Of a stretch of 64,000 nt of DNA, positions 1-64,000 are shown one piece after another. A program made the translations under genes and the position numbers. The stretch comes from Bacillus subtilis subsp. subtilis str. 168 (GTDB lineage: Bacteria; Bacillota; Bacilli; Bacillales; Bacillaceae). The notes beneath the pieces are model-generated. The model had not been told where the DNA came from. It made no database searches and worked only from the letters and a program-made list of their open reading frames with translations. Location: assembly GCF_000009045.1 (NCBI RefSeq), contig NC_000964.3, positions 1,488,001 through 1,552,000 on the forward strand, given 5' to 3'. Numbering within the stretch: position 1 is the first letter of the stretch; every line of letters begins with the position of its first letter.

Positions 1-397
1 AAAAGAAAAAAACCGGATGACGGCATCCATGCTCGTGTTCAATGAAAATTGGCTGGTGGCGGCGATGGGTTCTGTGAAAGGAAAGCACGGTGCTGTCACT
101 GTAAGGAATCTTTTGAATGGTGAAGAATTCACCATACAATCCAGTATGATCAGAAATGAAGAATCATTTCTTGATCTTTCAGAGGATGATGGCATTATAT
201 ATGTCACTACAACACAAGATGAAAATGGTTTTTCGAGAATTTACCAGGTTGATCTCGAAGCCCGGTCGTTAAAATGGTTCGATACCATTAAGGGACATGG
301 ATGGAGAGTGGCCAATCAGAAAGAGAATTTCTTTTGCGCAGGCTTGTATGAATGTAAATTTGTCCAGCCGTACGAAGTTTCAGCAATGATTCATTAG
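1..397 (+). CDS. ykuO: YkuO, uncharacterised protein of the ykuNOP flavodoxin operon (5'-truncated by window edge)
   Basis: Frame is open from the window edge (K-E-K-N-R-M...) to TAG at 395-397; lies directly upstream of flavodoxin ykuP. Confidence 0.8.
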   Translation, partial: KEKNRMTASMLVFNENWLVAAMGSVKGKHGAVTVRNLLNGEEFTIQSSMIRNEESFLDLSEDDGIIYVTTTQDENGFSRIYQVDLEARSLKWFDTIKGHGWRVANQKENFFCAGLYECKFVQPYEVSAMIH

Positions 398-412
398 AGG
401 AGGAACAAGGAA

Positions 413-868
413 TTGGCGAAGATTTTGCTCGTTTATGCAACAATGTCAGGCAACACTGAAGCTATGGCAGATTTGATTGAAAAGGGGCTTCAGGAGGCGT
501 TAGCAGAAGTAGACCGTTTCGAAGCAATGGATATTGATGATGCCCAGCTGTTTACCGATTATGACCATGTCATAATGGGAACCTACACGTGGGGAGACGG
601 AGATCTGCCTGATGAATTTTTAGATCTTGTTGAAGACATGGAGGAGATTGATTTTTCCGGCAAAACATGCGCTGTATTCGGTTCCGGTGATACAGCATAT
701 GAATTTTTCTGCGGAGCGGTTGATACGCTAGAGGCAAAAATAAAAGAACGCGGTGGAGACATTGTGCTGCCTTCGGTAAAAATCGAAAATAATCCAGAAG
801 GTGAAGAAGAGGAAGAATTAATAAACTTCGGGAGACAATTCGCAAAGAAAAGCGGGTGCGCTGTCTGA
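413..868 (+). CDS. ykuP: Short-chain flavodoxin
   Basis: FMN-binding motifs YATMSGNTE, TYTWGDG and VFGSGD; SD GAGGAGG before TTG. Confidence 0.95.
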   Translation: MAKILLVYATMSGNTEAMADLIEKGLQEALAEVDRFEAMDIDDAQLFTDYDHVIMGTYTWGDGDLPDEFLDLVEDMEEIDFSGKTCAVFGSGDTAYEFFCGAVDTLEAKIKERGGDIVLPSVKIENNPEGEEEEELINFGRQFAKKSGCAV

Positions 869-972
869 TCACTCACTGGGAACTGCTAAAACGGCTGTTC
901 CTTTTTTTCTTGTCTTTGTATCTTTCCTTTGATACAGTAATGAGGTAGAAAATCAGGAGGAGGACTATACAT

Positions 973-1683
973 ATGAAAATGATGGACGCAAATGAAATTA
1001 TTTCATTTATTCAAAATAGTACAAAATCTACACCTGTAAAGGTTTACGTGAAAGGTGAGCTGGAAGGAATCAATTTCGGTGAATCTGCGAAAGCTTTTAT
1101 CAATGGAAACACTGGTGTCGTTTTCGGTGAATGGAGCGAAATCCAAACAGCAATCGAAGAAAACCAAAGCAAAATCGAAGACTATGTGGTTGAAAATGAC
1201 CGCCGCAATTCTGCGATCCCAATGCTTGATCTTAAAAACATCAAAGCGCGTATCGAGCCGGGTGCGATCATCCGCGACCAAGTTGAAATCGGTGATAACG
1301 CAGTCATCATGATGGGTGCTTCTATTAATATCGGTTCAGTCATCGGCGAAGGCACAATGATTGATATGAACGTTGTGCTTGGCGGACGAGCTACTGTTGG
1401 AAAAAACTGCCATATCGGCGCGGGTTCTGTACTTGCGGGCGTTATTGAGCCGCCATCCGCTAAACCGGTTGTGATTGAAGACGACGTCGTAATCGGCGCA
1501 AATGCTGTTGTGCTTGAAGGTGTAACAGTAGGTAAAGGAGCTGTTGTTGCTGCGGGAGCGATCGTGGTAAACGACGTTGAGCCATACACTGTCGTTGCAG
1601 GCACACCAGCTAAAAAAATCAAAGACATTGATGAAAAAACAAAAGGCAAAACTGAAATCAAGCAGGAATTACGCCAGCTGTAA
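973..1683 (+). CDS. dapH: Tetrahydrodipicolinate N-acetyltransferase
   Basis: Hexapeptide-repeat left-handed beta-helix, [10 protein letters not shown] and GVIEPPSA; SD AGGAGG. Confidence 0.95.
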
Positions 1684-1752
1684 GGAAAAGTTTGATAAAA
1701 AAGGCGTGGATAATATATCCACGCCTTATTCGTATAGGCAGGAGGAATAGAA

Positions 1753-2877
1753 ATGAAGATAGAGGAGCTCATCGCAATTCGCAGAGATCTGCATCGTATA
1801 CCGGAGCTTGGATTTCAGGAGTTCAAAACCCAGCAGTATTTATTAAATGTCTTGGAACAATATCCGCAAGACAGAATTGAAATTGAGAAATGGCGAACAG
1901 GGCTTTTTGTAAAAGTGAACGGGACGGCGCCGGAAAAAATGCTGGCATACAGAGCGGATATCGATGCGCTTTCTATAGAAGAGCAAACTGGTCTTCCATT
2001 CGCATCAGAGCATCACGGCAACATGCACGCCTGCGGTCACGATTTGCATATGACAATTGCACTCGGCATTATTGATCATTTTGTTCACCACCCAGTCAAA
2101 CATGATTTGCTTTTTCTGTTTCAGCCGGCAGAGGAAGGGCCTGGCGGTGCGGAACCAATGCTTGAGAGCGATGTATTAAAAAAATGGCAGCCTGATTTCA
2201 TCACTGCCCTTCATATTGCTCCAGAGCTTCCGGTAGGCACCATTGCGACAAAAAGCGGCCTTCTATTTGCGAATACATCAGAGCTAGTCATCGATCTGGA
2301 AGGCAAAGGGGGACATGCGGCATATCCGCATTTGGCTGAGGATATGGTTGTAGCAGCAAGTACACTTGTCACCCAGCTGCAAACGATTATCTCTAGAAAC
2401 ACAGATCCGCTAGACAGTGCTGTTATTACAGTTGGTACCATTACCGGAGGCTCGGCACAAAATATCATTGCAGAAACGGCCCACCTGGAAGGCACGATCC
2501 GCACGCTTTCTGAAGAATCGATGAAACAAGTAAAGGAACGGATTGAAGATGTAGTGAAAGGAATCGAAATCGGATTCCGCTGCAAAGGAAAAGTGACATA
2601 TCCGTCTGTATATCACCAAGTTTACAATACGAGCGGATTAACAGAAGAATTTATGTCTTTTGTTGCTGAACATCAACTGGCGACAGTAATTGAAGCAAAA
2701 GAAGCAATGACTGGAGAGGATTTTGGCTATATGCTGAAAAAATATCCCGGATTCATGTTCTGGCTCGGCGCTGATTCTGAACATGGGCTTCATCATGCTA
2801 AGCTGAATCCCGATGAAAATGCGATAGAAACAGCGGTTCATGTCATGACAGGTTATTTTTCTGTTTATGCCAATTAA
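1753..2877 (+). CDS. dapL: N-acetyl-diaminopimelate deacetylase (M20 amidohydrolase; YkuR)
   Basis: RADIDAL, MHACGHD and QPAEEG motifs; follows dapH. Confidence 0.9.
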
Positions 2878-2938
2878 GTACAAATGAAAGAATAAAATTC
2901 CATAAAATGAGCACTCTAGTAAACGGAGGTGTTCAAAA

Positions 2939-3184
2939 ATGGCTAAAAAAATTGGAATTGAACAATCGTTATCAGATGTAGAAGCTGCTTTAAAAGAAAA
3001 AGGATATGACGTTGTAATGATGAAAAGCCCTGCTGATGCTCAAGGCTGTGACTGCTGTGTCGTAACAGGTCTTGATAATAATGTGCAAGGGATAGCCGAT
3101 ACGGTAACACAAGCACCTGTCATTACAGCTTCCGGGATGACGGCTGAAGAAATTTGTAGCGAAGTTGAGAGCAGAATTCAGTAA
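2939..3184 (+). CDS. ykuS: YkuS, UPF0180 family protein
   Basis: 81 aa, SD GGAGGTG, recognised sequence, terminator follows. Confidence 0.85.
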   Translation: MAKKIGIEQSLSDVEAALKEKGYDVVMMKSPADAQGCDCCVVTGLDNNVQGIADTVTQAPVITASGMTAEEICSEVESRIQ

Positions 3185-3185
3185 T

Positions 3186-3218
3186 AAAAAAACCGAAGCA
3201 AAAAGCTTCGGTTCTTTT
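3186..3218. terminator. Bidirectional intrinsic terminator between ykuS and ykuT
   Basis: AACCGAAGC/GCTTCGGTT stem flanked by A- and T-tracts. Confidence 0.85.
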
Positions 3219-3220
3219 AT

Positions 3221-4024
3221 TTATTCTGTTTCTTTAGGGAAAGCGCGGTCGAACGCGTTCTTTATTTCTTTTCTCAACACTCGTTCGACTCGCCACTGTT
3301 CCATATTTTCTGTTTTGGCAATGACCCTGATTACAATTTCAGAAGTCCCCAGTTCTTGAATCCCGATGACATTTGGGCCTTCTTTTATTTGTGGAAGAGC
3401 CGCTGCCGTTTCATCACAAACCTGCTGTAAAATATGAATCATTTCATCAATATTTCTTTCAGCCGGCACTTTAATGTCAACAAGAGCCTGCATGGTACCA
3501 CGAGAATGATTGCTCACGTTTGTGATGTTTCTGTTGGGGATGTAATGCAGTGTTCCGTCAAAGCTGCGGATTTGAGTTGTCCTTAAGCCAACCTGCTCGA
3601 CAATTCCGTCAAAGGTGGAAACGGTAATATAATCTCCGACATCCAATTGTTTCTCAAGCAAAATAAAAAAACCTGTCACGATATCACTGACAAGCCCTTG
3701 GGCGCCAAATCCGACAGCCAGGCCGACGATTCCTGCCCCCGCTAAAAGAGCGCTTGGATCATAATGAAACAAATCTAGAACCATGACGAAAAATATGAAA
3801 ATCAATGTATAAGCAAATATGTTAAGAGTCAGGCTTCGGAGCGTATGTGCACGTCCGATAGACAAGCTATTCTGCTCCTCGAATTTTGCAAACAGATGTT
3901 TAATGATTTTCATGCCTAATGATCGAACGATAAAATAGAGCAATATCATAATGGCGAGTTTAATGAGCAGAACACCGGCATTTGTAATCAGTCCCGCCCA
4001 ATCATATTGTTTAATAAAGTCCAT
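3221..4024 (-). CDS. ykuT: Small-conductance mechanosensitive channel (MscS family)
   Basis: [28 protein letters not shown] and HYIPN motifs; SD AGGAG precedes ATG at 4024. Confidence 0.93.
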
Positions 4025-4066
4025 GTTGAGCTCCTTTTCTAATTGATTGCTGCACATTGAGACTAG

Positions 4067-4092
4067 TTACCCTGTACATGACCATGTTAAAC
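4067..4092 (-). promoter_or_regulatory. SigB promoter of ykuT
   Basis: Minus strand GTTTAA-N14-GGGTAA, an exact SigB consensus match. Confidence 0.8.
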
Positions 4093-4106
4093 GTTTTATT
4101 CAAAAA

Positions 4107-4113
4107 TGTCGAA
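4107..4113 (+). promoter_or_regulatory. Spo0A box (0A box)
   Basis: TGTCGAA in the ykuT/ahpA divergent region; a 7-mer can occur by chance. Confidence 0.4.
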
Positions 4114-4141
4114 GCCAAAGACATACATGATTTGTTAAAAA

Positions 4142-4170
4142 TTGACTCAGGAAATCTGCTTTTATATAAT
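4142..4170 (+). promoter_or_regulatory. SigA promoter of ahpA-ahpT
   Basis: TTGACT-N17-TATAAT. Confidence 0.8.
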
Positions 4171-4260
4171 GGCATTGCAATATAACTAAAAATGGTTAAT
4201 CACCCTTTATTTTCATGCGATTTTGACCTTTAAGCCAAACAATAAATTGGAGGGATACAT

Positions 4261-4803
4261 ATGGCAGAACGTATGGTAGGTAAACAAGCTCCTCGTTTTG
4301 AAATGGAAGCAGTCCTTGCAAGCAAAGAATTCGGCAAAGTAAGTCTTGAGGAAAACATGAAAAACGACAAATGGACAGTGCTGTTCTTCTATCCAATGGA
4401 CTTCACTTTTGTTTGTCCGACAGAAATTACAGCAATGTCTGACCGCTATGACGAGTTCGAAGATCTTGATGCAGAAGTCATCGGGGTTTCAACTGATACC
4501 ATCCATACTCATTTAGCTTGGATCAATACAGACCGCAAAGAAAACGGTCTTGGCCAGCTGAAATACCCGCTTGCTGCTGATACAAACCATGAGGTATCCC
4601 GGGAATATGGCGTTTTAATCGAAGAAGAAGGTGTGGCTTTGCGCGGATTGTTTATTATTAATCCTGAAGGGGAGCTTCAATATCAAACTGTTTTCCATAA
4701 CAACATTGGGCGTGATGTTGATGAAACGCTTCGTGTTCTCCAGGCGCTGCAAACTGGCGGACTCTGTCCGGCTAACTGGAAACCAGGCCAAAAAACACTT
4801 TAA
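4261..4803 (+). CDS. ahpA: 2-Cys peroxiredoxin (YkuU)
   Basis: Peroxidatic FTFVCPTE and resolving GLCPANW motifs. Confidence 0.95.
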   Translation: MAERMVGKQAPRFEMEAVLASKEFGKVSLEENMKNDKWTVLFFYPMDFTFVCPTEITAMSDRYDEFEDLDAEVIGVSTDTIHTHLAWINTDRKENGLGQLKYPLAADTNHEVSREYGVLIEEEGVALRGLFIINPEGELQYQTVFHNNIGRDVDETLRVLQALQTGGLCPANWKPGQKTL

Positions 4804-4874
4804 TTCTTTCCAAGAACGAAAAGCGGTCTAGCATATTCGTTAGGCCTCTCTTTTAAAATAGGAGGGAAAAAGCA

Positions 4875-5321
4875 ATGAAATTACGTCAGCCCATGCCGGA
4901 ATTGACGGGAGAAAAAGCTTGGTTAAATGGTGAAGTGACGAGAGAGCAATTGATTGGGGAAAAGCCGACGCTTATTCATTTCTGGTCCATCAGCTGCCAC
5001 TTGTGCAAAGAAGCGATGCCGCAAGTGAATGAATTTCGTGATAAATATCAAGATCAGCTGAATGTTGTAGCTGTACACATGCCCCGTTCCGAAGATGATC
5101 TTGACCCTGGTAAAATTAAAGAAACAGCTGCTGAACACGATATCACTCAGCCGATTTTTGTTGACAGTGACCATGCTTTAACCGATGCATTTGAAAATGA
5201 ATATGTACCTGCATATTATGTGTTTGATAAAACAGGACAGCTCCGTCACTTCCAAGCCGGCGGGAGCGGTATGAAAATGCTTGAAAAACGTGTGAACCGC
5301 GTTCTGGCTGAAACGGAATAG
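4875..5321 (+). CDS. ahpT: Thioredoxin-like thiol-disulfide oxidoreductase (YkuV)
   Basis: FWSISCHLC CxxC motif, YVPAYY cis-Pro loop; follows ahpA. Confidence 0.9.
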   Translation: MKLRQPMPELTGEKAWLNGEVTREQLIGEKPTLIHFWSISCHLCKEAMPQVNEFRDKYQDQLNVVAVHMPRSEDDLDPGKIKETAAEHDITQPIFVDSDHALTDAFENEYVPAYYVFDKTGQLRHFQAGGSGMKMLEKRVNRVLAETE

Positions 5322-5345
5322 GTATCTGACTAAATAGTATTTCCT

Positions 5346-5371
5346 AAAAACCTGACCTCATCAGGTTTTTT
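5346..5371 (+). terminator. Intrinsic terminator after ahpT
   Basis: AAAAACCTGA/TCAGGTTTTT inverted repeat. Confidence 0.8.
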
Positions 5372-5786
5372 ATTTGTGCAAAAAGCAATGGAAGAAGAGT
5401 AAGAAGCTTATTTTTCCAAATTTGGGTATAGGAATTGATGATTTGTTTGATTGATACGCTAAAAAACACAGCTAATTTTTGATGTTTTTCCTCAATTTTA
5501 GATAAATCTCATATCTCATAACTCGAAAATTGTAGATATTACACTAAATTTCTTTAAAGAAGTAAGTAAAATATATATTTTCAACATTATACCAAATAAA
5601 CTAGAAAGCCCCTTAATCCCTTGAGAATAAAGGACTCTTTTGAAAAATAAAACATTTTCAGAAAATAAGGAATTTTTCATAGAGTAAATATAATAGTAAA
5701 ATGCTAAAATAATAGTTGATAAAATTACTTTTGTAATCTAATATCTTAATTAAAGATGTTAATTTTGATAGGGGGTACATTGAGGA

Positions 5787-6362
5787 ATGTTTAATGAAAG
5801 AGAAGCTTTGCGCTTGCGGTTAGAACAATTAAATGAAGCTGAAGTGAAAGTCATTCGTGAATATCAAATTGAACGTGATAAAATATACGCAAAATTAAGA
5901 GAGCTGGACAGAAATGGAAGCCCTTCCGAAATCAAAAAGGATTTCCGTTCTGAAAAAAAACCTGACTCTCTGCCGGTTCTCGCTGAGCTTGCGGCTCAGG
6001 AAATCAGAAGCTATCAGCCGCAATCACAGCAGCAGTCTGTTCAGCCTCAGCTTCAATCTATTTCCTCTCTTCCTGCCGGTATACCAGACGGAACAACACG
6101 AAGAAGAAGAGGAACGGCAAGACCGGGATCAAAAGCAGCTAAGCTGCGTGAAGCTGCTATTAAAACATTAAAACGCCACAACGCGGCGATTAAGAGCTCG
6201 GAGCTTCAAAAAGAGATTGAAAAAGAAAGCGGTCTTGAAATCCCTAATATGACAACGTTTATGCAAAGCTTAATTAAAATGTACCCGGAAGTGAAAAAGC
6301 CATATCGCGGGCAGTACATTTTAGAGGGTGAAATCGAATCTGCAGAATCAGCAAACGAATAA
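5787..6362 (+). CDS. rok: Rok, repressor of comK and AT-rich DNA-binding xenogeneic silencer
   Basis: Recognised 191-aa sequence: N-terminal coiled coil, Q-rich linker, C-terminal winged helix (NMTTFM...KPYRGQY). Confidence 0.95.
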   Translation: MFNEREALRLRLEQLNEAEVKVIREYQIERDKIYAKLRELDRNGSPSEIKKDFRSEKKPDSLPVLAELAAQEIRSYQPQSQQQSVQPQLQSISSLPAGIPDGTTRRRRGTARPGSKAAKLREAAIKTLKRHNAAIKSSELQKEIEKESGLEIPNMTTFMQSLIKMYPEVKKPYRGQYILEGEIESAESANE

Positions 6363-6370
6363 ATATAAAG

Positions 6371-6404
6371 AAAAACTGCTTGGCATCGCTCAAGCAGTTT
6401 TTTT
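6371..6404. terminator. Bidirectional terminator between rok and yknT
   Basis: AAAAACTGCTTG/CAAGCAGTTTTT. Confidence 0.85.
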
Positions 6405-7368
6405 ATTGAGGTTTTTTCTGTGAAGGTTTGTTTTCTTTTTCAAGATTAAGCTTATACACCCACTTTTGATAAGGCTTTTCTTCAGCGGCTCTGTTTTTCA
6501 GCTCTTCGATTGTATGGCTCTTGGCCTGGTCTGATGATTGGGCGTGGGCAAGCTGTTTTTGAAGCACATGTATCTGTTTGGTGACATCTTCAAGGATAGT
6601 CTCTACATGATTTGGCTGCGCGTAGGCCGCTGGAGCTTCTTCTTCCGTTTTTTCTTTTTGTTTCGTGCCGCCATCAATATCGGCAAAATGAGAAGCAATC
6701 CAGGCATCGCTTTCATCAAGTTGCCGTTTATACGATATAATAGTTTCGTGAAATAATTTTTCTTTCGTTTTTTCTATGTCTAGCAGTCTTTCTTTCGTTT
6801 CTATGATTCGATCTTTCATATGATCAACTTCTATTTTAATATGTTTTAGCTGATATTCTTTTTCTACCATTTGCTCTTTTAGACGCCCGTTTTCGGCTTT
6901 TATCAATTCGGCTTGCTGTTTTGCCTGAAGCAGTGCATTTTGTTCCTGCTCAATTGAGGCTTGAAGTTCGCTGATCCGTTTATGAAGATTTTTATTTTCT
7001 TCTTCGATTTTGACTTTCGCAATATGAAGTTTATGTTTTTCTTCGATTTCGGCTCTGCGTTTATAGGTTTCAGCAGATAGAAGCTCCTGCAAAACAACGA
7101 TTTTATCAAGCAGTTCAGCTCTTATTTGGTGCAGGGTTTGGCTGGTGTGGGAGGCATGTTTTTCTTTTGTTGACATATGTGTTAATTCGGCAGACAGCTG
7201 CTGGAGTTTTTCTTTCATATCGGTATTTTCTTTGAGCAGTTTGTTATTTTTCTGATGAAAGTAGCTTGCTTCAAGTTCAGAAATCAGCTTATGGCACCTT
7301 GAAAGCTCGGATTTTAAATAAAGGTTCTCCTGAGACACGTCGTGGAAAAAAGGACCTGATCTTTTCAT
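6403..7368 (-). CDS. yknT: Sporulation coiled-coil protein Cse15
   Basis: Long K/E/Q-rich heptad protein; start set at ATG 7368 (7386 possible). Confidence 0.8.
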   Translation of the reverse strand: MKRSGPFFHDVSQENLYLKSELSRCHKLISELEASYFHQKNNKLLKENTDMKEKLQQLSAELTHMSTKEKHASHTSQTLHQIRAELLDKIVVLQELLSAETYKRRAEIEEKHKLHIAKVKIEEENKNLHKRISELQASIEQEQNALLQAKQQAELIKAENGRLKEQMVEKEYQLKHIKIEVDHMKDRIIETKERLLDIEKTKEKLFHETIISYKRQLDESDAWIASHFADIDGGTKQKEKTEEEAPAAYAQPNHVETILEDVTKQIHVLQKQLAHAQSSDQAKSHTIEELKNRAAEEKPYQKWVYKLNLEKENKPSQKKPQ

Positions 7369-7504
7369 TCGAACCATCTCCCTCATGATGTTAACACTAC
7401 AATATGCAAATACTGAACAGCTATTCCTCTTTAATAAACAGACAAGCAGTAGCGTTGAGCCTTTGCTTTTGCTATGCTTTTAACGAAACTAGAGGTGAGA
7501 TGAT

Positions 7505-8104
7505 ATGAAGCATGTAAACGTACTGCTGGCAGGGGGAGCCTCACGTCGCTTTGGAGAACCGAAGGCGTTTGTCAAATGGAAGGGCAGGATGCTTTACGAA
7601 TGCGCTAAAGAGGCACTTGGAGAACAAACGGTTATCATCAGCCGTCCCGAATTTATTGATAGATTTCAAGAAAACGGTGAAAATGAAGTGTATCAAGATG
7701 CTGAGCCATTTCAAGGCATGGGGCCATTGGCTGGTATATATACCGCTTTTAAAAAGACAGACGGTGATCTTTATACTGTTCTTTCCTGTGACACACCGCT
7801 GATACAAAGAAGGACGATGCTGGAGCTCAAACGTCTGATGATTGCCGGTGCGGACGCGGTAGTCCCAATTTCAGACGGACAAGTGCAGCCATTGATTGCG
7901 ATTTACCACAAACGTATCATGCCAGTTCTATACGATCAGCTTTCTGAGAAGAGGTTGAGAATATCAGATTTATTAGGCAGAATTTCGGTTTGTTACGTAC
8001 AGGCTGAAAATATCGGAGCAAACCCGGCAGAGTTTATCAACATTAATACACGTGATGATTTTAGCTGTTTGGAAGAAAAATCGAACTCCCTCAAGCGGGA
8101 CTGA
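7505..8104 (+). CDS. mobA: Molybdenum cofactor guanylyltransferase
   Basis: LLAGGASRRFG, GPLAGI and SCDTP motifs. Confidence 0.95.
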   Translation: MKHVNVLLAGGASRRFGEPKAFVKWKGRMLYECAKEALGEQTVIISRPEFIDRFQENGENEVYQDAEPFQGMGPLAGIYTAFKKTDGDLYTVLSCDTPLIQRRTMLELKRLMIAGADAVVPISDGQVQPLIAIYHKRIMPVLYDQLSEKRLRISDLLGRISVCYVQAENIGANPAEFININTRDDFSCLEEKSNSLKRD

Positions 8105-8154
8105 CGGGGCAATAACATGATAAGATGACATAAAAGATAAGGAGAACAGGTTTG

Positions 8155-9174
8155 ATGGAGGAACGTTATTCACGGCAAATCAGATTTAAGCAAATTGGGG
8201 AAGAGGGCCAGAAAAGACTGGCAGACAGCCATGTGCTGATTGTCGGAGCGGGAGCGCTCGGCACTGCAGGAGCTGAAGGGCTTTCGAGAGCGGGAGTCGG
8301 TACGATTACCATTATTGACCGTGACTATGTGGAGTGGAGCAATCTTCAAAGGCAGCAGCTTTATACAGAAAGCGATGCCAAACTCCGCATGCCGAAAGCC
8401 ATGGCTGCCAAAGAGCATCTATCAGCGATTAACAGCGAGATACATATTGAGGCGTATGTTACCGAAGGAACAGCCGAAACGCTTGAGCCGCTGATTGAAA
8501 AAGCAGATGTCGTGATCGACGCGACAGATAATTTTGAAACCCGCATGCTGATAAACGATCTTGCCCAGAAAACAAAGACACCTTGGGTCTATGGCGCCTG
8601 TGTAAGCAGCCAGGGAATGTTCATGACTGTCATTCCCGGAGAAACCCCTTGTCTGTCTTGTTTGTTTGAGCAAATTCCTGTCGGCGGGGCGACGTGTGAT
8701 ACTGCCGGCATTATTCCGCCTGCTGTGCATATCGTTTCAGCATATCAGCAGGCTGAGGCATTAAAGCTGTTAACCGGCCAAAAAGAAGCAATACAGCGGG
8801 GGTTTGTGACATTTGATGTCTGGAACAATTCGCATATGAAGATTAACGTTAATCATGTACGCCGTGAGGAATGCCCATCTTGCGGAGCTAATGCGGTATA
8901 TCCTTATCTTCAGGATTGGAACACACCAAAAGCTGCTGTACTATGCGGCCGTGATACAGTGCAGGTAAGGTCAGAATCATTAAAAAGAATCCCGAAACAG
9001 GAGCTCATTAAGCGGCTGAAAACAATCGGCAAGGTCGAGGCTAATGCGTTTTTGCTGCATATTTTTTACGAGGATTTCAGAATTGTCATTTTCAATGACG
9101 GACGGGCACTGGTGCATGGAACAAATGATGTGAAAGAAGCCAACTCCGTGTTGGCAAGAGTGATTGGACTGTAA
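8155..9174 (+). CDS. moeB: Molybdopterin synthase adenylyltransferase (ThiF/MoeB family)
   Basis: RYSRQI, GAGALG, SNLQRQ and two CxxC Zn motifs; TTG at 8152 is an alternative start. Confidence 0.93.
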
Positions 9175-9191
9175 CAACAGGAGGGGTCAGA

Positions 9192-10484
9192 ATGCTGGAG
9201 AAAAGAACACCGATACCGGTAGACGAGGCAGTTCGGCGTGTCTGCCATTTTCAAAAACAAGGTGAAACAGAATGGGTGGCGCTTGAAGACAGCCTTCATC
9301 GGTTTTTAGCCGAAGATATAACTGCGGATCACCACGTACCTGCGTTTGACCGTTCGCCATACGATGGTTTTGCTGTCAGAGCGTGCGATACGGCAGAAGC
9401 TTCACGTGAAAACCCAGTTCGGTTTGAAGTTATTGACCATATTGGAGCGGGAGCAGTATCTGAAAAAGAACTTGGCCCGTTTCAGGCCGTGCGGATTATG
9501 ACTGGCGCGCAAATCCCTGAAGGGGCAGATGCAGTCGTCATGATTGAACTGACTCAAGCCTTTGAGGAGAATGGGAAGTCATTTATGTCTTTAAAACGCC
9601 GCTTTCAGACGGGGGATAATATTTCAAAAACAGGTGAGGACGCTCAAAAAGGGAGTGTTTTACTGACAAAGGGCACCCGGGTGACACCAGGAGTGACGGC
9701 TCTTTTGGCAACATTCGGATACGCATCTGTGCCTGTCGTGAGAAAGCCTGTAGTCGGGATTATCGCAACCGGTACCGAATTGCTGAATGTCAGTGATCCG
9801 CTGGAACCGGGAAAAATCCGCAACAGCAATGCGAGTATGGTATATGCGCAAGCGATAGAAGCAGGCGCAACACCGCTTTATTTAGGGAAAATCTCTGATG
9901 AACTGGATAAAAGCTTTGCTGCAGTTAAAGAAGCGATGAAAAAGGTGGACTTCCTGATCACAACTGGCGGTGTGTCAGTCGGTGACTTTGACTTTTTGCC
10001 TGCGATCTATGAAAAACTCGGAGCGGACGTGCTGTTTAATAAAGTTGCCATGCGCCCGGGCAGCGTGACAACGGTGGCGCATGCAAACGATATGCTGCTG
10101 TTTGGCCTTTCAGGTAATCCGTCGGCATGCTATGTCGGTTTTGAACTGTTTGTCAAACCGATAATCCAGACATGGCTGCTCAATGAAACACCGCATTCAA
10201 TTTGTGCGGAAGCTGTTTTGACCAAGGATTTTCCGAAGCCGAACCCATTTACCCGATTTGTTCGTGCGCTCGTGCACCATCAGGAAGGGAAGCTGTTGGC
10301 GACACCCGTTGGCTTAGATAAGTCGAGCTCTGTCACATCACTTGCAGATGCCAATGCATTTATTATCCTGCCGGGCGGTACGCGAGGCTACGAATCTGGC
10401 AGAACGGTTCAAGTGCTGCTCATCAGAGAAGAGAATGGAAGTGAATGGCCTTGGTCCGTCCTTTCCCGATCGTCCAAGTTGTAG
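9192..10484 (+). CDS. moeA: Molybdopterin molybdotransferase
   Basis: DRSPYDGFAV, RIMTGA, TTGGVSVGDFD and GLSGNP motifs. Confidence 0.95.
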   Translation: MLEKRTPIPVDEAVRRVCHFQKQGETEWVALEDSLHRFLAEDITADHHVPAFDRSPYDGFAVRACDTAEASRENPVRFEVIDHIGAGAVSEKELGPFQAVRIMTGAQIPEGADAVVMIELTQAFEENGKSFMSLKRRFQTGDNISKTGEDAQKGSVLLTKGTRVTPGVTALLATFGYASVPVVRKPVVGIIATGTELLNVSDPLEPGKIRNSNASMVYAQAIEAGATPLYLGKISDELDKSFAAVKEAMKKVDFLITTGGVSVGDFDFLPAIYEKLGADVLFNKVAMRPGSVTTVAHANDMLLFGLSGNPSACYVGFELFVKPIIQTWLLNETPHSICAEAVLTKDFPKPNPFTRFVRALVHHQEGKLLATPVGLDKSSSVTSLADANAFIILPGGTRGYESGRTVQVLLIREENGSEWPWSVLSRSSKL

Positions 10485-10966
10485 GATTTCAAAACAGCGG
10501 GAAAACAACGTTTATTGAGCGCATTCTTGAAAAAGCCTCTGAACAGGGAGTCCATTTGGGCTGCCTGAAGCACCATGGTCACGGCGGTGAACCGCAAACG
10601 CTCACGGAAGGAAAAGACACGGACCGTTACAAGGCGGCAGGTGCTGATGTAACAGCGGTAGAAGGTGCTGGTGTGTTACAGCTGACTGCCCGCCGCAATT
10701 GGGATTTGGCACGGCTGATTGAGTTATACCAATTTCTCGAAACAGACTGTCTTCTGATTGAAGGCTTTAAAAAAGCCCCTTATCCTAAAGTGGTTATCCT
10801 AAGTGAAAAGGAAGATCTGGAAGCGCTGCAAGCAGTAAATATAATCGCCATCATCTATAGAAAAAAAGAGCATATGACAGAGCATCAGGGATTACCCGTT
10901 TTTCATGCGGATGATCCGGTTGCCGTGGATTTTGTGCTTTCACAGCTGAAGGGGGAATCTGCATAA
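10445..10966 (+). CDS. mobB: Molybdopterin-guanine dinucleotide biosynthesis protein B
   Basis: P-loop GFQNSGKTT, LKHHGH, GKDT and LIEGFK; overlaps the moeA 3' end by 40 nt. Confidence 0.93.
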   Translation: MALVRPFPIVQVVGFQNSGKTTFIERILEKASEQGVHLGCLKHHGHGGEPQTLTEGKDTDRYKAAGADVTAVEGAGVLQLTARRNWDLARLIELYQFLETDCLLIEGFKKAPYPKVVILSEKEDLEALQAVNIIAIIYRKKEHMTEHQGLPVFHADDPVAVDFVLSQLKGESA

Positions 10967-11439
10967 TGGAACGGTTTGAGATTACGAAAACACCCATTAA
11001 TACTGAAAACATCATCAAAAAAGTGGAGAAACGGGAAGCGGGAGCCATTACAACATTTATTGGTACGGTTCGGGAATGGACAAACGGAAAAAGAACGGTT
11101 CGGCTTGAATATGAGGCATATGAACCGATGGCCGTGCAAATGCTTGCTCAAATCGGCGCTGAAATCGAAGAAAAATGGGAAGGTGCCTCAGCTGCGATCA
11201 CGCACCGTATAGGTGTGCTCGATATCGGTGAAGCAGCGGTAGTGATTGCTGTATCTTCTCCCCATCGAAAAGCCGCATATGAAGCCAATGAGTATGCGAT
11301 TGAACGCATTAAACAGATTGTGCCGATTTGGAAAAAAGAAATTTGGGAAGACGGTGAGCAATGGATCGGCGACCAGCTAGAAACGACAGCTTATCCGAAC
11401 GGAAAACCAGACCTAAGCGAGGGAGAGCAGCATGATTAA
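10966..11439 (+). CDS. moaE: Molybdopterin synthase catalytic subunit
   Basis: [25 protein letters not shown] and VPIWKKE motifs. Confidence 0.95.
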
Positions 11440-11665
11440 AATTCTTTTATTTGCAGGGCTTGCTGAACAGGCCGGTACACAAGCAATAGAAATAGATATG
11501 GAACAAGCAACCACAGATGAAATAAAAGCGAGTCTAAAAGAACAATACGGTCTTGAATCTATTGATACGGCTATGATTGCCGTTAACGAAAGCTATGTAA
11601 AAGAAAATACCTCTGTATCTTCGGGTGACACGGTAGCCATCATACCGCCGGTCAGCGGGGGATGA
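11432..11665 (+). CDS. moaD: Molybdopterin synthase sulfur carrier
   Basis: Ubiquitin-like fold ending in IPPVSGG. Confidence 0.95.
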
Positions 11666-11697
11666 AAACCGGACGGCATTTCAGCCGTCCGGTTTTT
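11665..11697 (+). terminator. Terminator of the mob-moe-moa operon
   Basis: AAAACCGGACGGC/GCCGTCCGGTTTT. Confidence 0.9.
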
Positions 11698-11710
11698 CTG
11701 TATTTCATTG

Positions 11711-11740
11711 GCATATCCCCAAGTATCCTCAGCATACAAT
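11711..11740 (+). promoter_or_regulatory. Sporulation sigma (SigE/SigG-like) promoter of yknUV
   Basis: GCATA-N17-CATACAAT; I cannot distinguish SigE from SigG by sequence alone. Confidence 0.5.
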
Positions 11741-11888
11741 GATTTTCTGTAAGCGTTTATTCTACATATGTTACTCCCTATAAAGTAAGAGACTCACTCC
11801 ATAATTAGACTGAAATTTTGAAAAATAATAGAAATTTATTTCGGGTATCGATATAGTGAAGATGATAAATGTTGGAAAGGTGCTGGAT

Positions 11889-13646
11889 ATGGAGACATTT
11901 AAAAGATTAAAAATGTATTATTGGCCGTACAGAAAAGTGTTTATGTGGTCGCTTCTAGCCATGCTTTTGATGACTGCAATTACTGTCGTTTATCCGATTA
12001 TCCTGCAAATTACGATTGATGAGATCGTACTGGGACGGCAGTATCAGCTTGCGGCGTGGGTCAGCTTAGGATTTATTGCGGTGATGGTTTTGAAAGGAAT
12101 GGCTACCTTTTTTCATCAGTATTTAGGTGATATGTTCGGGATCAAATCCGTTTATCGGCTGAGAAATGGTCTGTATGAAAAACTGCAGCGGCTTTCTTTT
12201 TCTTACTATGATAACGCGAAAACAGGAGATTTGATGTCCAGGCTGACTGCTGATGTTGAAGGGCTTCGTTTTTTCTTATCATACGGTCTCGCTGAGCTCA
12301 TTCGCTTCGGCCTGCTGGTAGCCATCAGCCTGTCGGTTATGTTTTACTATTCTGTTCCTCTCACGCTTGTGACAATAGCTGTTCTGCCATTTCTCGCGGT
12401 TGCGGTATACCGGTTTGACAAAAGAGTCCATCCCGCCTTCAGAGGCATCCGCAAATCGTTTGCGAAACTCAATACAAAAGTTCAGGAAAATATCAGCGGC
12501 ATTAATACGGTTAAATCTCTTTCCAGGGAAGATTTTCAGATCAGCACTTTCAATAAAGCCAATGCAGAATACAGGGCGCAGTATTTACAAACATCATCCA
12601 TTTGGTCTGCGTATTTCCCTTTAATGGAGTTCATTGGTAACACTTGTATTGTAGCTCTTCTCTCATACGGCGGTTACTTGGTTATGCAAAATCAGCTCAA
12701 TCCCGGCGAGCTTGTTGCTTTCTTCAGCCTTGTCAATTATATGATGTGGCCCATTATGAACTTAGGTTTTGTCATCAATATGTTCTCTCAAGCAAAAGCG
12801 TCAGGGGAACGCCTGCTCGACATTCTGGAAAAAGAAGAAGACATTACAGATCATCCTCATGCTTTGCATAAACAAAAATTAACCGGAGATGTCCATTTCA
12901 AAAATGTTTCTCTTGCATACGGAAAAGAACAAACAAACGCGCTGTGCAATGTAAGCTTTGAGGCAAACAGCGGGAAGGTAATCGGACTGTTGGGCCCGAC
13001 AGGTTCAGGCAAAAGCTCAGTGACACAGCTTCTCACCAGATTTTACAGTCCTGTTGGCGGAATGATTACCATTGATCACAAACCCATCACAGATTATTCG
13101 TTAAAAACCCTTCGCTCCAATATCGGGGTCGTACTTCAAGAATCCTTCCTGTTTTCATCTACGATTAGATCAAATATTTCGTATGGGCGGCCGGATGCCT
13201 CAATGGAAGACGTCATCGAAGCGGCAAAAAGGGCGCAGGCTCATAACTTTATTATGGAGCTTCCTGATGGGTATGACACCATGCTGGGAGAGAGGGGAAT
13301 GGGGCTTTCCGGCGGGCAGAAACAGCGTATTGCCATTGCGAGAGCCATCTGCTTGAACCCGAGCATTTTAATATTGGATGATGCCACAAGCGCAGTAGAT
13401 ATGCAAACGGAGCACAGCATACAGCTTGCCTTAAAAGAAGTCATGAAAAACCGCACAACCTTTATCGTCGCTCACCGCATTTCTTCACTGAAACACGCTG
13501 ATGAAATTCTCGTTTTTAATAAAGGACGCATTCGTGAAAGGGGAACACATCATGAGCTTCTTGAAAAAGGCGGCTACTATAAAAAGATTTACGATTTGCA
13601 ATACCGTGATGTCAAAATGATTAATGAGCCGCATGAGGTCGGATAG
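11889..13646 (+). CDS. yknU: ABC exporter subunit (TMD+NBD), degenerate Walker B
   Basis: Six-TM region, GPTGSGKS, LSGGQ, LILDDAT; start chosen after SD AAAGGTG. Confidence 0.92.
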   Translation: METFKRLKMYYWPYRKVFMWSLLAMLLMTAITVVYPIILQITIDEIVLGRQYQLAAWVSLGFIAVMVLKGMATFFHQYLGDMFGIKSVYRLRNGLYEKLQRLSFSYYDNAKTGDLMSRLTADVEGLRFFLSYGLAELIRFGLLVAISLSVMFYYSVPLTLVTIAVLPFLAVAVYRFDKRVHPAFRGIRKSFAKLNTKVQENISGINTVKSLSREDFQISTFNKANAEYRAQYLQTSSIWSAYFPLMEFIGNTCIVALLSYGGYLVMQNQLNPGELVAFFSLVNYMMWPIMNLGFVINMFSQAKASGERLLDILEKEEDITDHPHALHKQKLTGDVHFKNVSLAYGKEQTNALCNVSFEANSGKVIGLLGPTGSGKSSVTQLLTRFYSPVGGMITIDHKPITDYSLKTLRSNIGVVLQESFLFSSTIRSNISYGRPDASMEDVIEAAKRAQAHNFIMELPDGYDTMLGERGMGLSGGQKQRIAIARAICLNPSILILDDATSAVDMQTEHSIQLALKEVMKNRTTFIVAHRISSLKHADEILVFNKGRIRERGTHHELLEKGGYYKKIYDLQYRDVKMINEPHEVG

Positions 13647-13657
13647 GGAGGGGCCAA

Positions 13658-15472
13658 ATGAAACAAGCGAAAAAACAGGGGGTTTTAGAGCGTTTCTATT
13701 ACTCTTCAGATGAAATCATTGAAAAGCCGTTTAACTGGGCTCAAATGTGGCGGCTGCTGAGCTATGTCAAACCATATCGAAAAACAATTTTGCCGCTTTC
13801 TTTTCTCACTGTATTGATTGGCACTGCTGTGAAGCTTGTGATCCCCATTTTGATCGGCGTTTATGTTCTTGATCAAGCGATTACAGGGAGAAACTCGGAG
13901 CTGCTGATTCAGCTCATTTTTATTATTAGCGGTTTATATGTCCTCAATTACGCCGCCAATGTGTTAAGAATCAGGTGGATGAATCAGCTTGGCCAGCATG
14001 TCATTTACGATTTGCGACAGCATTTATTTACCCATGTGCAGCGCTTATCCCATCGATTTTTTGATCAGCGGTCGGCGGGATCGATCTTAGTCAGGATCAT
14101 GAATGATATTAACTCTCTTCAGGAGCTCTTTACAAGCGGAGTCATCAATTTGTTGACCGACTTGCTGCTTCTGGCCGGCGTGATTATTATTTTGTTTACG
14201 CTGAGCCCTGAGCTGACTATAGCCATCATGGTGACATTGCCGATTATGTTTTTTATTTCAACAAGTCTCAGAAAAAAAATACGCCGATCCTGGCAAACGG
14301 TACGGCTGAAGCAATCGAAGCTCAACTCTCATCTAAACGAAAGCATTCAGGGCATCCGGGTCACGCAGGCATTTACGCAGGAAGAAGAAAACATGGCGTA
14401 TTTTGACGGTGTCAATCAGGAGAACTACGAATCATGGCGGGAAGCAACTAGAAAAAATGCCATGTTCCGTCCGCTTGTAGAAATGACGAATGCGATTGGG
14501 ACGGCTGTCTTGATTTGGTATGGAGCCACACTCATCATGAATGAAACCATTACGATTGGCGTCTTCGTTTCTTTTGCTTTCTATCTGGGAATGTTTTGGG
14601 AACCTATTTCGAGACTGGGTCAGGTCTATAATCAGCTGTTAATGGGGATGGCATCATCAGAACGGATTTTTGAGTTTCTGGACGAACAGCCAAATGTCAA
14701 GGAGAAGCCGAATGCCATTCATAATGAAAAGATAAATGGGGAGATCAGTTTTGAAGAGGTTGAATTTTCGTATGATGAAAAACGAAAAGCCCTTCACGCC
14801 GTTTCTTTCTCTATTCCTGCGGGATCGACGCTTGCGCTTGTCGGGCATACAGGGAGCGGGAAGACGACGATTGCCAATTTAATCAGCCGTTTTTATGATG
14901 CGGCCGGAGGCACCATTAAAATAGACGGTATACCGATTAAGGATCTTTCCCTTGCCAGTCTGCGCTCTCAAATCAGCATTGTCCTGCAAGATACATTTAT
15001 TTTCTCCGGGACCATCATGGAAAATATTCGTTTTGGAAGGCCAAATGCTTCGGATGAAGAGGTGATGAAAGCGTCCCAAGCGGTCGGAGCGGATGAGTTT
15101 ATTTCCGATTTAGCGGAAGGATACGCAACAGAGGTAGAGGAAAGGGGCAGCGTACTGTCTGCCGGTCAGCGCCAGCTCATTTCATTTGCAAGAGCATTGC
15201 TCGCCGATCCGGCTATTATCATCCTTGACGAAGCAACGGCAAGCATTGATACAGAGACAGAAGTAAAAATTCAGCAAGCGTTAAAAACGCTTCTGAAAGG
15301 GCGTACAGCAGTGATGATCGCTCACAGATTGTCTACGATCCGCGACGCCGACCGCATCATTGTTCTTGATCACGGCAGGAAAATAGAAGAAGGGAACCAT
15401 GATCAGCTGCTCGCTAAAGGAGGCATTTATGCCGGGCTTGTGAAAGCGCAATACAGCACAGCGATAGAATAA
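13658..15472 (+). CDS. yknV: ABC exporter subunit (TMD+NBD)
   Basis: GHTGSGKT, LSAGQ and ILDEAT motifs; tandem with yknU. Confidence 0.92.
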   Translation: MKQAKKQGVLERFYYSSDEIIEKPFNWAQMWRLLSYVKPYRKTILPLSFLTVLIGTAVKLVIPILIGVYVLDQAITGRNSELLIQLIFIISGLYVLNYAANVLRIRWMNQLGQHVIYDLRQHLFTHVQRLSHRFFDQRSAGSILVRIMNDINSLQELFTSGVINLLTDLLLLAGVIIILFTLSPELTIAIMVTLPIMFFISTSLRKKIRRSWQTVRLKQSKLNSHLNESIQGIRVTQAFTQEEENMAYFDGVNQENYESWREATRKNAMFRPLVEMTNAIGTAVLIWYGATLIMNETITIGVFVSFAFYLGMFWEPISRLGQVYNQLLMGMASSERIFEFLDEQPNVKEKPNAIHNEKINGEISFEEVEFSYDEKRKALHAVSFSIPAGSTLALVGHTGSGKTTIANLISRFYDAAGGTIKIDGIPIKDLSLASLRSQISIVLQDTFIFSGTIMENIRFGRPNASDEEVMKASQAVGADEFISDLAEGYATEVEERGSVLSAGQRQLISFARALLADPAIIILDEATASIDTETEVKIQQALKTLLKGRTAVMIAHRLSTIRDADRIIVLDHGRKIEEGNHDQLLAKGGIYAGLVKAQYSTAIE

Positions 15473-15476
15473 TATG

Positions 15477-15502
15477 AAAAGCCTTCAATATTGAAGGTTT
15501 TT
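15477..15502 (+). terminator. Terminator after yknV
   Basis: AAAAGCCTTCAA/TTGAAGGTTTTT. Confidence 0.75.
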
Positions 15503-15522
15503 GGAAATTTATTAGAAAAACA

Positions 15523-15548
15523 TGAAACTTTTTGATATCCTTCCCGTA
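15523..15548 (+). promoter_or_regulatory. SigW promoter of yknWXYZ
   Basis: TGAAAC-N16-CGTA, exact SigW consensus. Confidence 0.88.
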
Positions 15549-15581
15549 CTATTTGTTAGATATTCTCAAGGAGGTTTTGAA

Positions 15582-16277
15582 ATGGAAACGAATGTAGAAA
15601 AAAACAGCGGAACGGCGACTGAAAAGCCTTCACTTTTCGGAGTAATCACAAGTCCGTCCGTTCAATTTGAAAGAATAAGAGAAAGGCCGGCTGTATGGGG
15701 ACCGCTTTTGATTGTTGCAGCAATTATCATCGTCGGTGCCGTGCTGCAATCACTCGGTACGGATTATAGTGAGCTTTTGAAAAGCCAGGATACGCAAGGG
15801 CTATCTGCTGAACAAATGGAAACTGTCGCAACAATAACCAAATTTGGCGGAATGGCAGGCGCTATTATCGGCGGTATCGCAGCATTATTTATTGCCCCTC
15901 TTATTTATTGGCTCTGTGTAAAAGTATCAGGCGGTGTTACGACATATAAAAAAATGCTTTCTCTCAGTCTGTTTGTCTCTTTGATTAGCAGTCTCGGATT
16001 ATTGGTTAATGGAATCGTTGCTTTTACGACTGACGTGAATCCTCTTTACAGCACGACGTCACTCGCAGGGATTATCCCATCTGACGGGGCTCTCGCCAGT
16101 GTGTTAAATACCTTTGAAATTTTCAGCATCTGGAGCTTTGTATTATTAGCAATCGGACTTCACAAAACGGGAGGCATCTCAAAAAAAGCCGGGTGGATTT
16201 CAGCAATCATTCTATTCGGAATTTTAGTTGTATTTTCGCTTTTTTCAGGTTTAATCAATTCTGTGGCGGGTGCATAA
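15582..16277 (+). CDS. yknW: Yip1-family membrane accessory subunit of the YknWXYZ exporter
   Basis: Five hydrophobic segments; SD AAGGAGG before ATG 15582. Confidence 0.88.
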   Translation: METNVEKNSGTATEKPSLFGVITSPSVQFERIRERPAVWGPLLIVAAIIIVGAVLQSLGTDYSELLKSQDTQGLSAEQMETVATITKFGGMAGAIIGGIAALFIAPLIYWLCVKVSGGVTTYKKMLSLSLFVSLISSLGLLVNGIVAFTTDVNPLYSTTSLAGIIPSDGALASVLNTFEIFSIWSFVLLAIGLHKTGGISKKAGWISAIILFGILVVFSLFSGLINSVAGA

Positions 16278-16281
16278 GCTC

Positions 16282-17415
16282 ATGAAAAAAGTCTGGATCG
16301 GAATTGGAATCGCAGTTATAGTCGCTCTTTTTGTTGGAATCAATATATACCGGTCTGCCGCTCCGACAAGCGGCAGCGCCGGCAAGGAGGTACAGACGGG
16401 GAGCGTTGAAGAAAATGAAATCTCATCAACGGTTATGGTTCCTGGCACGCTAAAATTTTCAAATGAACAGTATGTCTTTTATGAAGCGGATAAAGGGACA
16501 TTAGAAGACATTAAAGTAAAGGAAGGCGATAAAGTTAAAAAGGGCACGGCTTTAGTCACCTATACAAATGAGCAGCTGAGCCTGGAAAAAGAACAGAACC
16601 AGTTAACGTCTGAATCCAACCGGCTTCAAATTGACCAAATTCAAGAAAAGTTAAAAGCCTTGGACAGCAAAGAAAGAGAACTGGAAAAACAGGTAGGAAA
16701 GAAAGAAGCAGAAAAACAAATCGAATCTGAACGGACAGAGCTTCAAATGCAGAAAAAAACAGCGGAGATCGAATTAAAACAAACCGAGCTTCAGCGGCAG
16801 TCACTTGCCAACCGGGTGTCAGATTTAGAAGTGAAAAGCGAAATTGAAGGCACCGTTATTTCTGTCAACCAAGAAGCGGCATCCAAAAAGTCAGATATTC
16901 AAGAGCCTGTCATACATATCGGCAACCCAAAAGACCTTGTCGTCTCAGGGAAATTGTCTGAATACGATACATTGAAAGTCAAAAAAGGCCAGAAGGTCAC
17001 ACTCACTTCAGATGTAATACAGGGTAAAACATGGAAAGGCACGGTTTCCGCAGTCGGGCTTGTTCCGGATCAGCAGGAGAGCGCTGCGGCACAAGGAACA
17101 GAACAGGCGGTCCAATACCCGCTTCAAGTGAAAATAAAAGGAAATCTTCCAGAAGGAAAGCCAGGCTTTAAATTTATCATGAATATTGAAACAGATAAAC
17201 GGAAAGCAAATACGCTTCCTTCAAAGGCAGTCAAAAAAGAAGATGACCAATATTATGTGTATACAGTAAAAGACGGAAAAGCAAAGCGAGTTGATGTCAA
17301 AATCGGCGAAGTGACAGATGACCTGACAGAAATTAAAGAGGGGCTTACCCAAGATGATCAAGTCATTTTGAATCCATCTGATCAGGTGACTGACGGAATG
17401 GAAGTGAAATCCTAA
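16282..17415 (+). CDS. yknX: Membrane fusion (MacA-like) subunit
   Basis: N-terminal anchor, lipoyl-like VKEGDKVKKG, coiled-coil hairpin, beta-barrel. Confidence 0.9.
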   Translation: MKKVWIGIGIAVIVALFVGINIYRSAAPTSGSAGKEVQTGSVEENEISSTVMVPGTLKFSNEQYVFYEADKGTLEDIKVKEGDKVKKGTALVTYTNEQLSLEKEQNQLTSESNRLQIDQIQEKLKALDSKERELEKQVGKKEAEKQIESERTELQMQKKTAEIELKQTELQRQSLANRVSDLEVKSEIEGTVISVNQEAASKKSDIQEPVIHIGNPKDLVVSGKLSEYDTLKVKKGQKVTLTSDVIQGKTWKGTVSAVGLVPDQQESAAAQGTEQAVQYPLQVKIKGNLPEGKPGFKFIMNIETDKRKANTLPSKAVKKEDDQYYVYTVKDGKAKRVDVKIGEVTDDLTEIKEGLTQDDQVILNPSDQVTDGMEVKS

Positions 17416-18108
17416 ATGATTCAGCTTTCTAATGTGCGAAAAAGCTACCAGATCGGAAAGGAAACGTTTGATGTTCTCCATTCTATTGATTTGGACATTC
17501 ATCAAGGTGAATATGTCTCGATTATGGGGCCGTCAGGATCAGGAAAATCGACGATCATGAATATTATCGGCTGTCTTGATCGGCCGACTTCCGGTACATA
17601 TCAATTGGACGGCGAAGACATTTCTTCATATAAAGATAAAGAACTGGCGGCAGTCCGTAACCGGTCCATCGGTTTTGTATTTCAGCAATTTCAGCTTCTT
17701 CCGCGGCTGAACGCAAAAAAAAATGTCGAGCTGCCGATGATTTATTCCGGGATAGGCAAAAAGGAACGTCAAGAGCGGGCTGAGAGAGCATTGGAAAAGG
17801 TCGGGTTAGCCGATCGAATGCTCCACATGCCCAACGAGCTGTCGGGCGGGCAGAAGCAGCGGGTGGCGATTGCGAGGGCGATCGTGAATGAGCCGAAATT
17901 GATTTTAGCTGATGAACCGACCGGCGCGCTGGATACGAAAACAAGCGAGGCGATTATGGATCAGTTTACAGCATTAAATGCCGAGGGAACGACAATCGTT
18001 CTGGTTACTCACGAGCCTGAAGTAGCAGATTGCACGAATCGGATCGTCATGGTGCGTGACGGAAACATTGTTCCTGCCAGCTCCGGACAAAGGAGTGTGG
18101 GAGAATGA
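17416..18108 (+). CDS. yknY: ABC ATPase (MacB/LolD type)
   Basis: [16 protein letters not shown] and LADEPTG motifs. Confidence 0.93.
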
Positions 18109-19298
18109 GCCTGTTGGAAAACATCAGAATGGCTCTAAGCTCTGTCCTTGCCCATAAAATGCGTTCGATCTTAACGATGCTCGGCATTATCATTGGTGTA
18201 GGCTCTGTCATTGTTGTCGTTGCGGTAGGACAGGGCGGCGAGCAAATGCTGAAGCAGTCGATCAGCGGCCCGGGAAATACTGTGGAGCTGTACTATATGC
18301 CTAGCGACGAGGAGCTTGCAAGCAACCCGAATGCCGCAGCTGAATCTACGTTTACAGAAAACGATATTAAAGGTTTAAAAGGAATAGAAGGCATTAAACA
18401 AGTCGTTGCTTCGACTTCTGAAAGTATGAAAGCGCGTTATCACGAAGAAGAAACCGATGCTACGGTTAACGGAATAAATGATGGATACATGAATGTCAAT
18501 TCTTTGAAAATCGAAAGCGGCAGAACCTTTACCGACAATGACTTTCTCGCGGGGAATAGAGTCGGAATCATCTCTCAAAAAATGGCTAAAGAGCTGTTTG
18601 ATAAAACCTCCCCTCTAGGTGAAGTTGTCTGGATTAACGGACAGCCCGTTGAAATTATCGGCGTGCTGAAAAAAGTAACAGGCTTGCTTTCTTTCGATTT
18701 AAGTGAAATGTATGTGCCATTTAATATGATGAAATCCTCTTTTGGCACAAGTGATTTCAGTAACGTATCATTGCAGGTCGAATCAGCAGACGACATAAAA
18801 TCGGCTGGAAAAGAAGCGGCACAGCTGGTAAATGACAATCATGGCACAGAGGATTCGTATCAAGTGATGAACATGGAAGAGATTGCGGCCGGAATTGGCA
18901 AAGTAACTGCAATTATGACGACGATTATCGGCTCAATTGCAGGTATTTCCCTTTTGGTCGGCGGAATCGGTGTCATGAATATTATGCTCGTATCAGTCAC
19001 AGAACGGACGCGGGAAATCGGAATCAGAAAATCACTTGGTGCGACGAGGGGACAGATTCTGACTCAGTTTTTAATTGAATCAGTCGTATTGACGCTGATT
19101 GGCGGTCTGGTCGGGATTGGTATTGGATACGGAGGGGCCGCGCTTGTTTCAGCCATTGCGGGCTGGCCGTCACTCATATCCTGGCAGGTTGTATGCGGGG
19201 GCGTGCTGTTCAGTATGCTCATTGGTGTTATTTTCGGCATGCTTCCTGCAAATAAAGCCGCAAAGCTTGATCCCATTGAAGCGCTGCGTTATGAGTAG
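18105..19298 (+). CDS. yknZ: MacB-like four-TM permease
   Basis: RSILTMLGIIIGV and GGIGVMNIMLVSVTERTREIGIRKSLGA motifs. Confidence 0.93.
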   Translation: MSLLENIRMALSSVLAHKMRSILTMLGIIIGVGSVIVVVAVGQGGEQMLKQSISGPGNTVELYYMPSDEELASNPNAAAESTFTENDIKGLKGIEGIKQVVASTSESMKARYHEEETDATVNGINDGYMNVNSLKIESGRTFTDNDFLAGNRVGIISQKMAKELFDKTSPLGEVVWINGQPVEIIGVLKKVTGLLSFDLSEMYVPFNMMKSSFGTSDFSNVSLQVESADDIKSAGKEAAQLVNDNHGTEDSYQVMNMEEIAAGIGKVTAIMTTIIGSIAGISLLVGGIGVMNIMLVSVTERTREIGIRKSLGATRGQILTQFLIESVVLTLIGGLVGIGIGYGGAALVSAIAGWPSLISWQVVCGGVLFSMLIGVIFGMLPANKAAKLDPIEALRYE

Positions 19299-19326
19299 CC
19301 TCATGCAACATGCATGAGGTTTTTTT
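19297..19326 (+). terminator. Terminator after yknZ
   Basis: GCCTCATGCA/TGCATGAGGT followed by a T-tract. Confidence 0.85.
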
Positions 19327-19408
19327 ATGTTTAGTGATTTCTACTATGAATATAAAAGACTTTTTTCATTAAAATAAGAAGAAAATGTCGTACAATTGTC
19401 CTTATTTT

Positions 19409-19415
19409 TGTCGAA
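19409..19415 (+). promoter_or_regulatory. Spo0A box upstream of fruR
   Basis: TGTCGAA just upstream of the putative -35 TTTACA (19423-19428); -10 TAATAT at 19447-19452. Confidence 0.5.
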
Positions 19416-19461
19416 TTTACAGTTTACAAACCCTATAGACATACGTTAATATGGAGAAACG

Positions 19462-19501
19462 TGAAAGATTTTGATAGTTATTGAATGAATTTGAATGATT
19501 T
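19462..19501 (+). promoter_or_regulatory. FruR operator: four tandem 10-bp repeats
   Basis: TGAAAGATTT-TGATAGTTAT-TGAATGAATT-TGAATGATTT, matching the (TGAWWGWTTT)4 FruR motif of Firmicutes. Confidence 0.8.
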
Positions 19502-19549
19502 TAGTTGCCTAAACCGAAAATAGCGTTTACAATGAAATTGTATTCAAAA

Positions 19550-19563
19550 TGAATACGTTTTCA
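19550..19563 (+). promoter_or_regulatory. cre-like (CcpA) site
   Basis: TGAATACGTTTTCA, one mismatch to TGWNANCGNTNWCA. Confidence 0.5.
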
Positions 19564-19577
19564 TTAGGAGGTGAAGC

Positions 19578-20333
19578 ATGCTAACTCCTGAACGGCATCA
19601 ATTGATTATTGATCAAATAGAAAAGCATGATGTGGTAAAGATTCAAGAGCTTATAAATCTGACTAATGCTTCTGAATCAACAATCAGAAGAGATTTATCG
19701 ACCCTTGAAGAACGCGGTTTTTTAAAGCGCGTTCATGGTGGAGCGGCCAAGCTTTCCGATATCAGACTTGAACCCGATATGCTTGAAAAATCATCCAAAA
19801 ACCTTCACGATAAACTGAAGATTGCTGAAAAAGCTGCTTCTCTTTTAGAAGAAGGGGATTGCATTTACCTTGATGCAGGCACGACGACATTGCACATGAT
19901 TGATTTTATGGATAAAACCAAAGATATTGTCGTTGTCACAAACGGGGTAATGCATATCGATGCATTAATAAGGAAAGAAATTTCTTTTTATCTGCTTGGA
20001 GGATACGTAAAGCACAGAACGGGCGCGATTATTGGAGGCGCTTCATTGGTTGCCATGGACCAGTACAGATTTGACAAGAGTTTTCTGGGGACAAACGGTG
20101 TCCATACAGAGGCTGGATTTACAACGCCGGACCCTGATGAGGCCCTTTTAAAACAGAAAGCGATCAAACAGGCAAAACACGCTTACGTCTTAGCAGACCC
20201 TTCGAAGTTCGGAGAAATTTCATTTTCGGCATTCGCCGGAATAGGCGACGCAACAATCATTACGACTGACGCTGAAGAGCTTACATTCGATAATTACCAA
20301 GAAAAAACTGTCGTAAAGGTAGTGAAACCATGA
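19578..20333 (+). CDS. fruR: DeoR-family repressor of the fructose operon
   Basis: HTH SESTIRRDL, RVHGGA and LDAGTT motifs. Confidence 0.95.
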   Translation: MLTPERHQLIIDQIEKHDVVKIQELINLTNASESTIRRDLSTLEERGFLKRVHGGAAKLSDIRLEPDMLEKSSKNLHDKLKIAEKAASLLEEGDCIYLDAGTTTLHMIDFMDKTKDIVVVTNGVMHIDALIRKEISFYLLGGYVKHRTGAIIGGASLVAMDQYRFDKSFLGTNGVHTEAGFTTPDPDEALLKQKAIKQAKHAYVLADPSKFGEISFSAFAGIGDATIITTDAEELTFDNYQEKTVVKVVKP

Positions 20334-21241
20334 TTTACACTGTAACACTTAATCCATCTGTCGATTATATAGTTCACGTTGAAGATTTTACTGTAGGAGG
20401 CCTGAACCGTTCTTCGTATGATACCAAGTATCCAGGGGGCAAAGGCATCAACGTATCGAGACTGCTGAAAAGACACCATGTGGCGTCTAAAGCGCTCGGA
20501 TTCGTCGGCGGATTTACCGGAGAATATATCAAAACATTTTTACGGGAAGAAAACCTGGAAACAGCTTTTTCTGAAGTAAAAGGGGATACCCGTATCAATG
20601 TAAAGCTGAAAACGGGTGATGAAACTGAAATTAACGGGCAGGGACCGACAATTTCGGATGAAGATTTCAAAGCCTTTTTAGAACAGTTCCAATCTTTGCA
20701 AGAGGGAGATATCGTTGTTCTTGCAGGAAGCATTCCATCTTCACTCCCTCACGATACTTATGAAAAAATCGCAGAGGCCTGCAAACAGCAGAACGCACGA
20801 GTTGTTCTGGATATCTCAGGCGAGGCTCTTTTGAAAGCAACAGAAATGAAACCATTTTTGATGAAGCCAAATCATCATGAGCTTGGAGAAATGTTCGGCA
20901 CGGCCATTACATCTGTTGAGGAAGCCGTTCCTTATGGGAAAAAGCTTGTAGAACAAGGCGCTGAACATGTAATCGTATCAATGGCCGGAGACGGAGCGCT
21001 TCTGTTTACGAACGAAGCTGTTTATTTTGCTAACGTGCCAAAGGGGAAATTGGTAAACTCAGTCGGAGCAGGGGATTCCGTTGTTGCAGGTTTCCTTGCC
21101 GGAATTTCCAAACAGCTGCCGCTTGAAGAAGCATTCCGCTTAGGAGTTACTTCAGGCAGTGCTACCGCGTTCTCTGAAGAACTTGGAACAGAAGAATTTG
21201 TCCAGCAGCTTCTTCCTGAAGTTAAGGTCACACGTCTATAG
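20330..21241 (+). CDS. fruK: 1-phosphofructokinase
   Basis: TLNPSVD, GGKGINV, KPN and SVGAGDS motifs. Confidence 0.95.
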   Translation: MIYTVTLNPSVDYIVHVEDFTVGGLNRSSYDTKYPGGKGINVSRLLKRHHVASKALGFVGGFTGEYIKTFLREENLETAFSEVKGDTRINVKLKTGDETEINGQGPTISDEDFKAFLEQFQSLQEGDIVVLAGSIPSSLPHDTYEKIAEACKQQNARVVLDISGEALLKATEMKPFLMKPNHHELGEMFGTAITSVEEAVPYGKKLVEQGAEHVIVSMAGDGALLFTNEAVYFANVPKGKLVNSVGAGDSVVAGFLAGISKQLPLEEAFRLGVTSGSATAFSEELGTEEFVQQLLPEVKVTRL

Positions 21242-21255
21242 AGGAGGAAACACAA

Positions 21256-23163
21256 GTGAAAATAACTGAGCTTTTAACGAAGCATACGATAAAGCTTAAT
21301 ATTGAGAGCAAAGAAAAAGAAAATGTTATTGACGAAATGGTCACTGTTCTTGATAAGGCTGGAAAGTTAAATGACCGACAAGCCTATAAAGAAGCCATTT
21401 TAAATCGCGAAAGCCAAAGCTCCACGGGTATCGGTGAAGGAATCGCTATCCCCCATGCGAAAACGGCAAGCGTTATCAACCCGGCGATCGCGTTCGGACG
21501 TTCAAAAGACGGCGTCGATTATGAATCATTAGACGGCCAGCCGGCTCACTTAGTGTTCATGATCGCGGCGACTGAAGGCGCAAACAACACTCACCTTGAA
21601 GCATTGTCAAGACTTTCAACGCTGTTAATGCGTGAAGAAATCCGTAAGCAGCTCCTTGAAGCTGAGTCTGAAGATGCCATCATCGACATTATTAATCAGC
21701 ACGATAAAGATGATGACGAAGAGGAAGAGGAAGAAGAAGCGGCACCAGCACCTGCCGGAAAAGGGAAAATTTTAGCGGTTACTGCATGCCCGACAGGTAT
21801 TGCCCATACATTCATGGCTGCGGATGCCCTTAAAGAAAAAGCGAAAGAGCTTGGTGTGGAAATTAAGGTCGAAACAAATGGGTCAAGCGGCATTAAGCAC
21901 AAGCTCACTGCCCAAGAAATCGAAGATGCACCTGCAATCATTGTCGCAGCGGACAAGCAGGTTGAAATGGAACGTTTTAAAGGCAAGCGCGTACTTCAAG
22001 TTCCTGTAACGGCGGGTATCAGACGTCCGCAAGAGCTTATCGAAAAAGCGATGAATCAAGATGCGCCGATTTATCAAGGCAGCGGCGGCGGTTCAGCAGC
22101 TTCAAATGATGATGAAGAAGCGAAAGGCAAGTCTGGAAGCGGTATCGGAAACACGTTTTATAAGCACCTGATGAGCGGTGTCAGCAACATGCTTCCGTTC
22201 GTAGTCGGCGGCGGTATTCTCGTTGCGATTTCATTCTTCTGGGGAATTCACTCTGCTGATCCGAATGATCCTAGCTACAACACGTTTGCAGCAGCATTAA
22301 ACTTTATCGGCGGCGACAATGCATTAAAACTCATTGTTGCAGTTCTGGCCGGTTTCATTGCGATGAGTATTGCAGATCGTCCTGGTTTTGCGCCTGGTAT
22401 GGTCGGCGGATTTATGGCAACTCAAGCGAATGCTGGATTCTTAGGCGGCTTAATTGCCGGATTCCTTGCCGGTTATGTCGTGATTTTACTGAAAAAAGTA
22501 TTTACGTTTATCCCTCAGTCACTTGATGGATTAAAACCTGTTTTGATTTACCCGCTGTTCGGTATTTTTATCACTGGCGTATTAATGCAATTTGTCGTCA
22601 ATACACCTGTAGCGGCATTTATGAATTTCTTAACAAACTGGCTTGAAAGCCTTGGTACTGGAAACCTTGTGTTAATGGGTATTATCTTGGGCGGCATGAT
22701 GGCGATCGATATGGGCGGTCCGCTTAATAAAGCAGCCTTTACGTTCGGTATCGCCATGATCGATGCAGGCAACTATGCGCCTCATGCAGCAATCATGGCC
22801 GGCGGTATGGTTCCTCCGCTTGGTATCGCACTTGCAACAACCATTTTCAGAAACAAATTCACTCAGCGTGACCGTGAAGCTGGTATTACATGCTATTTCA
22901 TGGGAGCTGCTTTCGTAACAGAGGGAGCGATCCCATTTGCTGCGGCTGATCCGCTTCGCGTCATACCAGCTGCTGTAGTCGGTGCAGCTGTTGCCGGCGG
23001 ATTAACTGAATTCTTCCGAGTAACGCTTCCGGCGCCTCATGGAGGAGTATTCGTAGCTTTCATTACAAACCATCCGATGCTTTACCTTTTAAGTATCGTG
23101 ATCGGTGCTGTCGTGATGGCAATTATCCTCGGTATCGTCAAAAAACCTGTTACAGAAAAATAA
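21256..23163 (+). CDS. fruA: PTS fructose-specific EIIABC
   Basis: EIIA GIAIPH, EIIB ACPTGIAHT, EIIC DMGGPLNK; GTG start. Confidence 0.96.
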   Translation: MKITELLTKHTIKLNIESKEKENVIDEMVTVLDKAGKLNDRQAYKEAILNRESQSSTGIGEGIAIPHAKTASVINPAIAFGRSKDGVDYESLDGQPAHLVFMIAATEGANNTHLEALSRLSTLLMREEIRKQLLEAESEDAIIDIINQHDKDDDEEEEEEEAAPAPAGKGKILAVTACPTGIAHTFMAADALKEKAKELGVEIKVETNGSSGIKHKLTAQEIEDAPAIIVAADKQVEMERFKGKRVLQVPVTAGIRRPQELIEKAMNQDAPIYQGSGGGSAASNDDEEAKGKSGSGIGNTFYKHLMSGVSNMLPFVVGGGILVAISFFWGIHSADPNDPSYNTFAAALNFIGGDNALKLIVAVLAGFIAMSIADRPGFAPGMVGGFMATQANAGFLGGLIAGFLAGYVVILLKKVFTFIPQSLDGLKPVLIYPLFGIFITGVLMQFVVNTPVAAFMNFLTNWLESLGTGNLVLMGIILGGMMAIDMGGPLNKAAFTFGIAMIDAGNYAPHAAIMAGGMVPPLGIALATTIFRNKFTQRDREAGITCYFMGAAFVTEGAIPFAAADPLRVIPAAVVGAAVAGGLTEFFRVTLPAPHGGVFVAFITNHPMLYLLSIVIGAVVMAIILGIVKKPVTEK

Positions 23164-23164
23164 G

Positions 23165-23199
23165 AAAAAAAGCGTCCTTGGTTCGAAAGGACGCTTTTT
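23165..23199 (+). terminator. Terminator after fruA
   Basis: AAAAAGCGTCCTT/AAGGACGCTTTTT. Confidence 0.85.
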
Positions 23200-23307
23200 C
23201 TTATCCGGCCGGCAGGGAGCGCGGTTAAGTTATGTATTTTATTCTTTTTTATGATAAAGTAAAAGAAGAGAAACAACTGACATAGCAATTGTCTAGGAGG
23301 AAACACT

Positions 23308-23889
23308 TTGACCGAGGAAAAAAATACGAATACTGAGAAAACGGCGAAGAAAAAAACCAATACGTACCTGGAATGGGGTAAAGCGATTGTCATCGCTGTT
23401 CTGCTGGCTCTCCTGATCCGTCACTTTTTGTTTGAACCGTATTTAGTTGAAGGTTCATCTATGTATCCCACATTACATGACGGAGAAAGGCTGTTTGTGA
23501 ATAAAACAGTCAACTATATCGGCGAGCTGAAGCGCGGAGATATCGTTATTATCAACGGTGAAACTTCTAAAATCCATTATGTAAAAAGATTGATCGGAAA
23601 GCCTGGAGAAACCGTTCAAATGAAGGATGACACGCTTTATATAAACGGTAAAAAAGTAGCCGAGCCTTACTTGTCTAAAAACAAGAAGGAAGCAGAAAAA
23701 CTTGGTGTCAGTCTGACAGGAGACTTTGGACCGGTTAAGGTTCCGAAAGGCAAATACTTTGTCATGGGAGATAACCGGCTGAATTCTATGGACAGCCGAA
23801 ACGGGCTGGGACTGATCGCGGAAGATCGAATTGTCGGCACATCGAAGTTTGTCTTTTTCCCGTTTAACGAAATGCGTCAAACAAAATAA
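23308..23889 (+). CDS. sipT: Type I signal peptidase
   Basis: Catalytic GSSMYPTL Ser and YVKRLIG Lys, GDNRLNSMDSR. Confidence 0.95.
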   Translation: MTEEKNTNTEKTAKKKTNTYLEWGKAIVIAVLLALLIRHFLFEPYLVEGSSMYPTLHDGERLFVNKTVNYIGELKRGDIVIINGETSKIHYVKRLIGKPGETVQMKDDTLYINGKKVAEPYLSKNKKEAEKLGVSLTGDFGPVKVPKGKYFVMGDNRLNSMDSRNGLGLIAEDRIVGTSKFVFFPFNEMRQTK

Positions 23890-23924
23890 AAACGCCTTGC
23901 TGGCCTAGGACAGCAGGCGTTTTT
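23888..23924. terminator. Bidirectional terminator between sipT and ykoA
   Basis: AAAACGCC...GGCGTTTT stem. Confidence 0.75.
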
Positions 23925-24192
23925 ATTTTGAAAAAGAAGCGACCAATGCAATGCATAAAACCGTGATGAACACTGAACCGATAATAGCCAGCACACTGAA
24001 GAAAAGGTGAACCTGTTTGTTCTCTTTTCCGCGCTTTTCTAATAGCCGTTTAGAAAAAATGTGCGAAAATATGTAAATAAGGGCTATGCCTATATATAAG
24101 CCGATATCTTTGGCGGTAAAGCCTGTTACGGCAAGGTAAAAGCCCGTAAAAAAGATCAGTAAGCAATATTCAGTAAGTGTTAAAAGCCTCAA
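23923..24192 (-). CDS. ykoA: Small membrane protein (89 aa)
   Basis: SD GGAGGAA before TTG at 24192; three hydrophobic segments. Confidence 0.8.
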   Translation of the reverse strand: MRLLTLTEYCLLIFFTGFYLAVTGFTAKDIGLYIGIALIYIFSHIFSKRLLEKRGKENKQVHLFFSVLAIIGSVFITVLCIALVASFSK

Positions 24193-24372
24193 CGTGTTCC
24201 TCCATGAGAGTGTGTAATTTTCCAGGCGGATGCATTCTCTCTCTTTAATTGTAACACAGCTGGCTGGTTTGGGTGTATAAGTGTTTTCTCTCTGTTTTAT
24301 CAGGGAATCATTTCTCTTGCCCTGCATTCATGGTATACTTTTATTGATGATAGACATGATGGAGGATAATAA

Positions 24373-25995
24373 ATGATTGCTGTAAATAATGTAAGCTTGC
24401 GGTTTGCGGATCGCAAGTTATTTGAAGATGTTAATATTAAATTTACCCCAGGCAACTGCTATGGGTTAATTGGTGCAAACGGTGCCGGTAAATCAACGTT
24501 TCTAAAGGTGCTGTCAGGCGAAATCGAGCCTCAGACAGGCGACGTGCATATGAGTCCTGGCGAGCGTCTTGCCGTCTTGAAGCAGAACCATTTTGAGTAC
24601 GAAGAGTATGAAGTGCTGAAAGTGGTCATTATGGGCCACAAACGCCTGTATGAAGTCATGCAGGAGAAAGACGCTATTTACATGAAGCCTGATTTCTCAG
24701 ATGAGGATGGGATTCGTGCTGCTGAGCTAGAAGGTGAATTCGCGGAACTGAACGGTTGGGAAGCGGAAAGTGAAGCTGCGATCCTGTTAAAAGGCCTTGG
24801 TATCTCAGAAGATCTGCACACAAAAAAGATGGCAGACCTCGGCGGTTCGGAGAAGGTAAAAGTTCTCTTGGCACAGGCATTATTCGGCAAGCCGGATGTT
24901 CTGCTGCTCGATGAGCCGACGAACCACCTGGACCTTCAGGCAATTCAGTGGCTTGAAGAGTTTCTGATTAACTTTGAAAACACAGTTATTGTCGTATCCC
25001 ATGACCGTCACTTTTTAAATAAAGTATGTACGCACATTGCCGACCTTGATTTTAACAAAATTCAAATCTATGTCGGAAACTATGATTTCTGGTACGAGTC
25101 AAGCCAGCTGGCGTTAAAGCTTTCTCAAGAAGCGAACAAGAAAAAAGAAGAGCAGATTAAACAGCTTCAAGAGTTTGTCGCTAGATTCAGCGCCAATGCG
25201 TCTAAATCTAAGCAGGCTACATCAAGAAAGAAACTTCTCGAAAAAATCACGCTGGATGATATTAAACCGTCTTCCCGCCGCTATCCTTATGTTAACTTCA
25301 CGCCGGAACGGGAAATCGGAAATGATGTTCTTCGCGTGGAAGGCTTAACAAAAACAATCGATGGCGTAAAGGTGCTTGACAATGTCAGCTTTATTATGAA
25401 TCGAGAAGATAAAATTGCTTTCACTGGCCGAAATGAACTTGCTGTTACTACGCTGTTTAAAATCATTTCCGGGGAAATGGAAGCTGACAGCGGAACGTTT
25501 AAATGGGGTGTTACCACATCTCAAGCGTATTTTCCAAAAGACAACAGCGAATATTTCGAAGGCAGTGATCTGAACCTTGTAGACTGGCTTCGCCAATATT
25601 CTCCGCACGACCAAAGTGAGAGCTTTTTACGCGGTTTCTTAGGACGCATGCTGTTCTCTGGAGAAGAAGTCCACAAAAAAGCAAATGTACTTTCCGGGGG
25701 AGAAAAGGTCCGCTGTATGCTGTCGAAAGCGATGCTTTCTGGCGCCAATATTTTAATTTTGGATGAGCCGACCAACCATTTAGACCTAGAGTCCATTACA
25801 GCGCTCAATAACGGCTTAATCAGCTTTAAAGGCGCTATGCTGTTTACTTCCCATGACCATCAGTTTGTGCAGACCATTGCCAACAGAATTATAGAAATTA
25901 CACCTAACGGCATCGTCGATAAGCAAATGAGCTATGACGAGTTCCTTGAAAATGCTGATGTGCAGAAAAAATTGACTGAACTATACGCCGAATAA
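24373..25995 (+). CDS. ykpA: ABC-F family ribosome-associated ATPase
   Basis: Two NBDs (GANGAGKS/LLDEPTNHLD and LSGGE/LDEPTNHLD), helical linker, no TM segment. Confidence 0.92.
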   Translation: MIAVNNVSLRFADRKLFEDVNIKFTPGNCYGLIGANGAGKSTFLKVLSGEIEPQTGDVHMSPGERLAVLKQNHFEYEEYEVLKVVIMGHKRLYEVMQEKDAIYMKPDFSDEDGIRAAELEGEFAELNGWEAESEAAILLKGLGISEDLHTKKMADLGGSEKVKVLLAQALFGKPDVLLLDEPTNHLDLQAIQWLEEFLINFENTVIVVSHDRHFLNKVCTHIADLDFNKIQIYVGNYDFWYESSQLALKLSQEANKKKEEQIKQLQEFVARFSANASKSKQATSRKKLLEKITLDDIKPSSRRYPYVNFTPEREIGNDVLRVEGLTKTIDGVKVLDNVSFIMNREDKIAFTGRNELAVTTLFKIISGEMEADSGTFKWGVTTSQAYFPKDNSEYFEGSDLNLVDWLRQYSPHDQSESFLRGFLGRMLFSGEEVHKKANVLSGGEKVRCMLSKAMLSGANILILDEPTNHLDLESITALNNGLISFKGAMLFTSHDHQFVQTIANRIIEITPNGIVDKQMSYDEFLENADVQKKLTELYAE

Positions 25996-26022
25996 AAAAG
26001 CAGAGATTTCTCTGCTTTTTTT
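25994..26022 (+). terminator. Terminator after ykpA
   Basis: AAAAAGCAGAGA/TCTCTGCTTTTT. Confidence 0.85.
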
Positions 26023-26051
26023 GATACCTAAATGTGAAAGGAGATCACAAC

Positions 26052-26963
26052 ATGAAATTTTTGGTTGTCGGAGCAGGTGGAGTAGGCGGGTATATTGGCG
26101 GACGGCTTTCGGAGAAAGGAAATGATGTGACATTTCTCGTGCGCCAAAAACGAGCTGAGCAGCTTAAAAAAACCGGGCTTGTCATCCATAGTGAAAAAGG
26201 GAATGTATCATTTCAGCCCGAACTAATCAGTGCCGGAGAAACAGGGCAATTTGATGTCGTTATCATTGCTTCTAAAGCATACTCGCTTGGTCAAGTGATA
26301 GAGGATGTCAAACCATTTATCCATCAAGAATCTGTCATTATCCCTTTTTTAAATGGGTACCGCCACTATGAGCAGCTATTTGCGGCATTTTCAAAAGAAC
26401 AGGTGCTGGGCGGCCTGTGTTTTATAGAAAGTGCTTTAGACAACAAAGGAGAAATTCATCATACGAGCGCATCGCATCGTTTTGTATTTGGAGAATGGAA
26501 CGGCGAGCGTACGGAGCGGATAAGAGCGCTTGAAGAGGCATTTTCAGGTGTGAAGGCTGAAGTCATCATTAGCGGGCATATCGAGAAGGACATTTGGAAA
26601 AAGTATCTCTTTATTGCAGCGCAAGCGGGGATCACAACGTTATTTCAACGACCGCTTGGCCCAATCCTCGCCACAGAAGCCGGACGTCACACGGCCCAAA
26701 CTCTTATTGGGGAAATTTGCACTGTTTTACGAAAAGAAGGTGTTCCGGCTGATCCGGCTCTTGAGGAAGAGAGCTTTCGTACGATGACCAGCATGTCTTA
26801 CCATATGAAGTCCTCCATGCTTCGGGATATGGAAAACGGCCAAACGACAGAAGGCGACCACCTGCATGGATTTTTGATTGAAAAAGCAAAACGTTTATCT
26901 CTCGCTGCACCAGTATTAGAAACCGTTTATGCGAATCTGCAAATGTATGAAGCAGAAAAATAA
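26052..26963 (+). CDS. ykpB: Ketopantoate reductase-like oxidoreductase
   Basis: GAGGVGG Rossmann motif, WKKY, SSMLRDM and TEGD; SD AAAGGAG. Confidence 0.88.
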   Translation: MKFLVVGAGGVGGYIGGRLSEKGNDVTFLVRQKRAEQLKKTGLVIHSEKGNVSFQPELISAGETGQFDVVIIASKAYSLGQVIEDVKPFIHQESVIIPFLNGYRHYEQLFAAFSKEQVLGGLCFIESALDNKGEIHHTSASHRFVFGEWNGERTERIRALEEAFSGVKAEVIISGHIEKDIWKKYLFIAAQAGITTLFQRPLGPILATEAGRHTAQTLIGEICTVLRKEGVPADPALEEESFRTMTSMSYHMKSSMLRDMENGQTTEGDHLHGFLIEKAKRLSLAAPVLETVYANLQMYEAEK

Positions 26964-26990
26964 AAAAAGGAGGCGGAAAAGCCTCCTTTT
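26962..26990. terminator. Bidirectional terminator between ykpB and ampS
   Basis: AAAAGGAGGC/GCCTCCTTTT. Confidence 0.85.
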
Positions 26991-26996
26991 ATTTAC

Positions 26997-28229
26997 TTAA
27001 AAAGCCCAATTTCCGTTTCTGAAGATAGGCTCTCTTTTCCCGTCTGCCGTAATTCCGTCAATATTCATATCCTTAGAACCGATCATAAAGTCCACGTGTG
27101 TAATGCTTTCATTTAGGCCTTCTTTGACAAGCTCTTCACGAGACATCTGCTTTCCGCCTTCAATATTAAAGGCATAGGCGCTTCCGATCGCCAAATGATT
27201 TGACGCGTTTTCATCAAACAGCGTGTTATAGAAAAGAATGTTTGATTGTGATATAGGCGAATCGTAAGGAACAAGTGCCACTTCACCTAAATAGTGAGAA
27301 CCTTCATCTGTTTCCACCAGTTCTTTTAAAATATCCTCACCTTTTTCAGCTTTAATGTCGACTATACGGCCATTTTCAAACGTCAGGGTGAAATTTTCAA
27401 TAATATTTCCGCCGTAGCTTAATGGTTTTGTGCTTGATACCACTCCGTCAACCCCGTCTTTTTGCGGCAGCGTGAACACTTCTTCTGTCGGCATATTGGC
27501 CATAAACTCATGGCCACTTTCATTCACGCTTCCCGCACCTGCCCAAACATGCTTCCTAGGCAGCTTAATTGTTAGATCAGTTCCTTCTGCTTGATAATGT
27601 AAGGCAGCGTAATGTCTCTCGTTCAAATGGTCAACTTTTTCATGAAGATTTTGGTCATGATTGATCCACGCCTGAACCGGGTTGTCTTCATTTACGCGCG
27701 TCGCTTTAAAAATTTCTTCCCACAGAAGGTGGATCGCTTCCTCCTCTGATTTGCCAGGAAACACCTTGTGAGCCCAGCCTGCTGATGCCGCACCTACGAC
27801 AGTCCAGCTGACTTTGTCTGATTGAATATATTGTCTGTATGTATGTAATGCTTTGCCTGCTGCTTTTTGGAATGCCGCAATCCGTTTGGAATCTATACCT
27901 TTTAGCAAGTCTGGGTTCGACGACACAACAGAAATGAAAGCAGCTCCATTTTTGGCAAGCTCTTCTCTGCCTTTTGCTTCCCATTCAGGATATTCTTCAA
28001 ATGCTTCAAACGGCGCAAGTTCGTATTTTAATTTGGCGACTTCGTCATCCTGCCAATTCACGGTGACGTTTTTTGCGCCCTTTTCATATGCGTGTTTTAC
28101 AATTAAACGGACAAAATCCCGAACGTCTGTTGAAGCATTTACGACTACATACTGGCCTTTTTGGACATTAACGCCGACTTCTACCGCCAGCTGTGCATAT
28201 GTATTTAATTTCTGTGAAAATGAATCCAT
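26997..28229 (-). CDS. ampS: Aminopeptidase (M29)
   Basis: NMPTEEVFT, LGEVALV, FDENASNHLAIG and HVDFMIG motifs. Confidence 0.95.
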   Translation of the reverse strand: MDSFSQKLNTYAQLAVEVGVNVQKGQYVVVNASTDVRDFVRLIVKHAYEKGAKNVTVNWQDDEVAKLKYELAPFEAFEEYPEWEAKGREELAKNGAAFISVVSSNPDLLKGIDSKRIAAFQKAAGKALHTYRQYIQSDKVSWTVVGAASAGWAHKVFPGKSEEEAIHLLWEEIFKATRVNEDNPVQAWINHDQNLHEKVDHLNERHYAALHYQAEGTDLTIKLPRKHVWAGAGSVNESGHEFMANMPTEEVFTLPQKDGVDGVVSSTKPLSYGGNIIENFTLTFENGRIVDIKAEKGEDILKELVETDEGSHYLGEVALVPYDSPISQSNILFYNTLFDENASNHLAIGSAYAFNIEGGKQMSREELVKEGLNESITHVDFMIGSKDMNIDGITADGKREPIFRNGNWAF

Positions 28230-28301
28230 GAATCATTCCTCCAAGCTTTTTTCTCATCATATCAAATATGATCCTATAAAGGAAAGAAGGAGCCCAAAGT
28301 G

Positions 28302-28333
28302 AAAAACCCAAAACGACACGTCTTGGGTTTTTT
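28302..28333 (-). terminator. Terminator after ykpC
   Basis: AAAAACCCAA/TTGGGTTTTT. Confidence 0.7.
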
Positions 28334-28338
28334 CAATA

Positions 28339-28473
28339 TTATGGATGATTCAGTTTTACAGTGCCGCCTGCAGGCGAATGGGGCATATTTGCCAAAGAAA
28401 TGCTCATGCCTCCAAGAATAATTCCGCTTAAAATGGCTGCGATCGCTACTCTTCTTCCTAAATCTCTTAGCAT
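28339..28473 (-). CDS. ykpC: 44-aa signal-peptide-like small protein
   Basis: SD AAGGAGG; MLRDLGRRVAIAAILSGIILGGMSISLANMPHSPAGGTVKLNHP. Confidence 0.85.
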   Translation of the reverse strand: MLRDLGRRVAIAAILSGIILGGMSISLANMPHSPAGGTVKLNHP

Positions 28474-28573
28474 CTGTTTCCTCCTTAACGTTTCTCCATT
28501 TCCCACAATATGAAGGAAGTGAGGAAAAAAGAAGCAAGAAATTTGCCGCGTGTGAGAATTTTGCGGGTAAAGA

Positions 28574-29581
28574 CTATTTAATTGCCTTTTGCAGCTTATC
28601 AATCACTTCTAAAGAACGGCCTGTGCCGATTGCTACAGATTCAAGCGGGTTTTGCGCCACGTGTACAGGCACGACAATCTCTTCTGTGAGCCATTCTTTA
28701 ATTCCATTAAGGAGCGCGCCGCCGCCTGTTAAAATAACGCCGCGATCAACAATATCTCCGCTCAATTCAGGCGGACAGTCCTCAAGTGTCGCTCTGATGG
28801 CTTCAAGAATATGCAGGAGGGATTCACGCATTGCATCTTGAATTTCGTTGGATTGAAGCATAATGGTTTTTGGAAGACCTGTCACGAGGTCACGTCCCCG
28901 AATTTCCATTGCCTCTGGTATATGTTCAATCAGAGCATGGCCAATTTCCATTTTTACCTGCTCAGCTGTGCGTTCGCCGATCAGCAAATTGTATTTTTTA
29001 CGGACGAAAGAAACGATATCCTCATCAAGCTGGTCTCCGCCGATCCTGATAGAATGGCAGGAAACAACGCCACCGAAGGAAATAATAGCGACCTCTGTCG
29101 TCCCTCCGCCGATATCTACTACCACATTGGCAACCGGCTCATCAACCGGTAAATCCGCTCCGATGGCGGCTGCAACTGGCTCTTCGATTAAATGAACGTT
29201 TTTCGCGCCGCAATTTTTCACCGCATCACTGATGGCGCGGCGTTCTACTGCTGTTGAGCCTGATGGTGTGCAAACGACTACGTTCGGTTTTCTGAACGAC
29301 ATGCCGATGCTTTTTGCGGCTTTTTTCATAATGTGCTTTAGCAGGTCAGTTGTCATATCATAGTCTGCGATCACGCCATCTTTCATCGGTCTGACAGCGA
29401 CAATTTTTCCCGGTGTTTTACCGATCATGTTTTTCGCGTCAGCTCCGATTGCAAGCACTGCTTTTGTCGTCGTATCCACTGCGACAACAGATGGTTCATT
29501 TAGGATAATCCCTTTATTTTTGCTGTAAACAAGTATATTAGCTGTTCCTAAGTCAATCCCGATTTCAGTTGATTGAAACAT
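28574..29581 (-). CDS. mreBH: MreB-like cell shape protein
   Basis: [17 protein letters not shown] and LTGGGA actin-like motifs. Confidence 0.96.
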
Positions 29582-29630
29582 GTTTTCACCCAATCTCTAT
29601 CCTAATTTAATATGATTCTACATTTAAAGT

Positions 29631-29659
29631 TTCTCAGAAATACTGCGATTTTTGGGGGT
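29631..29659 (-). promoter_or_regulatory. SigI promoter of mreBH-ykpC
   Basis: Minus strand ACCCCC-N19-AGAA (SigI consensus ACCCCC-N19-CGAA). Confidence 0.7.
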
Positions 29660-29703
29660 GTGCGTCGGTAAAGAAATGTTTTTGTAAAAAATCAAGGAAC
29701 TGT

Positions 29704-29720
29704 GTAACAGAAGTAATACA
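29704..29720 (-). promoter_or_regulatory. WalR-box-like direct repeat upstream of mreBH
   Basis: Minus strand TGTATT-N5-TGTTAC versus consensus TGTWAH-N5-TGTWAH. Confidence 0.5.
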
Positions 29721-29767
29721 TTTTTCGGTTTTATGGAAAAAATATCTTGTAATTCTTATAGAAAGCG

Positions 29768-29796
29768 GGAAACTTTTTCAAAGTTTCATTCGTCTA
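29768..29796 (+). promoter_or_regulatory. ECF (SigM/SigX-type) promoter of abh
   Basis: GGAAAC, T-tract, 17-nt spacer, CGTCTA. Confidence 0.8.
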
Positions 29797-29864
29797 CGAT
29801 ATATTGAGGTACATCCTTAAAACATTACATGAGAAAAGAAACATTTAAAGGAAGAAGGGTTTTT

Positions 29865-30143
29865 ATGAAATCAATAGGTGTTGTGAGAAAAGTAGATGAA
29901 TTAGGCCGCATTGTCATGCCGATTGAGTTGAGACGGGCATTGGATATTGCCATAAAAGACAGCATTGAGTTTTTTGTTGACGGAGATAAAATTATCTTGA
30001 AAAAGTACAAACCTCATGGCGTTTGTTTAATGACTGGAGAAATCACTTCAGAAAATAAAGAATACGGCAACGGTAAAATTACGCTAAGCCCTGAGGGTGC
30101 ACAGCTGCTTCTCGAAGAAATTCAAGCCGCTTTAAAAGAATAA
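29865..30143 (+). CDS. abh: AbrB-family transition-state regulator
   Basis: MKSIGVVRKVDELGRIVMPIELRR. Confidence 0.96.
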   Translation: MKSIGVVRKVDELGRIVMPIELRRALDIAIKDSIEFFVDGDKIILKKYKPHGVCLMTGEITSENKEYGNGKITLSPEGAQLLLEEIQAALKE

Positions 30144-30152
30144 AATTATGCT

Positions 30153-30187
30153 AAAAAAGGCGGAGTGATATCATCTCCGCCTTTTTT
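30153..30187 (+). terminator. Terminator after abh
   Basis: AAAAAGGCGGAG/CTCCGCCTTTTT. Confidence 0.85.
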
Positions 30188-30282
30188 GCGTGCCAATTTT
30201 TGATTACCGCCGCCTAAGATAAGACATCAAGATATTTGGTAATGAATGATTTGGGATACTTTACATATTTTACTCAATTATT

Positions 30283-30301
30283 TGTCGAAGAATGGTACAA
30301 T
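30283..30301 (+). promoter_or_regulatory. kinC promoter: 0A box next to an extended -10
   Basis: TGTCGAA (30283-30289) and TGGTACAAT (30293-30301). Confidence 0.65.
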
Positions 30302-30332
30302 AAGTAGAGAAACACAAGCGGCAGGTGGTCAT

Positions 30333-31619
30333 ATGAGAAAATATCAAGCTCGTATCATTTCCATCATTTTGGCAATGATTTTTATAATGTTTTGGGATTA
30401 TTTATTTTATTTTATAGGCAAAAACCCGATTAATTGGCCTGTTGATATTGTGTATACTGCAGTCACGCTGGTAAGTGTCTGGATGTTGGCTTATTATATT
30501 GATGAGAAACAGCAGCTGGTTAAGAAAATGAAGGATAACGAATGGAAGTATAAACAGCTTTCTGAAGAAAAAAACCGCATCATGGATAATTTGCAGGAAA
30601 TCGTATTTCAAACGAATGCAAAAGGTGAAATTACATATTTAAACCAAGCGTGGGCATCTATAACCGGGTTTTCAATCAGTGAATGTATGGGAACAATGTA
30701 TAACGATTACTTCATAAAAGAAAAGCACGTAGCCGACCACATTAACACCCAAATCCAAAACAAAGCGTCTTCTGGCATGTTTACGGCAAAATACGTGACA
30801 AAAAACGGCACGATTTTTTGGGGAGAAGTTCATTATAAACTTTACTATGACCGGGATGACCAATTTACAGGCAGCCTGGGTACAATGTCAGATATCACTG
30901 AGCGGAAAGAGGCTGAAGATGAGCTCATTGAGATTAATGAACGGCTGGCGAGGGAATCCCAGAAACTATCAATCACAAGTGAACTTGCCGCAGGTATTGC
31001 TCATGAGGTCAGAAACCCTTTAACATCTGTCAGCGGTTTCCTCCAGATTATGAAAACACAATATCCGGACAGAAAAGACTATTTTGACATCATCTTTTCA
31101 GAGATTAAAAGAATCGATTTAGTGCTCAGCGAGCTGCTGCTGCTTGCAAAACCGCAGGCAATCACATTTAAAACACACCAGCTTAATGAGATCTTGAAAC
31201 AAGTCACGACATTGCTTGATACCAATGCAATTCTGTCCAATATCGTCATAGAGAAAAATTTCAAAGAGACAGATGGCTGTATGATTAATGGAGACGAAAA
31301 TCAGCTGAAGCAGGTCTTTATCAACATCATTAAAAACGGAATTGAGGCAATGCCAAAGGGCGGTGTCGTAACCATTTCAACTGCTAAAACCGCCTCTCAT
31401 GCAGTGATAAGCGTAAAGGATGAAGGAAACGGCATGCCGCAGGAAAAGCTGAAGCAGATTGGCAAACCTTTTTATTCAACAAAAGAAAAGGGCACTGGAC
31501 TGGGACTTCCCATTTGTTTGAGAATCCTGAAGGAACATGACGGGGAATTGAAAATCGAAAGTGAAGCTGGAAAAGGCAGCGTCTTTCAAGTGGTTTTGCC
31601 TTTAAAATCAGACAGCTGA
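30333..31619 (+). CDS. kinC: Sporulation/biofilm sensor histidine kinase C
   Basis: Two TM segments, PAS domain, AHEVRNPLT H-box, KEKGTGLGL. Confidence 0.95.
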   Translation: MRKYQARIISIILAMIFIMFWDYLFYFIGKNPINWPVDIVYTAVTLVSVWMLAYYIDEKQQLVKKMKDNEWKYKQLSEEKNRIMDNLQEIVFQTNAKGEITYLNQAWASITGFSISECMGTMYNDYFIKEKHVADHINTQIQNKASSGMFTAKYVTKNGTIFWGEVHYKLYYDRDDQFTGSLGTMSDITERKEAEDELIEINERLARESQKLSITSELAAGIAHEVRNPLTSVSGFLQIMKTQYPDRKDYFDIIFSEIKRIDLVLSELLLLAKPQAITFKTHQLNEILKQVTTLLDTNAILSNIVIEKNFKETDGCMINGDENQLKQVFINIIKNGIEAMPKGGVVTISTAKTASHAVISVKDEGNGMPQEKLKQIGKPFYSTKEKGTGLGLPICLRILKEHDGELKIESEAGKGSVFQVVLPLKSDS

Positions 31620-31634
31620 GAGGAGAAAAATAAA

Positions 31635-32468
31635 GTGAACTCGCTTCTGTTTGTATACGGGACATTAAGAAAGCATGAAAAAAACCATCATTTGCTGGCA
31701 CAATCGGCATGTATCAATGAGCAGGCGAGAACAAAGGGAAGTTTGTTTGCTGCAAAAGAGGGGCCCACAGTTGTTTTCAATGATGAAGATGAAGGCTATA
31801 TATATGGCGAAGTATATGAAGCAGATGAATTGTGTATACATAAGCTCGATCAATTTTTTCAAGGATATCATAAACAAACGGTGTTTGTAGAAACGGATGT
31901 CGGGATTAAAATTGCGCTTATTTATTTTATGAACAAAGACGGGTGTGCCGGTTTTACGAAAATAAGCAGCGGCGACTGGAAAGAACATCAGATGATCAGC
32001 AAATCGAAAAATCCCATTTATTATTTTGCCTATGGATCATGCATGGATAATGCCCGCTTTCAAAAAGCGGGAGTCGATCACTATTTTCAAGATCCAGTAG
32101 GAAGAGCTGTTTTAAAAGGATACACAACCCGCTTCACGCTAAAAAGGGAAGACGGTTCAAGAGCGGACATGTTGGAAGACGGAGGAACAACAGAAGGCGT
32201 TTTATACCGTATCCCTTATTCTGCTCTCTCCTATCTATATAAAAGGGAGGGCGTCGAATCTCTTACGTATCGGCCGGCATTTGTAGACGTTGAAGCTGGC
32301 GGAAGGCACTACAAAGACTGTTTAACCTTTCTCGTCCTCCAAAAAGAAGCGGAAATTGCCCCGCCTCAGCACTATCAGATTGAAATCGAACGCGGAGCGG
32401 AGCTGTATTTGTCGCCTGAGTTTACTGAAAAGCTCAAGCGGCATATGAATTCGCTGCCAAAAGGATAA
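31635..32468 (+). CDS. ykqA: Tandem gamma-glutamylcyclotransferase-fold protein
   Basis: Two GGCT-like domains starting FVYGTLRK and YFAYGSCM. Confidence 0.85.
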   Translation: MNSLLFVYGTLRKHEKNHHLLAQSACINEQARTKGSLFAAKEGPTVVFNDEDEGYIYGEVYEADELCIHKLDQFFQGYHKQTVFVETDVGIKIALIYFMNKDGCAGFTKISSGDWKEHQMISKSKNPIYYFAYGSCMDNARFQKAGVDHYFQDPVGRAVLKGYTTRFTLKREDGSRADMLEDGGTTEGVLYRIPYSALSYLYKREGVESLTYRPAFVDVEAGGRHYKDCLTFLVLQKEAEIAPPQHYQIEIERGAELYLSPEFTEKLKRHMNSLPKG

Positions 32469-32530
32469 CACTGTAACAAAAGAATATGATAAAATTTGAT
32501 CAATATCATGTCATATAAAGGAGCACCACG

Positions 32531-33196
32531 ATGAAAAAAGAATTTGCGGTAATTGGGCTGGGCCGTTTTGGTGGCAGTATTTGCAAAGCATTAAGCGAAG
32601 AAGGCGTCGAGGTTATGGCAATGGATATCGATGAAGATAAAGTCAACGAGTATGCCAAGATTGCATCTCACGCAGTTATCGGTGATTCGACAGACGAATC
32701 TGTCCTGAAAAATTTAGGCCTGCGAAATTTTGACCACGTTATTGTAGCAATCGGGGAAAATATTCAAGCGAGTATTTTAACGACACTCATTCTGAAAGAA
32801 CTTGGCGTCCATACGATTACAGTTAAAGCGCAGAACGATTATCACGAAAAAGTGCTGTCTAAAATTGGTGCGGATCACATCGTCCACCCGGAACGCGATA
32901 TGGCAAAACGAATTGCGCATAATATCGTGTCCAACAATGTACTTGACTATTTGGAGCTGTCTGAAGAGCATAGTCTTGTTGAAATCGTAGCTAACAGCCG
33001 CCTGGCTGGAAATACGCTTCTCGATTTAGATATTCGCGCAAAATACGGTATTAACATCGTAGCCATAAAAAGGGGCAAGGAAGTCATCGTATCACCGCTT
33101 GCAACCGAAGTCATCCACCAAGAAGATATACTCATTGTTATTGGATCAGTTACAGACATCTCCCGTTTCGAAAAAAGAGTTCTTCATACAAAATAG
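32531..33196 (+). CDS. ktrC: Potassium uptake regulatory subunit (RCK)
   Basis: GLGRFGGS, HPERDMA and an RCK_C domain. Confidence 0.95.
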   Translation: MKKEFAVIGLGRFGGSICKALSEEGVEVMAMDIDEDKVNEYAKIASHAVIGDSTDESVLKNLGLRNFDHVIVAIGENIQASILTTLILKELGVHTITVKAQNDYHEKVLSKIGADHIVHPERDMAKRIAHNIVSNNVLDYLELSEEHSLVEIVANSRLAGNTLLDLDIRAKYGINIVAIKRGKEVIVSPLATEVIHQEDILIVIGSVTDISRFEKRVLHTK

Positions 33197-33205
33197 CAGC
33201 CAAAT

Positions 33206-33230
33206 AAGCCGTCCTCAAAGGGCGGTTTTT
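33206..33230 (+). terminator. Terminator after ktrC
   Basis: GCCGTCC...GGGCGGT stem followed by a T-tract. Confidence 0.7.
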
Positions 33231-33350
33231 CATATTATCAGAATATAACAACTTTAATGAACTGAGCGTCAATTTCTTAAAATTTCATTGACTAAGCACA
33301 GGCGTTCCGATAGCATATTGTACCATATAATAAAAAAAGGAGGGGCCTAT

Positions 33351-35084
33351 TTGAATAAAGAAGCGCTAGTCAATAGGCTGAATGCTTCAGCCAAAAGACA
33401 AAAAGCTGATATCGTCATTAAAAACGGAAAAATCATGGACGTATATAATCAAGAATGGATATATGAAGATATTGCGATTACAGATGGAGTTATTGTAGGC
33501 CTCGGTGAGTATGAAGGCGAAAATATCATTGATGCAGAGGGACAAATGATTGTTCCGGGTTTTATTGATGGACATGTACATATTGAGTCGTCAATGGTTA
33601 CACCGATTGAGTTCGCTAAAGCAGTGTTGCCTCATGGCGTGACGACGGTTGTTACAGATCCGCATGAGATCGCGAATGTGTCTGGTGAAAAAGGGATTGA
33701 GTTTATGCTTGAACAAGCTCGGCATACACCGCTGAATATCCATTTTATGCTTCCTTCCAGTGTGCCTGCCGCAAGTTTTGAGCGATCAGGCGCAATTCTC
33801 AAAGCTGCCGATCTCAAGCCTTTTTATGAAGAAGAAGAAGTATTAGGGCTGGCTGAAGTTATGGATTATGTGTCGGTTCAGCAGGCTGAAAAAGACATGG
33901 TTCAGAAACTGCTTGATGCCCGTGTGGCAGGAAAAAGGATAGACGGTCATTTAGCTGGTTTATCAACAGACCTCATTAACATTTACAGAACCGCATTTGT
34001 CTTAAACGACCATGAAGTAACATCGAAGGAAGAAGCCCTTGATCGTATCAGAAGGGGCATGTATGTCATGATGCGTGAAGGATCAGTCGCCAAAAACACG
34101 CTCAATGTGCTGCCGGCGGTGAATGAAAAGAACGCACGCCGGTTCTTTTTCTGTACGGATGATAAGCATGTGGATGATTTATTGTCAGAGGGAAGTGTAA
34201 ACCATCAGGTGAAAATGGCGATTCAAGCCGGACTTAATCCGTTTTTAGCCTATCAGCTAGGAAGCCTCAATGCAGCCGAATGCTACGGATTAGATACAAA
34301 GGGAGCGATTGCCCCGGGTTTTGACGCTGATTTGCTTTTTGTATCTGATCTGGAAAATGTCACTGTCACAATGACGATGGTAAAAGGGCAGACTGTTGCT
34401 GAAGACAGCAAAGCGGTCTATCAGGATCATGCTTCAACTGCAGCACCAGATCAGGCACTGCTTGATTCTGTTAAGCTTGCTGCTCCTCTTAACAAACAGG
34501 ATTTTCATATGCCAATCGATTCAGAGCAGCAGATCAATGTCATTCAAATCATACCAAATCAGCTTGAAACACGATTAGTACAAGTTCCGGCTCCTGTTGC
34601 CCGCGAATTTGAGCCTGACACTGAGCTTGATTTGTTAAAGATTGCAGTTGTCGAGCGGCATAAAGGATTAAAAGAAACCGGACTTGGTGTTGTGAAAGGT
34701 TTTGGATTCAAGAGCGGAGCGATTGCCACAACCATTTCACACGACTCCCATAATATTATTGCCGTCGGAACGAATGATGAGGATATCGCGGCGGCAGTTA
34801 ATAAGCTGCAGGAAATTGGCGGAGGATTAACAATTATAAAAAATGGGGAAGAGCTCCATTCAGTACCGCTGCCGATTGCAGGGTTATTATCCGACCAATC
34901 TGCAGAGCAAGTGAATCAAAGCTTGCTGACGCTTCATGATAAATTGTCGTTAATCGGTTTCACAGGCGGATTTAATCCATTTTTGACATTGTCGTTTTTA
35001 GCGTTGCCTGTCATTCCTGATATTAAAATGACGACTACGGGATTATTCGATGTAAAATCATTTCAACACATATCACTGCAATAA
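33351..35084 (+). CDS. adeC: Adenine deaminase
   Basis: PGFIDGHVHIESS, TDPHEIANV, CTDDKH and SHDSHN; SD AAGGAGG before TTG. Confidence 0.95.
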   Translation: MNKEALVNRLNASAKRQKADIVIKNGKIMDVYNQEWIYEDIAITDGVIVGLGEYEGENIIDAEGQMIVPGFIDGHVHIESSMVTPIEFAKAVLPHGVTTVVTDPHEIANVSGEKGIEFMLEQARHTPLNIHFMLPSSVPAASFERSGAILKAADLKPFYEEEEVLGLAEVMDYVSVQQAEKDMVQKLLDARVAGKRIDGHLAGLSTDLINIYRTAFVLNDHEVTSKEEALDRIRRGMYVMMREGSVAKNTLNVLPAVNEKNARRFFFCTDDKHVDDLLSEGSVNHQVKMAIQAGLNPFLAYQLGSLNAAECYGLDTKGAIAPGFDADLLFVSDLENVTVTMTMVKGQTVAEDSKAVYQDHASTAAPDQALLDSVKLAAPLNKQDFHMPIDSEQQINVIQIIPNQLETRLVQVPAPVAREFEPDTELDLLKIAVVERHKGLKETGLGVVKGFGFKSGAIATTISHDSHNIIAVGTNDEDIAAAVNKLQEIGGGLTIIKNGEELHSVPLPIAGLLSDQSAEQVNQSLLTLHDKLSLIGFTGGFNPFLTLSFLALPVIPDIKMTTTGLFDVKSFQHISLQ

Positions 35085-35119
35085 AAAGAGGCACTCCCTT
35101 AGGGAGTGCCTCTTTTTTT
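35083..35119. terminator. Bidirectional terminator between adeC and rnjA
   Basis: AAAAAGAGGCACTCCC/GGGAGTGCCTCTTTTT, 16-bp stem. Confidence 0.9.
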
Positions 35120-36785
35120 AAACCTCCATAATGATCGGCAGGATCATTGGACGGCGCTTTGTTTTTTCGTACAAGAAAGGTGCAAGCGTGTCTGTAATTT
35201 CGTTTTTGATTTCAGACCATTGAGTCGTTTTTCGTTCCATTACTTTTTGTAAGTGATTTGAAATGAGCTCTTGAGCGTCGTTGATCAAGTCACCAGATTC
35301 TCTCATGTACACAAATCCTCTGGAAATCAAATCAGGACCCGCTGAAATCTTGAAGTCGTCCATGTCAATGCTGACAACAACGATGACAAGTCCTTCTTCA
35401 GAGAGAATTCTGCGATCACGAAGTACGATATTGCCAATATCACCGATACCGCTTCCGTCAATGTACACTGAACCGGACGGGATTTTTCCTGCAACTGAAG
35501 CCTCATCGCCTTTAAGTGCTAATACTTCACCATTATCCATGATAAAGCAGTTTTCCTCTGGGATGCCACAATCTGTTGCAAGTTTGACATGCATCTTTTG
35601 CATTCTGTACTCACCGTGAATCGGCATGAAGAATTTAGGCTTGATTAAACGAAGCATCAGCTTCTGTTCTTCCTGTCCGCCGTGACCGGATGTATGGATA
35701 TCGTTAAGAGGGCCGTGAATAACCTCAGCACCCGCACGATACAGCTGGTTGATTGTTCGACTCACGCTGATTGTGTTGCCTGGGATAGGGGATGAAGAAA
35801 ATACGACTGTATCCCCAGGATTGATTGAAATTTGGCGGTGTGTGCCGTTTGCAATTCTTGATAACGCCGCCATTGGTTCCCCTTGGCTTCCTGTACATAA
35901 AATTGTTACTTTATTAGCAGGCATACGATTGATTTCGTTATGCTCAATAAACGTATTTTTAGGACAGTTAATATAACCGAGTGTCTGTCCAATTTCGATA
36001 GCCGATTCCATACTGCGTCCAAATACGGCAACTTTTCTTCCATTTTGTACAGCAGCTTCAATTACCTGCTGCAAGCGGTGAATATTCGACGCAAATGTGG
36101 CGAAGATAATTCGGCCGTCCACCTTGCGGAAAATGTCATGAATGCTTTCTCCTACACGGCGCTCAGACATGGTAAACTCCGGATTTTCACTGTTTGTGCT
36201 GTCTGAAAGAAGGCACAAAACGCCTTCTTTACCGATTTCGGCCATTTTCGTTAAGTTTGCCGGCTCGCCGACTGGAGTAAAGTCGAATTTGAAATCCCCA
36301 GTATGTACGATGTTTCCGGGCGGCGTTTTTACAACAATGCCGTAGGAATCCGGAATACTGTGTGTTGTTCTGAAGAATGACACAGCCGTTTTGCGGAACT
36401 TTACAATATCATCCTCGCCGATAATGTTCAGTTTCGTCTGTCTCAATAATCCATGCTCTTCAAGTTTATTCCGAAGTAAGCCGATCGCGAGTTTTCCGCC
36501 GTATACAGGAATATTCACTTGTCTGAGCAGGTATGGAATACCGCCGATGTGGTCTTCGTGCCCGTGGGTGATAAAAAGCCCTTTAATTTTATCTTCGTTT
36601 TTGACTAAATACGTATAATCAGGGATGACGTAGTCAATTCCGAGCAGTTCGTCCTCGGGAAACTTGATCCCCGCATCAATCAGTACAATTTCATCCTGGA
36701 ATTGCACCGCGTACGTATTTTTACCGATTTCGCCCAAACCTCCGAGGGCGAAAACAGCAGTCTGATCATTTTTTACAAATTTCAT
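35118..36785 (-). CDS. rnjA: Ribonuclease J1
   Basis: [28 protein letters not shown] and HTSGHG motifs. Confidence 0.97.
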
Positions 36786-36790
36786 ACCGC

Positions 36791-37000
36791 TCATAACTCC
36801 AATACTTTAAAATTTTCGCTCTGTTGTTCATATTCTAAGAATGCACCATCAACAGGTGTAATAAACTCAATATTAAATTTCTTTTCTTTCAGCTTTGTTC
36901 TGACGTCACGCTCAGATACGCCTTCAATATAAAGTGAATCTGTCTTTTCCCGAACAGGTACTTCGTCAGCCTTCTCTTGATAAAATACCTTATAAATCAT
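36791..37000 (-). CDS. rpoY: RNA polymerase epsilon subunit
   Basis: MIYKVFYQE...[10 protein letters not shown]; SD AGGAGAG; co-transcribed with rnjA. Confidence 0.93.
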
Positions 37001-37044
37001 TCCAAATCTCTCCTTAAATGCCGTATGTTAGACTCGCTCATTCT

Positions 37045-37073
37045 ATTATATTCGAAAACGGAATATAAGGAAA
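37045..37073 (-). promoter_or_regulatory. Putative SigA promoter of rpoY-rnjA
   Basis: Minus strand TTTCCT-N17-TATAAT. Confidence 0.55.
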
Positions 37074-37082
37074 GCCTTGAGC

Positions 37083-37114
37083 AAAATAAGGATCTCTCAA
37101 AAAGTGAAAGATCC
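37083..37114 (-). terminator. Minus-strand intrinsic terminator after the 23-aa ORF
   Basis: RNA GGAUCUUUCA-CUUUU-UGAGAGAUCC followed by UUAUUUU; contains a U:G pair that would be a mismatch on the plus strand. Confidence 0.7.
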
Positions 37115-37118
37115 CTTG

Positions 37119-37190
37119 TCAGGCAATTGCTTTCTTACGGAGCATTCCGTTCCATTGTCTTCTGAGTTTCTTTCTTAATTTACGCAGCAT
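37119..37190 (-). CDS. Candidate 23-aa basic peptide MLRKLRKKLRRQWNGMLRKKAIA
   Basis: Hand-translated; SD AAAGGAGG 9 nt upstream; own terminator; below the ORF-track length cutoff. Confidence 0.65.
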   Translation of the reverse strand: MLRKLRKKLRRQWNGMLRKKAIA

Positions 37191-37385
37191 TAGCCAGTCC
37201 CTCCTTTAATGAAAAATTTGTCCCAGAGTTCTTTTATACAAATAGTATACGGAGATTGAGGAAGACTTTTCGTGGTTATTAATGGAATTTAATATGATTT
37301 TTGAACGAAATTGTTTGCTGAATGACAATCTTTTTGTATGATGAGGGTGGGAATTGCAGACCAAGACGATAAAGGGGAAGTTGCG

Positions 37386-38159
37386 ATGGATTCTAAATTA
37401 ATCTTTTTTGATATTGACGGCACAATATATGATCATGATAAGAATATACCGGAAAGTACGAGAAAAACCGTGGCGGAGCTTCAGCGCCAAGGGCATCATG
37501 TGTTTATTGCCAGCGGCCGGTCTCCATTTTTGGTTAAGCCGATTTTGGAGGAGCTGGGCATCCACTCATTTATTTCCTACAATGGACAGTTTGTTGTCTT
37601 TGAAAATCAAGTGATTTATAAAAATCCGCTGCCTGAAAATGCAATCAGGCGATTATTAAAGCAGGCGGATGAAGGCAAGCATCCTGTTGTGTTTATGGCT
37701 GAGGACACGATGAAAGCGACTGTTGCGGATCACCCCCATGTTCTCGAGGGAATCGGCAGCCTTAAAACAGATTATCCAGAGACCGATGACCTTTTTTATG
37801 AAGGAAAAGAAATTTTTCAGCTTCTTTTATTTTGTCAGGATGAAGAAGAAAAAGCTTATGCCGCTTTTCCTGAGTTTGATCTAGTTCGCTGGCATGAGCT
37901 ATCGACTGATGTTCTGCCGCACGGAGGTTCGAAGGCAGAAGGAATCAAAAAAGTGATTGAGCGTCTTCCGTTTGATATCGGCGATACATATGCTTTCGGC
38001 GACGGATTAAATGATTTGCAAATGATTGAATACGTTGGGACAGGCGTTGCTATGGGAAATGCTGTTCCCGAACTGAAAGAAATCGCGGACTTTGTAACAA
38101 AACCGGTGGACGAGGATGGAATTGCATACGCTGTCAAAGAATTGGGCCTTTTAAAATAA
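37386..38159 (+). CDS. ykrA: Cof-type HAD phosphatase
   Basis: FFDIDGT, SGR, GSKAEG and FGDGLND motifs. Confidence 0.9.
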   Translation: MDSKLIFFDIDGTIYDHDKNIPESTRKTVAELQRQGHHVFIASGRSPFLVKPILEELGIHSFISYNGQFVVFENQVIYKNPLPENAIRRLLKQADEGKHPVVFMAEDTMKATVADHPHVLEGIGSLKTDYPETDDLFYEGKEIFQLLLFCQDEEEKAYAAFPEFDLVRWHELSTDVLPHGGSKAEGIKKVIERLPFDIGDTYAFGDGLNDLQMIEYVGTGVAMGNAVPELKEIADFVTKPVDEDGIAYAVKELGLLK

Positions 38160-38161
38160 AG

Positions 38162-38189
38162 AAACGGCTGGCATTGTGCCAGCCGTTTT
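38162..38189. terminator. Bidirectional terminator between ykrA and defB
   Basis: AAACGGCTGGCA/TGCCAGCCGTTT. Confidence 0.85.
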
Positions 38190-38194
38190 CTCTT

Positions 38195-38749
38195 TTAGCG
38201 CTCAATTGCGATTGCATTTTCAGGTTCTTTGAAAGGATTTTCCTTATCAATATGATCATAGAACATAACGCCGTTCAAATGATCGATCTCATGCTGAAAC
38301 ACAATAGCCGGAAATCCTTTTAAACGAATATCAATATTTTCGCCTTCTAGTGTTGTTCCTTTTACTCTGATGCGAGCATAGCGGGGAACATAACCGGGAA
38401 TCGCTTCATCCACAGAGAGGCAGCCCTCGCCGCTTGTTAAGTAGCTTTTTTCAACTGAATGGCTGACGATCTTAGGATTAAACAGAGCATAGCTGTATAA
38501 TTTACCGGAAGCATCTTCCGCATGAACGGCGATCATTCGTTTTTTGATATTAATTTGAGGAGCTGCGAGTCCTACGCCAGGGCGCAGCTTGTATTTTTCG
38601 GCTAATTCTGGATTTTGGCTGTTTTTAACAAATTCGATCATGTCGGCCAGCTGCTGTTTTTCTGCATCAGTTGGAGGCAGCTCAACAGGTTCGGCAGTCT
38701 CTCTGAGGGCTGGATGGCCGTCACGTACGATGTTTTCCATAGTAATCAA
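38195..38749 (-). CDS. defB: Peptide deformylase
   Basis: [14 protein letters not shown] and HEIDH motifs. Confidence 0.96.
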
Positions 38750-38817
38750 GAAACTTCACTCCTAAAGCTTAATATGTAAATTATATCGGATTTCTTCACA
38801 AAGGTGCAACGAAACGA

Positions 38818-38846
38818 ATGACCAGCCGTATATGGCTGGTCAATTT
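38818..38846 (-). terminator. Hairpin terminator after the YjcZ-type ORF
   Basis: TGACCAGCC/GGCTGGTCA. Confidence 0.65.
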
Positions 38847-38858
38847 CATGCTGTGTGG

Positions 38859-39017
38859 TTAGCAACAGCCTCCACCTAAATAAGCAGCTCCGACAATGAT
38901 TAACAGAATGAATAAAACAACGATTAGCGCAAAGGTGCGGCCGTAGCCATATCCGCAGCCACCATATCCGTAACCACCATAACTGCAGCAGCCTCCGCCG
39001 TAACCATATCCATACAT
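38859..39017 (-). CDS. ykzV: 52-aa YjcZ/SscA-family sporulation peptide
   Basis: Hand-translated [52 protein letters not shown]; SD GAGGAGG; symbol from recall. Confidence 0.85.
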
Positions 39018-39079
39018 ATTACATAACCTCCTCTTTTAATTACGCCAGAGCCTTTATAAGTAGGCATAGCGTCTAATAT

Positions 39080-39108
39080 AACCTATGTAAAAACAAAAAA
39101 GTTGTATG
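39080..39108 (-). promoter_or_regulatory. SigE-like promoter of the YjcZ-type ORF
   Basis: Minus strand CATA-N17-CATAGGTT. Confidence 0.5.
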
Positions 39109-39230
39109 GTCATCTGTCCTGATTTTTCACTTTTTTGATTTAATTTCAGTATTGCATTTATACAGCACGGCTATTGCCAAATGTCCCCATGGATTCTATA
39201 GTAGAAATTGTCAAGATTGGGGGATTTAAC

Positions 39231-39902
39231 GTGAAAGACGCTATAAAACGGCGGCCTGGAATCAAGATCGGAGCTTTTTGTGCCATGGCACTGATATTAA
39301 CAGGATGCATGGGACAGGACCCGGTTGATTCACTTCATCATTCATTAGAAAAAGCCGCGGAATCGGAAAAGCCGTTTCAAGAAGAACAAAACACACTCAA
39401 AGAATTAGAGGCCAAAGAAAATCAGCTTTACGATAGTGTTATGAAGCTCAATATGGATGATTATAAAAAAATTGTTGCTTTATCTAATAAGGCGCTTGAA
39501 AATGTCAGCAAGCGCGAAGAACACCTAAAGCTTGAAAATGACAGCATGAAAAAATCGGAAACAGAATTTGAGGAAGCAAAAACGTCAGCGGAACATATTA
39601 AGGAAAAAGACATAAAAGAAAAGGCCGATGCCGCAGCAAACCATATGGAGAAAAGATATACATCATATGGCACTATGTATAAAGAGTATAAAAAAGCGCT
39701 TGAGCTTAATAAAAAACTGTATATGCAGCTGAAAGACAAAGATTTGACAAGAGATGATCTGGATCAGCAGATCGATAAAGTCAATGCTTCTTATGAAAAG
39801 ATCCTTAAATATAGCGGAGAATTTAATGAACAAACCGAAAAATATAATAAAGCCCGGGAAGATTTATATGATGCTGCAGGCTATCGTGTGAAAAAGAGCT
39901 GA
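39231..39902 (+). CDS. ykyA: Helical lipoprotein (YkyA family)
   Basis: Lipobox LTGC after a basic and hydrophobic leader; GTG start after GGGGGA. Confidence 0.85.
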   Translation: MKDAIKRRPGIKIGAFCAMALILTGCMGQDPVDSLHHSLEKAAESEKPFQEEQNTLKELEAKENQLYDSVMKLNMDDYKKIVALSNKALENVSKREEHLKLENDSMKKSETEFEEAKTSAEHIKEKDIKEKADAAANHMEKRYTSYGTMYKEYKKALELNKKLYMQLKDKDLTRDDLDQQIDKVNASYEKILKYSGEFNEQTEKYNKAREDLYDAAGYRVKKS

Positions 39903-39921
39903 CTCGATCAGCTCTTTTTTT
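39891..39921 (+). terminator. Terminator after ykyA
   Basis: AAAAAGAGCTGA/TCAGCTCTTTTT. Confidence 0.85.
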
Positions 39922-40319
39922 GAATGAAATGCGATTCGGATTTCGTTCAAAATTTTCATTTCTATTGTAGTACAGCATAGTAAGGTATACTAGTACAGTT
40001 TTGGGTGCGGTTGGCATCTGTTTTTTTGATGAAAATGTAAAGCGAATACATTTATTGAAAATCAGCGATGAAAACGATTGACGGTTCTTCTTTATTTGGT
40101 GTAAACTAATCCATGTTAAGCGGTGTTGTATTAGTTTTTTACAACTTCGAAATAATACAGTTCAAAGCAGAGTGTAACTATCCTACATAAAAGGTTTTGG
40201 CAAACTGGGGATCGGCTAAAATATAATACGACTTACTGCTGATACTTTAGGGTACCCTAAGTTTGTATGTATAAAAGGAATGCACGTCTAATGACTGTTT
40301 AAAAGAAAGGAAGAGGTGA

Positions 40320-41441
<1,122 letters not shown>

Positions 41442-41444
41442 GCC

Positions 41445-42422
41445 ATGGCGCAAATGACAATGATTCAAGCAATCACGGATGCGTTACGCACAGAACTGAA
41501 AAATGACGAAAATGTCTTAGTTTTCGGAGAAGACGTTGGTGTAAACGGCGGCGTATTCCGTGCGACAGAAGGATTGCAAAAAGAATTCGGTGAAGACCGT
41601 GTGTTTGACACGCCACTTGCTGAATCTGGTATCGGCGGTCTTGCCCTTGGTTTAGGCTTAAACGGCTTCCGTCCGGTAATGGAAATCCAATTCTTCGGAT
41701 TTGTTTATGAAGTAATGGATTCAGTTTCTGGCCAAATGGCTCGTATGCGCTACCGTTCTGGCGGACGCTGGACTTCACCTGTAACAATTCGTTCTCCATT
41801 CGGCGGCGGTGTTCATACTCCTGAACTTCACGCTGACAGCTTGGAAGGTCTTGTTGCACAACAGCCTGGTATCAAAGTTGTTATTCCATCAACTCCTTAC
41901 GATGCCAAAGGACTTTTAATTTCTGCGATCAGAGACAATGATCCTGTTGTCTTCTTAGAGCATATGAAGCTTTACCGTTCTTTCCGTCAGGAAGTTCCTG
42001 AAGAAGAATACACAATTGAGCTTGGAAAAGCTGACGTGAAACGTGAAGGTACTGATCTTTCAATCATCACTTACGGCGCAATGGTTCATGAATCATTAAA
42101 AGCTGCTGATGAGCTTGAAAAAGACGGCATTTCTGCTGAAGTTGTCGACCTTCGTACAGTAAGCCCACTTGATATCGATACAATTATCGCCTCTGTAGAA
42201 AAAACAGGACGCGCGATTGTCGTTCAAGAGGCACAAAAACAAGCCGGTATTGCTGCAAACGTAGTAGCAGAAATTAATGACCGTGCGATCCTGAGCTTGG
42301 AAGCACCTGTACTTCGCGTTGCAGCGCCAGATACAGTATTTCCTTTCTCTCAAGCGGAGAGCGTATGGCTTCCAAACCATAAAGACGTTCTTGAAACAGC
42401 AAGAAAAGTGCTTGAATTTTAA
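41445..42422 (+). CDS. pdhB: Pyruvate dehydrogenase E1 beta
   Basis: [14 protein letters not shown] and ELHADS motifs. Confidence 0.97.
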
Positions 42423-42536
42423 TCAAACTGCATAATCGAGAGGGAAGATGAACGTTTTCCCTCTATTATATATCTGTTTTCAATGCTTACGATGTAAACT
42501 TTAAAATTGCTTAATCAAACTAGGAGGTCGAGAACT

Positions 42537-43865
42537 GTGGCATTTGAATTTAAACTTCCAGATATCGGGGAAGGTATCCACGAAGGCGAAATCGTAAAAT
42601 GGTTTGTCAAGCCTAACGACGAGGTAGACGAAGATGATGTACTGGCTGAAGTCCAAAATGATAAAGCAGTAGTAGAAATTCCTTCACCTGTTAAAGGAAA
42701 AGTATTAGAATTAAAAGTTGAAGAGGGAACGGTTGCAACTGTTGGACAAACGATTATTACGTTTGATGCACCTGGTTACGAAGATCTTCAATTTAAAGGC
42801 AGCGACGAGTCTGACGATGCGAAAACTGAAGCACAAGTTCAGTCAACTGCAGAAGCTGGACAAGACGTTGCGAAAGAAGAGCAAGCTCAAGAGCCTGCAA
42901 AAGCTACTGGCGCAGGACAGCAGGATCAAGCTGAAGTTGACCCGAACAAACGCGTGATCGCTATGCCTTCCGTACGTAAATATGCACGTGAAAAAGGTGT
43001 AGACATCCGTAAGGTTACTGGTTCAGGCAACAACGGACGTGTTGTAAAAGAAGATATCGACAGCTTTGTAAACGGAGGAGCGCAAGAAGCTGCACCGCAA
43101 GAAACAGCTGCACCACAAGAAACAGCTGCTAAACCGGCTGCTGCACCAGCTCCAGAGGGCGAATTCCCAGAAACACGCGAAAAAATGAGCGGTATCCGTA
43201 AAGCAATTGCAAAAGCGATGGTTAACTCTAAACACACTGCTCCTCACGTAACGTTAATGGACGAAGTGGACGTAACAAACCTTGTTGCACATCGTAAACA
43301 GTTCAAACAGGTTGCTGCTGATCAAGGAATCAAGCTGACTTACTTGCCTTACGTTGTAAAAGCTCTTACATCTGCACTGAAAAAATTCCCTGTTTTAAAC
43401 ACGTCAATTGACGATAAAACAGATGAAGTCATCCAAAAACATTACTTCAACATCGGTATCGCTGCTGACACTGAAAAAGGCTTGCTTGTACCGGTTGTGA
43501 AAAATGCAGATCGTAAATCTGTCTTTGAAATTTCTGATGAAATCAATGGCCTTGCAACAAAAGCTCGTGAAGGCAAGCTTGCTCCAGCTGAAATGAAAGG
43601 CGCATCTTGCACAATTACAAACATCGGTTCTGCCGGCGGACAATGGTTCACTCCGGTTATCAACCATCCAGAAGTTGCGATTCTTGGTATCGGACGCATT
43701 GCAGAAAAAGCGATTGTTCGTGATGGCGAAATCGTAGCAGCTCCAGTCTTAGCTCTTTCTCTCAGCTTCGACCACCGTATGATCGACGGAGCAACTGCGC
43801 AAAATGCATTAAATCACATCAAGCGTTTACTGAACGATCCACAATTAATTTTAATGGAGGCGTAA
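42537..43865 (+). CDS. pdhC: Dihydrolipoamide acetyltransferase E2
   Basis: Lipoyl VQNDKA, E3-binding AMPSVR, catalytic FDHRMIDG; GTG after AGGAGG. Confidence 0.97.
43089..43124 (+). repeat. 2 x 18-bp tandem repeat (AAPQET)2 in the PdhC linker
   Basis: GCTGCACCGCAAGAAACA / GCTGCACCACAAGAAACA. Confidence 0.9.
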
Positions 43866-43869
43866 TGTT

Positions 43870-45282
43870 ATGGTAGTAGGAGATTTCCCTATTGAAACAG
43901 ATACTCTTGTAATTGGTGCGGGACCTGGCGGCTATGTAGCTGCCATCCGCGCTGCACAGCTTGGACAAAAAGTAACAGTCGTTGAAAAAGCAACTCTTGG
44001 AGGCGTTTGTCTGAACGTTGGATGTATCCCTTCAAAAGCGCTGATCAATGCAGGTCACCGTTATGAGAATGCAAAACATTCTGATGACATGGGAATCACT
44101 GCTGAGAATGTAACAGTTGATTTCACAAAAGTTCAAGAATGGAAAGCTTCTGTTGTCAACAAGCTTACTGGCGGTGTAGCAGGTCTTCTTAAAGGCAACA
44201 AAGTAGATGTTGTAAAAGGTGAAGCTTACTTTGTAGACAGCAATTCAGTTCGTGTTATGGATGAGAACTCTGCTCAAACATACACGTTTAAAAACGCAAT
44301 CATTGCTACTGGTTCTCGTCCTATCGAATTGCCAAACTTCAAATATAGTGAGCGTGTCCTGAATTCAACTGGCGCTTTGGCTCTTAAAGAAATTCCTAAA
44401 AAGCTCGTTGTTATCGGCGGCGGATACATCGGAACTGAACTTGGAACTGCGTATGCTAACTTCGGTACTGAACTTGTTATTCTTGAAGGCGGAGATGAAA
44501 TTCTTCCTGGCTTCGAAAAACAAATGAGTTCTCTCGTTACACGCAGACTGAAGAAAAAAGGCAACGTTGAAATCCATACAAACGCGATGGCTAAAGGCGT
44601 TGAAGAAAGACCAGACGGCGTAACAGTTACTTTCGAAGTAAAAGGCGAAGAAAAAACTGTTGATGCTGATTACGTATTGATTACAGTAGGACGCCGTCCA
44701 AACACTGATGAGCTTGGTCTTGAGCAAGTCGGTATCGAAATGACGGACCGCGGTATCGTGAAAACTGACAAACAGTGCCGCACAAACGTACCTAACATTT
44801 ATGCAATCGGTGATATCATCGAAGGACCGCCGCTTGCTCATAAAGCATCTTACGAAGGTAAAATCGCTGCAGAAGCTATCGCTGGAGAGCCTGCAGAAAT
44901 CGATTACCTTGGTATTCCTGCGGTTGTTTTCTCTGAGCCTGAACTTGCATCAGTTGGTTACACTGAAGCACAGGCGAAAGAAGAAGGTCTTGACATTGTT
45001 GCTGCTAAATTCCCATTTGCAGCAAACGGCCGCGCGCTTTCTCTTAACGAAACAGACGGCTTCATGAAGCTGATCACTCGTAAAGAGGACGGTCTTGTGA
45101 TCGGTGCGCAAATCGCCGGAGCAAGTGCTTCTGATATGATTTCTGAATTAAGCTTAGCGATTGAAGGCGGCATGACTGCTGAAGATATCGCAATGACAAT
45201 TCACGCTCACCCAACATTGGGCGAAATCACAATGGAAGCTGCTGAAGTGGCAATCGGAAGTCCGATTCACATCGTAAAATAA
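43870..45282 (+). CDS. pdhD: Dihydrolipoamide dehydrogenase E3
   Basis: [20 protein letters not shown] and HAHPTLGE motifs. Confidence 0.97.
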
Positions 45283-45292
45283 TTTTCATATC

Positions 45293-45328
45293 AAAAACAG
45301 CCCCGCTTTGAGCGAGGGCTGTTTTTTT
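45293..45328. terminator. Bidirectional terminator between pdhD and slp
   Basis: AAAAACAGCCC...GGGCTGTTTTT. Confidence 0.85.
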
Positions 45329-45701
45329 ATTTTGACAGCACATGCTGTAATGGTTTAATGATGTCTTCTTTCTTTTTCACACATCCCTCGATTTTCACCA
45401 CGACATGGCGCTGATCAACAACCATAAGGGTAGGGACAGTTTCAATCTCATCTTCCCAGCCTTCTTTTTTATCATAGACCTTCATTTTATCTATTTGCTC
45501 GGGATAATCTTTTTCTAAATCAAGCAGTGCATCGTAATAAGGCGCTTCCTGGTCTATTTGGTTCTCATCAGAAAAAAACAGGATTTGTGTATGATGAATG
45601 TTGTCAATCCGGCTTTTTTTCATCGGATTGATGGTGGAAAGCGTACAGCCCGATAAAGCAAATACTATTATCAGCATGGGGAATACCGCGCGATATCGCA
45701 T
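45327..45701 (-). CDS. slp: Small lipoprotein Slp
   Basis: Lipobox LSGC; 124 aa. Confidence 0.85.
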   Translation of the reverse strand: MRYRAVFPMLIIVFALSGCTLSTINPMKKSRIDNIHHTQILFFSDENQIDQEAPYYDALLDLEKDYPEQIDKMKVYDKKEGWEDEIETVPTLMVVDQRHVVVKIEGCVKKKEDIIKPLQHVLSK

Positions 45702-45795
45702 CTATCTTCTCCTCTGTATAAACAGTAGTTAACTAGCTTTAGTTTATCACGAGAGACGGCTTAATCTGCTTCTTGTTACCTAATTGTTATATAAT

Positions 45796-45809
45796 TGAAA
45801 CCGTTTTTA
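45796..45809 (+). promoter_or_regulatory. cre-like site upstream of SR1
   Basis: TGAAACCGTTTTTA, one mismatch to the cre consensus. Confidence 0.5.
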
Positions 45810-46012
45810 AAGTGAGATTACATATTATATCAATCGTTTAAAATAGCAACCTGGGGTATATTGAATTTTTTGCTGCATTCTTGGATGAAAGTTCAAGAAA
45901 ACGTGCAATTACATTATGTGCTGTGGCATATATATCGAGTAAAGCTTCTGTATGAAGAAGATATTGTATGATGGAAAATGGAAAAACAAGGTGAATATGA
46001 TGATATGAAATA

Positions 46013-46063
46013 AAATGTGTTATACAGTTTGTTGTTGACATTTTAAATGTGACATATTAATAT
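46013..46063 (+). promoter_or_regulatory. SR1 SigA promoter with two CcpN-type operators
   Basis: TTGACA (46035-46040)-N17-TAATAT; AAATGTGTTATACA and AAATGTGACATA repeats flank and overlap it. Confidence 0.7.
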
Positions 46064-46119
46064 AATAACAACAAAAGAAATTAAGCGTTTTCAAATTTCA
46101 AAGAAATGGGGAATAAGAG

Positions 46120-46239
46120 ATGGGTACGATTGTTTGCCAAGATTGCAACGAAGCCATTCATTACTTTGAAGATGAGAAAGTGACAACATTATATGGAACT
46201 TGCTGCGGACAATGTCAATGTCCTGTTGATGAAGAGTAA
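46120..46239 (+). CDS. ykzW: SR1P, 39-aa GapA-binding peptide
   Basis: Hand-translated MGTIVCQDCNEAIHYFEDEKVTTLYGTCCGQCQCPVDEE. Confidence 0.92.
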   Translation: MGTIVCQDCNEAIHYFEDEKVTTLYGTCCGQCQCPVDEE

Positions 46240-46273
46240 AAAAAAGCATGCGGCTTAAAGCCGCATGCTTTTT
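46238..46273. terminator. Bidirectional terminator between SR1 and speA
   Basis: AAAAAGCATGCGGC/GCCGCATGCTTTTT. Confidence 0.9.
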
Positions 46274-46278
46274 ATTTT

Positions 46279-47751
46279 TTATTGAATTGCTTTTTGTTCT
46301 TTGATGACCCGGATCATATGTAAAGTCGAGTCCTCAGGTCCTTGAACAGGGAGGCCTGCGTCAAGGTTTTTAAAAATGTAGCTGATGTTTTCTTCTGTAA
46401 TAATTTCTCCTGGGATGAAGATTGGAATACCAGGCGGATATACCATGACAAATTCAGCAATAATCCGTCCGGATGCTTCTTTTAATGGGATGACTTCCGT
46501 ATTTGCATAGAAAGCATCACGCGGAGTCATTGCCAATAAAGGTATTTCTGGAAGCAGAACCTCAGTTTGCTGATGTGTTACATCTTGTTCTGACATTTGC
46601 TGTGCGATCTCAGTTAAAGCCTCTACAAGCCGGTCTGCATCATTTTGGCTGTCACCAGGAGTGAAAATACACAAAATATTGTACAGATCAGAAAGCTCCA
46701 CCTCAATATTAAAGGATTCACGAAGCCATTTTTCCACGTCATGTCCTGTCAGGCCAAGACTTTTCACAGAGATAATCAATTTTGTCGGATCATAGCTGTA
46801 AGCTGCTTTCGACCCAAGAATCTCAGAACCGACACAATAAATGCCTTCAATCTGATTGAGGCGATCTCTCGTCTGATTGGCAAGCTTGAGTGTTTCCTCA
46901 GCAAGCTGGCGGCCTTCTGTTGCAAGGCGTTTTCTGGCAACATCCAAAGAAGCGAGAAGCAAGTAAGAAGTTGACGTAGTTGTCAGCATGCTCAGGATGG
47001 ATTGCACTCTGTCTTTAGATACAAGGCCTTCTCTCATGTTTAAAATAGAGCTTTGTGTCAGTGATCCGCCCAGCTTGTGTACACTTGTCGCTGCTATGTC
47101 CGCTCCTGCCTGCATAGCCGATAGCGGCAATTCGTCGTGAAAATGAATGTGAACGCCGTGTGCTTCATCCACAAGCACTGGCACATCAAACGAATGAGCG
47201 AGTTCTACGATGCTTTTTAAGTCGGCTGCAACACCGAAATATGTCGGGTTGATGACGAGAAGCCCTTTTGCATCCGGATGCTCGGTAAGCGCCCGTTTAG
47301 CAGATTCAAGTGTAATTCCGTGGGAGATGCCCAATTCATTGTCAATTTCAGGATGAATAAAAATTGGAACCGCTCCGGAAAATACAATAGCTGTCATAAT
47401 TGATTTATGAACATTTCTTGGAATAATAATTTTATCACCAGGTCCGCAAACAGCCATTACCATTGTCATAATGGCGCCGCTTGTTCCTTGAACAGAAAAA
47501 AATGTATGATCCGCTCCAAATGCTTCAGCAGCCAGATCTTGTGCTTGTTTAATAATGCCTTTTGGCGCGTGCAGATCGTCTAATGGTTCAATATTAATCA
47601 AATCTATGCTTAACGCGTTTTCACCGATAAATTGTCTGAATTCTGGGTCCATTCCTGCCCCTTTTTTATGGCCGGGAATGTGGAATTGAACAGGCTGTCT
47701 GCTTGCATGCTTTTTCAGTCCTGTGTATAAGGGTGTTTCATGTTGCGACAA
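46279..47751 (-). CDS. speA: Arginine decarboxylase (PLP-dependent, group III)
   Basis: FHIPGHK, VDEAHG and SVHK PLP-lysine; TTG start at 47751. Confidence 0.93.
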   Translation of the reverse strand: MSQHETPLYTGLKKHASRQPVQFHIPGHKKGAGMDPEFRQFIGENALSIDLINIEPLDDLHAPKGIIKQAQDLAAEAFGADHTFFSVQGTSGAIMTMVMAVCGPGDKIIIPRNVHKSIMTAIVFSGAVPIFIHPEIDNELGISHGITLESAKRALTEHPDAKGLLVINPTYFGVAADLKSIVELAHSFDVPVLVDEAHGVHIHFHDELPLSAMQAGADIAATSVHKLGGSLTQSSILNMREGLVSKDRVQSILSMLTTTSTSYLLLASLDVARKRLATEGRQLAEETLKLANQTRDRLNQIEGIYCVGSEILGSKAAYSYDPTKLIISVKSLGLTGHDVEKWLRESFNIEVELSDLYNILCIFTPGDSQNDADRLVEALTEIAQQMSEQDVTHQQTEVLLPEIPLLAMTPRDAFYANTEVIPLKEASGRIIAEFVMVYPPGIPIFIPGEIITEENISYIFKNLDAGLPVQGPEDSTLHMIRVIKEQKAIQ

Positions 47752-47935
47752 TTGTTTTCCCACCTTTGTAATCATACCTATGCATAATAGTGTGTATTAA
47801 AATCAGTTTCTCAACCGTTTTTTAGACGTAAAACAAATGAATTATATTATGAACTTGAAAGAATGTAAAGAACAATTTATGATCAAATGAAGATGCTTTC
47901 TCTTAAGGGAAGTAAATCTACAAGGAGTGAAGAAA

Positions 47936-48202
47936 ATGGAGTATCAATATCCGATGAATGAAGATTGGACAACCGAAGAAGCAGTGGATGTGATTGCATT
48001 TTTCCAGCAGGTTGAGCTTGCATATGAAAAAGGGGCGGATCGTGAAGAACTGCTTAAAGCTTACCGCCGTTTCAAGGAAATTGTACCGGGGAAGGCCGAA
48101 GAAAAAAAGCTATGCGGCGAGTTTGAGGAACAAAGTACATATTCTCCTTATCGCACGGTCAAACAGGCGAGAGAATCTGATCACGCGAAGATTAAGATGT
48201 AA
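47936..48202 (+). CDS. yktA: UPF0223 family protein
   Basis: MEYQYPMNEDW; SD AGGAG. Confidence 0.85.
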   Translation: MEYQYPMNEDWTTEEAVDVIAFFQQVELAYEKGADREELLKAYRRFKEIVPGKAEEKKLCGEFEEQSTYSPYRTVKQARESDHAKIKM

Positions 48203-48203
48203 G

Positions 48204-48236
48204 AAAAAGAGCCGGGGGATATCCCGGCTCTTTTTT
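48204..48236. terminator. Bidirectional terminator between yktA and yktB
   Basis: AAAAAGAGCCGGG/CCCGGCTCTTTTT. Confidence 0.88.
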
Positions 48237-48873
48237 ATGCTTGTGTTACTTTTTGGGTGAGACGGTACAGAAAAGCAAGCTGTTTAAAGGCATCGTCGAT
48301 ACGCTGAAGGAATTCCTGGTTATTCATATTCAGCACTTCTTCTTTTTGGAGCTGGATGCCGCATAACAGCTCGGCTTTCTTTACAGTCTGCAAACGCTCA
48401 AACAGTGTCTTCAGCTGTTCCTTGTCCATTTCAGACTGTTTATGTACTCCCGGTTTTGTGTGATCTGCAGACCAAACGAAGCTGTCAGGGATATTTTTCG
48501 TAATGGTTTCTTGGTTCACTTCAAGCAATTTGCCGTATTCTTCTTTGATAGGGGATTCATAAATAATCGCGAACCATACAAAGACGTGGCTTTCCCATAA
48601 ACCAATTTGGAAATGCGGCAGTTTTTTATAGCCTCTTTTGCTGTTTGCGAACGCCACCCAGCTGTCAGCCGGGGGATTGACGGATCTTCTTGCGTGCTTT
48701 GCCACATGCGGAAACATTTCATCTCCGGTTAAAGCTGATAAAGTTGGGGCAAAATGTTCGCCTAGAGCTGTAAGCTTCGGACGGACCGTCTCTTTTAATA
48801 CTTCCATGCGCGCGTCTAAGCCTTCTATTGTAAATGTGTTAAAGTCTTCTTCAGTGAAACGCATTTGTGTCAT
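48235..48873 (-). CDS. yktB: UPF0637 family protein
   Basis: [21 protein letters not shown]; SD AAGGAGG. Confidence 0.85.
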
Positions 48874-48943
48874 GATTTTCCTCCTTCATGCTAAGTATAC
48901 ATATTTTATCACAGTTCATACGAGCTTCAAAAAGATTGAGCGC

Positions 48944-48970
48944 GTTTGAAGTAAGGAGAAATGTGGTAAT
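48944..48970 (+). promoter_or_regulatory. Possible SigB promoter of ykzI-suhB-ykzC
   Basis: GTTTGA-N15-GGTAAT, imperfect match. Confidence 0.4.
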
Positions 48971-49112
48971 AAACGAGTAGGTAAACACACAATTTTCAGA
49001 ATCATGTTGCGCGTAAATAGAACAATCATACGATATAAGAAGTAATCATTGTTGAATGGCAAAATGGGATGCTTTTTTACAAACAAATGATCTCTGGAAG
49101 GGGCGAAAGACA

Positions 49113-49301
49113 ATGAGGCAAGTTGTAAAAGAGGGATTTAAGGAAGAGAAAAACAATCGTGTTGCTGTCTGGAGACTAGAGGTTGATTATGAATTGGCAA
49201 CCCTATATGAAGCAATGCAGAAAGAAAATGAAGAGCAGATTGAACAAAGCAAAAACAAACTTGAGCGACTTAGAAAAGAATGGATTCGTCTTAACGGGTA
49301 A
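49113..49301 (+). CDS. ykzI: Small coiled-coil general stress protein
   Basis: 62 aa from ATG 49113 after GAAGGGG. Confidence 0.8.
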   Translation: MRQVVKEGFKEEKNNRVAVWRLEVDYELATLYEAMQKENEEQIEQSKNKLERLRKEWIRLNG

Positions 49302-49440
49302 AAAAGCGATAGTGAAAACGAACCGCATGAATGGTTCGTTTTTACGTGAGAAGGGATATTTTTCATTTTCCTTGCTTTTTCATTGCCGTTATCAGTATCC
49401 TATAAAATAAAAGGTCTACATAGAAGAGAGGTACGAACGA

Positions 49441-50238
49441 ATGACAAATTGGACGGAAATCGATGAGATTGCAAAGAAATGGATAAGAGAAGCAGGCGCG
49501 AGAATTACACAATCCATGCATGAAAGCCTGACAATTGAAACGAAATCAAATCCGAATGATTTAGTCACCAATATTGACAAAGAAACCGAAAAGTTTTTCA
49601 TTGATCGAATTCAAGAAACATTTCCGGGACATCGGATACTCGGTGAAGAGGGGCAAGGAGACAAAATCCACTCACTTGAGGGAGTCGTATGGATTATTGA
49701 TCCGATTGATGGGACGATGAATTTTGTGCACCAGCAAAGAAATTTTGCGATTTCCATTGGGATTTTTGAAAACGGTGAAGGTAAAATCGGTTTAATTTAT
49801 GATGTGGTGCACGATGAGTTGTATCACGCATTTAGCGGCAGAGGAGCTTATATGAATGAAACGAAGCTGGCTCCATTAAAAGAAACCGTCATTGAAGAAG
49901 CGATTCTTGCCATTAATGCAACATGGGTAACGGAAAACAGAAGAATTGATCAAAGTGTGTTAGCGCCACTTGTGAAAAGAGTCAGAGGCACACGCTCCTA
50001 CGGTTCTGCCGCTTTAGAGCTGGCAAATGTCGCGGCAGGAAGAATAGATGCTTACATCACGATGCGGCTTGCGCCATGGGACTACGCAGCCGGCTGTGTG
50101 CTGTTAAATGAAGTAGGAGGCACCTATACGACCATTGAAGGAGAGCCGTTTACCTTTTTAGAAAACCACAGTGTGCTAGCCGGAAACCCATCTATACATA
50201 AAACGATATTTGAAGAGTATCTTCATGCTCGGAAGTAG
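49441..50238 (+). CDS. suhB: Inositol monophosphatase family protein (YktC)
   Basis: ILGEE, WIIDPIDGTMNF and WDYAAG motifs. Confidence 0.92.
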   Translation: MTNWTEIDEIAKKWIREAGARITQSMHESLTIETKSNPNDLVTNIDKETEKFFIDRIQETFPGHRILGEEGQGDKIHSLEGVVWIIDPIDGTMNFVHQQRNFAISIGIFENGEGKIGLIYDVVHDELYHAFSGRGAYMNETKLAPLKETVIEEAILAINATWVTENRRIDQSVLAPLVKRVRGTRSYGSAALELANVAAGRIDAYITMRLAPWDYAAGCVLLNEVGGTYTTIEGEPFTFLENHSVLAGNPSIHKTIFEEYLHARK

Positions 50239-50692
50239 GCCATTTGAGCAGGATGATCTCAGCTTGTTAGAAAAGCTCGCGGAGGCTCATCCTGTATGGA
50301 AAGAGGAGGAGTTTGGAGATAAAGATGCAGAAGACTATATCATTTCCTACTCCATGTACAACGGTTCATGGCTTGTATGGGAAAAAGACGGTATGCCTGT
50401 TGCCGTCAGCTACCATCTCGAGTGGTCTCCTTCAAACGGTAAGCCGTGGCTCGGAACGGTCCTGATTGACCCGGCTGAAGAAAAAAAGGGACATGCGAAG
50501 ATGATCATTGAACAGATCAGCAAATTGCTTAGAGCGAAACATAAAGCGATGTTTGCGGGAGTTCCCATTGAGCGCAGGGAATGGATACTGTTTTTAAGCC
50601 AATGCGGCTTTGAACAGCTGAAAACGGAAAAAGATGAGAAAGGCAAATCATTTATGATCTTGGTGAAGCCTTTAGCAGAAGCTGCCGTATGA
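50225..50692 (+). CDS. ykzC: GNAT-family acetyltransferase
   Basis: GNAT N-terminal RPFEQDDL and motif A LIDP.EEKKGHA; start uncertain (50210, 50225 or 50264). Confidence 0.75.
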   Translation: MLGSRPFEQDDLSLLEKLAEAHPVWKEEEFGDKDAEDYIISYSMYNGSWLVWEKDGMPVAVSYHLEWSPSNGKPWLGTVLIDPAEEKKGHAKMIIEQISKLLRAKHKAMFAGVPIERREWILFLSQCGFEQLKTEKDEKGKSFMILVKPLAEAAV

Positions 50693-50726
50693 TAATGGCA
50701 GCTTATTTGCTGCATGCGGGTTCAAT

Positions 50727-50754
50727 AAAAAGCCTCTCAAACATTGAGAGGCTT
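50727..50754. terminator. Terminator between ykzC and yktD
   Basis: AAGCCTCTCAA/TTGAGAGGCTT. Confidence 0.8.
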
Positions 50755-50769
50755 CTGATGATTTGAAAA

Positions 50770-51684
50770 TTATTTTTTTACCGCATGAATATAATGAATC
50801 GTTTCAAACGCTGACAAATTGTCTTTTCGATTACTAAAGAAAAGGTCATTGATGTCGTCTGGTGATAGATGTTCATAGATCAGTAAACCAGATGACTCTA
50901 ACAGATGTTCAATCTCTTGATAAGTGAAACATGATTTCATCGGTTCCCCGCTTGCGGCAGCCATCTTCACCATATGTTCAACTCGATTCGACGTCCCTTT
51001 TGCTGTAAAAAGTGTTTCGTCCGCATAATCAAAAACAATAGAGCTTCCAGGCGGGACATGAGAAAATAAATTGCTGATCAAGCTTGCATTTTCTTCCCGT
51101 GTTACATAATAAGACACTCCGAGAAGGCTGAAGAATGTTTTTGTGTTTTTAAATCCTTCATCTAAGAGAGGATCATACGAAAACGTTTTGGTGAAATCCA
51201 TAGGAACAAAATGAAGATGACCCGGAATTGTCAGATTTGCATCCTTCAGCTTATTTTTTTTCAATTGCTGTGTGGCCGGATGATCAACCTCGAAAACCTG
51301 TAAGCTGTTTTCTAATTCTGGATGCCGAAAGCAGAAAGTATCCAGTCCCGCTCCAAGAATGACATACTGTTTTGCCCCCAGGATTAATTCGTTGTGCAAG
51401 ACTTTTTCACAATAAGAAGCACGTGCTAGGGGCGTTGGAGACAGCTGGATTTGTGCAACCCATTTTAATATTTTTTCAGGATCATTTTGAAGACGTTCGG
51501 CGATCTCTTTGTTGAAAAACGATATTTCTTGAATCATATTTTTACTGATGTCGATAAACTCTTTTTCGTTAATGAGATCTTTTGCGATAAAATCATCAAA
51601 AATAAGAGGTGTGTCATATCGGCTGTGATATGCACGGGCAAAAGCTGAAATTAGAGACGTTAAGCTGGACTCATTTTTCCTCAT
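50770..51684 (-). CDS. yktD: SAM-dependent methyltransferase (leucine carboxyl methyltransferase-like)
   Basis: QYVILGAGLDT, FEVDHP and LLGVSYY motifs; SD GGAGG. Confidence 0.88.
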   Translation of the reverse strand: MRKNESSLTSLISAFARAYHSRYDTPLIFDDFIAKDLINEKEFIDISKNMIQEISFFNKEIAERLQNDPEKILKWVAQIQLSPTPLARASYCEKVLHNELILGAKQYVILGAGLDTFCFRHPELENSLQVFEVDHPATQQLKKNKLKDANLTIPGHLHFVPMDFTKTFSYDPLLDEGFKNTKTFFSLLGVSYYVTREENASLISNLFSHVPPGSSIVFDYADETLFTAKGTSNRVEHMVKMAAASGEPMKSCFTYQEIEHLLESSGLLIYEHLSPDDINDLFFSNRKDNLSAFETIHYIHAVKK

Positions 51685-51732
51685 GAAATGATCCTCCACA
51701 AAAAATAAGATTCCCCTGGCCAGGAGAATCTT

Positions 51733-51789
51733 ATTATACATACAAATATATTAATAGTAAATTTTAGCATAAATAAATTTTTTTGTCAA
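51733..51789 (-). promoter_or_regulatory. Tandem SigA promoters of yktD
   Basis: P1 TTGACA (51784-51789)-N17-TAAAAT with TG extension; P2 TTTACT (51756-51761)-N17-TATAAT. Confidence 0.7.
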
Positions 51790-52002
51790 TGTTTTTGCTC
51801 TTAACTGGACGCGCGATCCTTCACATAGCCACGTGACCTGTAGCAGAATTCGTCTATCAATTATGTGGACTGAATCATTAGCTTTTATAAAATGCGCACT
51901 TGCGGCTGCATCCCTCTTTATGCAAATCAGGAGCGGTTTTCTGTCTCATGGCAGCATCTTTTCGTCGTTTCAGCTGAGAGAGAAATCAAGATATGTAACA
52001 AT

Positions 52003-52028
52003 AAAAGCCTGAGGGATCTCAGGCTTTT
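52003..52028 (-). terminator. Terminator after nprE
   Basis: AAAAGCCTGAG/CTCAGGCTTTT. Confidence 0.85.
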
Positions 52029-52035
52029 CCTAATA

Positions 52036-53601
52036 TTACAATCCAACAGCATTCCAGGCTGCTTCAACTTTAGCGGCATCAGTTGAGCCGTAGAGGTCAC
52101 GGGCAGACTGAATGAGAGCTGCCTTGGCATCTTTGAACGTGGAAGAAGGCGTGAGGTACGTTGTTAACGCACGGTAATAGATTTGCTGTGATTTAGATAC
52201 ACCAAGTTTTGTGATGGTGTTGTAAGCGGCTTTGTTTGGAATTCCGCTGTTTGTGTGTACACCGCCATAATCGCCTTCATCTGTGTTTGGAAGGTTTCGG
52301 TAATTGGCGTAATTGTCAGGCTGGTTGTATTTTGTAGGGTTGGACAGGCTGCGAAGAGCAGGCTGGCTGACCGTAATGTCTTCACCGATGTCCCAGTCTT
52401 CTGTATCGTTAAAATACCCGAATACGTCAGAGAAAGACTCGTTTAATGCACCTGGCTGATTTTCATAAATCAAGTTGGCTGTTTCTTGGGTGACGCCATG
52501 TGTCATTTCATGCGCTGTCACATCTAATGAGCCGGAAAGCGGAGAGAAGAATGAACCGTCGCCATCACCGTAAATCATCTGGTCTCCTGTCCATGCAGCG
52601 TTATTGTATTGAGTGCCGTAGTGAACGGAAGAAACGATTTTACTGCCTTTGTTATCATAGCTGTTTCGTTTAAAGTTTGAATAAAAATAATCGTACACTT
52701 TACCGAGGTTATAGTGTGCGTCAACGGCTGCCCGCTGTGATGAAGATGTAAATGTTTTCGTTGTGCTTGAGACAAGCGTGCCCGGAAGGCGGCTTTGTCT
52801 GTTTTGCAAATCATATGTGATGATTTGGGTGCCTGTTGGTTTTGAAAGATCTCTTAGAACATATTTTCCGCCTTCATAAGAGATGTTCAAAGGAACAGTT
52901 GCGCCCTTTAGCGTTGTTCCGCTTCCAGTGGCGGCGGCATGTTCTACTTTATTTTGCTGTTTTAAAATGCTGCCTGTTTCGGCGTCAACTAAGACTTCCC
53001 AGTTTGCAGGTTCAGGCTCGACATAGCGAATCGTCACGTCGTAAGCAAGACGATAGCTGCCGTCTTTTGTTTCTATCGCTTTTAATTCGGCTTTATTGCT
53101 GTTTTTGGCCGCTCCGTTAGAAACAGCGTCTGGTGATTTGCCGATAGCTTTGAAAGCGAGTGCCAGCGCTTTTTCAGAAGAGACTTTTTGGCTGTTATCT
53201 GTTTTTGCAGCAGATTGATTGTGTAATTCACCATTGACCGCATAGACATTATCGGATTTATCGACGTGAACGATCACTTGCGAATCTTTAATTGGCACTC
53301 CGTTAACGACAGGCGCATATCGAAAGTGCTTGTATCCAAGGGCATCAGTCGTGCTTTCAACAAGCTTCAGCCTTTTGGAAGGGTCACCTTTAAAAATGTT
53401 GCTGTTCTTTTTCAAAAACTGCTTGACAGCCTTGTCATTTGGTGCAGAGAGTTCTGATTGCGCAATCGCGTTTTTGGAGAGGAAATTTGTTTGATTCTCT
53501 TTAAGCTGATGACCTTCAGCAGCCTGAACACCTGGCAGGCTGATTGATAAACTCATAAACGAAGCAGCGACAGCAACAGACAATTTCTTACCTAAACCCA
53601 C
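52036..53601 (-). CDS. nprE: Extracellular neutral protease (bacillolysin, M4) preproprotein
   Basis: Signal peptide, FTP/PepSY propeptide, HEMTH and ALNESFSD. Confidence 0.98.
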   Translation of the reverse strand: MGLGKKLSVAVAASFMSLSISLPGVQAAEGHQLKENQTNFLSKNAIAQSELSAPNDKAVKQFLKKNSNIFKGDPSKRLKLVESTTDALGYKHFRYAPVVNGVPIKDSQVIVHVDKSDNVYAVNGELHNQSAAKTDNSQKVSSEKALALAFKAIGKSPDAVSNGAAKNSNKAELKAIETKDGSYRLAYDVTIRYVEPEPANWEVLVDAETGSILKQQNKVEHAAATGSGTTLKGATVPLNISYEGGKYVLRDLSKPTGTQIITYDLQNRQSRLPGTLVSSTTKTFTSSSQRAAVDAHYNLGKVYDYFYSNFKRNSYDNKGSKIVSSVHYGTQYNNAAWTGDQMIYGDGDGSFFSPLSGSLDVTAHEMTHGVTQETANLIYENQPGALNESFSDVFGYFNDTEDWDIGEDITVSQPALRSLSNPTKYNQPDNYANYRNLPNTDEGDYGGVHTNSGIPNKAAYNTITKLGVSKSQQIYYRALTTYLTPSSTFKDAKAALIQSARDLYGSTDAAKVEAAWNAVGL

Positions 53602-53644
53602 AATAAATCCCCCTTTTTGAAAATACTGAAAACTTTATATTGTT

Positions 53645-53673
53645 ATATTAAACTAGCATTCTGGAATACTCAA
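53645..53673 (-). promoter_or_regulatory. SigA promoter of nprE
   Basis: Minus strand TTGAGT-N17-TAATAT. Confidence 0.75.
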
Positions 53674-53700
53674 CAAAAACTAACATAACTAGACAAAATT

Positions 53701-53739
53701 GATAGTATTGTCCTGTGTTTGTTTTTGTTGAATAATATC
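53701..53739. promoter_or_regulatory. Two ScoC boxes upstream of nprE
   Basis: GATAGTATT (53701-53709) and AATAATATC (53731-53739) match RATANTATY. Confidence 0.65.
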
Positions 53740-53826
53740 AAGATGAGTCAAGTGTCATGTGGTGGTTCATTCAAGAGTTATGTTTTTTACATATCAAGGG
53801 GAAGATGAGATATTTTTGTTTCATCT

Positions 53827-53854
53827 TGAAACTTTTTGAAAAGTCCGCTGTCTA
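53827..53854 (+). promoter_or_regulatory. ECF-type promoter of ylaABCD
   Basis: TGAAAC, T-tract, 16-nt spacer, TGTCTA. Confidence 0.65.
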
Positions 53855-53885
53855 ACCGAATGAGGCCTTAATAAGAAGTAAAGGA

Positions 53886-55826
53886 TTGTTGTTCGTGTTG
53901 GAGTTATTCAGTCATTATGTATTGCATTTCGAACGTTATTTTATATTAAGCAGACAAAGCACCCTGCTGATTCAATGGTCAATTGTTGTTCTGGCGGGCT
54001 TATATCTTTTGGTGCATCATCCCAAAATAAACCGGCAGCGCACAATGTTCTTGGCGGGTGTTATATTGCGGATTGTGCTGCTGGCGGGAGTGTCTGTTGA
54101 ACTTATTCACCAGGTGCAATCAACAAACTTCACCAGCGCTTACTTAAGAGAGGACGGAAAAGAACTGCTGCCGCTGCTGCATTTTTTGTTATACGGATAT
54201 GTGCTGCTGACGGCTTTTCACTATATGCTGATGCCGCGTGATCATGGCGGAAAGGGTAAGTTTTATACGTTCGACCTTGCTGTTGTCAGTTTGCCGATCG
54301 TACAAATGATTTTTAGTTTCTTTTCGTATTGGAAGGAATACCCGGATGGGATGGAGCCGATTGCATTCGTGTTTCTGTTTTTCATCATCACTCTTCCCAT
54401 TGCGTTGAATGTAGTGTTTTTCAAGCTGTATTGGAGAACGGATAAGATCTTACTAGGCTTATTTTATACGCTGATTATCGGACTGCTTGTCTTGCTGCTT
54501 GCGCCATATCCCAATCAAATCTCAAAAGATTATGGTGCAGTAATGCCATATACGATTTATTTGGCAATGGCGGGATTTTTGATGAGCTATCATCTGTTCC
54601 AAAAGTCAGGAAAGGTTTATGTGCGTGTGAATAAGTGGGTGACGATGGCTGTCATGGTGTTTTTTGTCCTGCTGTTAAATCCGATATATAACATAGGAAC
54701 GGCTGCTTTCGCTGTATCAAAGCCAGCAAATGTCCATGATTCATTCAATTTTGTCGGGGAGCACATTTCATCAGAAAAAGCGGAACAGATACTAAAGTCA
54801 TTTTTTCCTACGGATGAAACACTTTATTTGCACGATACAAACATGGATGTGCATTATTTCTACTCATTTGAAAGCAAAGGTTACAAAGCTGAGGTAGATG
54901 AAGTATCGCAGCTAATTCGTAATTATGAATACTTACAAAAAGCACATGGGAAAAAGCTAACGAATCAGGAGTACAAGCGAAAGTCCATCGCTTTCCTTGA
55001 GCGACACGGACGTGTGTTACATAAGGATCATATCGAAACAAAGGTATCTCAAGAAGACGGCCAGACAGTCGTACGTATTTACCTGAAAAATCAACTTCAT
55101 AAAAAAGATCATGCTGATGATGGCGCGGTATTTTATTGGGAAAAGGAAACCTTAATGGGGTTTAGTGAAGATCCTTCGATTTATCAGCTTGACTCTCTTC
55201 TGCATGTTCATATAACGGAACAAGACATTCACGACAAAGTGGAACAAATGTTTACAGCGCTGAACATATCAAAACAGCCTTATCAGATCACTGATATTGA
55301 AAGCGACAGCCTGCTTGGAAGCATGGTGAGAGTTGAAACAAAAGTTGGAATTGTTTTGGAATTTGAGGGCGAATCAGGTTGTTTACATAGTCTTTCGCTT
55401 CCGATGAAAAAGAATATCTCAATGGCTAACAGCCGGCTGCAGCATCAGATATTATCGATCTTCGATGCTCGTGGATCAGAAAAGAAGAAAAAAAGCAGTC
55501 AGGGTGACATGGTGATGTATACTGATTCTTCTAAAACATATGAGTTTGTTGAAGCTCAAGGTCAGCTAAACGTTTATGTATACAGCGATACACCTGATCA
55601 GTCATTCCCCTATACGTATCGTAATGGAACATTGGCTTACGAAAAAGTAGCTTCTCTATATCAGGATGTCATTTACAAAAAGCGTATGCGTCCGATTATC
55701 GTTCAAAGAGGGGATGAACGGCATTATGCATGGCTGATCATTATTCAGCCGTTTGGTTCAAATCGCCATGATGCCTATGTAGTGGATGGAGAAACACAAG
55801 AGGTGAAAAGTCTTTATGAATCATAA
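53886..55826 (+). CDS. ylaA: Large polytopic membrane protein with an extracytoplasmic C-terminal region
   Basis: About eight hydrophobic segments in the first ~275 aa, then a soluble region; TTG start. Confidence 0.82.
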   Translation: MLFVLELFSHYVLHFERYFILSRQSTLLIQWSIVVLAGLYLLVHHPKINRQRTMFLAGVILRIVLLAGVSVELIHQVQSTNFTSAYLREDGKELLPLLHFLLYGYVLLTAFHYMLMPRDHGGKGKFYTFDLAVVSLPIVQMIFSFFSYWKEYPDGMEPIAFVFLFFIITLPIALNVVFFKLYWRTDKILLGLFYTLIIGLLVLLLAPYPNQISKDYGAVMPYTIYLAMAGFLMSYHLFQKSGKVYVRVNKWVTMAVMVFFVLLLNPIYNIGTAAFAVSKPANVHDSFNFVGEHISSEKAEQILKSFFPTDETLYLHDTNMDVHYFYSFESKGYKAEVDEVSQLIRNYEYLQKAHGKKLTNQEYKRKSIAFLERHGRVLHKDHIETKVSQEDGQTVVRIYLKNQLHKKDHADDGAVFYWEKETLMGFSEDPSIYQLDSLLHVHITEQDIHDKVEQMFTALNISKQPYQITDIESDSLLGSMVRVETKVGIVLEFEGESGCLHSLSLPMKKNISMANSRLQHQILSIFDARGSEKKKKSSQGDMVMYTDSSKTYEFVEAQGQLNVYVYSDTPDQSFPYTYRNGTLAYEKVASLYQDVIYKKRMRPIIVQRGDERHYAWLIIIQPFGSNRHDAYVVDGETQEVKSLYES

Positions 55827-56085
55827 AGAAAAAGAGTCTGTTTTTGTAGACTTATACGACCTGTATAAAGAAGGAGAGCTAGAGGATGAATCAATGGAAT
55901 GGATGAAACAGCATGAATCCCTATTTCAAAAGAATGCGGAAGACTTAAAGAGTAAAACTTGTTTAAAGAGAAGTCCCGGTGCTGAAGAAGAAAGCCAAAT
56001 CAGATATATGAAAGTATACCTGTCTTCCATGTATATCTGTTTCATTTTATTGGCCATTTGGATGACGGTGTGGTTTTATTTTTAA
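55816..56085 (+). CDS. ylaB: Small membrane-anchored protein, anti-sigma-like
   Basis: 89 aa, C-terminal TM helix; SD GAGGTG. Confidence 0.8.
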   Translation: MNHKEKESVFVDLYDLYKEGELEDESMEWMKQHESLFQKNAEDLKSKTCLKRSPGAEEESQIRYMKVYLSSMYICFILLAIWMTVWFYF

Positions 56086-56606
56086 TGAAGCATAGGGATT
56101 CCATTGAGGACTTGTATCGGCAGTATTATCAAGAAATTTTAAATTATTTATTCAGAAGGACTCATCATCTTGAAACAGCCAAGGACTTAGCGCAGGACAC
56201 GTTTGTAAAAGCTCTTAACGGTCTGGCTTCGTTTAGGGGGCATTCTTCCATCAGAACATGGCTCTACACCATTGCGCATCATACCTTTATCAATTGGTAC
56301 CGAAGGGATGTCAAATACCAATTTACTGAAATCAGCAAAAATGAAGGGTTAACGCAAACAACTTATGACCAGCCTGAACAGTATCTGTCACGGACGGTGA
56401 AAAGCGAAACACTGCGGCAGGAGCTCCTGAAGTTAAAAGATCAGCATCAATCCGTTTTGATTTTAAGAGAATTCCAAGAGCTTTCTTATGAAGAAATCGC
56501 TGAGATATTAGGATGGAGTCTTTCTAAGGTGAATACCACATTGCACCGGGCTAGATTAGAGCTAAAGAAAAACATGACGAAAAGTAGAGAGGAGGAGCGG
56601 ATATGA
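56085..56606 (+). CDS. ylaC: ECF RNA polymerase sigma factor
   Basis: Region 2 AKDLAQDTFVKA and TWLYTIAHH; region 4 LSYEEIAEILGWSLSKVNTTLHRAR; TAATG coupling with ylaB. Confidence 0.93.
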   Translation: MKHRDSIEDLYRQYYQEILNYLFRRTHHLETAKDLAQDTFVKALNGLASFRGHSSIRTWLYTIAHHTFINWYRRDVKYQFTEISKNEGLTQTTYDQPEQYLSRTVKSETLRQELLKLKDQHQSVLILREFQELSYEEIAEILGWSLSKVNTTLHRARLELKKNMTKSREEERI

Positions 56607-56896
56607 CCTGCTTTCTAGTAAGAGACCTGCTTCCTCTGTATCTTGAAGGTGATTGTAAAAGAGAAACGGAACACGTTATAGAAGAGCATTTAAAAATGTG
56701 CAGCAGCTGCAGAGACATGTATGACACGATGGCTGAGCCATTTGAATTGGAAAGCGAACAGGCCGTTGAGGAGGCTTATCTGCCGGAAGAAGAACTGCGT
56801 TTTAAACAGAGGTACTATGGATTACTGATCATGAAAGCTGCCTGCTGGTTTGGAGCGGCGGTTGCCATGATGCTGATCATCAAACTGCTGATATAA
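56603..56896 (+). CDS. ylaD: Zinc-binding anti-sigma (ZAS) factor
   Basis: N-terminal Cys plus HLKMCSSC (Hx3Cx2C) and a C-terminal TM helix. Confidence 0.92.
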   Translation: MTCFLVRDLLPLYLEGDCKRETEHVIEEHLKMCSSCRDMYDTMAEPFELESEQAVEEAYLPEEELRFKQRYYGLLIMKAACWFGAAVAMMLIIKLLI

Positions 56897-56932
56897 AAAA
56901 AGCGCTTGTCCGATTCCGGCAAGCGCTTTTTT
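56895..56932. terminator. Bidirectional terminator between ylaD and ylaE
   Basis: AAAAAGCGCTTG/CAAGCGCTTTTT. Confidence 0.88.
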
Positions 56933-56935
56933 ACA

Positions 56936-57547
56936 TTAAGCCTGGGGATGAATCATATCGTAAATAGCGGCAAGCTGTTCTTGTGACAGGGCACTGAAGA
57001 GTTTTTCATAAACGTCAGCTTGCAGTGGCGTTGCACCTGCTTGTAGCGCTGCGTCTTTATCATAGCTGTACACATCATCTTGTAGCACAATGGCTGCTTG
57101 AAGAATGTGAATCTTGAGAGAAACAGCGGAGAAAAATTGTTCAAGTGCAAGTGCTTCTTTTTCTGTGAAGCCAAGTTCAACTGCTTTTTCTGTATCAAAT
57201 TTGTAATTTCCATCCTCGAGATACACACATTGTGAAACAATGCTGAAAAATTCTGATGTCGATTCCCAGAGTGTAGCAATTACCTGAGCCTCTTCTTTTG
57301 TCATTCCTAACTCGACAGCTTTTTCGCTGTCAAAATAATATACACCGTCTTGTTCGTATATACATTGATTTAATATATCAATGAATGTATTGAGATCTTC
57401 GTTAGTGCTCGCCTGATGCTGGAGTTGAACAGCAGTGTTATCAACCGGTGTTTTTGCGCTGGCTGCATCAGGACCGAACGTTAATAGAGCAGCTGAGGTC
57501 ATTGCGGCAGTCGTTAACATAGCTTTTTTTACAAATGTTTTCTTCAT
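56936..57547 (-). CDS. ylaE: Secreted protein with three 45-aa repeats
   Basis: Sec signal ending DAASA; repeats centred on FD72, FD117 and YD162. Confidence 0.85.
   Translation of the reverse strand: MKKTFVKKAMLTTAAMTSAALLTFGPDAASAKTPVDNTAVQLQHQASTNEDLNTFIDILNQCIYEQDGVYYFDSEKAVELGMTKEEAQVIATLWESTSEFFSIVSQCVYLEDGNYKFDTEKAVELGFTEKEALALEQFFSAVSLKIHILQAAIVLQDDVYSYDKDAALQAGATPLQADVYEKLFSALSQEQLAAIYDMIHPQA
56981..57385 (-). repeat. 3 x 135-bp degenerate intragenic repeat in ylaE
   Basis: Exact 45-aa periodicity of Y.[FY]D.[ED][KA]A..[LA]G.T...A. Confidence 0.85.
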
Positions 57548-57759
57548 GTTTCTTCTCTCCCTTTTATGAATTGTGCTACAAATTCCATTATAGGGAGTAG
57601 TTTCCGGTGGAGGAATAGGCGCTATGGTATTTTATGTGTATCGTTGCCGAACTACTTTTTGAAGGCTGCACGTGTGATCGTTAGAACGATTGTCTATGTA
57701 TGAAGGCTGTTTTGCATCTTCCTGACTAAGAAACAGGGGAGATAAGGCTTAAAGAAATG

Positions 57760-57789
57760 AAAAACACCGCTTTCTTTGCGGTGTTTTTT
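57760..57789. terminator. Terminator after ylaF
   Basis: AAAAACACCGC/GCGGTGTTTTT. Confidence 0.8.
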
Positions 57790-57819
57790 GATTACAATGT
57801 CGCCGGCGGGGCAATGCTT

Positions 57820-58008
57820 TTAATCAAGCAAGCCTTGTTCGCGCATTTTCTTTTTTAATGTAAATCCGCCGCCCATGACAGCGCAAACAAGTACAATGCT
57901 GGCGATAATGCCTGCAGGGCTTTTTTCAGCGATAAAGACGCCGATCAGCATAATGCTGAAAACCGCTGCAAATGCAAATAATAGTAAAAGCCAATTCATT
58001 TTTTTCAT
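57820..58008 (-). CDS. ylaF: Small two-TM membrane protein
   Basis: 62 aa, two hydrophobic helices, basic tail. Confidence 0.8.
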   Translation of the reverse strand: MKKMNWLLLLFAFAAVFSIMLIGVFIAEKSPAGIIASIVLVCAVMGGGFTLKKKMREQGLLD

Positions 58009-58120
58009 AAATTCCATCCCCTTTTACGTCTTATATTAAGTTTACAGAAAAACGTGACGCTTTTAAAGAGGATGTGTGATATAATATGAAAGTTATCTAA
58101 TTTTTTTAGGAGATGAAAAA

Positions 58121-59959
58121 GTGAAACTTCGAAATGATCTTCGCAACATCGCGATTATTGCCCACGTTGACCATGGGAAAACGACTCTAGTCGATCAGCT
58201 TTTACATCAGGCTGGTACGTTCCGTGCCAACGAACAGGTTGCTGAACGCGCAATGGACTCTAATGATCTTGAACGCGAACGCGGCATTACAATATTGGCG
58301 AAAAATACTGCGATTAACTATAAAGATACACGTATCAATATTTTGGACACCCCTGGACATGCAGACTTTGGGGGAGAAGTAGAACGGATTATGAAAATGG
58401 TTGACGGCGTAGTGCTTGTCGTTGACGCATATGAAGGCTGTATGCCTCAAACTCGTTTTGTTCTGAAAAAAGCTCTTGAGCAAAACCTGAACCCTGTTGT
58501 TGTTGTAAACAAAATTGACCGTGACTTTGCTCGTCCAGAGGAAGTTATCGATGAAGTTCTGGATCTGTTCATTGAGCTTGATGCCAATGAAGAGCAGCTC
58601 GAGTTCCCAGTGGTATATGCTTCCGCGATTAATGGAACAGCGAGTCTTGATCCGAAACAACAGGATGAAAACATGGAAGCTTTATATGAAACCATTATTA
58701 AGCATGTTCCGGCACCTGTTGATAATGCAGAGGAGCCGCTTCAATTCCAAGTTGCCCTTCTTGACTACAACGACTATGTAGGCCGTATCGGAATCGGACG
58801 CGTATTCCGCGGCACAATGAAAGTCGGACAGCAGGTTTCTCTTATGAAGCTTGACGGAACGGCAAAGTCATTCCGTGTTACAAAGATTTTTGGTTTCCAA
58901 GGCTTAAAGCGTGTGGAAATTGAAGAAGCAAAAGCGGGAGACCTCGTTGCGGTTTCCGGGATGGAAGATATCAACGTTGGTGAAACGGTATGTCCTGTAG
59001 ACCATCAAGATCCGCTTCCGGTCCTTCGCATTGATGAGCCGACACTTCAAATGACATTTGTCGTGAATAACAGTCCGTTTGCAGGCCGTGAAGGCAAATA
59101 TGTAACGGCCCGCAAAATCGAAGAGCGTCTTCAATCACAGCTTCAGACGGATGTGAGCTTGCGTGTTGAGCCAACAGCTTCTCCTGATGCTTGGGTTGTT
59201 TCAGGACGCGGTGAGCTGCACTTGTCAATTTTAATTGAAAATATGCGTCGTGAGGGCTATGAGCTTCAAGTGTCAAAACCTGAAGTTATTATCAAAGAAA
59301 TCGACGGCGTACGCTGTGAGCCTGTTGAACGTGTGCAAATTGATGTTCCTGAAGAGCATACTGGCTCTGTAATGGAATCAATGGGTGCCCGCAAAGGCGA
59401 AATGGTTGATATGATCAACAACGGAAACGGCCAAGTCCGTCTCATCTTTACAGTTCCTTCCCGCGGATTGATCGGTTACTCTACAGAATTCCTATCATTA
59501 ACACGCGGATTCGGTATTTTGAACCATACGTTTGACAGCTACCAGCCGATGCAGGCAGGCCAAGTCGGCGGACGCCGTCAAGGTGTACTTGTGTCAATGG
59601 AAAACGGAAAAGCAACATCATACGGTATTCAAGGAATTGAAGACCGCGGTGTCATCTTCGTTGAGCCGGGTACTGAAGTATACGAAGGAATGATCGTTGG
59701 AGAGCATAACCGTGACAACGACCTTGTTGTTAACGTCAGCAAAATGAAACAGCAAACAAACGTCCGTTCTGCGACAAAGGATCAGACAACTACAATTAAA
59801 AAAGCGCGCATCATGTCTCTTGAGGAGTCTCTAGAGTACTTAAACGAAGATGAATATTGTGAAGTAACACCTGAATCCATCCGTTTAAGAAAGAAGATCC
59901 TCAATAAGAACGAACGTGAAAAAGCAGCTAAAAAGAAAAAAACAGCAGGATTGTCTTAA
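58121..59959 (+). CDS. typA: Translational GTPase TypA/BipA (YlaG)
   Basis: [24 protein letters not shown] and GRGELHL motifs. Confidence 0.97.
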
Positions 59960-60015
59960 TCTCGTGCAGAATTTGAAAAGATAGAACCCGTACGTTTACA
60001 GGGGAGGGAATCTTT

Positions 60016-60333
60016 TTGAATGACGTAAGCGAACGCCTGTCGTTCTTCGCCGCTCTATATCAAGTAGACCGGCAGCCTGCGGCAGGCATGTGGCTGCTGT
60101 ACGGCACGATTTTTGTGTTGGCCGTTATTGTATTTAAGCTTGGATTTGCTAAACGGCTTCCTGTATTAAAATCTGCAGTGGTGTATGTATTTTTGGCTTT
60201 GGGCTGCACTGTTTTGACTTTTTTAGGGGTGTTTTTGCCCGTGGCAGAAGGATTGGTCGTCGCTGCGCTGATTTTAATCATTTACAAAATCCGGCTGTAT
60301 CAGTCGAAAAAAGGACAGTCTGCAAAATCATAA
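60016..60333 (+). CDS. ylaH: YlaH-like membrane protein
   Basis: Three hydrophobic segments; TTG after GGAGG. Confidence 0.82.
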
Positions 60334-60362
60334 AAGACTCAGCTGAAAGCTGAGTCTTTTTT
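60332..60362. terminator. Bidirectional terminator between ylaH and ylaI
   Basis: AAAAGACTCAGC/GCTGAGTCTTTT. Confidence 0.88.
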
Positions 60363-60388
60363 GTGTTCTGTATGGTTAAGCGGCCGCT

Positions 60389-60598
60389 TTATTTTTTGAC
60401 TTTTTCTTTTTTCTGCTGTCCCGGGTGAAAAGTAAATTTTCCCGTTTTCAGCCGTTCCTCTGTTTTTTTGGCAATCCGATCGTGGCATTCCTGGCACATA
60501 TATGTATGGATCGGGCGGTTTCGAAGCCGTTTCGCGATCAGGGTATCATCATCAATTGTTTCAATTTTATCGCAAATAGAACATTTGACCCTCATCAT
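60389..60598 (-). CDS. ylaI: Small zinc-ribbon protein
   Basis: CSIC...CQEC; SD GAGGTG. Confidence 0.82.
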   Translation of the reverse strand: MMRVKCSICDKIETIDDDTLIAKRLRNRPIHTYMCQECHDRIAKKTEERLKTGKFTFHPGQQKKEKVKK

Positions 60599-60680
60599 AT
60601 CACCTCTTTCACTAACATGTATTATACCACGGATCAGAAGCTGTCCAAAATAAGAAAAAGCTAAAGCGCAAGGCTATAGC

Positions 60681-61310
60681 TTAGTCATTGTTGTTCTTTT
60701 TCATATGATGATCAGATTGATCGTTTTGTTCCTTCTCCATTTCCTGTTGCTGTTTTCTATTTAATTGGTCATTTTGCTGCTTTGTTTGCGGTTCATCTTC
60801 ATTGTCAATCACATCGTTAGGCACTTCGGGAAGCACTCGGCCGACAATTGCAGCTAATTCATCCAGTATACCTGTTACCGGATGGCCCTCGCTGATTTCT
60901 CTGCTCATTTCGCGAAGGCGGCTGACCGTATCGGGATCAGCAATGACTACTGCGTTGGCGCCATATCGATCATTCTTTAGCGCCTGAGCTACAGAATATT
61001 TAATGGTTTCCACTTTGCTTCTGTCCAAAGTATCATCGACATCAATCCCAACAACAGCATAGCCTCCCAGCACAACGGCTGTTGCATCCTTGACGTCGGG
61101 GTTTTTTTCAGCAACGCTGACAAGATGCTTGGCAATATCCGTTCTTGTTCCATTGTCTTTTGTTTCTTGAGTTGTGTCCTTTACGTGAATCGGTTTAGTC
61201 TCCTGCTGTCTTGTTGATTCTTTTTCAACATTCTGGCCCTGTTTTCCTTGTTGATAGGCACAAGCGGACAGGATAAGTGTCAGCTGTATGATAATGAAAA
61301 GAATTCGCAC
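60681..61310 (-). CDS. ylaJ: YhcN/YlaJ-family sporulation lipoprotein
   Basis: Lipobox LSAC; VKDATAVV..YAVVGID motif. Confidence 0.9.
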   Translation of the reverse strand: MRILFIIIQLTLILSACAYQQGKQGQNVEKESTRQQETKPIHVKDTTQETKDNGTRTDIAKHLVSVAEKNPDVKDATAVVLGGYAVVGIDVDDTLDRSKVETIKYSVAQALKNDRYGANAVVIADPDTVSRLREMSREISEGHPVTGILDELAAIVGRVLPEVPNDVIDNEDEPQTKQQNDQLNRKQQQEMEKEQNDQSDHHMKKNNND

Positions 61311-61464
61311 TTGCGGGTTCCCTCCTTAAAATGCTTTCATTAATTTTATTGTTGAATTAACCTTCTATCTTTATGCACAAAAACATATATTTTAGCAGGC
61401 ATTCACCTTTTTCATCAAAAGAGAAGCAGGAAGAACTTTGACCCTTATATCAGGAGGCTGAGAC

Positions 61465-62793
61465 TTGAGTAAAATTTATGTGTTAGATACGAATGTGTTA
61501 TTACAGGATCCTAACGCGATATTTTCTTTTGAAGAAAATGAGGTTGTCATCCCTGCTGTCGTTTTAGAAGAGGTTGATTCAAAAAAACGGTATATGGACG
61601 AAGTTGGGAGGAATGCAAGGCACGTATCTAAGCTAATCGATGCGCTAAGACAAAAGGGCAGGCTGCATGAGCATGTACCGCTTGACACCGGCGGCACACT
61701 GAGAATTGAACTGAATCATCGTTCGTTTCACCAGCTGCAAGAGATCTTTATTGAAAAGACGAACGATAATCGCATATTAGCCGTTGCGAAAAACTTAAGC
61801 CTCGAGGAAGAAACCAAGGAAAATGGCAGGCCGGTTATCCTTGTCAGTAAGGATGTACTGGTCAGGGTTAAAGCCGACGCAATCGGACTGCTTGCTGAAG
61901 ATTTCTTGAATGACCGGGTTGTGGACAATGATGAAATGTACAGCGGCTATAAAGATTTATATATCAGCCAGCAGCTGTTCAGCTCTTTTTACGGGAAAAA
62001 TCAAATTTCAGTAAACGATGTGAAACAGCATGCGTTTTATCCGAATCAGTTTGCTTTAATGAAGGATGAGCTAGGAGGGTCCTCCTCGGCAGTCGGAATT
62101 GCAGACAAAACCGGAACGGTATTAAAAAGACTCGTATTTGATGATGAACATATATGGGGAATCAGGCCGAAAAATGTACAGCAGACAATGGCATTAGAGC
62201 TTTTGCTGCGGGAAGATATTCCGCTTGTCACCCTGATCGGCAAAGCGGGAACCGGCAAAACGCTCTTAGCTTTGGCGGCAGGGCTATTACAGACAGAAGA
62301 CTTGGGAATATATAAAAAGCTGGTCGTCGCAAGGCCGATTGTTCCTGTTGGCAAGGACATCGGGTATTTGCCAGGCGAAAAAGAGGAAAAGCTAAAGCCT
62401 TGGATGCAGCCGATTTTTGACAACTTAGAGTTTCTGTTTAATGCGAAAAAACCAGGGGAGCTTGATGCTATTTTGGCGGGAATTGGCTCAATTCAGGTAG
62501 AGGCGCTGACTTATATCAGAGGGAGAAGCATTCCAGATCAATTTATTATCATTGATGAAGCGCAAAATTTGACCAGGCATGAGGTGAAAACGTTGCTGAC
62601 GAGAGTCGGTGAGGGCAGTAAAATTGTCTTAATGGGCGACCCTGAACAAATTGATCACCCATATTTAGACAGTCTGAACAATGGTTTGGCCTATGTGGTT
62701 GAGCGGTTTAAAGGACAACCCATCTCAGGCAGCGTGAAGCTGTTAAAAGGTGAGAGATCAGGTCTCGCCCAGCTTGCAGCTGATTTGCTGTAA
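61465..62793 (+). CDS. ylaK: PhoH2-like protein (PIN RNase domain plus PhoH ATPase)
   Basis: YVLDTNVLL, VLEEVD, NDNRIL, SKD; GKAGTGKT, RGRS, DEAQN and GDPEQID. Confidence 0.9.
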   Translation: MSKIYVLDTNVLLQDPNAIFSFEENEVVIPAVVLEEVDSKKRYMDEVGRNARHVSKLIDALRQKGRLHEHVPLDTGGTLRIELNHRSFHQLQEIFIEKTNDNRILAVAKNLSLEEETKENGRPVILVSKDVLVRVKADAIGLLAEDFLNDRVVDNDEMYSGYKDLYISQQLFSSFYGKNQISVNDVKQHAFYPNQFALMKDELGGSSSAVGIADKTGTVLKRLVFDDEHIWGIRPKNVQQTMALELLLREDIPLVTLIGKAGTGKTLLALAAGLLQTEDLGIYKKLVVARPIVPVGKDIGYLPGEKEEKLKPWMQPIFDNLEFLFNAKKPGELDAILAGIGSIQVEALTYIRGRSIPDQFIIIDEAQNLTRHEVKTLLTRVGEGSKIVLMGDPEQIDHPYLDSLNNGLAYVVERFKGQPISGSVKLLKGERSGLAQLAADLL

Positions 62794-62796
62794 CAC

Positions 62797-63282
62797 TTAA
62801 ATGATTTCGATCTCTTTTACATCGGTAATCGGCTGTTTGTGATGAACCGGGTCTTCAAAGTAAATATGCACGGGGCCGCCTTCTTGAATCGGCTTGCCTG
62901 CCTCACTGAAATGGACAATACTGTTCAGAGCGGTTTCCAGAGAAACGGCGGCCTTTCCCGAACTTGTGACAAATACACATTGTGTCGCAGAGCTGTTCGG
63001 CTCAGCATTTTTCAGGACAGTCCCAAGTCTCATTGCGAAACTGCCGTTCATCAGTTTTTGCTTCTCATATTGCTTTTCCGTCTTTAATGTAGGCGGCGCG
63101 ATTCGCCCCTCTCTGATGACGCGTTCCGGATCAAGGTCGGATTCATCCCCGGCTGATTGTAAATATGTGTCTTGACTGTCCCCTTTGCGGTCAAACGAAA
63201 ATTTGCGATCATCAAAAATCCATACGCTTGGATCAATGGTAATTGGATATGTAACATTGCCTTTTACTTGGATAACGCTCAT
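62797..63282 (-). CDS. ylaL: Uncharacterised protein, possible molybdopterin-oxidoreductase-like fold
   Basis: 161 aa from ATG 63282 after GAAGGGGG. Confidence 0.8.
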
Positions 63283-63384
63283 GATATGACCCCCTTCTCT
63301 CAAAATTATAAAAGTTTTCGCATGAATTGTCACTTTGTGTACAAATTATGTGTATTGAAATGCTGAGGGAACGAGGGTGTTTGC

Positions 63385-64000
63385 ATGGTATGCCAGCATA
63401 ATGATGAGCTTGAAGCCTTAGTGAAAAAGGCGAAAAAAGTAACGGACAAGGGGGAGGTAGCCAGCTATATTCCCGCCTTGGCAAAAGCTGATAAACACGA
63501 CCTGTCAGTGGCGATTTATTATTCCAATAATGTTTGTCTGTCAGCAGGTGACGTAGAAAAAACATTTACGCTTCAAAGTATATCGAAAGTCCTTTCCCTT
63601 GCTTTGGTGTTAATGGAATACGGCAAAGATAAGGTCTTCAGTTATGTTGGACAGGAGCCGACCGGTGATCCGTTTAATTCAATTATCAAGCTCGAAACAG
63701 TGAATCCGAGCAAGCCGTTAAACCCTATGATTAATGCCGGGGCATTGGTAGTGACAAGTCTGATAAGGGGAAGAACGGTAAAAGAGAGACTTGATTATTT
63801 GCTTTCTTTTATCAGAAGGCTGACAAACAACCAAGAGATTACATACTGCCGGGAAGTGGCTGAATCTGAATACAGCACTTCAATGATTAATCGGGCGATG
63901 TGTTATTATATGAAGCAGTACGGCATTTTTGAAGATGATGTAGAGGCAGTAATGGATTTATATACGAAGCAATGCGCGATTGAGATGAACAGCTTGGATT
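63385..64000 (+). CDS. glsB: Glutaminase (YlaM), 3'-truncated by window edge
   Basis: Hand-translated MVCQHND...GEVASYIPAL...FTLQSISK; absent from the ORF track because there is no stop codon in the window. Confidence 0.92.
   Translation, partial: MVCQHNDELEALVKKAKKVTDKGEVASYIPALAKADKHDLSVAIYYSNNVCLSAGDVEKTFTLQSISKVLSLALVLMEYGKDKVFSYVGQEPTGDPFNSIIKLETVNPSKPLNPMINAGALVVTSLIRGRTVKERLDYLLSFIRRLTNNQEITYCREVAESEYSTSMINRAMCYYMKQYGIFEDDVEAVMDLYTKQCAIEMNSLD

What the first reader, a model, noticed from the sequence alone, without database searches (positions are those of the whole stretch)
37083..37207. Self-contained 23-aa cationic amphipathic ORF directly upstream of rpoY-rnjA
Seen: on the minus strand, a perfect SD (AAAGGAGG, 9-nt spacing) precedes ATG 37190 and encodes MLRKLRKKLRRQWNGMLRKKAIA. 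It has 10 K/R and no acidic residues, hydrophobic residues on one helical face (L2, L5, L9, W13, M16), and an internal MLRK repeat also visible in DNA. A strand-specific terminator follows 4 nt after the stop, and then the rpoY promoter. I do not recall it in the standard annotation, though I cannot verify that. Inference: a small nucleic-acid- or membrane-binding peptide, or a leader peptide whose translation tunes read-through into the RNAP-epsilon/RNase J1 operon.
Basis: partly seen in the sequence, partly recalled or inferred. Interest (0 to 1): 0.72.

Follow-up and report, generated by a model that had tools for sequence, protein, structure and literature searches.

The report
Conserved unannotated 23-residue basic microprotein gene
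A 23-codon reading frame just upstream of the genes for the RNA polymerase epsilon subunit and RNase J1 in Bacillus subtilis is a real protein-coding gene, kept under purifying selection across many families of Bacillales, missing from standard annotation, and of unknown function.

Summary
The Shine-Dalgarno (SD) site, the ATG at 37190, the 23-aa peptide MLRKLRKKLRRQWNGMLRKKAIA, the hairpin with T-run just after the stop, and a TTTCCT-N17-TATAAT rpoY promoter are all present.

The ORF is far beyond chance. An orthologue lies on the same strand just upstream of rpoY in 58 of 62 Bacillales loci, whatever gene lies further upstream. It is absent from 18 Lactobacillales loci. dN/dS is about 0.1 in the sense frame only. 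All 56 ORFs tabulated have an SD-type core within 22 nt of the start codon. The conserved core is an amphipathic helix.

The ORF has its own conserved promoter-like motif (CCAyGAAAA-N17-TATAcTA). In 34 of 56 cases it has its own terminator. A promoter of the same unusual type lies between it and rpoY. I therefore read it as a separate small gene encoding a trans-acting basic microprotein, not a leader peptide.

It matches nothing in Pfam, NCBIfam, Rfam or PDB. Only a few genomes annotate it, as "hypothetical" or "uncharacterized conserved protein". I found no paper on it.

Function is inferred only. Published Term-seq tables show no 3' end at its terminator, so expression in B. subtilis is unproven.

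The parts
37243..37288 (-). Promoter-like motif of the small gene: ATTCCATTAATAA-CCACGAAAA (-35-like ACGAAA, 37273-37268), an 18-nt spacer, then TATACT(A) (-10-like, 37249-37244).
   Evidence: The motif ttCCAnnTTTAnCCAyGAAAA-N17-TATAcTA lies 31-84 nt upstream of the ORF start (43-52 nt in most of the subtilis group) in about 40 of 56 cases, including loci where ykrA is not the neighbour. No transcription start site has been measured.
37200..37207 (-). Shine-Dalgarno site AAAGGAGG, 9 nt before the ATG.
   Evidence: All 56 ORFs tabulated have an SD-type core within 22 nt of the start codon; in 54 it ends 6-11 nt before the start codon.
37119..37190 (-). 23-codon ORF (ATG to TGA) encoding MLRKLRKKLRRQWNGMLRKKAIA.
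   Evidence: Orthologues in 58 of 62 Bacillales loci. dN/dS is 0.09-0.12 in this frame, 0.25-0.29 in the antisense frame that shares wobble positions, and 0.7-2 in the other frames. Helix predicted for residues 2-20.
37081..37116 (-). Intrinsic-terminator-like hairpin (37116-37088) with a U-rich tail.
   Evidence: A hairpin plus T tail starts within 40 nt of the stop in 34 of 56 orthologous loci (within 14 nt in 33 of them), against 11 of 280 shuffles. Stem sequences differ between lineages. No Term-seq 3' end is reported here.
37045..37073 (-). rpoY promoter: TTTCCT-N17-TATAAT.
   Evidence: It is nearly invariant in the subtilis group. In most other lineages the same position carries CATGAAAA-N17-TATAATA.
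36791..37000 (-). rpoY (ykzG), the RNA polymerase epsilon subunit.
   Evidence: Pfam PF07288, E = 1e-30.
35118..36794 (-). rnjA, RNase J1. Its start overlaps the rpoY stop.
   Evidence: Pfam RNase_J_b_CASP, RNase_J_C and Lactamase_B.

Best explanation
This is an independent small gene. It is probably transcribed from its own sigma-A-type promoter with a non-canonical -35 box, translated from a strong SD, and in most lineages ended by its own terminator.

Its product is a 23-residue peptide with net charge about +8 to +10. The peptide is predicted to form one amphipathic alpha-helix, with hydrophobic residues at positions 2, 5, 9, 13, 16 and 17 and Lys/Arg elsewhere.

Shown here: coding selection, translation signals, gene order, and promoter and terminator motifs.

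Inferred: the peptide acts in trans by docking its narrow hydrophobic stripe on a partner while its basic face contacts an anionic surface. The most likely partners are RNA or the RNA machinery encoded next door (RNA polymerase with the acidic epsilon subunit, RNase J1, or the ribosome). The shared promoter type would keep it co-expressed with rpoY-rnjA.
For: - Orthologues lie on the same strand upstream of rpoY in 58 of 62 Bacillales loci. The upstream neighbour may be ykrA (divergent), defB (co-directional) or another gene.
- An HMM of the peptide finds only this site in each roughly 5-kb locus and in the 64-kb window (E = 1e-9 to 1e-12).
- dN/dS is 0.09-0.12 in the sense frame only. Leu, Arg and Ser codons switch codon families, and Lys/Arg exchanges are common.
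- An SD-type core lies within 22 nt of the start in 56 of 56 ORFs. The start codon is ATG in 52 and TTG in 4.
- A terminator follows in 34 of 56 cases, against 4% of shuffles.
- The motif ATGAAA-N17/18-TATAAT occurs 39 times in 408 kb, and 37 of those lie within 600 nt upstream of rpoY. They mark both the small ORF and rpoY.
- The peptide is amphipathic, and AlphaFold2 predicts a helix for residues 2-20 with pLDDT 78-88.
- A profile search of 1.84 billion proteins returns only 20 hits, all orthologues or mis-called versions. It is therefore a stand-alone family and not a fragment of a larger protein.
- RpoY has a net charge of -4.
Against: - There is no direct evidence of a transcript, translation or a partner.
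- The Term-seq tables of Mandell et al. 2021 (PMC8060035) list no minus-strand 3' end between 1524882 and 1526156. The predicted terminator is at about 1525081. Weak ends inside rnjA were listed. So the terminated transcript is rare in those cultures, or the terminator is leaky, or a roughly 155-nt RNA was lost in library preparation.
- No solved B. subtilis ribosome or RNA polymerase structure contains this chain.
- In 22 of 56 ORFs no terminator separates it from rpoY, so co-transcription is possible there.
Confidence: 0.55

Rival explanations
1. Cis-acting leader peptide. A ribosome translating or pausing at the end of the ORF masks the 5' arm of the hairpin that begins 2-3 nt after the stop. 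Transcription from the upstream promoter then reads through into rpoY-rnjA.
For: - The stop-to-hairpin gap is 0-9 nt in 29 of the 34 loci that have a hairpin.
- The ORF always sits directly upstream of rpoY.
- No Term-seq 3' end is seen at the hairpin in B. subtilis, which is compatible with read-through.
- The whole 23-aa peptide would still be inside the exit tunnel at termination, as with TnaC (established knowledge).
Against: - A conserved promoter lies between the hairpin and rpoY.
- No alternative antiterminator pairing is seen.
- The gap is 13-14 nt in Geobacillus and Parageobacillus, and 22 of 56 ORFs lack a hairpin.
- Conservation is strongest at the N-terminus, while the C-terminus and the Trp-to-stop distance vary (10, 13 or 19 residues).
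- Amphipathic periodicity is conserved, which an arrest peptide does not need.
Confidence: 0.2
2. Peripheral membrane-binding peptide. The amphipathic cationic helix lies on anionic phospholipid, like membrane-targeting helices or SpoVM. It localises or modulates a membrane-associated process.
For: High hydrophobic moment, net charge +6 to +10, and a conserved Trp at the polar/apolar boundary.
Against: - The hydrophobic face is narrow, and mean hydrophobicity is very low (-0.3 to -0.5 on the Eisenberg scale).
- There is no genomic link to membrane functions. The only constant neighbours are rpoY and rnjA.
Confidence: 0.15
3. Not a protein. The element is a small non-coding RNA or a chance ORF, and its conservation reflects RNA or DNA constraints.
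For: No Ribo-seq or proteomic evidence was found. The antisense frame -2 is open in 41 of 52 unique sequences.
Against: - Third codon positions vary most (column entropy 29.3, against 16.7 and 11.7 for positions 1 and 2).
- dN/dS is lowest in the sense frame.
- The start, SD and stop are conserved while the flanks cannot be aligned between families.
- No Rfam family matches, and there is no significant fold (z = -1.5).
Confidence: 0.04

Closest known systems
Fur-regulated small basic proteins FbpA/FbpB/FbpC of B. subtilis (FbpC is 29 aa; proposed RNA chaperones acting with the FsrA sRNA). From my own knowledge, Gaballa et al. 2008.
   Same: Very small, highly basic cytosolic peptides of B. subtilis, encoded by tiny transcripts that look like sRNAs, with a presumed RNA-related role.
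   Different: No sequence similarity. This gene shows no sign of Fur control, is much more widely conserved, and is fixed next to rpoY-rnjA.
Lineage-specific basic ribosomal microproteins (bL36, bL34; mycobacterial bL37 of 24 aa and bS22). From my own knowledge.
   Same: Size of 23-45 aa, extreme basicity, housekeeping-type genomic context, and missed by gene callers.
   Different: No match to any PDB chain. No extra density of this kind has been assigned in B. subtilis ribosome structures. Ribosome association was not tested.
Arginine-rich-motif RNA-binding peptides (lambda N residues 1-22, HIV Rev ARM). From my own knowledge.
   Same: A basic helix of about 20 residues with a single conserved Trp. 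In lambda N, the Trp stacks on an RNA loop and links RNA to RNA polymerase.
   Different: Here the helix has a clear hydrophobic stripe. No cognate RNA hairpin was identified, and there is no homology.
Leader or arrest peptides that control downstream transcription (TnaC of 24 aa; the bmrB leader of bmrCD, PMC4191407).
   Same: Length, position upstream of an operon, and a stop codon next to a termination signal.
   Different: There is an intervening promoter, a variable or absent terminator, and conservation at the N-terminus rather than the C-terminus.
SR1P (ykzW, 39 aa), encoded by the SR1 sRNA in the same window (46070-46274). It modulates GapA and RNase J1 (PMC8152036).
   Same: A B. subtilis microprotein from an sRNA-sized transcript, tied to RNA decay.
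   Different: Unrelated sequence. SR1P is not highly basic, and its link to RNase J1 is biochemical, not syntenic.

Membership tests
Bona fide protein-coding small gene (microprotein) | Purifying selection on the encoded amino acids in one frame | tested here: met
   dN/dS is 0.12 in the subtilis group and 0.09 in Geobacillus/Anoxybacillus in frame +1. Other frames give 0.25-2.0.
Bona fide protein-coding small gene (microprotein) | Conserved start codon, SD and stop across species | tested here: met
   56 of 56 have an SD-type core within 22 nt; in 54 it ends 6-11 nt before the start codon. 52 start with ATG and 4 with TTG. Length is 23 aa in 44 of 56.
Bona fide protein-coding small gene (microprotein) | Evidence of translation (Ribo-seq, mass spectrometry or a tag) | not testable with these tools
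   No dataset was reachable. No hit in the papers or supplements searched.
Transcription-attenuation leader peptide | The ORF and the regulated gene share one promoter, and the terminator lies in the 5' leader | tested here: not met
   A conserved promoter (TTTCCT or CATGAAAA-N17-TATAAT) lies between the terminator and rpoY in most lineages. An added contribution from read-through is not excluded.
Transcription-attenuation leader peptide | Alternative antiterminator/terminator pairings coupled to ribosome position | tested here: not met
   No sequence complementary to the 5' arm of the hairpin lies in or before the ORF. The gap is 0-14 nt and the hairpin is absent in 22 of 56.
Ribosome arrest peptide (TnaC/SecM/MifM type) | Conserved residues close to the peptidyl-transferase centre (C-terminal) at a fixed distance from the stall site | tested here: not met
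   C-terminal sequence and length vary (-RKKSIA, -LPKNLYA, -QRVPML, -PKYSIE, and longer tails). The distance from Trp13 to the stop is 10-19 residues.
Cationic amphipathic alpha-helical peptide | Helix with a segregated hydrophobic face and a high net positive charge | tested here: met
   Hydrophobic moment 0.6-0.75, against about 0.3 for shuffles, in the main group. Net charge +6 to +10. AlphaFold2 predicts a helix for residues 2-20.
Type I toxin or hydrophobic small membrane protein | A hydrophobic transmembrane stretch and an antisense RNA partner | tested here: not met
   No hydrophobic stretch; mean hydrophobicity is negative. No antisense promoter or terminator pair was found.
Known protein, RNA or structure families | Significant match to Pfam, NCBIfam, Rfam or PDB | tested here: not met

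The most novel reading that the evidence does not exclude
The peptide is an unrecognised accessory subunit or regulator of the Bacillales RNA machinery. It would bind RNA polymerase (near epsilon), RNase J1/J2 or the ribosome. It would be co-expressed with rpoY-rnjA through a shared, unusual -35 element (CATGAAAA) that defines a small, previously unnoticed regulon.
Probability: 0.2. Interest if true: 0.85.

Novelty: new member of a known kind. Interest (0 to 1): 0.66.

Why it matters
B. subtilis 168 is the reference Gram-positive genome. Yet a gene conserved across Bacillaceae, Anoxybacillaceae and related families, with dN/dS of about 0.1, is missing from its annotation and from Pfam and NCBIfam.

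Its fixed position beside the genes for RNA polymerase epsilon and RNase J1 makes it a concrete candidate for a missing partner. The role of epsilon is still unclear, and RNase J1 is the main 5'-3' exoribonuclease. The promoter type it shares with rpoY adds to that case.

The question is directly testable in a laboratory strain with a start-codon mutant, a tag and a pull-down. The case also shows that sRNA-sized transcripts in Firmicutes may hide conserved microproteins.

Tried and rejected
- Exact look-ups of the B. subtilis peptide and nine orthologues found only the B. licheniformis WX-02 entry.
- Pfam, NCBIfam, Rfam and PDB gave nothing.
- Text searches found nothing on this ORF. They covered the peptide sequence, ykzG/ykrA, Ribo-seq small-ORF studies of B. 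subtilis, and segments S528-S530.
- The key paper on the ykzG promoter (Jamalli et al. 2014, PMC3911265) is not held. I could not check which promoter they mapped.
- The tiling-array supplements of Durand 2012 and Laalami 2013 list no new segment at 1525000-1525299. Segments S528-S530 are missing from those tables, so this is inconclusive.
- I considered an SD-sequestering 5' UTR stem (UUUACUU pairing with AAGUAAGG) in the Geobacillus and Robertmurraya lineages. The energies are weak, and the same bases could equally be a second promoter (TTTACT-N16-TACAAT). I left this open.
- I considered sigma-G/F, sigma-W and Spo0A readings of the CCAyGAAAA ... TATACTA motif and dropped them. The same motif drives housekeeping rpoY in other genera, and the diagnostic bases are not conserved.
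- The antisense frame -2 is often open. That is a by-product of the Lys/Arg codon composition.

Full report
**1. The observation.** Coordinates of ykzG and ykrA in published tables show that the window is B. subtilis 168 with an offset of 1,488,000. On the minus strand:
- AAAGGAGG is at 37207-37200, followed by 9 nt and the ATG at 37190.
- The ORF ends with TGA at 37121-37119 and encodes MLRKLRKKLRRQWNGMLRKKAIA. It has 10 Lys/Arg and no acidic residue.
- A strand-specific hairpin lies at 37116-37088 (12 pairs) with tail ATTTTG, beginning 2-3 nt after the stop.
- TTTCCT-N17-TATAAT lies at 37073-37045, in front of rpoY, whose ATG is at 37000.
- rnjA follows, overlapping the rpoY stop.

Pfam confirms RpoY, RNase J1, the HAD phosphatase YkrA and the deformylase DefB as neighbours.

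**2. More than chance.** I fetched 80 rpoY loci from one genome per species.
- A homologous ORF lies on the rpoY strand, 179-464 nt before the rpoY ATG, in 58 of 62 Bacillales loci. The genera include the Bacillus subtilis group, Metabacillus, Geobacillus, Parageobacillus, Anoxybacillus, Robertmurraya, Rossellomorea, B. methanolicus, Halalkalibacterium, Evansella, Alteribacillus, Guptibacillus, Pseudalkalibacillus, Lentibacillus, Calidifontibacillus and Bhargavaea.
- It is absent from Sporolactobacillus, Marinococcus, Salsuginibacillus and all 18 Lactobacillales loci.
- An HMM of the peptide finds no other site in any locus or in the 64-kb window.
- The gene further upstream varies: ykrA divergent, defB co-directional, or others. 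The ORF stays with rpoY in every case.
- The consensus is MLKKLKKKLxxQWKDLLRKKSIA. The core M-Φ-[KR]-[KR]-Φ-[KR]-x-[KRQ]-Φ-x3-[WCML]-[KRN]-x-Φ-Φ (Φ = hydrophobic) is shared by all, and the C-terminus varies.

**3. Coding.**
- Nei-Gojobori dN/dS is 0.12 in the subtilis group and 0.09 in Geobacillus/Anoxybacillus.
- By frame: +1 gives 0.09-0.12. The antisense frame that shares wobble positions gives 0.25-0.29. All other frames give 0.7-2.0.
- Third codon positions carry most of the variation. Leu, Arg and Ser switch codon families.
- All 56 tabulated ORFs have an SD-type core within 22 nt; in 54 it ends 6-11 nt before the start codon. The start is ATG in 52 and TTG in 4.
- Flanking sequence cannot be aligned between families, while the peptide is kept.

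**4. Transcription signals.**
- *Upstream of the ORF.* A motif ttCCAnnTTTAnCCAyGAAAA-N17-TATAcTA lies 31-84 nt before the start in about 40 cases, including loci that lack ykrA. In the window it is CCACGAAAA (37275-37267) and TATACTA (37249-37243).
- *Downstream of the ORF.* A hairpin plus T tail starts within 40 nt of the stop in 34 of 56 loci (within 14 nt in 33), against 11 of 280 shuffles. Stem sequences are lineage-specific.
- *Between the hairpin and rpoY.* Most lineages carry CATGAAAA-N17-TATAATA. Of 39 matches to ATG[ACT]A[AT]-N17/18-TATA[AC]T in 408 kb on both strands, 37 lie within 600 nt upstream of rpoY.
- *Implication.* The ORF and rpoY therefore have tandem promoters of one unusual type. 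From memory, the abstract of Jamalli et al. 2014 reports a sigma-A promoter with a non-canonical -35 box for ykzG. I could not read that paper.

**5. The product.**
- Net charge is +6 to +10.
- The helical hydrophobic moment of residues 1-18 is 0.6-0.75, against about 0.3 for shuffles, in the main group.
- AlphaFold2 on the 32-aa Lentibacillus orthologue, using the family alignment, gives a helix for residues 2-20 with pLDDT 78-88 and a disordered tail.
- RpoY has a net charge of -4.

**6. Known or not.**
- There is no Pfam, NCBIfam, Rfam or PDB match.
- The exact B. subtilis peptide is not among 15 billion proteins.
- A profile search of 1.84 billion representative proteins gives 20 hits. All are orthologues, N-terminally over-extended calls or read-through variants.
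- Names on record are "hypothetical protein" (B. licheniformis WX-02 AKQ72807.1; a 39-aa extended call in B. subtilis; Sediminibacillus) and "Uncharacterized conserved protein" (Anoxybacillus flavithermus WK1 ACJ34258.1).
- No paper in the library mentions the sequence or an ORF here.

**7. Expression evidence.** I found none in favour. The Term-seq tables of Mandell et al. 2021 list rnjA+36 (100% termination) and def+39, but no minus-strand 3' end near 1525081. Possible reasons are low expression in those cultures, a leaky terminator, or loss of a roughly 155-nt RNA. The tiling-array tables I could reach lack segments S528-S530, so they are uninformative.

**8. Interpretation.**
- *Best supported (0.55):* an independent microprotein gene whose basic amphipathic helix acts in trans on an anionic partner. 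Given the synteny and the shared promoter type, that partner is probably RNA or the RNA polymerase / RNase J1 / ribosome machinery. The partner is inference only.
- *Leader peptide (0.2):* weakened by the intervening promoter, the variable or missing hairpin, the lack of an antiterminator, and N-terminal rather than C-terminal conservation.
- *Membrane binding (0.15):* fits the helix but not the genomic context or the very low hydrophobicity.
- *Non-coding or chance (0.04):* contradicted by the frame-specific selection.

**9. Verdict.** It is a new, essentially unannotated and uncharacterised microprotein family of Bacillales. As a kind of thing, a small basic protein, it is known. Its function and its link to rpoY-rnjA are open and easy to test.

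Noticed in passing
window 37045-37073 and 37243-37275; loci L017-L060 within 600 nt upstream of rpoY: The small ORF and rpoY carry tandem promoters with the same non-canonical -35 element (CATGAAAA-N17-TATAATA). 37 of 39 matches in 408 kb lie upstream of rpoY. In B. subtilis itself the rpoY copy has TTTCCT instead.
   Followed up: partly
window 37001-37040 (minus strand): The rpoY 5' UTR (GAGTCTAACATACGGCATTTAAGGAGAGATTTGG) is almost invariant across the subtilis group and is recognisable in Metabacillus. That is far more conserved than a plain leader needs to be, so it may be a regulatory or processing site.
   Followed up: no
window 46070-46274 (+): Rfam's SR1 sRNA family (RF02376, 237 bits). 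This is the dual-function RNA that encodes SR1P (ykzW), a microprotein reported to affect RNase J1 through GapA.
   Followed up: no
window 38859-39017 (minus strand): A 52-aa Gly/Tyr/Cys-rich ORF with a C-terminal hydrophobic segment matches Pfam YjcZ_2 (PF09680, E = 2e-13). This exact sequence, from this start codon, is not in the protein collection.
   Followed up: partly
window 38150-38200: A single bidirectional terminator hairpin is shared by the convergent genes ykrA and defB. It appears in published Term-seq tables as def+39 (about 91-96% termination) and ykrA+34 (about 71-78% in the first two columns).
   Followed up: no
L021, L022, L023, L034 (Robertmurraya, B. methanolicus), about 150-290 nt upstream of rpoY: In these genera the rpoY promoter motif lies 150-290 nt before rpoY. 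That leaves a long 5' UTR with no Rfam match, which the subtilis group does not have.
   Followed up: no
L017-L039, 20-50 nt upstream of the small ORF: A conserved TTTACTTT...GACAAG...TAcAAT block lies just before the SD. It could be a second promoter or an SD-sequestering stem (UUUACUU pairing with AAGUAAGG). This is unresolved.
   Followed up: partly
window 37338-37385 (+): The longest ORF for ykrA starts at 37338. However, the HAD motif, the published annotation (1525386) and the orthologues all point to the ATG at 37386. The intergenic region that holds both divergent promoters is therefore 195 nt.
   Followed up: yes
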